DNA from: Fistulifera solaris
Taxonomy: Eukaryota
Direction: 5' to 3'
DNA length: 64,000 bases
Assembly (NCBI GenBank): GCA_030295235.1
Contig: AP026132.1
Location: 992,001 to 1,056,000, forward strand
Position 1 is the stretch's first letter; each line of letters begins with the position of its first letter. Below are positions 1 through 64,000 of this stretch, one piece after another. The translations under genes and the position numbers were made by a program. Under the pieces are notes generated by a model that saw only the letters and a program-made list of their open reading frames with translations, was not told the DNA's origin and ran no database searches.

Positions 1-2444
1 TCTCCGTCCACTTGGACGGCAACCTTTTCTTGATCATAATAGTAGCTTCACGACATTGACATAAACGTTGTGCATTGCCAAGGCCCACTTTGATTTGACC
101 GAGATGAAATGCTCCACGAATCGAAACGATCTCGAGAAGTCCATCTTGACAACTACTCGGACGATCACACGCCGTTACCCGCTCAACTCGTTCTTCATCG
201 GTCATGCTGAGCTGCGTGTCGTCAATACTTTCAAACGAGTTCGTCCTTTTCAAAAGGGGGCGGGAAAACTCAATCAAGCTCATACTTCTTTTAGGCATTC
301 TTCGCTGTACCAACCTTGAACGTGTGCTTCGATCTTCAATTTTAGTACCCGTTGACCAAAGAGGGACTCCCCCGGCGTACGAGTCGATATTTAAAAGGAT
401 AATGCCCTGTGAGTCATGCGGGAGGGGGATTTCGACTCCATCAGCTATCAGCCTAATCTCTTTTCGAATATTGAGACTCGATGCCTTGATGATATCTTCC
501 GCCCCGAAGACTCCGTACCAAGCCTTGTTTAAGATCCGAGAAAAGAACCAGTCAGGACGAGTCTCACGGAGGTAATGAACTTGTAAAGCAGCTTGTGCAT
601 CAGCACCAACGCCCAGATAATTGGTGAAATTCTTGACCTCGCTGACTTTTCTTTTTCTTTGTTCCGGTAATAGAGACTTCCCACCTGTCAAGCATGGAAA
701 TATAACTTTCCGAAATTTGGTTCAAAATACCAAGCAACGACTCGTTGTTATAACCGCCACCCCAACCATGGAAACGAGCCAGGTCGTTCCCCGTTCCGAG
801 CGGAAGTATGGCTATAGGCGGCCACTTGCGCTTCAGTTTCATCTTCTCAAGTGTACTAATAATCCAACTTACGGTCCCATCGCCTCCACAGACAAGAATA
901 CGCAAGCGCGTTAAGACACAAAACGATTCAAGAATCACATCAGGACTTCCATCAGCAAGATCCCACACTTGTATTGGATTCAATAGCCGTCGCAATTGCG
1001 TAATAAGTAAATGACCCTGCTGTGGACCTGATCGAGAGTTCACAAAAACCAACAAGGGCGTACACCGAGACCCGGGTAGCATCTCGTCAGCTAGTATGTA
1101 TCCATTTTTGTCCGGCAGCGCAACTTCCACCATAAGCTTATCGAGAGAATCTTGCGAATTCGCCGTCTCAAAGAAACCGTTTTGAGGAGACGCGTCCGGC
1201 GACTGTAGTTGATACTTTCTCTCTGGTGTAACAGGACAACCTGTCTCATCGTCGTCTGCGGTGACGGATGTTGCGGATGAAATGGTTCCTTTTCGCAGGC
1301 TTTTTATTGAATCACGTGACAACACTAAATCCGCATCACTCGCTGTATTCAGTCCACCATTAGGTGATTTCATTTCAGCAATAACGTGCTCTTCAGGTAA
1401 ATTGCTTGGACCTTCGATTTCGTTTTCATTTAGAGTGACAAAATCATCTTTTTCACCAATCGGACTGGACAAGATTCCTTCCTCTTTTTTCTCCTCTTCT
1501 GCCTCCACAAGCAAACTATCGGACAGCGTTCGTGGCACTTCCGTTCTTGTAGAAAACGGAATTTCATAAGCTTTGTCGTCTTCCTCGTCTTCAAGGTCCT
1601 CTATTGTTTGTCGTTCTCGCACGGGCTCGTTGCTGGATTGCCTTTGCCGCCGAATGCCTTGTAACCAACATATTAAAGTCCAACCAGCATGCGCATAATC
1701 AAAGCTGATGATGGACCTCAAAAACCATAACACATAACGAATATACGTCTGTATTCGCCGAGCCGGATTATCATCATCGTCACTGCTTTGTGGTGACTTC
1801 TGTTTGTCATCTCCGTTTGAGACCATTCTTTTTGTTGGACGACGCTGAGCCGCAAGGACTCGACGACAGGATGGTGGTAACACCAGTCGATGATAGTCCG
1901 ATTGAGCTATTTTGTTCTCCCATGCCTGTTCAAAACGTTCTTCGTCCGTGAGAGTGTTTTCATCGACTCGAGCATCGGAGAGTTTCGATTCACTGTCGCT
2001 GTTGTGCACCGAGTCCTGATAATGGAAGAGCCGATCCGGAAAAATGGCCGGCGAATAATGATCTTTCCGCGAAGCGGTTCCTGTAAGACTGGATTGCATG
2101 GAGGAAAATGATTTGACCGCCACCAGCGATCTCGATTCCTCTTCCTTCGATCGACGTGGGGCTAACACCAAGACCGCCACCATGACTAACGCAAAATACA
2201 ACACCAGACACAATAAATCCCGTTCCATACGACTCGGATCTTCCCAATATTCAAATACGATCGGAAACAGGAACTGCATGATGCGGTGCAATTGCGTGCG
2301 CAACGTTTGAACGTCTTCCACAATGCCACTCCACACCGTTTGTGCGGCGGTCTCGACCAAATGTTCTACCGCTTCAATCAATTCTTCTTCCGCATAGATT
2401 TCTTCCTCGGTCCTGTGTTCAAAATGATCCACAAAAGAACTCAT
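1..2444 (-). CDS. DGK: Diacylglycerol kinase with an N-terminal TM segment; runs off the window start; frameshift near 645
   Basis: Motifs LLVFVNSRSG, ILVCGGDGTVSW and ILPLGTGNDLAR. The shifted frame continues NYLGVGADA...LNIDSYAGG...PVQVDGE (accessory domain). First ATG at 2444. Confidence 0.9.
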
Positions 2445-2980
2445 GATGCCATGACGAAATAATAAATAGAAGGAAGAAAGAATCGATGGGAACGCCAAAA
2501 TGCGCCTCTCTTTCGTATTGCCGCTTCGGGATAAAAATTTCGCGGCTTCCTATTTCGTTGGCACCTCTTTGTAGCTTGTTTGTATAAAAGAATAATGTAA
2601 ATGATTCTTTGCATCAATAATTTCAATGAACATGACCTTTTGTGCTTATCGTCCTTTTTTTTATCTCGCAATACGCCAGCCTGCAACACGAACAAGAAAG
2701 CTTTTCTTGCTGTGTGTCTTGTCCGACTCTGAGACTCCGAGTACCGGTAACGCGATACAGAACTGTACCCGTGTGGTACGTACGACTACTCTCCAACGAA
2801 CAGTGAATACCAAGGAAAGAAAGAGAAAAAGGAATTTGGAATTTGAATTTTCCGAGATCTTCCAGAACCAATCATTCCCCCTCGATCGAACACATGCTTG
2901 GTTTGGTTTCTATTCTGTGAGAGGCCTTTTTCGTTCGAATGAACCCCTAATTACTGCTTTTAATAACAATCAACTTTTCT

Positions 2981-4439
2981 ATGAGCGAATCAACTATGCA
3001 GGGAGATCAGGAAGAGGACGGCGGGATTCTCACGACACAGACGTTTGCATCGCTAGGACTCTGCCAAACGTTGAGCCAAGCCTGTGAACGACTGAATTGG
3101 AAAACCGCCACCAAGATTCAAGCGGCCGTTTTACCGGAAGCATTGCAAGGACGTGATATTATTGGTGAGTCATTATGATTCTAGCTCGACACTACTCTGA
3201 TTCGATTGTTTCTTACACGGTTGACAAAAGGACTGGCCGAAACTGGTTCGGGGAAAACGGCCGCATTTTGTTTGCCCATTTTGCAAGGATTGCTCGAAAA
3301 ACAAGTCGGTCGTCGCGTTTCGGCTATTATTTTGACTCCCACCCGCGAACTCGCCTTTCAAATACATCAAGTCGTTCAAGCGGTAGGACAAGCGATACAG
3401 GCGACTTCTCTCTGTGTGGTCGGAGGCGTCGATCGAACGTCACAAGCCATCGCACTGGCGAAACATCCTCACATTGTGATTGCAACACCCGGTCGTTTGT
3501 TGGATCATTTGAAAGACACCAAAGGATTCCATTTGCGTCATGTACAATATTTGGTGTTGGATGAGGCGGACCGCATGTTGTCCATGGACTTTGAGCAAGA
3601 ATTGCACCAAATTTTGGATGAAGTACCATCCGAGCGTCAAACCATGTTGTTTTCCGCGACCATGACATCGCAAGTACAAAAGCTGCAACGCGCTTCACTG
3701 ACAGATCCTGTCCGATTGCAAGTGAGTAGCAGCAAGTTTCAGACCCCACAACATTTGCTTCAGCATTATTTGTTTATCCCCGCAAAATACAAGGACGTTT
3801 ACTTGACGTACATTGTCAATGAATTGGCGGGTAAATCGATACTGGTCTTTTGCGCGACTTGTCAAAATGTTCAGCGGTTGACACTTATGTTGCGCAACTT
3901 GGGATTTCCAGCCGTGAGTTTGCACGGACAAATGACCCAAAACAAACGGTTGGCCGCCTTGCAGAAATTTTCGTCGCAACAGCGTACCATCATGTTGTGC
4001 ACGGATGTCGCCAGTCGTGGTTTGGATTTGCCATCGGTGGACACTGTGTTTAATTTTGATTTGCCCGGTCACGGAAAAGAATACATTCACCGCGTGGGAC
4101 GTACCGCACGAGCTGGAAAAGCGGGGCAAGCGATTTCGATGGTCACTCAATACGATGTGGAAGTGTTTCAGCGACTGGAATCTTTATTGGGGACGAAACT
4201 ACCCGCCTATCCTATTGCTAGTGAAGAAACCGTGCTGGTGTTGTTAGAACGAGTCTCCGAAGCCCAGCGCTTGGCGACTCGCGAATTGAAAGAGCAGCTG
4301 GCCGCTCAGAAAGATGGAAGACACCGCAAAGAAAAGGCGGGGGGAAGATGACGACGAGAAAGGTTTAGAAGGAATGCTGGAGAAAGAATTGAAACGAGGA
4401 TATGCGGCTGCTGGTGGCAAAAATAAGCGACGAAGATAG
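2981..4439 (+). CDS. RRP3: DEAD-box RNA helicase RRP3/DDX47; intron 3165-3230; frameshift near 4335
   Basis: Splicing restores DIIGLAETGSGKT. Also PTRELA, DEAD, SAT and HRVGRTARAG motifs, and the DDX47-like tail LLERVSEAQR. Confidence 0.92.
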
Positions 4440-4529
4440 GCACACAATTTGGTCTTGCTAGTTTTATAGTTTAAAGCAGAGAAATGTAGGATGATTTTTC
4501 ACGTGTGGATACCTTTAAGATTCTTTTCC

Positions 4530-5243
4530 TTACTTGTCATTTTCGTCGTCTCTTTGTTTGAATACGGCATCCGCAATCGCCGCAATCATGAGGATCCCCA
4601 ACGCGGGTTGCACCAACTGTTGAAAGTTACTATTGAAAGCGATTTGCACCGTGTCGTCCTTGAGAACCACCGAACAGAAAATGCCCGCCAAGAACCACAA
4701 CAAGAACAAACAAACGACGAAAAAGTCTACTGTCACCAATGTCGAAATAGCGTTGCGTATTGTGGAGTTGTTGGAGGAATCGGAGGTGGCCGGTGCCTTC
4801 TCTTGCATTTCCCGAGCATCGAGTAGTAATTGTTGCAACGAATCGTCGAGCGGCTTACTGGGTTCCACCATTGAATCGGTTGTGGTAAATTTTGTGGTGG
4901 GAGTATTGTACGAAGCAGCCGAAGCGGCGGAAGGTGCGGAGGATGAATTCGACGTGGTTCCGCGAACGAGGTCTCTCACGTCCGTGACTTTGAGTGAGAC
5001 ACCGGTGTCTTCACGGCGTGGATCAAAGTCTACATTCACATTACTCTTCGTTTGCGGAACTTCGGGCGTGTTTCCTTCGACAGGAGACTTTCGTCGTACA
5101 CGGCGTTTGCGATTGTCGCTGGCTTCGGCCGACAAGTTGGATGGGCAGGAAAAGCGGGATGTTGCTGGGTGCACTACAAAAGCATTTCCGATTCCCCAAC
5201 GACAGCAGCCAATTATCACCAACAGAAGTAGGTTCTTCATCAT
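4530..5243 (-). CDS. Predicted plastid-targeted membrane protein of unknown function
   Basis: Signal peptide ending GNA-F, Ser/Arg-rich transit peptide, two C-terminal hydrophobic helices. Confidence 0.7.
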   Translation of the reverse strand: MMKNLLLLVIIGCCRWGIGNAFVVHPATSRFSCPSNLSAEASDNRKRRVRRKSPVEGNTPEVPQTKSNVNVDFDPRREDTGVSLKVTDVRDLVRGTTSNSSSAPSAASAASYNTPTTKFTTTDSMVEPSKPLDDSLQQLLLDAREMQEKAPATSDSSNNSTIRNAISTLVTVDFFVVCLFLLWFLAGIFCSVVLKDDTVQIAFNSNFQQLVQPALGILMIAAIADAVFKQRDDENDK

Positions 5244-5559
5244 TGTAGATAGCTCAGAACTGATTTGAATTGTCAATCAGTAGACTTTTCTTGTCGGAAG
5301 GGTTGATGATGTTTGTTGAAGAAGTGCGTCCGAAAAGGTGCGCAAATATTTATTTTCGTTTTTTGTCCTCCATTTTTATTTTTTGGTATCGCCGTTTCTA
5401 TACTATGGTTATAGTTTACAGTGTAGTCCGTGCATTTCCCGACTGCATTTTAGTCGCTCCTTTTTCAGGTCTAATGTGCTTTACCAGGTAATGCCATCGT
5501 TGCTTTTTCTGACATGGCACCTGGTGACAAGGAACGACAATTGACATCAAAATGACATC

Positions 5560-7878
5560 AAAATGTAAAAAGAAAGAACAAAGCAACGCTTCGAAAGTCT
5601 ACGCGTGTTTCACGTAGCGCTCGTAGGGAAATTTATCGACAGAGGGGCAACCCGGATATTGTGTAATTTTGATGACACCATTTCCCAGGTATTTTGTGCA
5701 TTGATGCCATCATCGCTTTCCCGGACATTCGTATGGTGTGCCCAGGAACCATTATCGACACCAAAGCGACTGCAATACGTAAAAAGCGTGAAAGATGCAA
5801 CGCTTCGAAAGTCTACGCGTGTTTCACGTAGCGCTCGTAGGGAAATTTATCGACAGAGGGGCAACCCGGATATTGTGTAATTTTGATGACACCATTTCTC
5901 AGGTATTTTGTGCATTGATGCCATCATCGCTTTCACGGACATTCGTATGGTGTGCCAAGGATCAGTTACCAACAGCATATTGACTGCAATACGTAAAAAG
6001 CGTGAAAGATGCAACGCTTCGAAAGTCTACGCGTGTTTCACGTAGCGCTCGTAGGGAAATTTATCGACAGAGGGGCAACCCGGATATTGCGTAATTTTGA
6101 TGACACCATTTCCCAGGTCTCTTGTGCATTGATGCCATCATCGCTTTCACGGGCATTCTTATTGTGTGCTGTGTGCCAAGGGACAATTATCGACATCAAA
6201 ATGATACCAGTATCAAAACGTAAAAAGAAAGAACAAAGCAACGCTTCGAAAGTCTACGCGTGTTTCACGTAGCGCTCGTAGGGAAATTTATCGACAGAGG
6301 GGCAACCCGGATATTGCGTAATTTTGATGACACCATTTCCCAGGTCTCTTGTGCATCAATGCCAACATCGCTTTCACGGGCATTCTTATTGTGTGCTGTG
6401 TGCCAAGGGACAATTATCGACATCAAAATGATACCAGTATCAAAACGTAAAAAGAAAGAACAAAGCAACGCTTCGAAAGCCTACGCGTGTTTCACGTAGC
6501 GCCCGTAGGGAAATTTATCGACAGAGGGGCAACCCGGATATTGCGTAATTTTGATGACACCATTTCCCAGGTCTCTTGTGCATCAATGCCAACATCGCTT
6601 TCACGGGCATTCTTATTGTGTGCTGTGTGCCAAGGGACAATTATCGACATCAAAATGATACCAGTATCAAAACGTAAAAAGAAAGAACAAAGCAACGCTT
6701 CGAAAGCCTACGCGTGTTTCACGTAGCGCTCGTAGGGAAATTTATCGACAGAGGGGCAACCCGGATATTGTGTAATTTTGATGACACCATTTCCCAGGTA
6801 TTTTGTGCATTGATGCCATCATCGCTTTCACGGACATTCGTATGGTGTGCCCAGGATCAGTTACCAACAGCATATTGACTGCAATACGTAAAAAGCGTGA
6901 AAGATGCAACGCTTCGAAAGTCTACGCGTGTTTCACGTAGCGCTCGTAGGGAAATTTATCGACAGAGGGGCAACCCGGATATTGCGTAATTTTGATGACA
7001 CCATTTCCCAGGTCTCTTGTGCATTGATGCCATCATCGCTTTCACGGGCATTCTTATTGTGTGCTGTGTGCCAAGGGACAATTATCGACATCAAAATGAT
7101 ACCAGTATCAAAACGTAAAAAGAAAGAACAAAGCAACGCTTCGAAAGTCTACGCGTGTTTCACGTAGCGCTCGTAGGGAAATTTATCGACAGAGGGGCAA
7201 CCCGGATATTGCGTAATTTTGATGACACCATTTCCCAGGTCTCTTGTGCATCAATGCCATCATCGCTTTCACGGGCATTCTTATTGTGTGCTGTGTGCCA
7301 AGGGACAATTATCGACATCAAAATGATACCAGTATCAAAACGTAAAAAGAAAAGAACAAAGCAACGTTTCGAAAGTCTACGCGTGTTTCACGTAGCGCTC
7401 GTAGGGAAATTTATCGACAGAGGGGCAACCCGGATATTGCGTAATTTTGATGACACCATTTCCCAGGTCTCTTGTGCATTGATGCCATCATCGCTTTCAC
7501 GGGCATTCTTATTGTGTGCTGTGTGCCAAGGGACAATTATCGACATCAAAATGATACCAGTATCAAAACGTAAAAAGAAAGAACAAAGCAACGCTTCGAA
7601 AGCCTACGCGTGTTTCACGTAGCGCCCGTAGGGAAATTTATCGACAGAGGGGCAACCCGGATATTGCGTAATTTTGATGACACCATTTCCCAGGTCTCTT
7701 GTGCATTGATGCCATCATCGCTTTCACGGACATTCGTATAGTGTGCCCAGGAACCATTATCGACATCAAAGCGACTGTAATACGTAAAGAGAAAGAACAA
7801 AACAACGCTTCGAAAGTCTACGCGTGTTTCACGTAGCGCTCGTAGGGAAATTTATCGACAGAGGGGCAACCCGGATAT
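5560..7878. repeat. Tandem array 1: 10 full monomers of 214/227/228 bp plus partial ends
   Basis: Anchor GCAACGCTTCGAAAG (or a single-base variant) at 5583, 5797, 6011, 6238, 6465, 6692, 6906, 7133, 7361, 7588 and 7802. Confidence 0.97.
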
Positions 7879-7995
7879 TATTTATTTCCATCGCCCATCG
7901 CCGCAATATTTTTCGCTCCGCTGCTTTTTGATGAGGCTGCAAAGAAAACCACTCATTCATTTACTAATTGTTGAACTCCCCTCGCCAACAAAAGT

Positions 7996-8660
7996 ATGTT
8001 TCGAATTTCGAAAGGTCTCGTCAAAGCAACCCGCAAATGGCAATGCGCCACGACACTGCTTCGCACCTATTCGCATTCGGTGCCCGTCACAGCCTCCTTG
8101 CCCTACCATTTAGTGGTCGGTCTGCCCGCTCTTTCCCCCACCATGAATTCCGGTAGTTTGGCGGAGTGGTATGTGCAAGAAGGAGATCGATTTGCGGCGG
8201 GAGATGCGGTCGCGAAAATAGAGACCGACAAGGCTTCCATTGATTTTGAAGCCCAAGATGATGGTTACGTGGCGAAATTGTTGCAACCCGTCGGCGTCGA
8301 TTTAGCGGTCGGAACTCCGATCATGGTGACCGTGGAGGACGAGGCGGATGTGGCGGCGTTTGCGGAATATACTTTACCGAAAGAAGAGAAAGCTGCTGCG
8401 GTAGCAGCATCGCCACCGACACCTGCCGCTACGCCTCCTCCTCCTCCCTCCGTTCCTTCTACACCGCCACCTCCGTCCCCCGTTGCAGCACCTGTTGCAG
8501 TTCCTCCTCCGCCTCCTCCCGTCAGCACATCCACGTCGTCCGTCGCCGTTGCTTACGGATTTTCCACCGCCAAGGTCTCGCCCTTGGCCAAGACTCTGGC
8601 GGCACAACAAAAGCCTACATTGAACGTTACGGAACCACCGGTCAACGTCCTATCCTATAA
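7996..8660 (+). CDS. Mitochondrial stand-alone lipoyl-domain protein (PDH E2-type lipoyl domain plus Pro/Ala linker); frameshift near 8610
   Basis: LPALSPTM...IETDKAS...DGYVAK. Basic mitochondrial-type presequence. Corrected C-terminus QQKAYIERYGTTGQRPIL*. Confidence 0.8.
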
Positions 8661-8812
8661 GAATTTGTTAGGGAGTCTGAAGTATTTTTTGAAGGAGAGA
8701 GCACAACGAGTCTTTACTCGAACGGAAAGTGTCTGTGAGAGATGCTCTAATTTCTTGACGAAGCGTCCGTAAACTATCTATTAATTTTCAAAAATCGAAA
8801 AGAAATTATATT

Positions 8813-9463
8813 TCATTCGATTGTCTCGTAGAGCCACGGACTCGGTGGAGCGACGCGCTGACTCAAACGACAGTGTTTCCACAACGACTGCGCTATTGAT
8901 TGACGACTGGATTCGTTCTGTGGATGCCAACACGTCAATACCGTCGGTTTCATGCAGGAAACTGGCAGGACCGTGTCCAACGTTGGAGCATTGGTATCGA
9001 AACACAGCAACAACGTGATCTGCGTGGGATGGTGGTGATGACAGTCGCGGAGTGCGTGTTGAATGTTGGCATGTCGATAGAAATGATCGGGATCGATCGT
9101 GCGTGGATCACAGGCAATGACATAGACAATATGACAGGGATGAGGCAGGGATTGAGTGTCCTTTTCCAACAAGTGCACGTAACGTTGTTCCGTCACCATC
9201 AATGAGGCAGATCGTCGTTCCAGTTGTTGAAGGACGACACGATCCTGCAGATTCATGTCACTCCGATCGACGGTATCGCGTTTTGATAAGGACGCTGCAA
9301 AGAGTTGGGTGAGATGCGGCGGTCCGATTAACGCGATATGCCATCCGACGACGGGTAACGAACGATGGTTCGCTGTCGGCGGCTGGGTGATGATTCGTGC
9401 ACGCTTCGGCGACCGACTCTCCGTAACAGAAGCAGATTGCCGCATCTCATTATTCTCATCCAT
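8813..9463 (-). CDS. Hypothetical protein
   Basis: ATG-initiated ORF of about 216 aa filling the intergenic space; no recognised motif. Confidence 0.5.
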   Translation of the reverse strand: MDENNEMRQSASVTESRSPKRARIITQPPTANHRSLPVVGWHIALIGPPHLTQLFAASLSKRDTVDRSDMNLQDRVVLQQLERRSASLMVTEQRYVHLLEKDTQSLPHPCHIVYVIACDPRTIDPDHFYRHANIQHALRDCHHHHPTQITLLLCFDTNAPTLDTVLPVSCMKPTVLTCWHPQNESSRQSIAQSLWKHCRLSQRVAPPSPWLYETIE

Positions 9464-9959
9464 CCAGGCTGCCAAACGGATGGGGATAGAATGCTGTTGA
9501 TTGATACTATAGTGTCATGAAGATATGATTGACCCGCAAAGTTTCGAATGAATGAGGCGCAAGTCGAGCGACTGACGTTCGAGTCACGAACCACAGTGGC
9601 TCTGAAAATTTCATCGCGCAACGGATCCGCCTGTACATACACACAATGTATTTGAATTTGTACTGTAGTTGCTTGTGTAGGAAGACCGGTGGGCGCGGCA
9701 ATGGAAACGACCTCACATTCGCCTAATTAATTTTTTTTGAAAGGATTGAAAATGTCATAGAGTATACAAGTCTGAATATTTTCGCTTTATACTTTGAGTC
9801 TTATCTTGCCGGAACGAGAAAGTGAAAACTCCCTCCATCCGGTATCCGTCGTCGTCTTCCAACAAACGTGTGAGTGAGGAGTGAGCGGTCTCGACGACGG
9901 CGTTGTCGCTGATCAACCAAAGTTGCTCTCAACAACACAAAGACAATTCGTATTACACC

Positions 9960-12242
9960 ATGGTCTCTCTTCCCAAAATAAAAATGAGAAAACAAGCGAG
10001 TGAAGTGTCCCGCAAACGATCCGGTCTCTTTCGCGTGCGCAAGACAGCGAGCACGTCGGAAGAACGGTCCACCTTACTCGACAACACTAAAGAAACGTCC
10101 TACAGGAAACCATCGACACCCGCCACGACGGGTTCGCTCTCTCCGATGCATTTCAACGAGTCGATCACACAAGTACGCCCCTTCCCGATGTCCAAGTCGC
10201 CAAACACCGTTCCGATTATAGTCGCGGTGACAACAGTACGGTCATTTCGGATTTGACCAACCCGAAACTCGGGCAACAGGCGCCGAATGAAGAATTACCA
10301 TCGATGACACGCATCCGCACACAGCAATCCAGTCAGTCGCAGACTTCCACCATTCCCGAACCGGCCATCGTCACGCCTACCACGACAACAACACCGATCA
10401 ACAAAGAACCGATCGAGACGAAGGAAGAACCGATTCCGGATGAAGATGGTTATTTGATGCGTGTCTATCATATGATGGAACAGTCTTGTATGGGATGGAC
10501 GACCAGCGACCGCAAAGTTAATTTTGCCCCCGAATGGGGCGTCCCTCCCTCGAAAGATGACGATGATTCGACGCATCCCGGTGACTATAAACCCCGCAGC
10601 ACAGCGGACGACGCGAGTCAGGCATCGAGTCGAGCCGAAGTCTTGTTGCGCAAGGCACGAAGTGCGCGCGAAGAAAAGAAAAAAGGCCGATCAAGAAAAA
10701 CGATACAAGGACATTGTCATGTCCTTGAAAGACGGTAACCTGCCGACCGTCGATGAAACCAAAGTGCGTGTGCCGCAAATGGACGGGACGTATCAGTTTT
10801 TGCACACGGCGGATTTGGTGGGAGGAGACGAGGAAGCGACGACCGTCAGCAAGTACAGTACGAACGAACTGTTGGGGGCGCAGCACATGCCGGAAGACAA
10901 TTCGAACATGTTTCGGAACAGCCGGGAATGGCTGACTATGTTGGGTCTGAAAGAGAATCATTCGGATGACACGACCACAATTCAAACAGAACCTGCCGAT
11001 ACGGACAAGAAGGTCCGTCTTGCTACTACGGAAACGGTCAAGCCGCAATGGAAGGAGGTATATGACCCGGAATCGAGACGTGTTTATTATTATCATCGCG
11101 TTACCCGGGAGACGACTTGGAAACGTCCTCCCGAAGATCAGTTAGTGAAGAAAGTGAGTCGAGCTGGAACCCTCACGGAACGAGACATTCGAGAAATCAT
11201 CGACCGGACATTGCCGCATACCTACGACGATGCGGTCTTGAGCCAGCGGGATCGTATCGCCAAAATGCTGACGGCCATGGCTCCGCCGAACGCCATTACC
11301 GTGGAAGAATTGCTCATGGAGTTTGCCGGTCGCGAGGATGACTTGATTCACCAACTCCGGAGTGTGAACGAATCGAAGCCGTTCGATGAACCTGTACAGC
11401 GTCCCGAAAAGGAAAACAACGAAGACGTGCAGGGGGCTGTCCCGATCCAAGGCCATTCCAGGTCGGCCAAGACGGTCTCGAGTGCGTACAGTCTCAGCAC
11501 GAAAAGTCGCTTATCGGAAATGACGCAGCAAATTCGAAATACCCGGAACCGTGGCGCCTTTGAAAAAATATACGAGGACGCTAGTAATCACGGAGGGATG
11601 CCCAAAGTACCCAGCACGATTCCTGTCCCTCGCCGTCGTGATCTCAAGGTGGAAGAGTATTCCAGTGATCGTCGAAAAGCCGAGACTTTTGAAAGCCGTC
11701 GTGCTGTGCCACGCCGAATGCTCCATCAACAGAGGAAACTAGAGGGGACATATTCGAGCGACGACGAAGATGTGTATCTAGAGAAAGACATGGAATCCGT
11801 CGACATGAACGACTCTGCTTCGGAATACAGTACCAGTTTATACGACACTCGACGAAAGGACTTGGAGGATGCTATTGCGAACCGTGATTGGGATCTAGCG
11901 GCAGCTCTTTCTGAAGGGATGCGATCTATACCGTCACAGAACATACCTCGCAGAAATACACGGACATCGAATGAACAGAGTGAGCTAGATCGACTCATTT
12001 CCCAAAGGGATTGGGATGGAGTTTCTGACTATATCGCCCGATTAAGGGCAACAGGAAAGACGGAGAGTGAGAACGCGAAGTCCAACGGTGTGCATGGACT
12101 TCAGCGAAAAGGTAAATCGTCCGACTATGCTTACGGCTATCAAAGCAAAAACGTTCCACATTCCAACTCTGATGACGAAGGATCTTCCAATGTCCGCTCA
12201 GAGAATCGATCTCGCTACGGGAAGAATCAATTCGCTTGTTGA
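9960..12242 (+). CDS. WW-domain protein, largely disordered; frameshifts near 10170 and 10680
   Basis: WW motif WKEVYDPESRRVYYYHRVTRETTWKRP. Two C-terminal RDWD helical repeats. Three overlapping ORFs join into one. Confidence 0.75.
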
Positions 12243-12300
12243 TAACTGCTAAGTTAAGTGTTTATGTTTACAATGATTCATTTATTTCGACTCTAGATTT

Positions 12301-13722
12301 TTATGAGGACATGCTGAGGACGGATCGATCGTTGTGACCTGCCGGGGCGACCTCTTGGGGCATCGGTAGGCCCATTTCAAAAAGCGAGGGTCCTCTTGTT
12401 CCAATTGGCCCACCCCTAGACACACCAATCCACTCGGATCGTACAAGACAGCCTGTTGACCGGATGTGATCCCCCGAAGCGGCAGATCAAATGTTAGTCT
12501 AAAGGTACCGGCATCGTCATACGATAAAGTGCAGTCCTGAAGTGGCTGAAGATGACGTATTCGACACTTCAGGCGCAAGCTTTGACCGTTTCCTAGATGT
12601 GGAGGCAGACAACCGGTAATCCAGTGAATGTTATGCAAAAGAGAGTATCGGCGTAAAGAGCCGGGTGGTGCGTCCCTGCACACACTCCGACTCTATGATG
12701 ATGGGGAGGCCGGCGTTGGTTCCAAAATACCGACAACAAAATATTTGGTTGGACTGCCGGATATTTTGGCACCTTGTCCTGGTGTAAACAACACGGGATG
12801 AGCATTGTTGGGTGCCGTGGTGCCGACCACATGTTGTGTGTCAACATCGATGAAATCGACGGGTGCGTGCGCCTGTGGAAGATAGTGGTTTTGCAACAAG
12901 AAGTCTCGAAAACTTCTTCGCTTTCCAACGAAACAAATTCCCGTGGAATCTTTTTTGTTTGCGACAGGAATCTTCCACTCCATTGCTAGTTGCCGTACCG
13001 TTCGAGCGTCCTGACTGTGATGCGTGCTTTTGTATAGATCACCCAAAGGGAAACAGGCATCTCGCAAAGCTTGTCCACAGCAACCCGAAAGAAAATAAGA
13101 TTGATCTTTTGAGGAATCAGCTGCTGCTAGTAAAATCGAAGCATTCGACTCCAACGAACTCTCTCTCACCCAATGCACAAGCCCCGTCGAGTCGTTATCT
13201 AGCACAGCTTGCAAAGGGAGGTGCCGCTTCGCGATTAGGACTCCATAGACGCGCATAATGCCCCGTGGCCAAAACTGTATCCGGCCCATAACGCTTCTTC
13301 ACAATCTCGAGCAACGCCCCAAATTTGATATAAGTGTTGCAGGCAATATCCGGATTCCCCATTTGTTGTGACGATAAGCCGTCAAGGAAGGGCTCAAAGA
13401 CACACGTCCAGTATTCGGCTTCCAAAGCGACGCGTAGAATCGGACACTGAAAGTGTCGCGCCACGGCTTGTGCGTCGTTCCAATCCACTTCGGTCGTACA
13501 TTGCACGGAGTCATCGTCATACAGATTCCAATTCGACATGTAAATGGCCGACAGAGAGTCGCGTCGTTGGGATTGCAAAAGACCGAGTGCGACGGACGAG
13601 TCGACACCACCCGAAAGGGCCACAACGACGCGCTCGTCGTTCGAGCTGTGATAGCGTCGCTGCAGAATCGTCCTTTGACGCGGATATCGCGCGGGTACTG
13701 CCATCCGCCAGGAGCGTATCAT
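12301..13722 (-). CDS. mnmA: tRNA-specific 2-thiouridylase MnmA/TRMU (organellar); frameshifts near 13215, 12700 and 12410
   Basis: VALSGGVDSSVA, NPDIACNTYIKFG, ATGHYAR, KDQSYFL, DSTGICFVG and RGITSGQQAVLY across successive frames. Confidence 0.92.
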
Positions 13723-13794
13723 TCTTTATTGTCACGAAATAGTGAAATTAATTACAACATAGGAGTAAATTGATGCAAATATGCATGGACCCCG

Positions 13795-14668
13795 CTTTGT
13801 TGTTCGGTTCATGACTACTGTACAATCCAGTCTTGGCTGGCGTAAACCAACACTCCCTTTCATAGTCAAAATACAGGGTGTCGATCCTTCGGATTTTCGA
13901 CGTGAAAATAAAAGAAAACTCTTTACAAATAGTTCAGGATAATCATTGTTGCGACTTTTTTACCCGTAATCACAATTATATTTGCAGTTGAATGACAATA
14001 AACGGATGCGAGAGACGCGAAACGGAACCCTTTGTTGTTCGGTTCATGACTACTGTACAATCCAGTCTTGGCTGGCGTAAACCAACACTCCCTTTCATAG
14101 TCAAAAATACAGGGTGTCGATCCTTCGGATTTTCGACGTGAATATAGAAGAAAACTCTTAACAAATAGTTCAGGATAATCATTGTTGCGACTTTTTTACC
14201 CGTAATCACAATTATATTTGCAGTTGAATGACAATAAACGGATGCGAGAGACGCGAAACGGAACCCTTTGTTGTTCGGTTCATGACTACTGTACAATCCA
14301 GTCTTGGCTGGCGTAAACCAACACTTCGTTTCATAGTCAAAAATACAGGGTGTCGATCCTTCGGTTTTCGACGTGAAAATAAAAAGCAAACTCTTTACAA
14401 ATAGTCCAGGATAACCCTTTGTTTGCGCCTTTTTTACCCGCAATCGCAATTATATTTCTAGTTGGATGACAATAAACGGATGCGAGAGACGCGAAACGGA
14501 ACCCTTTGTTGTTCGGTTCATGACTACTGTACAATCCAGTCTTGGCTGGCGTAAACCACACTCCGTTTCATAGTAAAAATACAGGGTGTCGATCCTTCGG
14601 ATTTTCGACGTGAAAATAAAAAGAACTCTTAACAAATAGTTCAGGATAATCATTGTTGCGACTTTTCT
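13795..14668. repeat. Tandem array 2: about 3.7 monomers of 235-238 bp
   Basis: Anchor TTCATGACTAC at 13808, 14043, 14279 and 14517. Confidence 0.96.
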
Positions 14669-14789
14669 ACTCGCAAGGCGTTTTTTCGTGCGCCGTGTTT
14701 TCAAGTCCCCCGAAAATCTGGTTGTAAAGATTTCACCTCCCAGAAAATCTGGGAGACCGCTGTAATAAGTAATAACGGCTTGGTCCGTG

Positions 14790-15035
14790 ACTCATGACTG
14801 ATATGCAGTCGTGGTCTCCTTGAACATTCACTTCAGGTCCATAGTAAAAAATACGGAAGACACCGTTTCGCAAGGCTCTTCAACCTAAAATGTAATGACG
14901 TGTAGTGCAATCGCTAGATTAATAAACAATTATTTCATTGCAACAACGGCAATTGGAGCTCATAGTAATTGCTGAACGAACGAATTGTAGGCAGCATTGT
15001 CATGGCAAATACGGACAACACGTTGGCCCATAGTA
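14790..15035 (+). repeat. Solo diverged monomer of the array-3 family (reverse complement of the array 3 unit)
   Basis: Matches the reverse complement of array 3 at TGCAGTCGTGGTCTCC, GGTCCATAGTAAAA, CGTTTCGCAAGGCTCTTC, TTTCATTGCAACAA and TAGGCAGCA. Confidence 0.85.
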
Positions 15036-15321
15036 AAAACAGTTTTCCTGTATCTGTGTCAGACGGAAATTCTGTATATTTATGTCATGAAGTCTCGAAG
15101 ATATAGGAAAAGTTCTCCCAGTCTGGACGTGTGGTGTGGAGTATTCACGTACCAGGGTACAGTCCCCAGAAAAATGTGGAAGTGTGGGAAAACGGGTGTG
15201 ACCATAGGTAGTCTATGTAACGTTTTTATTTACTTTATTATTAGAAAGGACTGAATACCGATGCGCATGAGTGAGAAACGAGCTAGGATGGTCATGATTC
15301 ATTCAATTGATAGTTGGTGTT

Positions 15322-15450
15322 TTCACCTGTCCAGAAAATCAGGGCGTATGGAGTTTTCATTTGTCCAGAAAATCTGGGCGAGTTGTGTGTTCACTTAACC
15401 AGAAAATCTTAAGAATTGGGGTTCTTAAGTTCCCAGAAAATCTGGATGTG
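15322..15450. repeat. Four copies of a CCAGAAAATC(TGG) motif at an exact 34-bp period
   Basis: Motif starts at 15331, 15365, 15399 and 15433; further copies at 14709, 14740 and about 15166. Confidence 0.8.
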
Positions 15451-15643
15451 TGGTTTCCGCTCCGTTGCCGTCGTTTTCTGTTTCGCGTTTATACTGACGC
15501 ACGGACGGCAAACGACCGATCGAATTGTGACGACAAAGAATGAATAACAGATCGAGCCATCAGCTTCCTTGTACTTCTACCTTGTAGCTACGGTATAATA
15601 CTTTTACTAGACCCGGTGATCGAAGGAGAGAGGTGGGAATGAG

Positions 15644-18600
15644 ATGAATATGATTGCCTCAGCCGGCGGAAGTATGCATCGAAATAGCGTCAAGCGGCCG
15701 CGATGGCTCATTGGGCTCTTTCTGACTCCGTATTCGTTTCTTTCGGCATTTCACTTATCCAGCAGCTTGACATCGTCATTGAATTACCGAACATGTCACA
15801 CCCATTTGTATTCTTCTCCTTTGATTAATACAGAAGACGATGAAAAGGCAATAAACGCGGTGGACAGTTCCAGACGGAGAGCTCTTGAATCCATCGCTTT
15901 CACATCGGTAGCCACACTGTTTGGGGCATCGGAAGCTCGTGCTGGTGTTCCGGAGTTAGATAGTGCCACTGGGCAGCTGTTTTCGCCAAAATCTGAAATG
16001 TTTTCTGGAGGTAGTACGGCGGCGCGGGGCATTCCTGTCACACAGCGTGAACGATTAAAGGCTGGTCAATCTCTGCAATCCATCTACGAAACACGGTTCG
16101 TCGCCTACTTGAGTCGCTTTCTTCTTAATTTTGATCCAGCTACGAGGGCTTGGTGGCTACAGCAAGGATTGGCGGACTCTTGGGAGCCGCTAGACAGTAA
16201 AAAGAATCCAGAAATGGTCTTGGCGGAGTTTGCCAATTCGGTTGAGGTCGGCCTGGCCGACTACTTTAGCGGCCCATTCGGATCGTATAGTTCCGTTCGA
16301 GCCGCAACGGCAGGCATCTCTGCTGCACAATCAGCTCGATCAATGAAATCAGCTCAATCAGAAACAGATAATCTCGTGGCTCGTATCTTCGGTGGAAAAC
16401 GAAAAGCTACTGTGGACAGTGCAGCAGAAAAGGAAAACATCCAGTTAGCCAAACAAGGAGTTCTCAACTTGTGTGCACTATTGAAGGCGCGCTACACATC
16501 AGTCGCGGCGAAACGGCAGCTAGCCATTTTATTTTCGTTCGTTTCGGACCCACGCTTGCAACCAGTCAATGAAATTTGTAGTCTCCTGGGAGAGGCCGAC
16601 AATGCATCCATTACTAAGTTGGAATTGATATTTCCTGAACAAAGATCCGTGCGAATGAGTAGCCGAGTAGGTGGTGGTTATTCTCTGGGTGAATTCCCCG
16701 AAATCGTTGTGAGCGATCCGCCCCCACTTGGTGACCTGTACTGCGCTGCACAAGTTGTCCCTCGCATGCGTTCCACGACACGAGTTCTAAGAATTCGAGT
16801 TGTTGACGGAGGTGAAGGATATGTTACGGCGCCGCAAGTAACTTTGCAGCAATCACGAGGCTTATTAGATCGTCCCTGTCAGGCCGTTGCAATTCTTGAT
16901 ATTCAAGGTAGCGTTGAGTCAATCATCGTCTTGGATCCGGGGAGCGGATACGGAGGACCGACCGGCGAAATACCACCCGAGGTAAAGATCGAAGCACCGC
17001 CAAAACGCGTGAATAAGAAGGTACAAAAAGTTCGTACGGCGACGGCTATCGCCGATTTAGAGTATGAAGTTGTAGGATTGGAACTCATCGACGGAGGGAA
17101 TGGCTATTCTGTGTCGGAACCACCAAGCATTCAAATTGTCCCTCCAAAGCAGGATCCGGACTGGTATATTCAAGTTCAAGATACCGTTGATCAGCGTTAC
17201 CTACCGATGGGAGACTCTGAAATAAAGCTGAAGGCCCGAGTTGCGGCCATGAAAACAGCAGCAGGCGTCTCTGTTCTTGTTTCTGACAACCCACCCAATT
17301 TTGCGACGATTGACAGCGGATTAATACAACTTCTCCAGCGAGAGCCTCTTGAACTCCTCCCGTCATCCTTTCGACCCCGTCTCGTAATGGACGAGAAAAC
17401 TGGGTTGCGCTCCTACACAATCCCAGCTTTAAAAGGCATTCCAATGTCGTCGTCTGATTATCCTTACTTCTATCGCGAATTCGATCCAGTCTTTGGTGGT
17501 GTCGGTCGCGTCCCTGTGACAAAGGGCGCTTCTGCTTTAAAGGTAGATGAATACGCTCGACTAGCGCTAAGTGGTGCGGTGTGTACAGTGTTGGTTAGAA
17601 CGGGGTTGGGCCCTCTTGAACTCATCAAAACGAAGTTACAATTGTTAAATGACGATGAGCTTTTCGAGTTTGCCAGAAAACAAAAAACCAAGGATGAATA
17701 TGTCAACGTGAAACAAGAAGAAGAAGCGACTAGTTATTCGACTCTTGCTTCAAAGAATGAGTCTATCTCATCAGCATCGTTCGGCGCTGTTGCTATGAAA
17801 GAGAAGACTTCTGTCGAAGTGCCGATAGTTGAAGAGTCGGAAAAAGCTCCCGCTAACATAAAGGTTGGGACTATGGATCTGATAAGAAGTACAATTGAAC
17901 TTCGCGGATGGACGTCGCTTTTTCAGAGTGCTGACATCACATTCTTAGCATCTCTGGTATTTGGGTCTTTTGGGTTTGGTGCTACTGAACTATTTCGAAG
18001 ATCTTTGGCAATTGCATTCTTGCGTAATGGTAGCTCGGACACGGCATCAGAAATAGCTCTCCTGATAGCAGCCGCTGGCGCAACAACCGTAACAGCTGCA
18101 GCCGCGGCTCCTTTTGAAGTATTGCGCGTTCGAAGCATGGGATATGTCACGCCCAAAGTTTGGACCGATGTTCTCAAAGATTTTCTCGTAAGTATCACGG
18201 AGTATGAAACATTGTAATTGCTGGCTACAGTGCGAGGCACTCACCGACTAATCGTGAAACAGGAAGATGAAGGGAAGAGCAAAAACGAGAATGACACATT
18301 CGAATTGAAGAATTTGACACCACAAGAGTTGTTACCTTTATGGTCTGGATTTGCCCCAACCGTCAGCCGCGAGCTGCCTTTCGCAGTTGTTAAATTTCTG
18401 GTCTTTGACATCATTTCAGTTTCCATTGTGAATCTACTTAACAGTAATTCAGAAGGCGCATTCCCGATACAAGTCGGCGTTGGCCCGGTTGGTCTTGCGG
18501 TCTCGGCTGCAGCTGGGGCAATCGCCGGCGTCGCAGGGGCTGTTGTATCTCACCCAGCTGATCTGATTTTGACGAAAACAAACTCTGTTCGAAAGAAGAA

Positions 18601-18852
18601 AGGTGAGGGAAAAGCGGACTGGCGAGAAGTAGTGAGAAACCTTACCAGTCAGGAAGGAGGCTTTGCAAACTTGTTTGTGGGTTTGGGCGCCCGTGCAACG
18701 TTCTTCTTCTTGGTGATAGGTCTGCAATTCTTCCTCTACGATTACGTGAAGAACCTTTTCCAAGTTGGACAAGACGACTTAAGTCTTGTTTTAGATGTCT
18801 TTACGCAGTGCGAGAGGGACTCGTTGAAGCTAGTGAATACAGATCACTGTGA
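15644..18852 (+). CDS. Mitochondrial carrier family (phosphate-carrier-like) protein with a long N-terminal extension; predicted plastid/thylakoid-targeted; intron 18188-18262; frameshift near 18800
   Basis: Carrier signatures PLELIKTKLQ, PFEVLRVR and HPADLILTK. Signal peptide ending LSA-F. Twin-arginine SRRRAL...EARA. Four GGxGY-type repeats. Confidence 0.85.
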
Positions 18853-19100
18853 ATGTACTCCTCCGAAAGCTACAGTTGAATGTCAATGTGAATTGGATTT
18901 GTGCAAACACTTGTGCGCCAAAGCCAGAGGAGACTAACGTAAAAGGCAAGACTGACAGTATAATACATCATGATAGGACTAACTCATGCAATTATAGGTG
19001 TGTTATTATGTCCAAGAACATATGAAAGACTGATAGAACAATTTGAGAACGATATTCCGTTGACAGTAGTCAACGAAAGGTGATAGATAGAAAGATCGCA

Positions 19101-20301
19101 TTAGAATTCTGGTTTTCCTCCCTCTCCGTAAACTGTTGATATATCTCCGAATGCTGAAGCCTCTTCGTTTGCTGGTGTTACATCATTCTTCGCAGACTCT
19201 TCGTCATTCACTGACTCCTGATCCTTGGCGGATTCTTCGTCGTCGTCTTCTTGCGGTTGTTCTTGTTCTTCGACTGCTGACTCCTCGTCCTCGTCCTCAT
19301 TCTCTTCTTCTTGTTGTTTCTTCTGAAGCATAGCACGGGGCATATCACTCGGCATGGGTGTGGCGACACTGGGCGAGTATCCATCCAGTGAAAATCCGTA
19401 ACTTTCCATGGAACTGACGCTGGCAGCATCCCCCATATTGCGACGACCTTGTCCATTCATGGCGTTCGCCATACCCGACTGATAGTACAAGGAAAGTGAA
19501 GTGGCAATATCATCGGTAATGACCGAGTCAGGGTAATGATCCGCGGCATCCACGACGGCGGGAAAGTCTTGTCGCGGCGATGAGTTGGGAGTCGTTCGTA
19601 CACCATCGTCATCAAAGGTAGTATCGGATCCAGTTCGACCGGCTTTGCTATTCAAATACGCTTGACGGTTGCGGCGATCGTATCTCCAAGCCCAGATCAC
19701 CGCCAGAATCAAGAATAGGAATGCCGCACAAGCCACGCCCACGGCAATTACAATCACCATTTCGAGATCGTCCGTACTTTCTTGACCGCTGCTTCTTCCC
19801 ACATCATTCGGATTGAGATACGACTGAAGAGCTACGAGCGATGCTCCCAAACCATCGGGATCCGACTGTTGCAATTCGGATTGCAAGGTCAACATGGCCG
19901 TTCTGTTTTGCAGCGTTCTTCGTTGTATCTCAAGTATATCCGCGACCGGGACGGGGAGCGATTGCTCTTCCGAAAACGAAAAGGCAGCATGTCCTCCCAT
20001 ACGTGCCGTGTACAAGAATCCTTGTGCGAGGTTGCGATCTCCGCGGAGTGCCGGTGTTACTTCTTCGACTTCCTGCAAGGCGCGGACTTGTCGATCGTAT
20101 AATATGACGCGGTTGAAGACAGCGTATTCTTCCCTCCGCCGTGTATCCCCATTCGACAAGCTGGTCTCGAAAGACATCACTCATCCATTCCGAGACAATA
20201 TCGGTGACTTCGAAAATAGAAATGTCCAAGTTGACCGTTAAAGCAAACTGCACATCGAAAGGGATGAGATCGACCAAATCGACAACGGGTTGTTTTGACA
20301 T
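19101..20301 (-). CDS. Single-pass membrane protein with an acidic C-terminal tail; frameshift near 20176; start uncertain
   Basis: TM segment VIVIAVGVACAAFLFLILAVIWAW followed by RYDRRNR; Ser-rich and acidic tail. Confidence 0.65.
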
Positions 20302-21273
20302 GATTGTATTGCTGTTTGATAGAGGATTTGCAACAAGTTACTTGTGATGAGCAATCACAATAGAGATGCCTTGACTTCAATGATTAATTATGAAGCTCCA
20401 CAATTGTAAGGAAGATAGATCGCAATCTTGTTACGATGTTGCGGAGTATGGGAGAGCAACAGCCATCGACCTATTTTGTTACGCGCCGCGTGCCCGAATT
20501 TGCCCCCCAAATTCAGTCAAGCTGGTTCGCACGACAATTTCGTGAGGAGCGAACAAATGCTGTTTCCGTTGATCGTTTATAGACTCTTCGTGGATCTATA
20601 CCAGTATATCCATTCAATCCTGTAAGGGGGAGTTTTTGTCGTGTGCGTGGCTCTAAGTAAATTTCGCGCCTGGGTCACGGAATACAGATTAGCGTGCCGG
20701 CGAACGGTCCAATCTAAAAGCAACGTTCCGATTTCGTTCCTCCACGAAAATACCTTTTTGGACGTAATAATTTTCGAAAAAGAAACAATATTGAGCACAA
20801 TATAATGCAAAATACTGATCTTTTTCAAGAAAATGCCCACGATTGGAATCCTCAAGTACAAAAGACTATACTATTCTTGTAAACGAATTTTGGTTCAAAA
20901 TAACAAAATACAGCTAAAATATTGTCATGACGGCAGCATAATCGTCATGGCCCGCCGAAAATTCCACGGAATTCCCAGGCTACTTTTGGGACCCGAGTGC
21001 AAAATTGGATACACACGGAAGCTGCGTGGGCACGCCGCGCTTTCCTAACTCGAAAACGAGAAACGATTACCGGATTGCGTCACAAGGAAAAACGTGACTG
21101 CGGAGCCCAGACCTCATTCGTCTGGATGCGTTTTGTTGTTGCTTGTTACAAGTATCGCTGTTTGCCATCGGATTATTGCTCTCAAACTGTATCTCTTGAC
21201 ACATACAAAGAGGGGAATGCGCAGGCGGAGACAAGAAGAAGGGGATAAGCGACAGTGTATAAATGTTGCCTTA

Positions 21274-22116
21274 ATGCTGATCAAAACGCTGCTCGTGTGC
21301 TCGTTTTTGTGCCCATCGCATGCTTTTTCCTTTCCGCCGGTGTACACCTCTCAACAACTGAATCAACAACGTTGCCTCGTATGCTTACATGCCAAAGAAC
21401 CAAGATTAGGAAAGAAGCAAGGAGTATACGTACGCCCGTCTGCCGCCATCGAACGAGGATCTGGTTTCTTCGTTCCGGGTCTGGAAGGTCCCAAAGTGAG
21501 GCTGGTGTCCGGCGTCGTACTTCTTGGTGCTCTTCTCTTTATCATCACCAATTCGCCAGTAACCAATGCAGGAAATAATTTTGCGAATGGCCTGACTGCG
21601 GTCTTCGCCACCATCGTATTGCTACAAGCAGCGATCGAATTTCAAAAGGGAGCAAATTCCTCGCCAATCGTACAATCGGAATCGCCGACGCCAAATTTAG
21701 TCACCTGGACCAAACAATGGCTTGTTCCCTCGACAGATACAAATTGGAGGGATCGTGTGGAATGGGCTGCTTCGTCCTTTTTGTCATTGACGTCCGCCAC
21801 AAACATCCTTTTAGTCGGGCCGGGAAACGTCGTCTTTTCGTTAGGCACCGATGAGATTGACGCCAACCAATCCGATGGTTGTTTGGCAGCTCTCAACACG
21901 CTGTCCGAGTCGAAAAGTGGAAGAGTCGCAGTACCTATGTCACACCCGTCGGTGGCGCTTTTTCCGAATGATGTACGATGTGTCATTTTACAACGAGTCA
22001 GTAACAACAGTCAGCTTTGCTGGATTGTGGCGTCAAATCAACTTTTGGCTAGTTTCACCAAGCAAGATCTTACGTGGTTAGGTAGACTGGCGGAATATGT
22101 GGACGTCGATTCGTAA
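21274..22116 (+). CDS. Plastid CCB2/CCB4-family protein (heme attachment to cytochrome b6)
   Basis: Signal peptide ending SHA-F, two TM segments, EWAASSFLSLTSA, and C-terminal VILQ...ASNQLLASFTKQDLTWL resembling CCB2/4. Confidence 0.7.
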   Translation: MLIKTLLVCSFLCPSHAFSFPPVYTSQQLNQQRCLVCLHAKEPRLGKKQGVYVRPSAAIERGSGFFVPGLEGPKVRLVSGVVLLGALLFIITNSPVTNAGNNFANGLTAVFATIVLLQAAIEFQKGANSSPIVQSESPTPNLVTWTKQWLVPSTDTNWRDRVEWAASSFLSLTSATNILLVGPGNVVFSLGTDEIDANQSDGCLAALNTLSESKSGRVAVPMSHPSVALFPNDVRCVILQRVSNNSQLCWIVASNQLLASFTKQDLTWLGRLAEYVDVDS

Positions 22117-22165
22117 AAAAGAGCTACTGCGCTATGCTAATTACATTACACTACATGTTTCGTTC

Positions 22166-23897
22166 CTAATCATCAATTTCTTCCACGCTAATGATAAAAC
22201 CGGTTTGCCGCATATGAAAAGTATCGTCGTAGTCATCGTCGGACTCATCGTAATCATCGCGACTACCATATTGACCATCTGGGTAACCACCGTCGACTGT
22301 TTGTGAAAGTATCGGTGCTGTCGCATCCTCTTCGTTGTCGTCGCCCACACTATGTGAGTCGATCACCATTCCCTCCAGATCGGACATGTAATTCGACCGA
22401 TCGTCAATATTCGAATTGGATCGATATCGTCTGTGCTGATCGTTTGAATTTTCGTCACGATCGCTACCGGAGTCGAATGAGTTGAGTCTTCTGTCGCTGG
22501 GCGGTGCTGTCGACATTAAAGCGGGAGAATCTTGAAAGCGAGCGTTCGGAGGCGGTGATTCTACAACTTCTTGTGATGAAATAGGCTTATCTTCGACATC
22601 TTCCCCCATTTCGGCGCCTTCTTGTTCGGCCTGTATCAGTTTTTCTTGCGCAGCACGATCCTTTCTCAAAAGATGCATAAAGTAAAAGTGCGGCCGCTAA
22701 TAGTACCAGTGCTACACCGACGACCAGAATCGATATGATGGCAGCATCACTCCCCGACGATCCGATTTCCTCTTCGGGAGTCGTAATCGTGTTGCTGGAG
22801 AGAAATATAGCAGAGGGATTGTCGGATATACCCGTCATTAACGTCATGTACCCCAGAGCATTCAATTTAAATGGATAAGTGAACAGTGTGTCTTGCAAAT
22901 CTCCCCAAAGCTTGGCATCATATTCATTTACAAGCATGGTGTAATTGATTAGCTGCTGATAATCAATCGCGAGGGGCAAAGACGTGTTGTCGGCTCCGGG
23001 AGCAATCTCACCTATTCGGGTTTGTTTGATATAGCGTGTTTCGACGTGTCCGACAAAGACGGGCGAAAATGGATTGGTTTCGGTGTCGTCCCAAAATCGT
23101 TTGACAAAATTACTCGTCTCCAATTGCCATCGCGGTGGTCGGAAGTCTTGCATTGCGCCTTCCAATACTATGGTGAGAAAATGCTCCGCGTACAAGTCAC
23201 TCGGAAGCGATGGCATCGAACTAGGGAGCTCACTCGGTGATGCACTCGGATAAGGAGACGGAACCTCGGAGGCAATATTGGTTGGAGCCGCGGATGGCCA
23301 TTCCGTGCGATCGGCGTCAAAGTCTGTCGGATATGCCGTTGTGGTGGGCTGGTGGCTGGCCGAAGGGACAGTGGACGGCAAAAGTGAAAATGACGGGCTC
23401 ACGCTGGGGAAAATGCTAGGAGACGTGCTTGGCTGTAAAGTTAAGGTCGGCTGTAATGTAGGCAATTGAGAAGGAATGGCGCTTGGTCTGTCTGACGGAT
23501 AAACGGAAGGCATTGTAGAAGGAGGATGAGATAAAGAGGGAGCTGATGATGTAGTCGGGATGGTCGATGGTTGTAGTTCTGTTGGTTGAGACGGCTGAAT
23601 TGATACTCCGGAAGGCGCGAGTGACGGCGTCAGTGCATTGGACTGTTCATTTGGTACTTCCGTCCCTTGATAGGGTGTCACCACAAATTCTCTTATAAGT
23701 TCACGCTGTCTGACATTCGATTGAGGTGAACTGAAATACAAGAAAATGCCCTCACTCCATCGGATGACCGGAATCATTTGAAGCGCAGCAAAAACAAAAA
23801 GTACTGCTCCCGCAATCAAAATGAATGACGAAAGTCTCATCAACAGCCTTGTTTGTTGGTTGCCATCGACAAACATCCTCACAAACTGCGCCGCCAT
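22166..23897 (-). CDS. Ser/Pro/Thr-rich (PSxxPS repeat) membrane glycoprotein; frameshift near 22665
   Basis: N-terminal hydrophobic segment, many PSxxPS/PT tetrapeptides, C-terminal TM AAIISILVVGVALVLLAAALLLY, acidic tail. Confidence 0.75.
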
Positions 23898-24685
23898 CGA
23901 ATGTCAAAACGATGTGGGCACTTTGCGTGTGTTTTGTGTTTCAACTTTTGCAGAAAACATCCTCACGTCCGAGCGTGACATAGCTACTTTGTACTCCACG
24001 AAGAATTATTTCGTCCAGAATTTCTGGAACTCCCTTAGAATTTCAGTATGATCAAAAGACTGGCTCCAAAATTCTGGAACGTACATAGTATGAATTCCGT
24101 ATGATCGATAACATCATCGTGTCCAGCATCTTTGGATAGTCCACAAATAATATTACGTAGTATTTGTTTATTTTAAAAAAGCAAAAGCACCTTGTCCAGA
24201 ATTTCTGGAATACCGTCTGCAGAATATTTCTGAATTGTTCACAGAAGTTTTGTATAACTAAATACACCGTAAACCATACGCAGTCTTTATGGGACGAAAA
24301 ATATTTTGTTGTTGAATGCCGCCCGCGCGTCGTAGACTAGTCATCTTCTGCGGAATTATTTCACAAACGGGCTGCGTTAGAAGAAAGCACTCATGACTGC
24401 AAATTCCAGTCATGGAAAAAAGTAATATACATTTCGAACCATACTAGTGGGCTTCATATTAGTAAGAATCCGTGTTACCGACGCAGCGGCAACGTCGTTT
24501 GCCCCCCCATCCATGAGTACCAGTATGCCCCATCCCATCCCATCGACTAAAGGTCGCGATCGCGTTGTCTTCGCCATTCAAATTCAATGCTGATGTAAAG
24601 CTATCTTTGCCACCACTTGCCTCTTGAGTATAAACAGTTGACGTGTATTACTTCCGGGAGCAAGACTCCTTATTTGTCGCAAAAC

Positions 24686-25183
24686 ATGGGTGATTCGGAC
24701 TCTGATATCCAACAACAAACAAAGCAATATTTATCGGAAGGAAGCTTGTTGCTGTCGAGGGTGGCTTCTTTTCTTCCGAAATTAAAACAAGCAAATGAAA
24801 CGCTCCTCGACACGAATTCGAATGCCGTCATTGAATTGGAGAAACGAAATGACGACAGTGACAGCGACAACGAGAGTACAACTGTGTCGGACGAATTAGA
24901 CACTGACGATAAATCAAGAGGACAGGTAATCGAGATGAACATAGCAATGGGCGACGTGTCCAACAATCCTGTGTTTCAAATGCTTGGAGGCGACACAAAG
25001 GACTCGGATGATTCAGAGAGCGAAGCTTCGGAAAAAGAAACTTCTGCTACAGAAAATGCTATTCAGAATTTACTCAATCGCAAAAGAACAAGTGCGTCGG
25101 GTGGAGAGGAAATAATGACGCCACAGAAGAAATCTAGTACCCCTCTTATCAAGGTCATCCATGAGTCGAATAAATCCGCATAA
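24686..25183 (+). CDS. DUF4598/C12orf45 (NOPCHAP1)-like acidic protein
   Basis: LLSRVASFLPKLKQANETL, an acidic linker, then IEMNIAMG. Confidence 0.65.
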   Translation: MGDSDSDIQQQTKQYLSEGSLLLSRVASFLPKLKQANETLLDTNSNAVIELEKRNDDSDSDNESTTVSDELDTDDKSRGQVIEMNIAMGDVSNNPVFQMLGGDTKDSDDSESEASEKETSATENAIQNLLNRKRTSASGGEEIMTPQKKSSTPLIKVIHESNKSA

Positions 25184-25225
25184 CAGTCTAGTAGTAAGCA
25201 TTCATGAATATCTTTACCGTTGTCT

Positions 25226-26562
25226 CTATTTTTCCTGGGGGTTCATTTCTCGCAAAAGTACAGCAATACTTGTAGGAGGCACAATGCCCAGTTCGGTCAC
25301 GATCCCACTCACAAAGGATGCGGGTGTCAAATCATACAGGAGGTTGAGTCGTTTGGAATTGGTTGTGTCTCCGTCTGTGCTGACGAGATTCGGGTCGCCG
25401 AGTTCGTTGTTCGTGATACTCTCCAATTGTACTCGGTTCGAAATCTTATAAGTCTCACCGCACACCAAAACAGGTATGTTGTGTGCGGCGGCTACTATGG
25501 CAACGGATGCCGTGCCAACTCGACCCATAACAGAACCATCGCTCATCATGGCAGCCGTACCCAGCAACACTTTGGTAACGTCTTGGAATACGTACGTCAT
25601 CGCATTGAGCAAAATGTAAGTGCACGGAATCCCTAATTCACGAATTTTCTCCAATTGCTTCTTGCCCTCTAGCAGTGGGCGACTATCTACCAGGATGACG
25701 CGAAGCTGCCGGCACGCCGATACAGCGCCTTGCAGAATTTTGGTAATTACCTCCGAATGACCGTAAACGAGAAGAACTTCGTCACGGTCACGCAACAATT
25801 TCTGACACGTCAAATCAGCTATAGCCGCCATGGCGTATTCAATTCTTTCGCGTTCGTAAGCGTGAATACTTTCCTGCAATTTGTCGACACATGCCATGGC
25901 ATCCAAATCACGATCCAAACTAGCCACTGCTGTCTTCAGAAATGTAAAAGCATTCCCCATACTGACAGAATGCGGTCGACAATGTTCCGTCCAGTAAGTG
26001 AAGGCCGGCTTTAAAATCATTTGATCAATTGTTTGACGGAAATCTTCGTCCGTTGAATTCGACGCATTGACATAATCCGGCAATATTGCGGCAAACGTCT
26101 CCAGCATCGCGCGACAGCGGCATTGCCCCCTCGGATTTGGCCCGTGGAGAAGCGATAACCTGTCTCTACTACGGCAGGGTGTAGCTGTGTCGTATCGGCC
26201 CCAATTGATGCTCTCAGTGTAGCGCCCGTTTCAAACAACAGTTCTGGATCCTGATGAGCTTTCAAATGCGAAACTAATCCTCCAGCCGTTGATCGGGTCG
26301 TAGCCGTTTTGGGTGTATCCGCGGGTTGATTTGGCGGCTGCTGTTGAGGCTGCTTCGGTGTACTCGTTGCAGAACTTTTCTGTTCATTCGTTGGAGGCTT
26401 GCCACCTCCCTGATTTCCTTGTTGAAGAGCAGATTTCGCTGCTCGCTGCTGCTCCTGGAGAGCACGTCTTTCTGCCTTCGAAAGCTTCGGCTTGGGCGGA
26501 GGAATCACGAGATTCGCCGGCTTCTCCTTCTTCGGTTTTTCGACTTTTGTTTCTGTTGACAT
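25226..26562 (-). CDS. EIF2B4: Translation initiation factor eIF2B delta subunit; frameshift near 26120
   Basis: KLSKAERRALQEQQRAAK, LHPAVV, IRGGNA, CRPHSVSMGNA, VDSRPLLEG, RVGTA, NELGDP and YDLTP. Confidence 0.93.
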
Positions 26563-27107
26563 ATTTATGAAGTCAATTGTGTTGAAAATGGTTTTTATTT
26601 GAACAGGCAACAAAGTGAGTCCTCGATCAACGCGTGTGCCGTTGCTTTTACATCCTCTGTCCGCAAAAAATCGCATCGAGCGCTCGCATAATAAGAGTCA
26701 CGAGTATTCTAAGTCCCGATCACTCACCGATAGACAAGCAGACCGTTGGGCGCTGCGGAGTTAGTACCACTGTCATGTTTAGTCTAGAGACTACCAGGTA
26801 CGTAGTACTTCTTAGCGTTTCGCGTCAGAATCCAAAACGGTGGCTGGTTTCTCTAGTACTATTTCTGTCACAAAAATCTGAGTTCAGAAGCGCGTCGGGC
26901 CACACGTGCTGTACAAACTACGATAGTGTCAGAGGGTCCCAGTCTCAAGACAATAAGCCGCGCTTTCTTACAAGTGACTTTTTGACTTTCGAAAATGAAA
27001 AACGGAAAACGCAATCATTGATGTCATTCCTGATTATTTTTCGTGTCTTATTACCGTATGCTTGTCAATCTTCTCACAATCCTATTCATTCTTGTTGCTG
27101 TCGAAAC

Positions 27108-27966
27108 ATGGATGAAAGATTGAAACCAACGTTGCTCAGTCGTCTTGGGGGCGAAGACGCTGTTCGTATGGTCATAGATGAGTTCTATGAACGGCTTCTG
27201 GTCGACGAATCGATATCGTTCTTTTTCCAGGGAATTCAAATGCCGCTCATGAAATTGCATCAGATAGAATTTTTCACCATTGCGCTTACTGGGTTTCCCA
27301 AAGGTGTCGATGTGGGTGAGATTATGATTGAAACCCACAAAAGGCTGTTTCAAATACAAGGACTCAACAAAGAGCATTTCGACATCATAGGTAGTCACTT
27401 GGTGGCAACATTGCAGAATAATTTGGTTCCCCAAGAGCTAATCAATGAAACAATAGGCATCATAGCGCCACTAAGAGCGGCTTTCGAATTGGGTGCGCAG
27501 CTTTATGGGGTCGGCTTTCAGATGTCGGACAAGGATTGCCATGAAGAGAAAAAAGACAGATGACTGGACTCCGACTGGAAGTCTGTCATTATTAGAAAAG
27601 CTAGGAGGAACGACCGCCGTGAAAGCAGCCGTGGACGAAATGTATTTTCGGATATTGGGCGATCCGGAGCTATCTTATTTCTTTGAAGGAGTCGACATGA
27701 AATGGATGAAGCGCCATCTGATCAGTTTCATGAAGATGGCATTCGAAGAGGCAATTCCTCGTGATCTTAATGTAAAGGAATTCTTGCGCCAAAAACACTG
27801 CAATCTATTCCAGGATGGTCTTTCCCAGAATCACTTTGATATGGTGGCCAAGCATTTCATCGACAGTCTCTCGCACTTGTGTATCGCGAAAACGCTGATC
27901 GACGACGCCGTAAATATTGTCGCGCCCCTGCGCGATGCGTTCGTCAATAAATCGCTCGCGGAATAG
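27108..27966 (+). CDS. Two tandem group I truncated (2/2) hemoglobin domains, probably one di-domain protein with a frameshift near 27550
   Basis: Each half has L..LGG..AV...D..Y, FF.G..M, a proximal His, HFD and APLR. Confidence 0.85.
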
Positions 27967-28526
27967 ATTGTCAGCAGCATCTGTAATATAGCTTATACAT
28001 AGTTCCGTCCGCTCAACAACAATGCCGATAACAATACCTATACAGTACCTGGTAGAACTAATACCTCTCTAATGACTAAAATTCGTCTGTTGATGTACTA
28101 ATGTCTTTTATTCGGCAAAGCACAGTACCTTCTGAACAAAATAGACAATGAATATTATCCATCTATGATTGCTTCTTCCTTAGTTTGAGGGCACAATTTC
28201 GGGACTGAAAGCTAGACTATTGCCTCGGAGAAAATTGCTTACCTGGAACAGTTCAAGTGTACGTGATTCAATTATTCCGAAAGGACCCGGATTGCACCTC
28301 TCCGCACTTTTGGCGAATTTTCCTTATACTGCAGTACCGGTGCGCCACGATTCAAGATCGCGCGTTTTCGTTGCGCGCATAAACTGCGCGATGTGTCCTT
28401 CGGAGCTTTGGCCGTTGTTGAATGTCGCTTTGATTCTCGCCCACCGCGTCTCTCACTTGTAGTATTCATGCATCGAATTTGATTGATATACTGCATTGCA
28501 CGTTACATTTCGATCGCTAGATTGCC

Positions 28527-31500
28527 ATGGATAACCCAAGCAATCCTGTGAAACAAGAAGACGAACCACCAACGGCGGAAACCGCTGCAGAGACCGCATT
28601 GCGGTCATCCACTTCACCCGATCCTACCACCGGACGTCAACCGCCTTCTCCGCATGGGTTTGGCGGGGCTTCGTGGCCTGCACCGGGTCAGGGTTTTGCA
28701 GCTACGCGCCGTTTACCGACGCAGCTATCCAGTTCTGTCGCTGCTAGCGAATCGAAAGAATCTTACCCAAGCGAAGATGTCAAGTCGTCCGCTGTGACAT
28801 TAGCACCGGACGGATTTCCTTACCGAACTGACGATTCTACTCCTTCGCCACCAGCAACATCGCCCAAAGGAATGAAATCAAGCCTCCATCCTTCGATGAC
28901 TCTCCCAGAACGTACTCCTTCTCCCCCGACACCAAAAGCGCCCCAAGGAGCGAGCCTCAATCCTTTGACTGAAACGAGACCGCCAAATACTCCTTCTCCT
29001 ACGTTAGCGGCTGCACTGAATCCAGCTACACAGTTCATCATCAAGCCAACCTATTTGACGTTGCCGCCTGACAGAGAACATACTCCTTCGCCATCGTCTA
29101 ACATGTATCATTCGGCGCAACCGGAATCTCCTGGTACGAGATATCTGCGACTTGCGGCGCAGGCGCAGCCCGTACAACAACCAGTCCGTGAGTTGAGAGT
29201 TGAAGATGCGCTCATCTATTTGGATGATGTCAAGCGCGAATTCAAACAGCAACCCGCTATCTACAATGAGTTTCTTCTAATCATGAAGAATTTCAAGACT
29301 CAAGAAGTCGATACCCCTGGAGTGATTGAGCGGGTGAGCAAATTGTTTCGAGGCTACAACAAGCTGATTCTCGGCTTCAACACGTTTCTCCCGGAAGGCT
29401 ATAAAATCAGCTTGGAAGATCTGCAGAAGAAAGAAGCCGAAGAACAAGCAATGGAAGCTGCCGAAGTTGCCTCCAAGACCAACGAAGCTCCTCCGGTAGT
29501 CGCGGGTCCTCCCGCCGCGAAACCAGCTCCGATTCGTAAAATGGCAGCTCTGCCTACGGCCCAAGTCAAAGCTAAGTCACCGCCCAAACCGATTAAAACA
29601 GCACCAGTAGCCGCACCGGTGCGGTCCAGTCCTACTTTGAAGGCCAAGGCTCCCGTCGCGCAACAACCGGCTCCGCCACAGCAGCATCAAGCGGTGGAAT
29701 TCGATCACGCCATTTCTTACGTGACAAAGATCAAGCGCCGCTTTGCCAATGATCCGAGTATCTATCACCAGTTTTTGCAAATCTTGCACAACTATCAGCG
29801 CGAGCAACGCGGTATAAAAGAAGTACTCGAGCAGGTCGCTCACTTGTTTCAAGATCATCCCGATCTGTTGAAAGAATTCACCTTCTTTCTACCCGATGCT
29901 GTACAAGAACAAGCAAAAGAACGTCTTCATCGGGCTGCCGCCGAGTCGGAACACAGGAAACGCCAGGCGGAAGAGATTCAAGAAAGGGAGATCCATCGAA
30001 AGAGTAACAGCACCGATCCTTCACCAAGACTAATCGACATGACCAGAGCGCAGCAGGAAGAAGCATCACGCAAGCGTTCCTTGGAAGACCCCGAGTCGTG
30101 TGTCTATAATTCAGCGGTGGAGCGTCAGTTTTTCGATGCAACAAAGGAAGCCCTGACGGCTTATACCCGAGACGGGGGGTCAGGCGTGGGCTGAGTTTTT
30201 GAAGTGCTTGGATATGTATGCTCAAGATATTTTGTCTCGTCAGGAGATGCTGAATTTCGTGGAACCGCTTCTTGGAAAGCGCCATACCAAATTATTTGAA
30301 GAATTCAAGCGCATTTTGGCATCTGCTGGTCAACCTCGTCCTACGGAAGAGTCCTGGTATTCTGTGCCGCTCGCTGAGATCGATTTTAGTCGGTGCCGAC
30401 GCTGCAGCCCTTCTTATCGAGCTTTACCGCGAGATTACCCCTCGCACCCGTGCAGTGATCGTAGCCCGGAAGAAGCCAAGGTATTGAATGACGTATGGGT
30501 CTCACTCCCCGTTGGTAGCGAAGAGAGTTACACGTTCCGTCACATGCGTCGCAACACGTACGAGGAGACTTTGTTTAGAGTTGAAGATGAACGATTCGAG
30601 ATTGACATGGTCCTTGATAGTAATGCAGCAACATTGCAGCGACTGCTCCCTATCGCGGAAGAAATTGCTATCCTCGCAAAGGAAGAGACGCTTCCCTTGG
30701 ACATCATGGCGAGTTCGTCGGATGCTACCGGACTGGGTGCCAAGCGTTTTCAGTACACATTTGACAGCAAAACGCTTGGCGTCATCCACCGGAACACAAT
30801 CTCCCGAATCTACGGTGATTCAGGTGGCGAAATGTTGGAATTGATGGTCAAGAACCCCACAGTCGCTATTCCTCTCGTAGTCCAGCGCTTGCAGCAAAAG
30901 GATAGGGAATGGCGAGCCGTCCGCGAGCGTCTAAACCGTCATTGGAAGGAACTTGCCGAATTGAACTACTACAAGAGTTTAGACCACCGTGGATTGACGT
31001 GGCGGAATATTGATAAACGAGCAACCAGTACGCGCATCATGATTTCTGAGATTAAGGATCGAGCCGCAAACGGTGGCGCTGAAGGAAGCGAAGCTCTCAA
31101 GCAGAAACTTGAGAAGGCCAAAGAAGAACATGGAACCTTTTATGAAGTCACGATGGGAGATACCATGGCGACTAATCTCGATTTGACGTTTTTGCCCAAA
31201 CCGGATCGCCGTATTTTTACGCCCCACATGAGCTTGTTCTACGAGAACAACTCATGGGTCCAAAGGACGCATTCCGTATTCTTGCCTTCGCGCTGGAGCG
31301 AGGTTCGACTTCTCCCGCAGACAAAGAAAGATGTCACCGTTTATGGGTTGAATTTTTGGGTCCCTGGTTTGGGCTTTCCCTGAATTGGATGCAACAACCG
31401 GCAGTAGCATACCAGGAATCGACCGCTGCGTCCCAGACCAAGGTCTCCATCGCAAGTTCTGCGCCCTTGGTTAGCGAAGACGATGAAAGCATGGTCAACA

Positions 31501-32402
31501 ATGCAGAAGCGACGGAAAAGTCGGCCGTCGATAATGCAAACGGAGATGATGATGAGACTGATCATCATTCATTACCACCCGACACGATTGTATCGACTAT
31601 CTATGGTGATGGCACGATACTTGAATATCGGAAGGCAGAGCGAATCTACGTCGTTCAATTGCTGTCATGTGGAGCCAAAGGATACCTTCGGCCGACTTCT
31701 ATCCTCTGCAGTCTCCTCCCTGTGGAGAAGTCAGGATATACGCAGAAGCTTCGTGAAAGCGATCGTACGCGACTGGCCAGACCCGGTGATCAGCTTGCGT
31801 TCGGTACACAGAGTTTGTACTTATTCTTCAGGCTACACTTGATTCTTGTACAGCGGCTGAACACAGCCAAGCGACTCGCTTACTCTGTGGATAAGGACAG
31901 CTCTTTGATTACTTTGATCGAGCAGGTACCGACGGGTAACAGTAAAGCGACAGGCCGTGCTCGCTATGAAGCATACTTGTCCTTGCTGTACGCTTCGTTA
32001 GACGGAGGTGTAGGAACTTCTGCTGAAGGAGGCAAATATGAGGATCGCGTGCGAAGCCTGTTGGGACACGGCGCGTATGAACTGGCGACTCTTGATAAGC
32101 TCATCTCGTACATCTGGAAAAACTTGCAGAGTCTGGCAGGGGATGAAACGATGTGGAACTTGATTCAACTGTATCGTCGACATCAGGAGACTGGCACTTT
32201 CCATCCGGAAGCATTTCGTCAGGAAGCTGCCTTCTTATCCGACGGTGAAGTGATGTATGCATTTCAGCACTGCCCCCTCAGTGGTAAGGATGAGTCGGTG
32301 CTTTACGTTGAGCTGGTAGGTGTGATGGACGAGGAAGACGAGCCGATGGAAGAGTTTGACGAAGTCCCTGTCGAGCCGAACCAAAAGCGCCAGAAAAGAT
32401 GA
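28527..32402 (+). CDS. SIN3: Sin3 transcriptional corepressor; frameshifts near 30178 and 31265
   Basis: PAH1 (VEDALIYLDDVK...GFNTFLP), PAH2 (FDHAISYVTKIKRRF...FTFFLP), HDAC-interaction domain (PSYRALP, VLNDVWVS, EDERFEID, YYKSLDH), and C-terminal YLFFRLH / YEDRVRSLLG. Confidence 0.93.
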
Positions 32403-32694
32403 ACATGGCTTCCACCAAATCTGTTACATTTTAGTAAAGCATTACAAAAGATATTGAGTTTCCAATCAATTTGTGGTACTTGTAGACTGCATTGCTTCAA
32501 TTAACGTCTTGGCCCGACTAAATGGTCTTTTTAGTTTGCTTTGTAATTGAGATCAGCGCGCTTCTATCGCACCATTAAGCACGATGGTTCGAGTCAGTCG
32601 TATAGGATAGGCAAACACTTCAGTTACTGTTATGAGACATTTTCAAATTATGTACAAGGGACTTGCATTAGGAATCAACAGAAGAACACTTCAC

Positions 32695-33168
32695 TCATTC
32701 ACTGAGTCGGGTCATCATAATTTTCAAAGGACGCAAAACCGGAGGAGCCACTCGAACGAATGGACGATCTGTCCTTGCATCATATCCTGCTTCCAAGAAC
32801 TTTGTTCGGAACCTTTGAAGTGTTTCAAGCACGCTGTTTGGTAATGCCATGAGAAGCCTCCCGGTACTGTCTAGAGTGAACGGAATGATTTCGTCAATGC
32901 TCATCATCCCACTTATTTTCAGATGCGCTGTAGTCTCAGAAAGAACACTGATTTGAAAGGTTTGCTCGCCGAGGAGGGGAAAACTCATCGTCTGTTGATA
33001 GGTAGCCCCAGGCGGCAGGGCCCCTCTTGGTATAGGTCTCGCTTCGGCAAGCGGCTGAACGAATGCGGCCGTCATTGAGTGCCTTGGTCGCACAATGGTA
33101 CTGCCTTGAACACGAGGGACATGAGCCGCCAGTAGCAGTAACAGAACTATCACACTCTTGAGACCCAT
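32695..33168 (-). CDS. Hypothetical protein with a signal peptide
   Basis: MGLKSVIVLLLLLAAH N-terminus followed by a globular-looking region. Confidence 0.55.
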   Translation of the reverse strand: MGLKSVIVLLLLLAAHVPRVQGSTIVRPRHSMTAAFVQPLAEARPIPRGALPPGATYQQTMSFPLLGEQTFQISVLSETTAHLKISGMMSIDEIIPFTLDSTGRLLMALPNSVLETLQRFRTKFLEAGYDARTDRPFVRVAPPVLRPLKIMMTRLSE

Positions 33169-34431
33169 TGGATAACACTGCTTCTCGGTCTTTGATTGCG
33201 TTACTTGATTATGAGAGCCAATGCCTTTGATTCGTTGCCAAATTCTCGTTGTTGTCGTTGTTCCTAGAAGCTCTGTGGTTGCGACGCAATGGCGCGATGA
33301 CGATGATGGCGTCAGTTTCACAAAATGAGAAAGAAGTTTTACGTCCGACGAGATTTTACTGGAACAATGGGCTGTTGTACACTCATGTATGGCACTGACT
33401 CAATTCTTGTTTTACTTTTCGAGGTAGAGTGATAGGTGCTGTTTCCATAAAACATTATTATTTAGAACCTTTCTTTTAAATGCGAACCAATAGTCGTGTT
33501 TGTTTGAAGCACTATCGGATAGTATGTAGGTTGTATGTGCAAATGACCGTACCAATTCTCGCGCGCCAATGCTCAACGTTCAACGTCGATCTCTCGACTA
33601 TATGTTTTCAAGTAGGCTTACTGGCTACCACGTAAAAAGTACCATTTAAGCGATAACGAGACATTGACTCATTAATGCGCAACAATCCGCAAAGAATTTC
33701 GAAGGGGAAGGAATTGCGGCGAAGTGGGAAAGTTTTGCGCTTAGATCGTTTGTCGCAACAAGCTAGGCGACACAAAACATACTTAGCAATCATTCTTTGT
33801 TGATAAGAACAATGAGGAACACAGCGGAAGGCCGTCTCAAGCATTGCTGGAAGCTGGAAGTCCTTTTGATTTGGTGTTGTAAAAACAAGGCAACGCCGCC
33901 GCCGACTTCTTTGTCGAGCTTTGACTGAACGAATGAATCATCTTTGTTTTAGTGCATGCCTCTCTCTAGCCGATTTGCAACAGAGGTTTATGACGGATTC
34001 CTATGCTTTGTAAGCAATACCGGAGTATTAATTGGTTTCGAAAACTCTAATTTTCTCGTAGCATACGACTTCCGACTTCGTCGTGATCATGCTTCGACTG
34101 ACTTGTAAGTTAGTATTCTAGTGGCAGCACGAACTGCTCTAGTCAAGCTTGATTGTTTGCACTGAAATCATTCGAATGCATTTCATTGGCGTGAAGTGAC
34201 TTGGAACCTTTATTATTTGGAGTTTATCTAAAACAATAAGGATTGCGGAGAAAACCAGTCCCAGACAGTGACGAATCATGAGACGCGCGTCAGGTGGGTA
34301 ACCTTACACTTACACGCGTTGAACACGACACTTTTCACAACAATCAAATATCGGAGTCTTGAGAGGGCGAAAGAATTCAATCTTCGGCAGCGTAACAAAG
34401 GCATTGTCATCGAACATTGACATTGCGGTCA

Positions 34432-36238
34432 ATGGGTCGTACTATTTATAGAAGTGGCGTGTTACGCCCGGTCGTTTTCCTGCTTGCTTTCTCAATATGC
34501 CGACTGATGATCTTTGCGATTCGTATAGCGAACGCAAAAGATGCTGAACCGCTCGGAAGTGCTTTCGCAATACCTGTTCAATTGCCGTCAACTGGGGATG
34601 ATACCAAACACAATCAACACAATTATAAAAGGGACGAGAAAGATGTTATACGAGACAACGATACATTTAGTTTTCACAAAACCCGAGAGCAAACCGAGAC
34701 AACGGATTATAGCAATCATCAGGTGGACTTCCTCGAATGGAGTAAGAGCGTTATGGGTATTGAAACAATACTGGAAATTCAGACTTTCGACTATTACGAT
34801 TATACACGAGAACTCGCTTCAAAAAATTTTTTAAACGATTGGGATAATGATGATGATATTTCTTTTCTCTCTGAGGACGAGGTCAATTCTCCCCTACTTT
34901 CTGTTCGTGGGCTAGCAGCTTCTAGGGACATTTCTGTGGGAGAAGTCGTCATCGAAATTCCTTTTCTCAGCTTGCTGAGCATACCAACAACAATCGATCG
35001 AGATCCGGTGCTATCAGAGCTCATGGGACCGTCCGCCAGAGACAAACATGGCTGGGCCATTTCTTCCACTGGGAGCAGTGCACAATTCATGGAGGACCCA
35101 GAAATCGTTTCGCTTCACGAGCTTGCACTTCTAGCAGTAGCGCTGCTCTATCACAAAAGTTTGGGAAATGGGTCGCCTTTGGAAAAGTATGTTGAAGTCC
35201 TACAAGCCACCCCACTTGACTCTATGCCCTTTCTCTGGTCACGTGATAAGATGCAACAATCCTTTCTGATTCTTCACGAAGGGATTCGTAGCGTTGCAAT
35301 GGGACTACGAAAGGATATTCGTGACATGTACAAATCCATCGTTTCGGTGTTGCTTAAGGATCATCCCGAATTATTCACTGAAGAAATGCTTTCGTTTTCT
35401 GAATTTGAATGGGCGTTTGCTATCGTTAATTCGCGACACTGGCAGCTGCAAATCGATGATCTAGCGCCAGAGCATGTGAACAATCCTCACAGACAAGTCC
35501 GCTCGCACGCATTTATCGAGGACCAAGTACCGCCGGCGGAAATGCCAACTGACGCATGGGTTCTTGAAAACGAGGAGAATGATGTAGACGACACTTTAGA
35601 TGACGTTCCGGCGGATTTGGAAGAGAATGAGCATCACGCTTCACAACCATTCGAAGCGGCGATGACAAAACACTCTTTGTGGCGCCAGTGGCTGACTTGC
35701 TAAATTTTGGGCCGCCTTGCACCCGAGGTCATTACAACGCAGAGACGAAGACCTTTCAAATCATTTCGACGTGCCCCTTTCGGAAGGGACAGGAAGTCAC
35801 CTTTTGGTATAGTGACAAATGTGACTATGTAATGATCGGCATGTACGGCTTTACTCATCCGGTAAGTATGATTTTCGCCAAATGGCGTTGCAAGTGGTCA
35901 ATATGCAGACTCACTTCTTCCGAAACACCTAGATGATCCCACCCTGCCCTTCAATAGGGGAGTTTAGGTCCCAGCTCGACGAATCAAGGCGGACGATTGA
36001 CGTGCTCGAAGATATACTTGACGATGTGTACACTGAATTGGAAGCAACAAGCTCTGCTCTCGATAAAGCCGAAGAAATTCTGGAAGGATGTGGGGATTGT
36101 TGCGACTACGTAATTACCCCAAGGTCGAAACAACCAGCCTCCTCTGGGAGTGTCAGAGGGTCGCATCCCCACGACGAGTCGATTGTAGGGCGGCGAAGAA
36201 TTCGGATGCACAGAGACACGAGAGATACCGAATTTTGA
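34432..36238 (+). CDS. Rubisco-LSMT-type SET-domain methyltransferase with an N-terminal hydrophobic segment; frameshift near 35677; intron 35862-35932
   Basis: RGLAASRDISVGEVVIEIP, FEWAFAIVNSR, APVADLLNF and GQEVTFWY...YGF. Confidence 0.82.
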
Positions 36239-36367
36239 GGCTTTAAAAAGTTTAAAACCCAAAAACCAATTGGATGTAGTGTATCTAAGCATGTTAGATG
36301 ATGTCTATTCCGGAAGTACCTGTCGCCTCTCTAGTCACACCACGACTTTTTTTACGAAAATTAATCT

Positions 36368-36702
36368 CTATTCCTTCGTTAATTGAAAGATCTTGGGCGC
36401 TACGCACTTGTCTTGGCACGCCAAAACATCGAAAAACCAACCCTCGCAATCGCCCTGCTTGGTTTCCGTGATACGCTTCACGCAGTCATCATAAAGCTGC
36501 TGCACTTTGGGGCACTGCTTCGCGCATTCCTGTCGAATTGCCTTGATATCAACACTTTCCGACTGCAAGAGAAATACGAGTTGTATAAAGATTAAAATAA
36601 TTAGAGTTGTTGAGGGTCGGCGGTCGGCAGACGGCATCAAAAGGCAAAAAATTGAATCATTTTTAACGTGCTCGTTTCGCTTGGCTTTCAAGGACTTACC
36701 AT
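36368..36702 (-). CDS. QCR6: Cytochrome b-c1 complex hinge subunit QCR6; the first coding exon is only the ATG; intron 36563-36699
   Basis: IRQECAKQC...YDDCVKRI...GDCEGWFFDVLACQDKCVAPKIF. ATG|GTAAGT donor and TTGCAG acceptor give a 65-aa product. Confidence 0.9.
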
Positions 36703-37607
36703 TCTGAGATGGCTTTTTAAAAATATTAATTTGAAGAAGTCTGTCGAGTGAAGAGGGAAGAGATTGTTGGACAACACCAATAACAACTTTAGAGGCAGAC
36801 CTTTTGTTGCGCAAAGCGCAAAGCCACCAAGCGAAAGCGAAGGACAGCGCGAGCGTCGAACGGGCGGTGTTTTATTACGCAAGCAATGACGTCATCAACG
36901 TAACAAGTGGTTTGTGAACCAGTCGCATCGTAACCCGTTATCGCTTGCAATATTATTTCTCTACGACATCAATCTCCGATGTCCCAACTTTAAAGGGCTA
37001 CAGTATAAATTATAAAAATGTCTTCAAACCAGTGGCTTCAACCGGACAGGCGAAAGCGGAAAACGCCAGCCGATCTATTTCCATAATTATCCAATATTTA
37101 GAGAAAGTTCCTGTCTCCTGTCTCCTGTCCATACAAAGTAGTTGTGAAAAGTAGACACGGTACCAAAATGCTCTCCAAATGCCTCCTAAGTATTCATATT
37201 TTTCATGTTTCAACAGCTAAATGATAGTACATTTTACTTGACTCTTAAAACGTCCGGCCGGTCAAAGCCCGCAAGACTCCTCAAACACACGTAAATTTGA
37301 CATGATGGAGAGGCTCGCGGCATGACGTTCGCTGCAATGGAGAGATCGAGCACACGGCGACGGCGCACGACATCCAAAAATCCCTCAACGACTCCCTTGT
37401 CCCTTCGAAGTTGTTTGTTGTTTCGATGTTCACAAATACTTGCGGTTAACTATCATCTAAGTGCGCCGTGAGATAATACGCATCGTGAAACGAGTAGAGA
37501 TTACTATCAAAGCGATAAGATTTTCATTACATTCACGCAACTAGGGGTTTGCTGCAAGTTGCGACGAGGATAAAACAATTTCTTTGAGCGAAAATCGACC
37601 GTACCGT

Positions 37608-40459
37608 ATGAGAGATTACAATAAAATTCAATTTCGAAGCCCATCCAGTCGCATACCGACTGGAGGCAAAGCTGTCACCAGCACCACCACTGCCACTCCG
37701 AGCCCGAGTAAAATCCCTGCTTTCCGGAGTAGCGTGTCAGCGGAGAAGAAACGACTCATCAGCAAGCCTGCGGAACAGGAAAGTCCCAAAAATGAAAACG
37801 AACCGCCCCGAGAACCTTCGAACGGATTCTATCGGAGCGTGGGCTCGGCGCATTCGAATACAGGGTCCACCAGCACCGTGACAACGGCGGCTACAACCAC
37901 AGCCAGTCCGGGTACGCGTTCTCCATCGCCGCCGCCAGACAATGGTTACTTGAGCTCCTATTTGCCGGACACAATTCACGAAGAACGGGACATGAACGAC
38001 TCGGCTAGTAACAGGGAGGTCGAGTCGAAAGGTTCTTCATCGACGAAAACACTGGCCAGCCATCGAGAATCACCAGAGGTCACTATCTCTCGCTTAAGGA
38101 AAACCATCGAGGAACTTTCCGAAAAAGAAAACGCGTCAAAGGAAGCTCTCGCCAAGTCGGATGCAGTCATTTTGGAGCTGCGAAGCAGTGTTCGTCAATT
38201 GAAGCGACAGGTGGAAAAAACAAATGGCGACGCGATGTCGCAAGGATCCGATTTAGGACACCAGCGAGGCATGCTGGCTGATTTTCAAGTGGAATTGGAT
38301 AAGGCGCACGCCCAACTGTTGACTGCGGATATGGTCCGCAAGGAACTGGAAGACACGTTGGAAGCGGAGCAGTATACGTGGGAACTACGAGTACAGGACC
38401 AAGAGCGAACCATTCAACAATTGCAACAAGAATGTTCCGTACTTATGGAAGACCTGGAGCAGACTCGAGCACAATGGAAAGAAGCCGAAGAGGGCTGGTC
38501 AAAAGAAGTGCAGGAGCTTCAAAGCAGGCTAGAAAATATGCAGCGGGAACTTGCTTCCAGGCAACCAAGCGCACGAATCACTACAGCAGCTCATGAAACT
38601 GAAATAGCAAAACTCAATGATAGAATCGCAATGATGGAGGCCGAAAGAAACGATCTGCAGGGGTGTTTAGACGAAGCTTTAAAAGAACTGGAGGCAGTAG
38701 ATGCTGAGTTACAGGGTGAAGGAGGAGTTTCGCAGCTGCGTCACGAAAACGATATGTTGCAGGAAGAGCTGCGGAAAGTCATGGAAGGACAGATTGGCCC
38801 TATTGTCGAGCCACTACAGCACATGTATAGGTGGCTCCTCGAGCGCAACGAAGTTGAACAGGGGACTCATCACAGCAATCCGAATGATGCACGGCAACTC
38901 GTAGAAGCCATCCAGACTCATCTAGAGCAGCATTACTCATCGAATACCGGCCGAAATGGACAGGATCTGAATGAGACGAAGAAACAGGTCGCGGCCTTGG
39001 AATCTGAGCTGTCTGTTTATCGCGGAGACTTGAAAGCTCGAGAAGAAAGTAGTGCTGAACTTAGAGCTAGTTTGAAGGAAGCCGTTTCTCTTCTCAAACC
39101 TTTGCAGGACGCCGTGGCGAAGGCGGAGCAAGAGAAGGCGAAGATGCAGGAAAAAGTAGATCTTTTCAAAGACGATTCGCAACAAAGCAAAGATCAAGCC
39201 GTTAAGCTTAAAGTGCTTCTTAACGAAAAAGAAGATGAAATCACTAGGCTGCAGGAACAGCTAGAGTCACTTGAACTACAGCTCTCTCGAACCAAAGTCG
39301 CAGTTGCCTCGCAGTTCGCTTCACCGCGTAATGCTTTTGAGACTTCTCCAAAGAATTCTCAAGGTCGGTCTCGCGAAGAACTCCGAGCGAAGCGAGAGGA
39401 ACTTTGAAAGACACCAAAAGTCGTTTTTCTAGTTTACAAAAGCGTCAAGTAGAAAGTGGTTTGCAGTTGATGTCCTCAGGGTCGAAAAATGAGGAATTGC
39501 AGGATGAGCTACAATCGAAGAAGGCCCAAATTGTTGAGCTAGACAGCGAATGCAAAACTTTACGGGAAGAGCTCGCGCGGAAAGACGAAAAAATAGTTAC
39601 TTTAGAGAAAGAATTGTCGCAAGCACTTGACGAGGCGCAAGCAGTAAATCAAGCCATTGAGCAAGCTGAAAAACATCGACACGATCTTCAAAACAAGCTT
39701 GCTGCGACACAAGAGCAGCTGCATGTCAAGAAGGAAGTTGAAAAGGCACTCAACAGAAGTCTCAAGGAAGCACTTAAGCTATTAAAACCTTTGCAGATGC
39801 ATCTTGAAGAAGCCGAAGCGGAAAAACGTGAGTTGGCCAAAGAGATGCGCCTAATGCGGCAACGATTCGGTGATGTGGGCTCTCTCAGATCGCCTGGATC
39901 ATCTAGCGCTTCGAACGCGTTTCAGGACTCTGGAAAAGTACGAGAACTACAGGAAACAGTGAAGTTCCTTGAGCTGGAAAATTCACAACTACATAACGCT
40001 CTGGAAGACATGTCCCAAATGAATGGGTCTCAGGTCAGCGGTGTGTCCGGTGCTCACCGTGGTGTCAATCTAGCTAGTCAGCAGAAGAGAGACCAAAGGC
40101 TACACGAACAATTGGTGGAAATGAAAAGCCGCTACGATGTCACGAAAGACCAGCTTGACAACGCCATGGCCGAGAATCAGGCTTTGATCGAGACCTTAAA
40201 GAAACGGGATAGAGGAGAACATGCTTTGAAGGAGGAAATTCAACAATTGCGAGATCAACTAAGAAAGACTGGATATGAGTTGGAAAATGCGAAGTTTATA
40301 GCGTCGTCGGCACTCGTGAAAGTTGACGAATTAACGAAAGGCAGTTCCGTGCAAACCAATCGCGATTATCTACTAAAGATGAAAGCAAGGGAAGTTGAAA
40401 TGGAGATGTCGAAAGCACATAAACAGCGGTTTTCATCGCATTACAGCGGTTCAGTTTGA
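37608..40459 (+). CDS. Long coiled-coil protein; frameshift near 39400
   Basis: E/Q/K/L-rich heptads. The internal motif SLKEA..LLKPLQ occurs twice. Confidence 0.75.
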
Positions 40460-40590
40460 AAGTGTTCTCATTTTGAAGACGGGTATGAAATGGCTGTTTT
40501 CTCGGTTGGGATTTACTTGTATCTATGGAGTGTTAATTAATTAATCATGCGCAATTTAAAGCACGAGGAGGCCAGCTCAGTAGTTAGCTA

Positions 40591-43242
40591 TTATAGCTCT
40601 TCGTCGTCCATGGTCAGTAAATTCGAGATACCGCCAACAAGAAGCTGGGAGCTAAGATCATCCAGCAGCGAAGACGAGGACACATCAGCATCGTTCTCAA
40701 AGATCGCATCACTGCTGGATGCACTTTCAGCCAGAGCAGTAACTTTAATTGGTACATTCCTCAATCGTGCCGCTTTTATCTTTGAAGCCCATGCATCTGA
40801 TGAATTTTGTGATGGCTCCATAATATTTGAATTGAACATGGCCGCCGCTCTCTGATGAAGTTTAGCAAGTCCTTGAACATTGCAGACTCGTGCTTCAAGT
40901 TCAGCCAATGAGTGATAAAGAGGGGCATGGGTTGGATCCATTTCTAAACCTTTCTCAAGAATCTCGCGCGCTTCATTAATCTTCCCCTCGCCAAGAAGGC
41001 CTTCACCGAGAGCGCGGTATAGGGACGGGTTAGAAGGCGAACACTCTACGCCTCTTCTCAACAGAAGCATAGAAAGCCCGCGGTTTCCCAATCTTTGCTC
41101 AATCTCCGACGCAATCAACCATCCTGCTCCGTTGTGCTTGTCCAGCGTGAGAGCTTTCGTTATCAATACTTTGGCGTCCTCTGAATTTCCTTCTCGTAAT
41201 TCAAGACTAGCCCAGCCTTGATACAAAGATGATGAATTAGGAGATTGGTTGATCCCTTTCTCAAAAAGTGCCCTTGCTTCTGTCACGTTTCCAAGACGAC
41301 TTTCCATTACAGCATAAGCTTGCCATAATGGCCCGTGTCGAGGCACATTTTTGATCCCACATTGAAAAAGTGTCTTTGCAGCTTTCCAATTTCCGGTCTT
41401 CATCTCCAAAACACCCCATGCCTGCCATGCATGAGCGTGTCTTCGATCGTTGATGACGGACTTTTCAAAAGAATCCTCGCTTTGTCTACATTTCCAAGCC
41501 TCACTTCACATAATGCAGCACCCAAGAGAAGCTGGGAGGAATTTCCATACTGCGTGACACCATCACTGAAAACTTCCAACGCCGATACAATTCTGTTGGA
41601 GTTCAACTCAAGCATTCCCAATGTGTGCATAAGAAAAAGCGCCCTTTCACGATGAGGTGAATCTTTTCCGATTTCCTGTCTTTTCGCTGCATTTCTCCCT
41701 TCTATCAGCAATTTACGAGCGGAATCAATGTTGCCCAGAGCAAGCTCAAGCTTTGCAAAACCGTGATACAATGACGCGGCATCGGGGCATTTGGCTCGAA
41801 CTCCTCTCTCGAAAATGGAACGGGCTTGTCGTTCGTCGTCCTCTTGCTCGAATACACAACGAGCATACGCGTTATAGGCAGGAGCGTGTCTGGGGTCTAT
41901 AAGGAGAGCTTCTTCGAACAACTGTTTAACAAGAGCAAAATTTGTCTTCTTGGTTGTCGGATGATGGAGCTCTAACAATGCAATGGCCACAAGACATGGC
42001 GCTGACGGCTGAATGCATAGACTAGAGCGATATAGCGTTCGCGCCCCAGTGTAGTTACCCATTCGCTCTTCAACCTTTCCTGCTGCCTGAAGTAATGAAT
42101 AGTCTTTCGGATGAAGTTCCAATCCACGATTCAATATTTGTCTCGCTGATTTTTAAACGACGAGCCTTTACTTCTATACTCGCCAAGGCATTGAAAACAC
42201 GCCCATCCGCAGCACTATCTTGAATATTCATTTCACACGCTTGCTCTAGTTTCCGTCTCTCAGCGTTTTTGCGAATGCCTCCTTCGCTCGTATACGGTGT
42301 TACTCTTTCGTTTTTGCGCCGACCCTCAAAACGAGCCATAGCGACCTGAACTAGACTTGCACTTGTAGTTGCGTTTCGCAACGACTCTGTCAGCAATTGC
42401 CGAGCGCCGTTTATGTTCGAAAAGTATCGTTCTTCCAGCCAGGCGGACGCCAAGGCCACTTCGGTCCTTTCTCGATCTGATGGTATTTTGTTGAGATGTT
42501 CTGCGTATAATTTCCGAGCTTTCCCATACTCTTCTTGAGCAATGTACGCCGTCCCGAGTGAGCAAACCAAAGCAGCTGTGCTTTTCTTTTCAAGTGCGTG
42601 CTGCCATAGATTGACAGCGGCAGTGACATTATTTTTTTCGAGTAGTAATCCGTACGCGTGGCACACATAAGGATTATACGGATCAAGCTCCAACGCCCTC
42701 CCGAAAAGTTCTTTCGCGCGATCCGTACGACCAACATTCTGTTCGTAGACAGCCCAAGCTTGCCATAAGTGCACTGAGTTGGGACAGGCAGATGTTCCGT
42801 TATGAAACGCAATTGTTGCGCTGGTGGAGTTCGGAAAGCGGCGCGCCTGTAAGCGAGCCAGGGCAAGATAGCTATGCGAATCTCTTGGATCTAAGACAAG
42901 AATGTCATTCAAAGTTTGTGCCGCTTTCCGCCACAATCCTTTCTTTTCTAAATATTGCGCTTTCTGAAACAAGGTTCGAACTTTTTGTCGAGTTGTTTTC
43001 GGTTTCTGTGTACGATACGAGCGCTGTCTCTTTGCTTTCTCGACATCAGCAGAGTTTGACGGTGCAATAGAAGCAGATGGACGTGTTATTGAGTGTAATC
43101 TTGAGCGATGAGAAAGACTTGAAATTGAGTCCTCATTCCTTAGAAAACATTGCCGTCGGTGATGAGAACCCGATGGTGATGATCCGAAGCCAGCAGCAAT
43201 TGCAATAAAAATACAGAAAAGAAGCGAGTTTAAAAGCGTCAT
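40591..43242 (-). CDS. Plastid HAT/TPR protein similar to psbB mRNA maturation factor Mbb1/HCF107; frameshifts near 42140, 41460 and 41407
   Basis: Signal peptide ending AAG-F. Repeats include LWQAWAVYEQNVG, LWQAYAVMESRLG and YQGWASLELREG. Confidence 0.8.
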
Positions 43243-43702
43243 TCTTGTTGTCTATTCTATGTACATGTGCTTGTTAAAAGGATTCCAGAAGACTTCAAGA
43301 AACAAGTAAATAGATGAAGAGCAACATCGTTATTGGTCCGATTTGTTTTTGATGGTGGAACGAAAATCGTCGCACGTCACAGCATGCGTCTGGCATGCTG
43401 ACAGCACAAATTGTGTTGTCATCCTACTGGCACTGAGATATCGCAGAATTAGATCACGTTTGTCCGTGATCTCCATGGTGCAAAAACACTTGAATGGGCA
43501 TGCGCGCGTGAACTATACTTAATTCGTACTTTCCTACAGTTTGAAAAACGTAAGCGCAAAACAGGCAACCAAAAACGCAAAGAAAGAATGAGACACAAAG
43601 AATACTCCGTAACACGTAAATTCTATAAGCGATGAAAGAAGTTCTGTCAATCCAGTTTTACCTCGAAACCCCTCGCTCACAATCCACGGAGCATGAGCAA
43701 AA

Positions 43703-46016
43703 ATGGACAACGAACAACTTGTAATGATAGACTTGGAGAAAGGAACTCCGTCGGATTCCGACCCGATAACCGAGGCGCATCCAGCCGACCAATCTGATAT
43801 TCCCATCAAAAGCGAGAATTGTGCTGCGAGTTTATCTTTAGCTGATGCACACCTTGTTACGAAAGACGGAAACATTGCTAGCGCCGAGACGACTTTTAAT
43901 CATCTGGGACAAAAGAGTGACCGCGCTGCCGTGCCCCGAGCTCTGTCACGACGATCTTCTCTGTGCTGGGGAATTTGTTTGTTGACGACATCCGTTGCAA
44001 TTCTTCTGAGTATCCTCGGAACCATCGCTCGTGAAGATTTTGCGACACCCATAGCCCATCCCGAGCTGAATGATGTCATCGATTACTTGCTATCTCACAA
44101 TATTTCGTCTCACAAGGACTTGACTTCTGAGAAGTCACCCCGTCACCTCGCTGCGCGATGGCTTGTCGAGACCGATCCAGCTGAGTTGCCTCTTCCTCTT
44201 CATTACGATTATCTGTACGTGACACGTTATGTAATGGCCTTGAACTACTTTGCTTTGAACGGAGACGACTGGACCGTGAAAGTAAATTTCATGACAGGAA
44301 AACATGTCTGTCACTGGAACGATGCGAAGCACGCCTATGGAAGCAAAGGCGTCGAAACCGGTGGGTTACTTTGTGGCGATAGCGGCATGCCGGAAGTCTT
44401 GGACCTAGGTAAGTTTTGTCGCGAAATGCATTTCTTTTGAAAACAAAGCGAACTCTGCTTGCGACGTCTACTGACTCGAAACCTCACAGAATACAACGGG
44501 TTGAGCGGCTTGATACCGACAGAGAACGGCTTGCTGACAACCCTCAAGGTCTTCGACATGGAAGTCAATGGTTACATACAAGGAACAATCCCATCCGAAC
44601 TGTGCAATTTAGTGAACCTAGAAAGTTTAACACTCCGAGGGAATGACATGGGTGGCAATCTTCCTTCCTGTTTTGGGAGTTTCGCAAGATTAAAAGATTT
44701 CAACATCGAGAGTAACAGTTTCAGCGGTCCCTTGCCGGAAAACGTGTGTGGAATGACGAGCATGGAGTACTTCGTAGCTCAAAGAAATCTTTTCAGCGGG
44801 GGCCTCCCATCTTGCATGGGGAAATGGACTAATCTAAAAGTTTTGGCACTTTCAGACAACTCGTTTAATGGGAGATTGCCGACTGAGCTAATAGCACTGC
44901 AACGCTTACAGGAGCTCACAATTGATGACAATCAATTCCATGGCGACCCGTTGCCCATTGTTAGTACGCTCACTGATCTGAAAATCCTCTACGCGTCCGA
45001 CAATAATTTCTCTGGGGTGCTCGATACTTATGTGTTCAAAGACCTCCAAGAACTGGAAATATTCGATATATCTCGCAACAACTTTACTTCGACGGAGCTT
45101 CCTTCACGTCTTCTGCAAATGCCAAAGCTAGAGGTCCTCGATCTGTCAATGAACTCTTTGCGAGGACCGCTGCCCGAGGATATGGAAGAAAACTTCGTGT
45201 TATGGTTCTTCTCGGCAAACAAAAATTTCTTGGATGGAGGCATTCCTAGCGCTCTTAAAAACCTTTCTTCACTTCGTCACTTGGATCTAAGCGAAAACCA
45301 GTTTCACGGTGTCTTAAGAAGCGAGTTATTTCAAATGACAAGTCTCGTGAATCTGTTCCTCTCCGAGAACCCATTTCTTCACCAAGGAAAAATTCCAGAC
45401 ACTATTAGTGGCATGAAGCAACTGAAAGAACTCTCGATGAAGAACACAAATCGAAATGGGACCTTGCCAGAGCTGGTCGATTTTACGAATTTGAACCTTC
45501 TCGACTTTGACAACAACGGTAAGGAAACATATCTCATTGTGTTGCTGTTGTACTGCACGGCCTCAAGTCAATGTCTTTTGTGACGAACTTCCACCAGGAT
45601 TTACCGGAACGATCCCTGAAAATTATGCAAATCTTCGGAATCTTGTCTACGTCATGCTCAATCGCAATCCCATCCAAGGTCTTGTACCAGACTTTGGCGA
45701 TGCGGAATTGCTGCATACGCTTCTCCTTGACGGAACCGGTGTTTCGGGAAACATTTCCAGCATTTGCAAGCTACCGGCCTTCATCGGAGACCCTGATGCT
45801 TCAGCTCGACCAATCGCTGTAGCCGAGTGCGGTGGTGAAAATAGTCGCATTTCATGCGCTTGTTGCCATTGCTGCGACACAGAAGCGACTCCTCGAATCG
45901 GTAGCTGCTCGGATCCCATCGTTGCTAGTCTGGACTGGACGTGGGAATACGGCTTCCAGAGAGATGCTCGTAACTTCGGCATCAATCGGAGTGCACTACA
46001 AGACCCAATCGTCTAG
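43703..46016 (+). CDS. Diatom-type membrane-anchored LRR protein; introns 44409-44489 and 45519-45597
   Basis: N-terminal TM, SPRHLAARWL / RYVMALNYFALNG cap, many LxxLxLxxNxxxGxxP repeats, C-terminal CACC motif. Confidence 0.88.
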
Positions 46017-46134
46017 GAAATCCAGAAGATGATAAAGTCAGCAAGAAGTAACTTTTTAAAAAAAACATTTGGTTCATCATTCCACACTTACAGATAACGA
46101 CGGCGCTACGAATTTTGCTATGTAGACTTCACCG

Positions 46135-47599
46135 TCATCGCTGATTCGCTGGTGATTGCTCCGCAAATCCCAATGCAACTAGCAAATAATCTTTCCAGTT
46201 CCACATTTCAACAGGTTTAGCATCTACCGGTTGGTCGGTGCTCAATCCCATCGACGCCTTCGGTTCGGTGAGAATTTGTAGAACATAGAACGGAAACTGA
46301 GAAGCCCCGCCGCGAATCGAGGAAGCCAGCTTCTCGACTTTCCGCTTTCGCGTCCACAAGAAATGCAAATACAAGCTTGTGCAAACAAGGCGTCGGGTGA
46401 GTTCCAAGAATGCTGGCTTGTTCGCCTGCGTTCCGAACGTGAAGGCGCCCAGTATCACGAGAGAGTCGGCGGCCATGAGCACTCCCACCACGAGTTCAAA
46501 CACTAAGCTGACTTTGGACGTGAGTCTCGCCAAAATACTTTGTCGTTGTGCGCCAGTCGCTTCTCTCCAGTTCTTGGGTGTCACCAAGATACTCATACCG
46601 GCATCCACAAACGCGTATCCGGCATTCAATAGCGAAGCACAAATCCCTGAGTTCGGGGACGAGCTGAGCGTCGAAAGCACGAGTATATCGGAAAGGACAA
46701 GGATAGTCGACACGAACTCTCGGAGAACGACCGGTCCAACAATGGAAACGATCAGCGCAATGTAGGACTGCCACCATTGCCGTACAACTTTTCCGTCGAC
46801 GGACGTCGAAAGCCGGGAAGGCAACCAAAGCTGCAGACACGCGGTATAGAAAAGATACTGCGAAACAGGATCTTTTACCAGATTTTCCAACCACGCCCTT
46901 GCCTGACGGAGGCCGACATCGGGAATAGCACGAGCTGTCATGAAGGTAGCCGCCAGGAGACCAGAAACGTGTTTGACCATGGCAAAGAGCATACAACGCT
47001 TGATCAACGAGAGTGATAAAACCGCTCTTCGTTCATTGGTTGCGGCAATGACTGCACCAATACCCGCCGAAGACGCTAATAAACTAAGCAGCGACTGTAA
47101 TGCATGTGCTCCGCCGTGACTTTTTTAGAAAGTAATGAGCCAAAATCGAGGTCGCTCCCGCTTCAATGCCGGCATTCTCCAGACTTTCCGCCGCTAGTGT
47201 CTTATCAAACGTAAAATCGGACGAACCCAACGCCCATCCGAGAGAATCCAAAGATCTTTCTACGTCATGGACTTCGGGATTGGCTTCGGAACCGAAACGC
47301 AATTGATGCGCTCGATTGCGAATAGCATTGCCCAAGGCATCCGCAGCATCCTCCTCTTTCAGCGACTGATTGATTCGAGCCTTGTCGTCTTCGGTATCAG
47401 TTTTGCTCTTTACTTTTTTCGTTTTAGTATTTTTCTTCTTCTTGGATACGTTTTTGGTAGATACGTCCGATGATTCCGTAGCTCCTCCGCGTCGGAACAA
47501 TGCGATCGCGGATGGCGCCGTAAAAGGATTCGCGGCCTCGATAGTAGCCAACATCGCGAGCCATAAAAGAGCCAGAATACTCTTTCCCTGGGTTTTCAT
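46135..47599 (-). CDS. Multi-pass membrane protein with a signal peptide; frameshift near 47125
   Basis: Signal peptide and RGG motif. The shifted frame joins HYFLKSHGGAHALQ to ORF 46135..47007, which has several TM segments. Confidence 0.65.
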
Positions 47600-48007
47600 G
47601 ATGAACAGATATTTCGATGATAGTCAAAGCAATAGGTATGGGAATGAAACAAGGAGACAATAGGCCGAAGACAAATAATAATGAATTAAGAGCGACGACG
47701 ACGACTCGATCCTTCTTGCAATAATCGCGATGAGAGGCGGGGCATTTTTGTCGTCACAAGTACAGTACTACGTAGTCACAAGTCAGCCAAATAATACCAC
47801 GTTTGACAACTGTACCAGCTTTTCTGGAAACCTGAAAATACACATGTCTGGCAACTGACAATAACCCAGACACGCAGACATTCGGTATGCCTCAAAGTAA
47901 GTAACTTTACGTACTACTGAGTACAACTGTTTTTCGCTATAAAAAAGTGTTAAAAAACTTCAGTAAAAATAAAAGTAAAAATTAAGAGTTTAGCGGCTTA
48001 TTTCCTT

Positions 48008-50295
48008 TCCTATGACAGAACCGTGACACAATCCATCCCTAGACTATGTCTTCAACAGTTTTGTCATTATACGTCATTATATTTACGTCGAAGAGCCTTG
48101 CGAAACGTTGTCTGCCTTATTTTACTATGGACCCAAAGTGTTGGTTTACGGAGACCACGACTGCACTTCAGTCATGAATCCATATTTTTTTTGAGCGACA
48201 TTGCTGCCTATAAATCGTTCGATCGCCCAGTTCCTTGAGCTTTAATCGTCATTGTTGCAATGAAACAGTCTTCAACACTTTTGTCATTATACGTCATTAT
48301 ATTTACGTCGAAGAGCCTTGCGAAAATGTTGTCTGCCTTATTTTACTATGGACCCAAAGTGTTGGTTTACGGAGACCACGACTGCACTTCAGTCATGAAT
48401 CCATATTTTTTAGCGACATTGCTGCCTATAAATCGTTCGATCGCCCAGTTCCTTGAGCTTTAATCGTCATTGTTGCAATGAAACAGTCTTCAACACTTTT
48501 GTCATTATACGTCATTATATTTACGCCGAAGAGCCTTGCGAATAGTGATTGGACTCGAGTCAATATTTTGACCCGGGTTAACCGAGTTGAACCAAGTTTG
48601 ACCCGGCTCGCTTTGATTTTTTCATGAACTCGGTTGAACCGAGTTGGCCTTGGAATGTACATTCAGTACGTTCGTCATGTCGCAGCGTCGTATACGTGAT
48701 GTCGCTGCGACACTGACTGTAGCGCTTATAGTATTAATGTATTCTCATGACGTAACCGAGCCATAACTCGACCCGACCCGGTTGGCAGAAAACCCGGCTC
48801 CGATTTGGTTGGTCCTCCCGAGTCGAGTCGAGTTCAATCACTACTTGCGAAACGTTGTCTGCCTTATTTTACTATGGACCAAAAGTGTTGGTCCTATGAC
48901 AGAACCGTGACACAATCCGTCCCTCTAAACGAACCTTGCCAAACGTTGTCTGCCTTAGTTTACTATGGACCCAAAGTGTTGGTTTACGGAGACCACGACT
49001 GCACTTCAGTCATGAATCCATATTTTTTTTGAGCGACATTGCTGCCAATAAATCGTTCGATCGCCCAGTTCCTTGAGCTTTAATCGTCATTGTTGCAATG
49101 AAACAGTCTTCAACACTTTTGTCATTATACGTCATTATATTTACGTCGAAGAGCCTTGCGAAAATGTTGTCTGCCTTATTTTACTATGGATCCAAAGTGT
49201 TGGTTTACGGAGACCACGACTGCACTTCAGTCATGAATCCATATTTTTTAGCGACATTGCTGCCTATAAATCGTTCGATCGCCCAGTTCCTTGAGCTTTA
49301 ATCGTCATTGTTGCAATGAAACAGTCTTCAACAGTTTTGTCATTATTTTTACGTCGAAGAGCCTTGCGAAAACGTTGTCTGCCTTATTTTACTATGGACC
49401 CAAAGTGTTGGTTTACGGAGACCACGACTGCACTTCAGTCATGAATCCATATTTTTTAGCGACATTGCTGCCTATAAATCGTCCGATCGCCAGTTCCTTG
49501 AGCTTTAATCGTCATTGTTGCAATGAAACAGTCTTCAACACTTTTGTCATTATACGTCATTATATTTACGTCGAAGAGCCTTGCGAAACGTTGTCTGCCT
49601 TATTTTACTATGGACCCAAAGTGTTGGTTTACGGAGACCACGACTGCACTTCAGTCATGAATCCATATTTTTTTGCGCGACATTGCTGCCTATAAATCGT
49701 TCGATCGCCAGTTCCTTGAGCTTTAATCGTCATTGTTGCAATGAAACAGTCTTCAACAATTTTGTCATTATACGTCATTATATTTACGTCGAAGAGCCTT
49801 GCGAAAATGTTGTCTGCCTTATTTTACTATGGATCCAAAGTGTTGGTTTACGGAGACCACGACTGCACTTCAGTCATGAATCCATATTTTTTTGCGCGAC
49901 ATTGCTGCCTATAAATCGTTCGATCGCCCAGTTCCTTGAGCTTTAATCGTCATTGTTGCAATGAAACAGTCTTCAACACTTTTGTCATTATACGCCATTA
50001 TATTTACGTCGAAGAGCCTTGCGAAACGTTGTCTGCCTTATTTTACTATCGACCCAAAGTGTTGGTTTACGCAGACCACGACTGCACTTCAGTCATGAAT
50101 CCATATTTTTTTGAGCGACATTGCTGCCTTTAAATCGTTCGTTCATCAAAACACTTGAGCACCATTTATTTGTCGTTGCAGCATTGAAATAGTCAAGCAT
50201 TATTTTTATTTCAGATCAGGATAGTTTAGACTACGTCGAAGAGCTGTGCGAAACGTTGTCTTCCGTACCAGGTACTGGTATTTACTATGGACCAT
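48008..50295. repeat. Tandem array 3: about 8-9 monomers of ~208-221 bp, interrupted by a MITE and a rearrangement
   Basis: Anchor GA(C/T)CCAAAGTG or a variant at 48130, 48351, 48877, 48968, 49189, 49397, 49613, 49832 and 50051; degenerate last unit to about 50293. Confidence 0.96.
48543..48843. mobile_element. Non-autonomous hAT-type MITE, 301 bp
   Basis: 19-bp TIRs TAGTGATTGGACTCGAGTC / GAGTCGAGTTCAATCACTA (2 mismatches). Perfect 8-bp TSD CTTGCGAA at 48535-48542 and 48844-48851. Subterminal ACCCGG/AACCGAG repeats. Confidence 0.92.
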
Positions 50296-50388
50296 AGGTT
50301 GTTCGGATTTCTCCAGCATCTAAGTCATGTTACAATTCCGTTGACAAGTAAGGTCTCTACTAGGGATTAGCGTGGCAGATTACCTGCT

Positions 50389-52718
50389 TTATTCAAGTCC
50401 ATTGTGGCGCAAGAGAGCATCGGGTCGAGGTTCTCGTCCCCTAAATTGTTTGAAAACCTCCATCGGTTCAACGCCGCCGCCCAAGCTTAGAACTGTGTCA
50501 CGAAACTTTCTCCCTACTTTCTTTACTTCCTCCTCGTTATCCAGCCCAACTTCCTCAAAAGCAGCAAACGCATCGGCACTCATAACTTCAGCCCATTTGT
50601 AACTATAGTATCCCGCCGCGTATCCTCCCGCAAAAATGTGCGAAAAACTGCACAAGAATCGATCCTCTGGCAAAGGCATCATGTACGGCACGTACTTGGA
50701 CGAAATTCTGCGCTGCACGTCGAAGATCGACTCTCCTGCACCTTTCTCACCCGCCTCCGCATCAAATGCCGAGTGGAGCTCCAAGTCAATCTGACCGAAA
50801 ACCAGCTGTCGACAAGTGGCCATACCGGTACCGTACATGCGTTGCTTCTCGAGCTTGTCAAACATCTCTTCGGGCATGGGTGCTCCAGTTTCCCAGTGTT
50901 TGGCGAATCCATAGACCGTTGACTTGTCAAATAACCTATAAAAAGAATTTCCACGTTTCGTTAAGACATTGTTTGCCGCCACTGACCGAGACAGCAAATT
51001 ACTTACCAATTCTCCATAAATTGAGAAGGCAGTTCGACGGCGTCCCATTCTACGCCACTGATACCGGCTACGTCACCCACCGTGGCGGTGGTGAGCATAT
51101 GTTGTAAACCATGACCGAATTCATGGAACAGGGTAGTCACTTCTCGAAACGTCATGAGAGAAGGTTTCGTTCCAACAGGAGGAGACCCGTTGCAAGTCAA
51201 ATAGGCGACAGGAGTATCGCGATTGCACGCTTCGCTCTTTCCGATGCAAACGTTCATCCAAGCACCTCCTCTTTTATTTTCCGGTCGCGAATAGGGGTCG
51301 AGAAAGAAACTAGCAATGTGCTTGCCACTCTCTTTATCAAACACTTTGAAAAATCGAACATCTGGGTGCCATACTTGCTCCTCTCCGTCCGCACTCTGAA
51401 CGTCAATGTCGAAAATTCGAGAAACTAGCTGAAACATGCCATCCAGCACAGCCGGGAGAGCAAAATAAGGACGGGTCTCTTCCTCGGTTAACTCAAACTT
51501 GGATTCTTTGAGTCGTTCACTCCAGTACGTCACATCCCAATGCTTAAGTTCACTGTATTCGTCGCCACCCTTCTCCCGCGCCAGGACGGTGATTTCGGCC
51601 AACTCCTTTTCTGCGGCAGGCAGTGCCTTTGCAGCAATCAAGTCGGTCAACTCGCGCACTGCTTCCACGGAAGGTGCCATTTTGGATGACAAACTTTGTT
51701 CGGCATAATTGTCAAATCCCAACATTTTCGCCATGCTGTTCTTGAGCTTGAGTGTCTCATAGATGATCGGTGTATTGTTTCGTTCGTCACTGGATGCGCG
51801 CTGGAGGTACGCTTTATAGACTTGTTCACGCACAGTGCGATCCTTCATATGCGACATGACGGCAATGTACGACGGCATGTCCAGTGTGATGCGCCAAGGC
51901 CCTTTCTCAACATCCAATTCAACATCCTTTTCTTCTCCGTTTTGTTTCACAAAGTTCACGTGCGCATTCGCCCACATGGCTTTGGCCGAATCGGGTACTC
52001 CGTCCATCTGACTCGCGTCCGTAAGGGTCAAACTGAATGCTTTCGTCTCATCCAAGACATTGTTGCTAAACTTGGTAGCCAGCTCTGCGAGACGCATTTT
52101 CATATTGTTAAACGTCTCCTTCGCTTCTCCTTCCAGACCGACTCCTCCTAGTTTCATCGATCGCAAAGAATTCTCCACAGCGCGCTTCTTTTGCTGCGCG
52201 TAAAACGAATCATCTTCCACTTTCTGCTTCTCGGCAATCGCCGAAAGCGCGGCAAAGACTGGCTGACTCTGTTTGAATTGCGTCAATGCCTTGACAATTT
52301 TGGGTTGATTCGCTTGATAGGCTTCGCGCAATTCATCGCCGTTCTTCACAGCATTCAAATGACCCGCCACACCCCACGTGTAACCGATCGGAAATTGCAT
52401 CCTTTCGACTTGCGGCAACACGGCTTCATACTCAATATTATCAGTAGAAGCACTCAATTTCGTCTCGAGTTCTTGAAAGTCGTGTTCTAATTGTTGCAAC
52501 AAATCTTCCACGGCCGGAGTCAAATCTTTGGGTTCAATTTCCGCAAAGCGGGGCAATCCGTCTTGTTGCAAGAGCGGATTGATCGTGGTGACGGAAGCAG
52601 TGGTCATGCTGACAGCGGAAGTGCGATAGAACGATCGAACGGTCGAAGATCTAGAAAACGCACGAACTGCAACCGAACCCAGAAACATGAGACGCACAAG
52701 AGGCATGACTTGCTTCAT
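50389..52718 (-). CDS. prlC: Oligopeptidase A (M3A metallopeptidase), organelle-targeted; intron 50936-51006
   Basis: HEFGHGLQHML zinc motif, WDAVELPSQFMENW, KRGGAWM, FSHIFAGGYAAGYYSYKWAE and FRGREP. Confidence 0.95.
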
Positions 52719-53105
52719 GGTGCAAATAAATGAGATCTTTTGCGAACGACGACGGCGTTTTTTTTTTTCGTTTCGAACCGTGACGAAGTCGGCCAGCTGC
52801 ATGACTCACTCCTCACACTGCTGACGTAGGAACGTCAAACGAAAGCCGCTAAGATTTTTTAGTTGATCTATGATATGGCAACAGTTGGCAACAGTTACCG
52901 GTACGTCATATGACATAAAATCCAGCTACAGTTTGTTGTTAGACTCAAGTGCCACCTGTCACACTTTTTTCAAAAAAAGAGGGCGCACGCGCGGCGTTTT
53001 CCTTTTGCATCATGATGTCCATCGCAACCGAAATCAATCTTCAAGTTCTCAACATCACAAAAAGCTTATTCGATTGTGCTAGCGGCTTCACCAACGCAGA
53101 CTATA

Positions 53106-54941
53106 ATGATCGACTTCTTCGTGCTCGCAATCGGCTTGCTGATTACTATACGGAAGACTGCCGGCTTTACTCTTTTCGGTGCGCCATGGAGAAGTCAACA
53201 TCGACATGATGTTGCTTTTCGACATTCTTCTACATCCACTTTCCATGAACCACAATCACTGCAAGAAACAATAGAACTAAAAGACATGTGTTCAGAAATA
53301 GCCGCCAAGGATCCACAGTGGCTGCAAGAATATGTCATCGACATGCTCGACGAGGAAGATGACGAGGATTGGCTCGATATTCTCCGACAAGCGACACAGA
53401 AGGCGGCGAAGCCAACGCGACAAATATCAACTGCTGCATCTTCTATCGCCGAGGCTTTTGACGACGCGACATCTTCTACGCTTTCTCCTACTTCCTCCGA
53501 AAAAACCGAACAGACCCAATCCGATGAGACGCTCGTAGATACGACGGTGAATAACGACATCCACCCAGTCTTTAAAAACAAACAATCCAAGGAAAAGAAG
53601 GTATCTAGTTCTGAACACCTGTTAGATCGGAAAAGAAAATTAAAACAAGACTCGTTGCCAACCGTTTCGAATACAACAGTTGTGAAGGACGTGTCGCTGA
53701 GTAACGCTACAAAGGAAATTCTGTCAACGAACAACGAAGCGGTGTCGGAAGAGATTACTTTCAAACCGAAACCATCGAGTACCGAATATCTGTTGGATCG
53801 CAAAAGTAATACAATGGAACGAGACGACTTGTCCAAAGACGTCCTGATCGACCAACAACCTACTACTGCTACGTTGGATCTCAATCAAACCCAGAACAGC
53901 TCCTTCACGGCGAAAGAACGTGAAATACTCGGTGCTGCGTCTTTCGATGTCAATCAAGCTACAACGAACCGCAAGGAACCGCTCCCCGCCGTGTCACTAT
54001 CAAATATCACTAACTCCGTCAATACAACGCGCACTGTCAGCCGCGTTTTAGATTCTTCGAATAAGACCACGTCGCGAAGGACAGAAACAAAAGCCATCGA
54101 TGAAAGAGTAGTCGTCTTTAGCGATTCCAGGTTAAAAAAGAGACAACGAATATTACTTTCGAAGCTCGTGTCACTGGGATATTCGACAGAGGACATTCTT
54201 TCGCTGGATCCAGATGCTCTTTCCTTGATTGTGGAAGACAAGTTGCGACGACCCAGCACAGGTGTTCCTGTTACTTGGAAGAGCGACAAACAGCTAATCA
54301 AAATTGAATCTTTCAATGATAGCAATATGCAAAGCTCCTCGTCGATTGCGACCGAGACACCCGTTGCAGAAACATCGGACCCTAAAGCGAGACTAAATAT
54401 GACTTCCTCCGATGCCGAGGTGACAACAAGCACAAAAGAGCCACAGGTCGACAGAAGACGAGATCCTACCAACGAGCTCACTTCAGAGACGTCTCGTATC
54501 AATGGTGAAGCAAGGATTAAACCAACGAAAGAAGTCGAACGAACAAACGCGGCCGATGCAAGCACGCCCACGAAGGAAGAACGAAAGCGTCGAGTGTTTA
54601 CAGGCAGACCAGAGCCCGGGCCTCCTCGCGATGATCCTCCTCCACCAAAGGCATTCTGGCCAGATATCGATACATTCCGGTCGTTACTGAGGAAAGAAGC
54701 GGCGATGCGGCTTCGTATCCTTGGCGATGATTGGTCTCAGACCGTGAAGGATGAAAGCGAATGGCGACTCAATCTGTACAAGAATTGGTTATGGACATTA
54801 CATACAGGAGTAGGCGATCCGTTGATTGAAAGCCGAAGTGATCGCATGAGGCGGAGTAGCAGGGATCAGGCCAAGTCACAGAGCAAGAAAAAAAGAACGC
54901 CCTCGAATAAGGAGCGACAACGCCGTCAGAGAGATGACTGA
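53106..54941 (+). CDS. Hypothetical, probably plastid-targeted, low-complexity protein
   Basis: Signal peptide ending TAG-F. Ser/Thr-rich middle. Structured-looking C-terminus FWPDIDTFRSLLRKEAAMRL. Confidence 0.7.
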   Translation: MIDFFVLAIGLLITIRKTAGFTLFGAPWRSQHRHDVAFRHSSTSTFHEPQSLQETIELKDMCSEIAAKDPQWLQEYVIDMLDEEDDEDWLDILRQATQKAAKPTRQISTAASSIAEAFDDATSSTLSPTSSEKTEQTQSDETLVDTTVNNDIHPVFKNKQSKEKKVSSSEHLLDRKRKLKQDSLPTVSNTTVVKDVSLSNATKEILSTNNEAVSEEITFKPKPSSTEYLLDRKSNTMERDDLSKDVLIDQQPTTATLDLNQTQNSSFTAKEREILGAASFDVNQATTNRKEPLPAVSLSNITNSVNTTRTVSRVLDSSNKTTSRRTETKAIDERVVVFSDSRLKKRQRILLSKLVSLGYSTEDILSLDPDALSLIVEDKLRRPSTGVPVTWKSDKQLIKIESFNDSNMQSSSSIATETPVAETSDPKARLNMTSSDAEVTTSTKEPQVDRRRDPTNELTSETSRINGEARIKPTKEVERTNAADASTPTKEERKRRVFTGRPEPGPPRDDPPPPKAFWPDIDTFRSLLRKEAAMRLRILGDDWSQTVKDESEWRLNLYKNWLWTLHTGVGDPLIESRSDRMRRSSRDQAKSQSKKKRTPSNKERQRRQRDD

Positions 54942-55010
54942 AGGAAATCATATAGGTAGATAAATCATAGTATAAAGTAATTTAAAGCGCCTAATGTTGT
55001 TCACTGCTAT

Positions 55011-55586
55011 TCAAAGTTGAATCTCATCGCCATGTTTGTCGACGAGATCACTGAACCACTTTGTGGCGTCCTCTGCATCGGTAGCTAAGATCAAACTCGC
55101 AAGCGACTCCCCTGAGGAATTCAGTAACCTGACGATTCGAAGGACTTTGTTGGGCGATGTTTTTACTGTGAGGACCATCTTTGAAACGTGCGACAAGCGC
55201 ACGTGAAATTCAAACGACTTATCCTCGGAAGCCAATGTCATCAAGTTCGCGCCTGTACTCGGTTGTTGCGATATTTTTAGGACAGGGCCTAACTCGTGCG
55301 TGGTTTCTAAAATAGCACCACTACCCACGACGACTACACGAAATGGGTATTTCGAAACATGAAGTTCTGTTAGCAGATCATATACTTTTTGTTCCGGGGA
55401 AGTGAGCTCTCCCATGCGCGGTGATGAATGATCCGAGCTCGTGGCACCGCCGAAAAGGGTGAAAGGAGTAGGGAGGACCTGTTTTGAGTCCAGTGGAGGG
55501 ACAAATGCGTCTGAAATTGGAGTTATCCATGTCCACGCAAGAACAAGAAGGTATAGGCCTTTCCGAAGTGAACAAACATATGTCAT
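55011..55586 (-). CDS. Plastid-targeted ChuX/HutX-like heme utilisation/carrier protein
   Basis: Signal peptide ending SDA-F. FRVVVVGSGAILE...SFEFHV...IVRLLNSSGESLASLIL...WFSDLVDKHG resembles the ChuX/HutX pattern. Confidence 0.65.
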   Translation of the reverse strand: MTYVCSLRKGLYLLVLAWTWITPISDAFVPPLDSKQVLPTPFTLFGGATSSDHSSPRMGELTSPEQKVYDLLTELHVSKYPFRVVVVGSGAILETTHELGPVLKISQQPSTGANLMTLASEDKSFEFHVRLSHVSKMVLTVKTSPNKVLRIVRLLNSSGESLASLILATDAEDATKWFSDLVDKHGDEIQL

Positions 55587-57191
55587 GTTGGGGCTACTTC
55601 AAGGTGAAATCAGAGCCAACGTAAGTCGCAGCTGGTAATCGGATTTATCTTTACGAAGGATAAGCTGGAATATGATCTTTTATTTGAGAAAATGAAGCAT
55701 GGGAGTATGGACGGCGACAAAGTTCAGCACTACAACGAACGATGAGATGCGAAGCGCGAGAAATCCCTTCATCAAAATCAAATCCAAATAAATCCTACAG
55801 TACCTGGTCGAGCAGTTTTGAAACGCGAAGACGTCACGACGTCGAAACAGGGTGTCAGGCTACTTATCTGCCTAGACCTACAGTCCAAACCACAGTAACC
55901 TAGAAGCGTGACGTGTAAGCAAGGCTGCACGTGCGCGCATTGCACGTTGAAAAATGTCACTTAGAAACTCAGAGGATATCTTTAAAGATACCTAGAGAAG
56001 TTCACGAACTTATCAATCGATACTCGACTATCACCTAAGGGTCCAACAATAATTGGTCATGCGTATTTACGTGGCGTATAGTACTGTATACAGGATAGTT
56101 CTCACAGAATGATTTTTCAGGGGCAAGATTGGACGACGAGCGCGAAAGCGCGGGCCATCCTTCCGAAAGTCATTCACCGGGACTTTCTGGGCACACAAAA
56201 TGGGCCTGGTACAAGGTGCTGTAGAATTGAACGGCAGATCGACGTTGGAAGGAACGAAATTCTCTCAATCAAAAGCAGTATCACCGAGAATGTACCGCAG
56301 AGGTGGAAGCCGTCACCAAACATCGATCTGCGAAGACAAGAATCCATCTCCATCTCATCACAATTTCACAACTTGGTAAAAACGCAGCCACAAAAGCTCT
56401 GTAAGCACAAAACAAACTTACTGGTAAGTCAGAAGCACCACTTATGATCGTCTTGAAAATGTCGAGGCATTGAACATCATTGGTTCAGCTGTCTCGCGCT
56501 GTGTTGGTCGTTTTTGTGTCGAAAGGCACCAGAACGGGTATTTTTCAATAAAACCGGCTTTTTTTAGCCAGAGGCGAAGTCAGCCACCGCGAATTCTATT
56601 GTTCCTATGACAATAAGTATCGTCAGAGTACTCTTATTTTGTTTTCGGACTCGTCGCGATCTGATTTTCAACATTTTCGTTGCACCGGGAGTGCTGTCGT
56701 GATCGGCTTTTTCAAAAAAAAATCTCGACATTTTGCCCATGCCCGGCGGTGTTAAAACTTCAGGTGGACCGCTGTAGAGCGTCGTAGCCAGATGCGGGGG
56801 CAAAATCTCATTTCTTGTCGCCGTAGGCTCCAGTACTGAAGCTACGGAAATGGGAAATCTGATTTGCTTTGGCCTCTTCCTACTTCCTGAGGCAGAGTTC
56901 GGGATTTCGCAGGATGATGTCCGCGAACTTCATCAATCGTCAAATATCAGTGTGATCTGGTGTGCGGTGCCCGTCGTTCGATGAAAACTTCAGCTTGGAT
57001 GTTCCGAAACCTCGCTCCATGAGTACTTTTTATTCCTATACAACAACTGTTCTCACGTTTACGGTCAACTCGTGTTTCGTGTCCGTGATTCACAAAGATC
57101 CTGATCCCGAACCATAAATCTTAAATGCATGTTTCTCACAGTGTTTGTTTTCCTTTTGCAATTTATACGACAGGTAACTAAAAACAATAAT

Positions 57192-57662
57192 ATGTCGGAC
57201 TTTGAGGACTACAGCGACGAGCCCGAGGACACGGAATTCTTTGGTGATGCTGTCGACGCCGGCGATGATGACGAGGAAGACGACGATGATGACGACGACG
57301 AAGAAGAAGCTGAAATTGAACTCGGCGATGACGACACTGAAGACGATGATGAAGGTGATGCCGGTGAAGACTACGAAGATGAAGAAGCCGATGGCGATGA
57401 TGACAATGTCGAGGAAGGGGGTGATGACGATGAGGAGGAAGATGACGACGACGATGATGATGAGGGAGTAGGAACGCATACACTGGTTCAGCAAGAACTA
57501 GAACCTGATGATCCGGAAGATTATGAAGAAGAAGATGCCGGTGACGATGATGACGAGGATGAAGAGGAAGTTGGCGAAGACGACGAAGAAGAAGAAGCCG
57601 GAGATGATGACGACGAGGAGGAAGGCGATGCACCATCGTCAAAACGACCACGGATAGATTAG
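57192..57662 (+). CDS. Extremely acidic 156-aa protein with a C-terminal NLS-like KRPR
   Basis: Poly-D/E tracts, an EGVGTHTLVQQEL island, terminal SKRPRID. Confidence 0.8.
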   Translation: MSDFEDYSDEPEDTEFFGDAVDAGDDDEEDDDDDDDEEEAEIELGDDDTEDDDEGDAGEDYEDEEADGDDDNVEEGGDDDEEEDDDDDDDEGVGTHTLVQQELEPDDPEDYEEEDAGDDDDEDEEEVGEDDEEEEAGDDDDEEEGDAPSSKRPRID

Positions 57663-57781
57663 AACACTAGTGTACCTAACTCGTACTGTGTAAAGTATTT
57701 TACGGAACCTCATTCATCTTTCATTTTCTCTAGGTTTCATTTAGGTTTCGCTTTTTTCACTTGTTTGTAATAGCTGAGATC

Positions 57782-60700
57782 TTAAGTTCCTAGTGTATTT
57801 GAGAAACGATAACTGCTTGACAGCTTGTGCAATCTAGAATAAGATTTATTGTTAACTAGAACCTTCGGAGGAGGGGGTGGCTCTGTCGTACCAAGTTGGT
57901 CTGCTCCGTCGCCAACGTCCGAAGCAGAAGATGACTGAGCTTTGCTATCCGCGTTGCCCTGAAATAATTGCCCAAGCTTATCGATCAAATAAGTGGGCCG
58001 TGATGGTCCGCATACATCAGCAACCACTATGAAAACAACGAAGGAAGCCACCGTCGCCTGAACGATTGTGAAGAACAGAACGACGGCGAATTTCACGAAG
58101 AAGGTGATAGTTGTAAAGAGCATGATAGCAGCGGCGGCAAGCGTTGTGAAAGCAGCCGCTAGAATAGATGGACCCATCACAATCAACGAAGACTTTGTGC
58201 GAGCGTGACGACTGGCTTCACCAGGTAAGGCTGAGTAAGCATGAGTGAAGTGAATCACAAAATCGCAAGAGATGCCGATTAAGATGGAGACACAAATCGA
58301 TTCGATGCTGTATGAGAACAACAAGGATCCAGTAAGGAGACGTTAGAAATATGCACAGAAGGCGTTCAGTAAAACTTACAATCCCAACGTCCACCCTAAA
58401 GCCACCATTGCAGCGACAACAGACGTAAGAACATATGTGATCGCTATTCCCGAAAAGAAAGTGAGCACAAAACTATGCGAAGAGAAGAGAATTACTGCTG
58501 CTCCGACGGCCACTGCCGTAGCCGCAGATATGTAAGCTGAGCTAATCATGCTCGCGTTTGTATCAAAATACCAATAATCCTCGGAAGTGAAGTACATGCC
58601 ACCTATACCAGGAGGTGCGTTCTTCCTTTCATTCTGAAACCATTTTTCAATCAAATTCCACTCGTTCTTGGTAATGTCGAACTTTGTGTCAAATCGAATA
58701 CGGCCATTGAAGCGTGCGTACATGATTGTCAACTTGCCGTCACGCGTTAGCACAAATGTTTCGCTGTATTCTTGACTCCAATTATGTATACAGGCATGGA
58801 AATTTTTCTCATTCATCGGTAGGCCATCGGCATTTGCACAGTGATCCAAGTAGATTGGATCGGTCTCGTTCACTGGCAACGCAGACTGATTTCGAAGCCA
58901 GCTGTCAAACCGATCAATTGGACAGTCTTCATCTTCAGAATCAGCAAATTCTTGGGAGAACAGTCTTCCGCAGAAATCCCGCAAGTAAAGTTGAGTTTCT
59001 GGCTGCGACGGTTCAAAGGAGTCGTCTATGACCAGCTGAGTAAAAGAGGTGGGGTCATTATGATTGCCCGTGTCGGCTGGTACAAGGCCCCACACAACGA
59101 AAGTCGAACTGCCAGAGGACCTTAACAAGCTTTCAAAAGAATCTTCTCCCGCCAGCTCGCACTCTTTTCAAATTCGTTAGACGCGCGAAGTAAACGAACA
59201 TCGCCACTTTCAGGGGGCTGAACTTTCATGGCATAAATAATGCATACCACGAAAGTCGCTCCGACAGCTGCAAGCATGAAGTACCGAGTCGAATGAATAG
59301 CCTCATAATATTTGCTTAAGATTCCGTGAATCAAGCTGGGGTGCTCGTCAGTATCATTAATTTTCTCCGGCGGCGGTCGGAAGCAGTTGCAACAAAAGCG
59401 GTCAAAGCATCCTGACTTGTACCTTGATCTGTCATAGATACACAATGCAGGAAAGACCAGCAAGACGCAAAGCATGTATGTCAATGAGATCAGTAACCCA
59501 CAGAAAACAGCAAAGCATAAAATTGGGGCTACGGGACAAACTGCCGTTCCAAAGAAAGCGATCGCCGTTGTCAAGCTCGTCAGAAACATGGCCAGCGCTG
59601 CATCCGGAAAAGCGCGAGCCGCCACCTCGCTCGTCTCAGCGTCAGGACCGAGCTGTATCCGAGCGTTCTTCCATTTGTCAACTGCCACAAAAACATCGTC
59701 GCAGCCCAAAGCAAAGACAACGAAGATGCCGATAAAGTTAAGGAACGGAAAGAACGTAAGACCACCAATAAATGTGTAAACGAAGTACGCCAACGGAAAG
59801 CTGATAATGATTTGCAAGAAGCCAATCAACGTCAAGAAAAGGGATTGTGTGTGAACGAACATTGCAATAGTAGTGATCACAGCACTTCCTGTTGCCAAAG
59901 CCATGTCTTTTGAAAGGGCGCTGTCGACTTCCAGCTCAACGAAGTGTTCCTCTCGGGTGTCGAAAGCTCCCTCGATACGCTGCGTGCCCCTGTCAAAGTT
60001 TGCCTCCTTTTCGTAAAGTTCCTCAATGCTGTCTCGATAGGTAGCGAAAATAGAAGACGTGTATCTGAGGGGCGACGCCGAGCCGTAATCAACGTCCACC
60101 AGAGTTACAGAGAAACGTTCAGGACACGGTTCTGGAAGATCCGCCCCGTCCGTTAAAGGATCAAAGTCCGCCATTGCCTCGTCTACGCATGTAAATAATG
60201 ACTCTTGTAAGCTGGGATTCTGCTCGTTGTAGGTCACCCAATCCGCGGCCAGTTTCACGCAATCCGAGTACAACCCATCGGGTATCGTGAGACGAACATA
60301 AAATACAAGTGAAAAGGGAGGAAGACACCCATTCTCTCCACAGCCGAAACAAAGACCGTTCTCTTCCAAATACTTTTGTGTCTTTTCTTCACTCAGACAG
60401 AAATCCAAAAAGGTGTCATGGTTCAACAAGACGTTCGGCTCGGAAACATCGTTCACTTTCCAGATCGGCCAAAGATGATCCCCAAAGATCATATCTCTTC
60501 CGTACCACAACAAGTCGCAGTTGGAAATGACACTCGTGTTGCTGACGGACTGTAGCTTTCGCTGAAACGCCGCCATGTTGATAGGCAAATGCCGGTCCAA
60601 TCGGTCTTGTTTCTGCAGAGCATAGTCTTCATCCTCCAACACTGCCTCCAATCTACGACGTTCCCCGCCAGTTTCCCATCCCGGTTGAACATTGTTAATT

Positions 60701-61155
60701 AATTCATCCCAAAATTCTCCGTCTTCATCTCGAGACAACCGAAGTCTGTCATAGTATGTCAAGATAAACTGACTGTGACGATTCGCAATGACCGTTCCTC
60801 TCGATGTCCATCCCGCGTTGTTGACGGTCACGGTGAAATCTCCGACGATCATGGCGATTGCTGACAGACCCAAGCTAATGAGCAAAGACGCCCAAAGGTA
60901 CAGACAAGGACGATTCGCCACACGAGCGGCCTGCCGTTCCCAAATCGAGTAATCATCTGGATCCTTTCGAGCCAAATAACTTTTCTTTTTCGAACTTCCT
61001 TCTTCCTTGCTATCAATGCCATAGTGCGGGCCTTCTTCTTCTATCGGTGCTCCGTGAATGCTTTCCATGCTGTCGACACCGACCAAATCGCCGCTGTAAT
61101 TGGTAGGAATGGTCTCCAGTTGCCCGAAATCGGCATTTTTGCTGATGCGGACCAT
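57782..61155 (-). CDS. Dispatched/Patched-like RND transporter with a sterol-sensing domain; frameshift near 59130; intron 58308-58379
   Basis: FFPFLNFIG...LGCDDVFVAVDKWK, TSLTTAIAF, IGISCDFVIHF and MGPSILAAAFTT. Confidence 0.9.
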
Positions 61156-62071
61156 TTTTCAAGTTACACACAAGAGACAACGGAAACAGCGATCTGTGAA
61201 CCTTTTCCTGTAAAAGAAGAAGCCGTTTTTCAATGACTGATTTCTTGATTTTCTTTCCAACAATAAGCGATGGCCATGTGCCTGTTGTGTTTGTTGTGTT
61301 TGTTGGAGCGAAAGACGCAAGAAGGCCCAGTGAAACAAGAAGTACGAATGAAACCTCGTATTGTACTTTGCGTGCGTCTGGTGAGAAAAATTTAGCATGA
61401 GTTTACTAACTTCCAAACATTACTATGGCGTATGAAGTATTACAAGTCTACTTTTTATTCCAGTCCAGATTTAGTTAGGCAAGAAATTAGGCGAACGACC
61501 GTAGCACGAGGTCGAAAACTTGGGTGAAACCTCGCACCTCGCGCTCAACGGCTAACGGCAAGGATCAAACACGCACGACCACGACTGGTTGGACCAGGTT
61601 GCATTTTATGCGAATTCAATCGAACCGACACCACGCATTCTAGTGACATGTCGCACCATGACCGACAGAGTCGACCAGGATGCGATGATCACGATGATGA
61701 ATGATTGCGGTCATTGACAACCTCATTTTTTTGCTTTCCATTGCTTCTTGGGTCTTTATGAGTTTTGCTCGTCCTTCCTAATAACTTCACTTGTCAGCTT
61801 ATTATCATAAATTTTCGTCAGGAGGAACGAAGCCCATGCCAGTTTTAGCCGACACCAAACGGAACCATTTTGACATAGGCAACAACATGCTTTCGGCCCA
61901 ATGATCATTCGGAAGATTATTCGGCACTCATTCTGTTTGCTTGTTTTGTCAGAAGCTGTTGACTAAAGGCCGCTCCTTTCTATAATTCCACAACAACCCC
62001 ATGAAGTATCGCAATCTTTGTTATAAATTATCTACAAGCGCAAATCGGCAAAAATGCGGTGCAATACACGA

Positions 62072-64000
62072 TTAGTTTGATTCGTCAACGATCGAAAGAC
62101 GAGAAGACTCCTCGTCAACTGACTTCGATGCTTCTTCTGCCCCCTTCACCATAGACCACAATGCCTGGACAAAAGATGCCGGCTTGGACGGACCAAAAAC
62201 GTCGGCAATCACCAGAAAGACGAGAAAGCTTGCCACTGTAGTCTGAATAATGGTCGAGAGCAGAATGGTCGCAAACTTCACAAAGAAAATGAGTGAAGTG
62301 AAAAGCATAATAACTGCCGCAGCAACGGTAGTGAAGGCTGCAGCTAGAATAGAAGGCCCCATCTCGACCACGGCCGTCTTCGTCCGAGTGCTTCGGTCAA
62401 CGTCACCAGGCAACAAGGCATACGCGTGCGTAAAGTGAATCACAAAGTCACAGGAGATTCCGATCAAAATCGAAAAGCATATAGCTTCAAGGCTACATGA
62501 TCATTACGTTACGAAAAGACACGTGAGAAAACATTGGATACAAACGCCGAACATGCAAAGAGATCTACTTACAACCCCATGGTCCAGCCGAGCGCCACCA
62601 AACCAGCAGTGACCGAAAGGAGAACGTACGAAATCGCGATGGTGGAGAATAGTGTGAGCATGAAGCTGAGGGATGTGATAAAAATCACAAAAGCAGCGAT
62701 TGCAATTGCAATGCCCGCGCCCACATAAGCTGTGTTGATCATGCTGGCGCTTGTGTCATACCACCAGTAGTCATCTGACGTGAAGTACATCTGGTTGACA
62801 CCTGGCGGGGCGACATGGCTGCGCTCATTTTCGAACCAATCTTCGATCAAATGCCACTCGCTTTTCAATTTGCTAAAGGGCTATCATATCGGACCCGGCC
62901 CCGAAAACGAAGGAACATGATCGCAACTTGACCATCAAGCGACAAGACCCAATCTTTCTTATATTCTTGGCTCCAGTTCGTCATGCAGGCATCAAAATCT
63001 TCTGGAGGAACAGGTACGGCTGTCGCATTATTGCAGTAGTCCATGTACACTTGATCTTTTTGGTCCGCATCAACTTGAGATTGAAGCCAGTAGTCGAATT
63101 GCTTCATGACGCAAGTCTCGTTTTTTATCGCCTCGGCAAAGTCCATCTGAAAAACTCTCTCACAAAAGTCGAGCAAGTACAGCTGGTTTGCTGTTTGAGA
63201 CGGCTGGAACGAGCTGTCAAGAACCAACTGTGTGAACGATGATGGGTCACTATGTTTTCCCGTATCAGCTGGTTTAACACCCCACATAACAAACACAGAT
63301 GTGCCCGTCTCTTTCTGGAGCTCCTCGATTAAAAGATTTTGTCTCCAATGGTTACTTTTTTCAAACTCATTTTTCGGACGCAGCATCCGGACGTCACTGC
63401 TCGTAGGAATCTCCATGCGTGAGGCAAAGAAAGTGCACAAGGCGAACACGCCTAGTATCACAAAGAGCAATCCATAGCGATAGAAATGAATCAATTCATA
63501 GAAGCGAGACATCTGTCGTCGAATGAAGCTTTCTGCTTGGAAAGAAGGATCATTGTGCTCCCCGGCCTCTTCTTCAATGTCCTTCATCTTCCGCGTCAAA
63601 GTGGCTGCTTTGTCATAGATACAAAGCGCCGGAAACACCATCAAGACACACATCACGTACGTCGTTGAAATCAGTAAGCCGCAAAAACAGCAAAGCAGAA
63701 AATTGGGGCGACGGGACATACTGCTGTTCCGAAAAATGCCACCGCTGTCGTAAGACTTGTAAGAAGCATAGATAGTGCTGCATCGGGTAAAGCTTGGGCG
63801 GCCACTTCCGTCGTCTCGGCGTCGGGGCCGAGTTTAATACGTGCATTCTTCCATTTGTCAACAGCAACGAAGATATCGTCGGCACCCAATGCAAACAGAA
63901 TAAAAACTCCGATGAAGTTGAGGAATGGGAAGAACGTAAGATGGAATACAAATGTGTACACGAAGTATGCCAAAGGGAAGCTGAGGCTGATTTGTAGTAA
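62072..64000 (-). CDS. Second Dispatched-like RND paralogue, 5' end outside the window; intron 62493-62572; frameshifts near 62870 and 63685
   Basis: LGADDIFVAVDKWK and IGISCDFVIHFTHAY; same intron position as the neighbouring copy. Confidence 0.88.

Follow-up and report, generated by a model that had tools for sequence, protein, structure and literature searches.

Members of the mitochondrial carrier superfamily are among the closest described systems to the protein analysed here. SLC25A3, Mir1 and plant PHT3 form the nearest named subfamily according to automated annotation and to the Arabidopsis match of a paralogue in Phaeodactylum; however, these carriers are about 300 aa long, reside in the mitochondrial inner membrane and possess no extra domain. 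The calcium-binding Mg-ATP/phosphate and aspartate/glutamate carriers have an N-terminal domain that controls transport and that occupies the membrane side proposed for the extension of the diatom protein, but this domain consists of EF-hand calcium sensors, whereas the diatom extension contains no EF-hand and gave no other Pfam match. Among diatom proteins, MCFc (Phatr3_J46742) is a plastid-targeted mitochondrial-family carrier that affects photosynthesis, although it has been placed at the envelope, measures about 40 kDa, comes from a different subfamily and has no extension. In green plants, the available part of the literature reports a mitochondrial-family carrier, TAAC, in thylakoid membranes, the location proposed in this study, yet TAAC carries nucleotides and has neither a large lumenal domain nor a Tat signal. 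According to the accessible portion of a review, diatoms have no homologue of this plant thylakoid nucleotide carrier.

Outside the carriers, a likeness is found with the giant virion proteins of T4-like cyanophages (S-MbCM6 YP_007001806, T4-GC_108), which share the repeat unit ...G.V.SI.V.D.G.GY...P.V.I..P and match in predicted fold. In contrast to the diatom protein, which has four units within a transporter, the phage proteins contain many units (up to 20 matched stretches) and are part of the particle.

Gene structure and conservation of the fusion

The window analysed is a stretch of 64,000 nucleotides from Fistulifera solaris, and the gene, on its + strand like all of the features described below, is a nuclear gene of this raphid pennate diatom. 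It is a single gene encoding about 1044 aa in two exons (15644-18187 and 18263-18852) separated by a 75-nt intron. From the N- to the C-terminus, the product comprises a signal peptide, a transit-like stretch, a twin-arginine signal, a helical domain, four G-x-G-Y beta repeats, a linker and a three-repeat, six-helix mitochondrial-carrier domain. In the open reading frames, an 857-codon frame starts at the ATG at 15644, and the NCBI model of the gene (P0003, 857 aa) continues past the splice site and terminates inside the intron. The intron (18188..18262, phase 0, GTAAGT...CAG) was assigned from its splice signals and from the 94%-identical homeologue P0004, which supports the junction by reading ...VLKDFL/EDEGK... 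across it.

Exon 2 (18263..18852) encodes carrier helices 4-6, with the motifs PADLILTK and YDYVK, and the conserved C-terminus of the family, when a T is inserted after 18799. As assembled, the exon meets a stop only at 18935-18937, and the family C-terminus (...LVLDVFYAVREGL...) sits in the next frame, ending at 18852. A contig of sequencing run X1 carries one additional T after 18799 at a depth of 25.7 of 25.7, which indicates that 18852 is the true end and that the window contains a homopolymer or assembly slip. A search for RNA runs at this locus listed none. The three sequencing runs compared yielded contigs that behave like DNA, with the intron covered unspliced and both homeologues present, and are uninformative on transcripts. 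The original prediction had treated the locus as one gene extending from 15644 to 18852; the single gene agrees with the uninterrupted exon shared by the extension and carrier helices 1-3, and the end stands, given the extra T, while the intron had gone unmentioned.

The fusion of a carrier to a long extension, which had been proposed from this single locus, recurs with the same part order in over 100 proteins of diatoms, drawn from many assemblies, and is also kept in more distant algal relatives. Reciprocal-best matches, which may carry the extension, exist in Guillardia, raphidophytes, brown algae and Isochrysis. PF00153 was detected in 115 of the 120 homologues among the matches listed, one of the 115 being a 1262-aa protein from an MMETSP transcriptome. 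When the repeat region alone served as the query, Mito_carr was present in 16 of 28 representative matches, ten of which are just 28-39% identical to the query, and a profile built from eight distant members matched 10 proteins. The family has two branches, the second of which is marked by PLPWE..PVNKRSG after the signal (P0183, P0243), and several diatoms have both. Phatr3_J11866, the Phaeodactylum paralogue, differs from the present protein in belonging to this second branch, but the portion given in its 1057-character supplement entry shows the same part order upstream of the carrier domain, with a VTA/FAP signal peptide, SRR followed by a hydrophobic stretch, a YLSRFLLSFD motif and a G-S-G-Y repeat.

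Beta repeats and the remainder of the extension

The four G-x-G-Y beta repeats, one short first unit and three full ones, occupy residues 326-506 (16619..17161), with the motif at residues 343, 390, 433 and 485 (nt 16670, 16811, 16940 and 17096). Not one of 20000 protein shuffles reached four such motifs (shuffle mean 0.11), and the four GGxGY-type repeats initially noticed at about 16610-17150 are thus well founded. Among the 109 aligned sequences, the glycines and tyrosines of the motif either never vary or are conserved to at least 90%, and the region is modelled as all-beta (pLDDT 89.8, pTM 0.83).

These repeats are homologous to a module of cyanomyovirus virion proteins and of prokaryotic secreted or surface proteins. 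Profile matches in PHROGs reached 1.2e-7, 5.3e-7 and 4.3e-5 (PHROGs 19630, 701, 460 and 2885, a cyanomyovirus virion module), and the 98 records returned by tblastn with the repeats were cyanophages without exception (best 4e-8). One phage match lies within a 7022-aa virion protein that adjoins baseplate genes, and three consecutive units align in register with the phage protein at 36-38% identity. In addition, a BFVD fold search gave 22 matches at E<=1e-3 (best 2.5e-6), with the low TM scores (0.28-0.40) that are expected where units are hinged differently. The originally proposed resemblance to T4-like and cyanophage structural proteins is therefore confirmed by PHROGs, tblastn, BFVD and the in-register alignment. 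Even the best solved structure, the T4 sheath outer domain, matched the repeats weakly (Z 4.7-5.7); naming the fold after the T4-type tail sheath outer domain was considered and rejected, as the VIA-align scores (Z 5.7, rmsd 2.9 over 80 aa; Z 5.3, rmsd 3.2 over 78 aa) were too weak.

Beyond phages, the module is encoded at 18 loci of bacterial and archaeal genomes, and one of these loci adjoins a core methanogenesis-type gene. An actinomycete protein combines the repeats with a TRRLLV-type signal and a fused multicopper oxidase domain, and an archaeal one bears an N-terminal signal or anchor. BLAST scores are of similar size for the phage (58.9 bits), the archaeon (49.7 bits) and the actinomycete (47.4 bits). 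A viral origin would need the module to be restricted to viruses; as bacteria and archaea also have it, in proteins that are secreted or sit at the surface, such an origin is not established.

Upstream of the repeats lie the conserved mature N-terminus and a helical domain (residues 101-325, 15944..16618), for which the AlphaFold model shows helices at model residues 50-219. Downstream, a conserved junction between repeats and carrier (residues 507-631, 17162..17536) was delimited from invariant columns, with the motifs DPDW, LLPS..RP and DP.FGG.G..PV, and from the model, in which it forms mixed strands and helices with pLDDT mostly above 80. The helical domain gave no Pfam match, no usable ESM Atlas match and only weak VIA-align matches (Z about 3). 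For the whole extension, Foldseek returned nothing from the PDB at E<=0.001, the ESM Atlas returned phage baseplate-type clusters at 0.88, which lies under the 0.9 level and makes them leads only, and a narrow test with two peptide patterns confirmed no prokaryotic locus. Across Pfam, Foldseek, VIA-align, the ESM Atlas and the peptide patterns, relatives outside the family were found for the repeat module of about 180 aa and for no other part of the extension. The invariant columns of the family alignment contain no conserved Cys or His cluster suggesting a cofactor, the binding of which is the usual reason for use of the Tat pathway. The available parts of the literature yielded no published description of the extension, Tat signal or repeats of this family, and the literature on Chlamydomonas MITC11 nothing of use here.

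Presequence and carrier domain

A predicted tripartite presequence, composed of a signal peptide, a transit-like stretch and a twin-arginine signal, is conserved across the family. The ER-type signal peptide (residues 1-35, 15644..15748) was read by eye from the translation and ends in the cleavage-type motif FLSA/F (A35/F36); in the homeologue P0004, hydropathy places a hydrophobic segment at residues 22-40. The F at +1 may be the aromatic residue of a bipartite diatom plastid presequence, a reading likewise made by eye. A Ser/Thr-rich, transit-peptide-like stretch follows (residues 36-75, 15749..15868), which is poorly conserved and varies in length and sequence among homologues.

The Tat-type signal (15869..15943), identified from the translation and the family alignments, begins with SRRRAL (residues 76-81), continues with an uncharged h-region and closes with ARA, ending at residue 100. 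It thus contains the S/T-R-R-x-hydrophobic motif, the uncharged h-region and the A-x-A of a Tat signal peptide. The conserved mature N-terminus (GVPELD...) starts directly after the A-x-A. Twin arginines and an uncharged h-region are located 55-100 aa upstream of the YLSRFLLNFD motif in 97 of the 98 N-complete family members; within these 97, A-x-A is present in 87, and the arginines are preceded by S in 68 members and by T in another 12 (80 together). Alignment shows that the signal is also kept in distant members. Both the LSA-F signal peptide and the twin-arginine SRRRAL...ARA of the original prediction are therefore upheld.

Judged by its sequence, the carrier domain is a divergent member of the mitochondrial carrier family (SLC25, PF00153). 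Its first part (residues 632-848, 17537..18187) contains helices 1-3 with the motifs PLELIKTK and PFEVLRVR, and its first matrix-side loop holds a poorly conserved insertion of about 75 aa. Pfam Mito_carr matched one stretch in exon 1 (2.3e-7, 30.9 bits) and two in exon 2 (4.3e-17, 62.1 bits), both above the cut-off of 22.3, and the relatives P0214, P0223 and P0243 have three stretches each. Hydropathy of the homeologue P0004 shows six segments, at about residues 638-660, 757-781, 802-820, 884-902, 922-945 and 980-1009. Two occurrences of the signature P-x-[DE]-x-x-[KR]-x-[KR] are canonical (PLELIKTK and, in the homeologue, PLEVLRVR), and in the third, PADLILTK, L takes the first basic position; phosphate carriers likewise lack a basic residue in their third signature motif. 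A single homeologue query found nothing in the PDB by sequence at E<=0.01, and the best match of the family profile was to carrier subunits, at 0.003. The search for shorter stand-alone carriers returned mostly fragments of the same fusion family and was uninformative on a split form or on the closest canonical carrier.

An automated source names family members 'SLC25 phosphate transporter 3', and the Arabidopsis protein AT2G17270 is a mitochondrial phosphate transporter. In the accessible part of a published supplement, AT2G17270 is the best Arabidopsis match of Phatr3_J11866 (31.7% identity, 9e-35). Phosphate may thus be the substrate, as the automated names and this one paralogue BLAST match suggest.

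Proposed location and alternative explanations

On balance, and with modest confidence, we favour a plastid-targeted mitochondrial-carrier-family protein whose large N-terminal extension crosses the thylakoid by Tat and whose carrier helices lie in the thylakoid membrane; both the thylakoid location and the lumenal topology of the extension are predictions from the sequence. The protein would first be imported across the four plastid membranes, and the Tat pathway, via the twin-arginine signal, would then move the folded 530-aa extension over the thylakoid membrane. Cleavage would occur after the A-x-A, and the six carrier helices would remain in the membrane. The N-terminus of a carrier lies on its 'cytoplasmic' side, so that this side would point into the acidic lumen, with the matrix-type loops turned to the stroma; the orientation to the proton gradient would equal that in mitochondria. 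If the protein behaves like the phosphate carriers, which it resembles most, phosphate would be moved together with protons from the lumen to the stroma, and the lumenal domain may serve as a sensor, a tether or a partner-binding part.

The extracytoplasmic character of the repeat module, which in an actinomycete occurs in a signal-bearing protein and in an archaeon in one with a signal or anchor, was counted for the lumenal reading. Counted against the favoured explanation were the ASAFind result 'Other' for the paralogue, the missing Cys/His cluster, the divergence of the carrier, including its altered third motif, the empty RNA search and the lack of a Tat precedent. With regard to the last, the available part of a 2026 Tat review describes five substrate classes, none of which combines a cleaved N-terminal signal with a six-helix bundle behind it, and the proposed route is thus without precedent among them.

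Published data on Phatr3_J11866, as far as the accessible portions of the sources extend, suggest by analogy a role for the family in photosynthesis under high light. Co-expression ties the gene to those of photosynthesis and the Calvin cycle (bioRxiv 10.1101/2024.12.16.628690), and it is among the transporter genes of the high-light-depleted set in a CRISPR screen (bioRxiv 10.1101/2025.09.15.676419). Transporter censuses list it under PF00153 (MCF) as a 'mitochondrial carrier protein' or a plastid 'phosphate transporter', and a published supplement gives the predictions 'chloroplast' (HECTAR) and 'Other' (ASAFind). In the part of a preprint available, a gene written 'Phatr3_J11886' (possibly Phatr3_J11866) is listed as enriched in plastid fractions.

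A location in the plastid inner envelope, where the twin-arginine stretch would simply belong to the transit sequence and the stroma or intermembrane space would hold the extension, is possible but in our view unlikely. It would agree with the position of known diatom plastid carriers such as MCFc, and of most plastid carriers, as well as with the 'chloroplast' result, the only plastid compartment that the predictors in the accessible supplement gave for the paralogue; moreover, Tat substrates with many helices after a cleaved signal are no known class in the portion of the Tat review at hand. However, the transit stretch flanking the signal is unconserved, whereas S/T-RR-x-[AFV]-L, h-region and A-x-A recur with constant spacing in 97 of the 98 members, and the repeat module elsewhere occurs outside the cytoplasm.

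Few columns of the family alignment are conserved as strongly as those of the carrier helices and gate motifs, and the first and second signature motifs have the canonical form. Both observations make it improbable that the carrier domain is transport-dead and serves to anchor a lumenal domain, structural or adhesive in nature, in the membrane, as in thylakoid spacing or in holding a partner, although the divergent carrier with its weak PDB sequence matches, the altered third motif, the long insertions in two matrix-side loops and the phage-type repeats, typical of structural proteins, would fit such an anchor. It is very improbable that the protein is simply a mitochondrial phosphate carrier whose presequence happens to be very long, as the automated names (mitochondrial phosphate transporters) would have it: it begins with a signal peptide whose cleavage-type site is followed by an aromatic residue, its extension, unlike a presequence, is conserved and takes up a fold in the model, and the available parts of the sources place 'Phatr3_J11886' in plastid fractions and predict Phatr3_J11866 to be chloroplastic. 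That the fusion is a gene-model or assembly artefact joining two genes is hardly credible, for although the RNA search at the locus came back empty and the public model P0003 is itself wrong at the intron, the extension-carrier junction lies within a single open exon and the same part order is seen in the more than 100 proteins of many assemblies, in one transcriptome-derived protein and in Phatr3_J11866, counted as the same fusion from the portion available.

Returning to the favoured thylakoid location, a more far-reaching version, which we put forward only tentatively and regard as doubtful, is that the family represents a new Tat substrate class, a polytopic thylakoid transporter whose folded, phage-type lumenal domain is moved over the membrane by Tat ahead of the insertion of the six carrier helices and then gates proton-coupled phosphate (or metal) flux by the state of the lumen. 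Such gating, if true, would explain the need for the Phaeodactylum paralogue under high light.

Diatoms account for a large share of ocean photosynthesis, and to our knowledge hardly any transporters of their thylakoid membranes have been described. Our analyses raise the questions of whether Tat can deliver a large folded domain ahead of a six-helix membrane bundle and by which path a repeat module of phage particles and microbial surfaces came into a eukaryotic organelle transporter. If the proposed explanation is true, the family would constitute a thylakoid solute route specific to complex-plastid algae, the Phaeodactylum member of which already has a high-light fitness phenotype.

Structure and surroundings of the fused gene

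The gene lies on the + strand at 15644-18852. An open-frame scan of the window recovered 857 codons on this strand from the ATG at 15644, and the coding sequence continues beyond a 75-nt, phase 0 intron at 18188-18262 on the same strand (GTAAGT at 18188, CAG ending at 18262). The spliced junction, ...VLKDFL/EDEGK..., is identical in the Fistulifera solaris homeologue P0004 (FisN_25Lh139, 1042 aa, 94% identity), whose model is spliced. The public model of the locus itself, P0003 (857 aa, 100% identical, window 15644-18217), runs into the intron and ends at a stop inside it, and therefore lacks carrier helices 4-6.

As assembled, exon 2 reaches a stop at 18935-18937. In the family alignment, the C-terminus reads ...LVLDVFYAVR.GL... 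in every relative, and in the window this sequence is found one frame over, with a stop at 18850-18852. The window carries a homopolymer slip after 18799, since the contigs of X1, a public sequencing run, show an extra T there (window 18797-18800, TTT versus TTTT; depth 25.7 of 25.7); the missing T shifts the final 17 codons. X1 is possibly the sample behind the assembly and thus not independent of it; the family C-terminus gives the same frame, and the two together bear out the end at 18852 in the original prediction. The protein is about 1044 aa long. X1 also differs from the window by one base left out at 19047, in the 3' region. For many X1 contigs over 15400-19100 there is a version identical to the window and a second that differs at approximately 5-9% of positions, which is consistent with an organism that has two homeologous copies of the locus.

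The translation comprises a signal peptide ending FLSA/F (residues 1-35), a variable Ser/Thr-rich stretch (36-75), a twin-arginine stretch, SRRRAL-ESIAFTSVATLFGAS-EARA (76-100), directly followed by a conserved mature start (GVPELD...), a helical domain to about residue 325, four G-x-G-Y units (326-506), a conserved junction region (507-631) and the carrier domain from residue 632 to the end. Mito_carr is the sole Pfam family found, in both exons and above its curated cut-off. The complete homeologue P0004 shows the motifs PLELIKTK, PLEVLRVR and PADLILTK and six hydrophobic helices; in the family alignment the first two matrix-side loops contain long, poorly conserved insertions. The protein thus belongs to the mitochondrial carrier superfamily.

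Upstream of the gene, at a distance of about 1 kb, there is a 236-bp tandem array (13795-14670, 3.7 copies, 93% matches), and a 34-bp unit is repeated 2.8 times at 15315-15408, approximately 240 bp ahead of the ATG. Satellite-like arrays occur at 5524-7879 (period 227 bp, 10.5 copies, 91% matches) and at 48048-50141 (period about 219 bp, 2.3 plus 5.6 copies), the latter coinciding with the lowest G+C of the window (0.418). The convergent neighbouring frame (19101-20177, - strand, 358 aa) encodes a protein with a single hydrophobic segment (IVIAVGVACAAFLFLILAVIWAW) and a C-terminal tail that is very acidic. Strong A-over-T skew was observed in the 2-kb bins at 10001-12000 (0.216), which overlaps a 561-aa frame at 10557-12242, and at 38001-40000 (0.256).

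Conservation of the fusion and of the twin-arginine signal

A word-indexed search returned 197 proteins at E<=0.001. Among the best 120 of these (43-100% identical), 115 carry PF00153, and all members with a named source are diatoms (Fistulifera, Mayamaea, Amphora, Epithemia, Cylindrotheca, Pseudo-nitzschia and Nitzschia); one family protein of 1262 aa comes from an MMETSP transcriptome. When the repeat region alone was compared by phmmer with 1.84 billion representatives, 488 matches were obtained at E<=0.001, with 100 at E<=1e-10 and 33 at E<=1e-30. A Pfam scan took in 28 of the 150 matches listed from these 488: Mito_carr was present in 16, ten of them just 28-39% identical to the query, a multicopper-oxidase domain in one, and no Pfam family in 11. 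Six of these 11 were inspected and are truncated models of the carrier-fusion family, because they keep the motifs of the N-domain and stop short of the carrier domain or inside it. At least three further sequence types are represented among the distant members. A search for a stand-alone form of either half, in which fragments dominated the short proteins, found none. Judging from these comparisons, the fusion is real and old, and the proposal that carrier and extension form one gene holds for this single + strand gene and across its relatives.

The twin-arginine signal was counted in the 98 members having at least 105 residues ahead of the YLSRFLLNFD-type motif. An RR followed by a 12-residue uncharged stretch, located 55-100 residues upstream of this motif, is conserved in 97 of 98; the exception, the database relative P0082, has the RR and a glutamate within the stretch. 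Among the 97, RR is preceded by S in 68 and by T in 12, and A-x-A follows 15-43 residues past RR in 87. In the family alignment, the stretch from the signal peptide to RR is unconserved and mature sequence begins directly after A-x-A. The signal is also kept in the distant family types. This pattern is as expected for a working Tat-type thylakoid-transfer signal, which is here predicted from sequence.

Phage likeness and wider distribution of the repeats

The protein contains G-x-G-Y four times within 146 residues, a count reached in none of 20000 shuffles (mean 0.11), and across 109 aligned sequences these residues vary little or not at all. Residues 369-508 match PHROGs profiles of virion structural, baseplate wedge and head-closure proteins (1.2e-7 to 4.3e-5). 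A tblastn search with residues 321-520 against 50,697 phage records matched 98, all cyanophages by organism name (89 Synechococcus phage, 7 Cyanophage and 2 Prochlorococcus phage). The best match (37.7% identity, 122 aa, E 4e-8) sits in a 7022-aa virion structural protein of S-MbCM6, encoded directly after the baseplate wedge genes, and is in register with the diatom repeats across three consecutive units. All 15 scanned multi-stretch representatives matched PHROGs structural families, the best match of each lying between 3e-72 or better and, in the weakest two, 1.4e-44 and 4.3e-42; these matches are driven by the repeats themselves, and the copper-oxidase protein among the representatives matches too. 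AlphaFold with family alignments modelled the extension confidently (pLDDT 79.8, pTM 0.76), as well as the repeats alone, which are all-beta (pLDDT 89.8, pTM 0.83). Among predicted viral structures the repeat model had 22 matches at E<=0.001, all tailed-phage proteins and many from cyanophages. The solved structures searched included none of the repeat module, with weak likeness to the outer domain of the T4-type sheath protein (Z 4.7-5.7). Taken together, profiles, tblastn, in-register alignment and predicted folds agree that the repeats are homologous to a phage-type module, a likeness proposed in the original prediction.

The module also occurs outside viruses. When one genome per prokaryotic species was scanned with a pattern, 47 matches were obtained; the 23 confirmed ones fall in 18 loci, from actinomycetes, spirochaetes, planctomycetes, verrucomicrobia, Chloroflexota, Bacteroidota, a betaproteobacterium and a Methanoperedenaceae archaeon. 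In the archaeon, the protein (at least 1391 aa) starts with a signal or anchor, and its gene adjoins a methenyl-H4MPT cyclohydrolase gene. One actinomycete protein (locus L003, 2413-6444, at least 1344 aa) has a TRRLLV-type N-terminal signal, of twin-arginine type, and a multicopper-oxidase domain, a combination of repeats and oxidase also seen in the bacterial database relative P0168. BLAST scores to the diatom repeats were alike for phage, archaeon and actinomycete (58.9, 49.7 and 47.4 bits). The module is thus a general part of extracytoplasmic proteins, its source may be viral or cellular, and this occurrence agrees with the predicted lumenal position in the diatom protein. For the rest of the extension, no relatives were found within the limited reach of Pfam, Foldseek against PDB, VIA-align, two prokaryote peptide patterns and the ESM Atlas.

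Proposed topology and the Phaeodactylum paralogue

We infer a route in which the bipartite presequence would direct import through four plastid membranes, and Tat would then move the folded extension into the thylakoid lumen, with the signal cut after A-x-A and the six carrier helices staying in the thylakoid membrane. As the N-terminus of a carrier is on its cytoplasmic side, this side would be turned to the lumen and the matrix-type loops would lie in the stroma, and the carrier would therefore have the same orientation to the proton gradient as in mitochondria. A phosphate/proton symporter so oriented, phosphate being the putative substrate, would bring phosphate back into the stroma from the lumen at the expense of protons. 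The putative lumenal domain may regulate transport or tether the carrier to a partner. Two points weaken the proposal: the invariant positions of the 109 aligned sequences include no cofactor-type residue cluster, and the available part of a Tat review gives five substrate classes, none with an extension-plus-carrier layout.

AT2G17270 is presumably a mitochondrial phosphate transporter. It is the best Arabidopsis match (31.7% identity, 9e-35) of Phatr3_J11866, a Phaeodactylum tricornutum paralogue of the second family type, named 'Mitochondrial carrier protein' (sequence cell of 1057 characters) in a supplement table of Liu et al. 2022 (PMC9546453). As far as its sequence is shown there, up to before the carrier, its layout is like that of the window gene, with a signal peptide (VTA/FAP), SRR plus a hydrophobic stretch, a YLSRFLLSFD motif and a G-S-G-Y unit. 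HECTAR assigns it to 'chloroplast' and ASAFind to 'Other' (PMC9546453). In 60 of the 186 rows, its reciprocal-best matches include pennate and centric diatoms, often two per species (two in Fistulifera, 57%), and, at 33-38%, Guillardia, Heterosigma, Chattonella, brown algae and Isochrysis (PMC9546453). A full-text search for the gene identifier returned just two papers, both preprints. The first describes J11866 as a phosphate transporter targeted to the plastid and co-expressed with genes of photosynthesis and the Calvin cycle, and counts 'Phatr3_J11886', which may be the same gene, among those enriched in plastid fractions (10.1101/2024.12.16.628690); the second places J11866 among the transporter genes of the set depleted under high light in a genome-wide CRISPR screen (10.1101/2025.09.15.676419). 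Literature searches on carrier, twin-arginine, thylakoid and diatom, covering texts other than bioRxiv supplements, found the extension, Tat signal and repeats undescribed. Thus, the family is known to databases and censuses, and its unusual features are apparently undescribed as far as these searches reach.

The window locus is one gene, with a conserved fusion and conserved targeting signals. The observation behind the original prediction is confirmed, and its hedged interpretation, a phosphate-carrier-like plastid/thylakoid protein with a large, possibly lumenal domain of viral or bacterial origin, is supported in silico. Among mitochondrial-family carriers, the family represents a new architectural variant.
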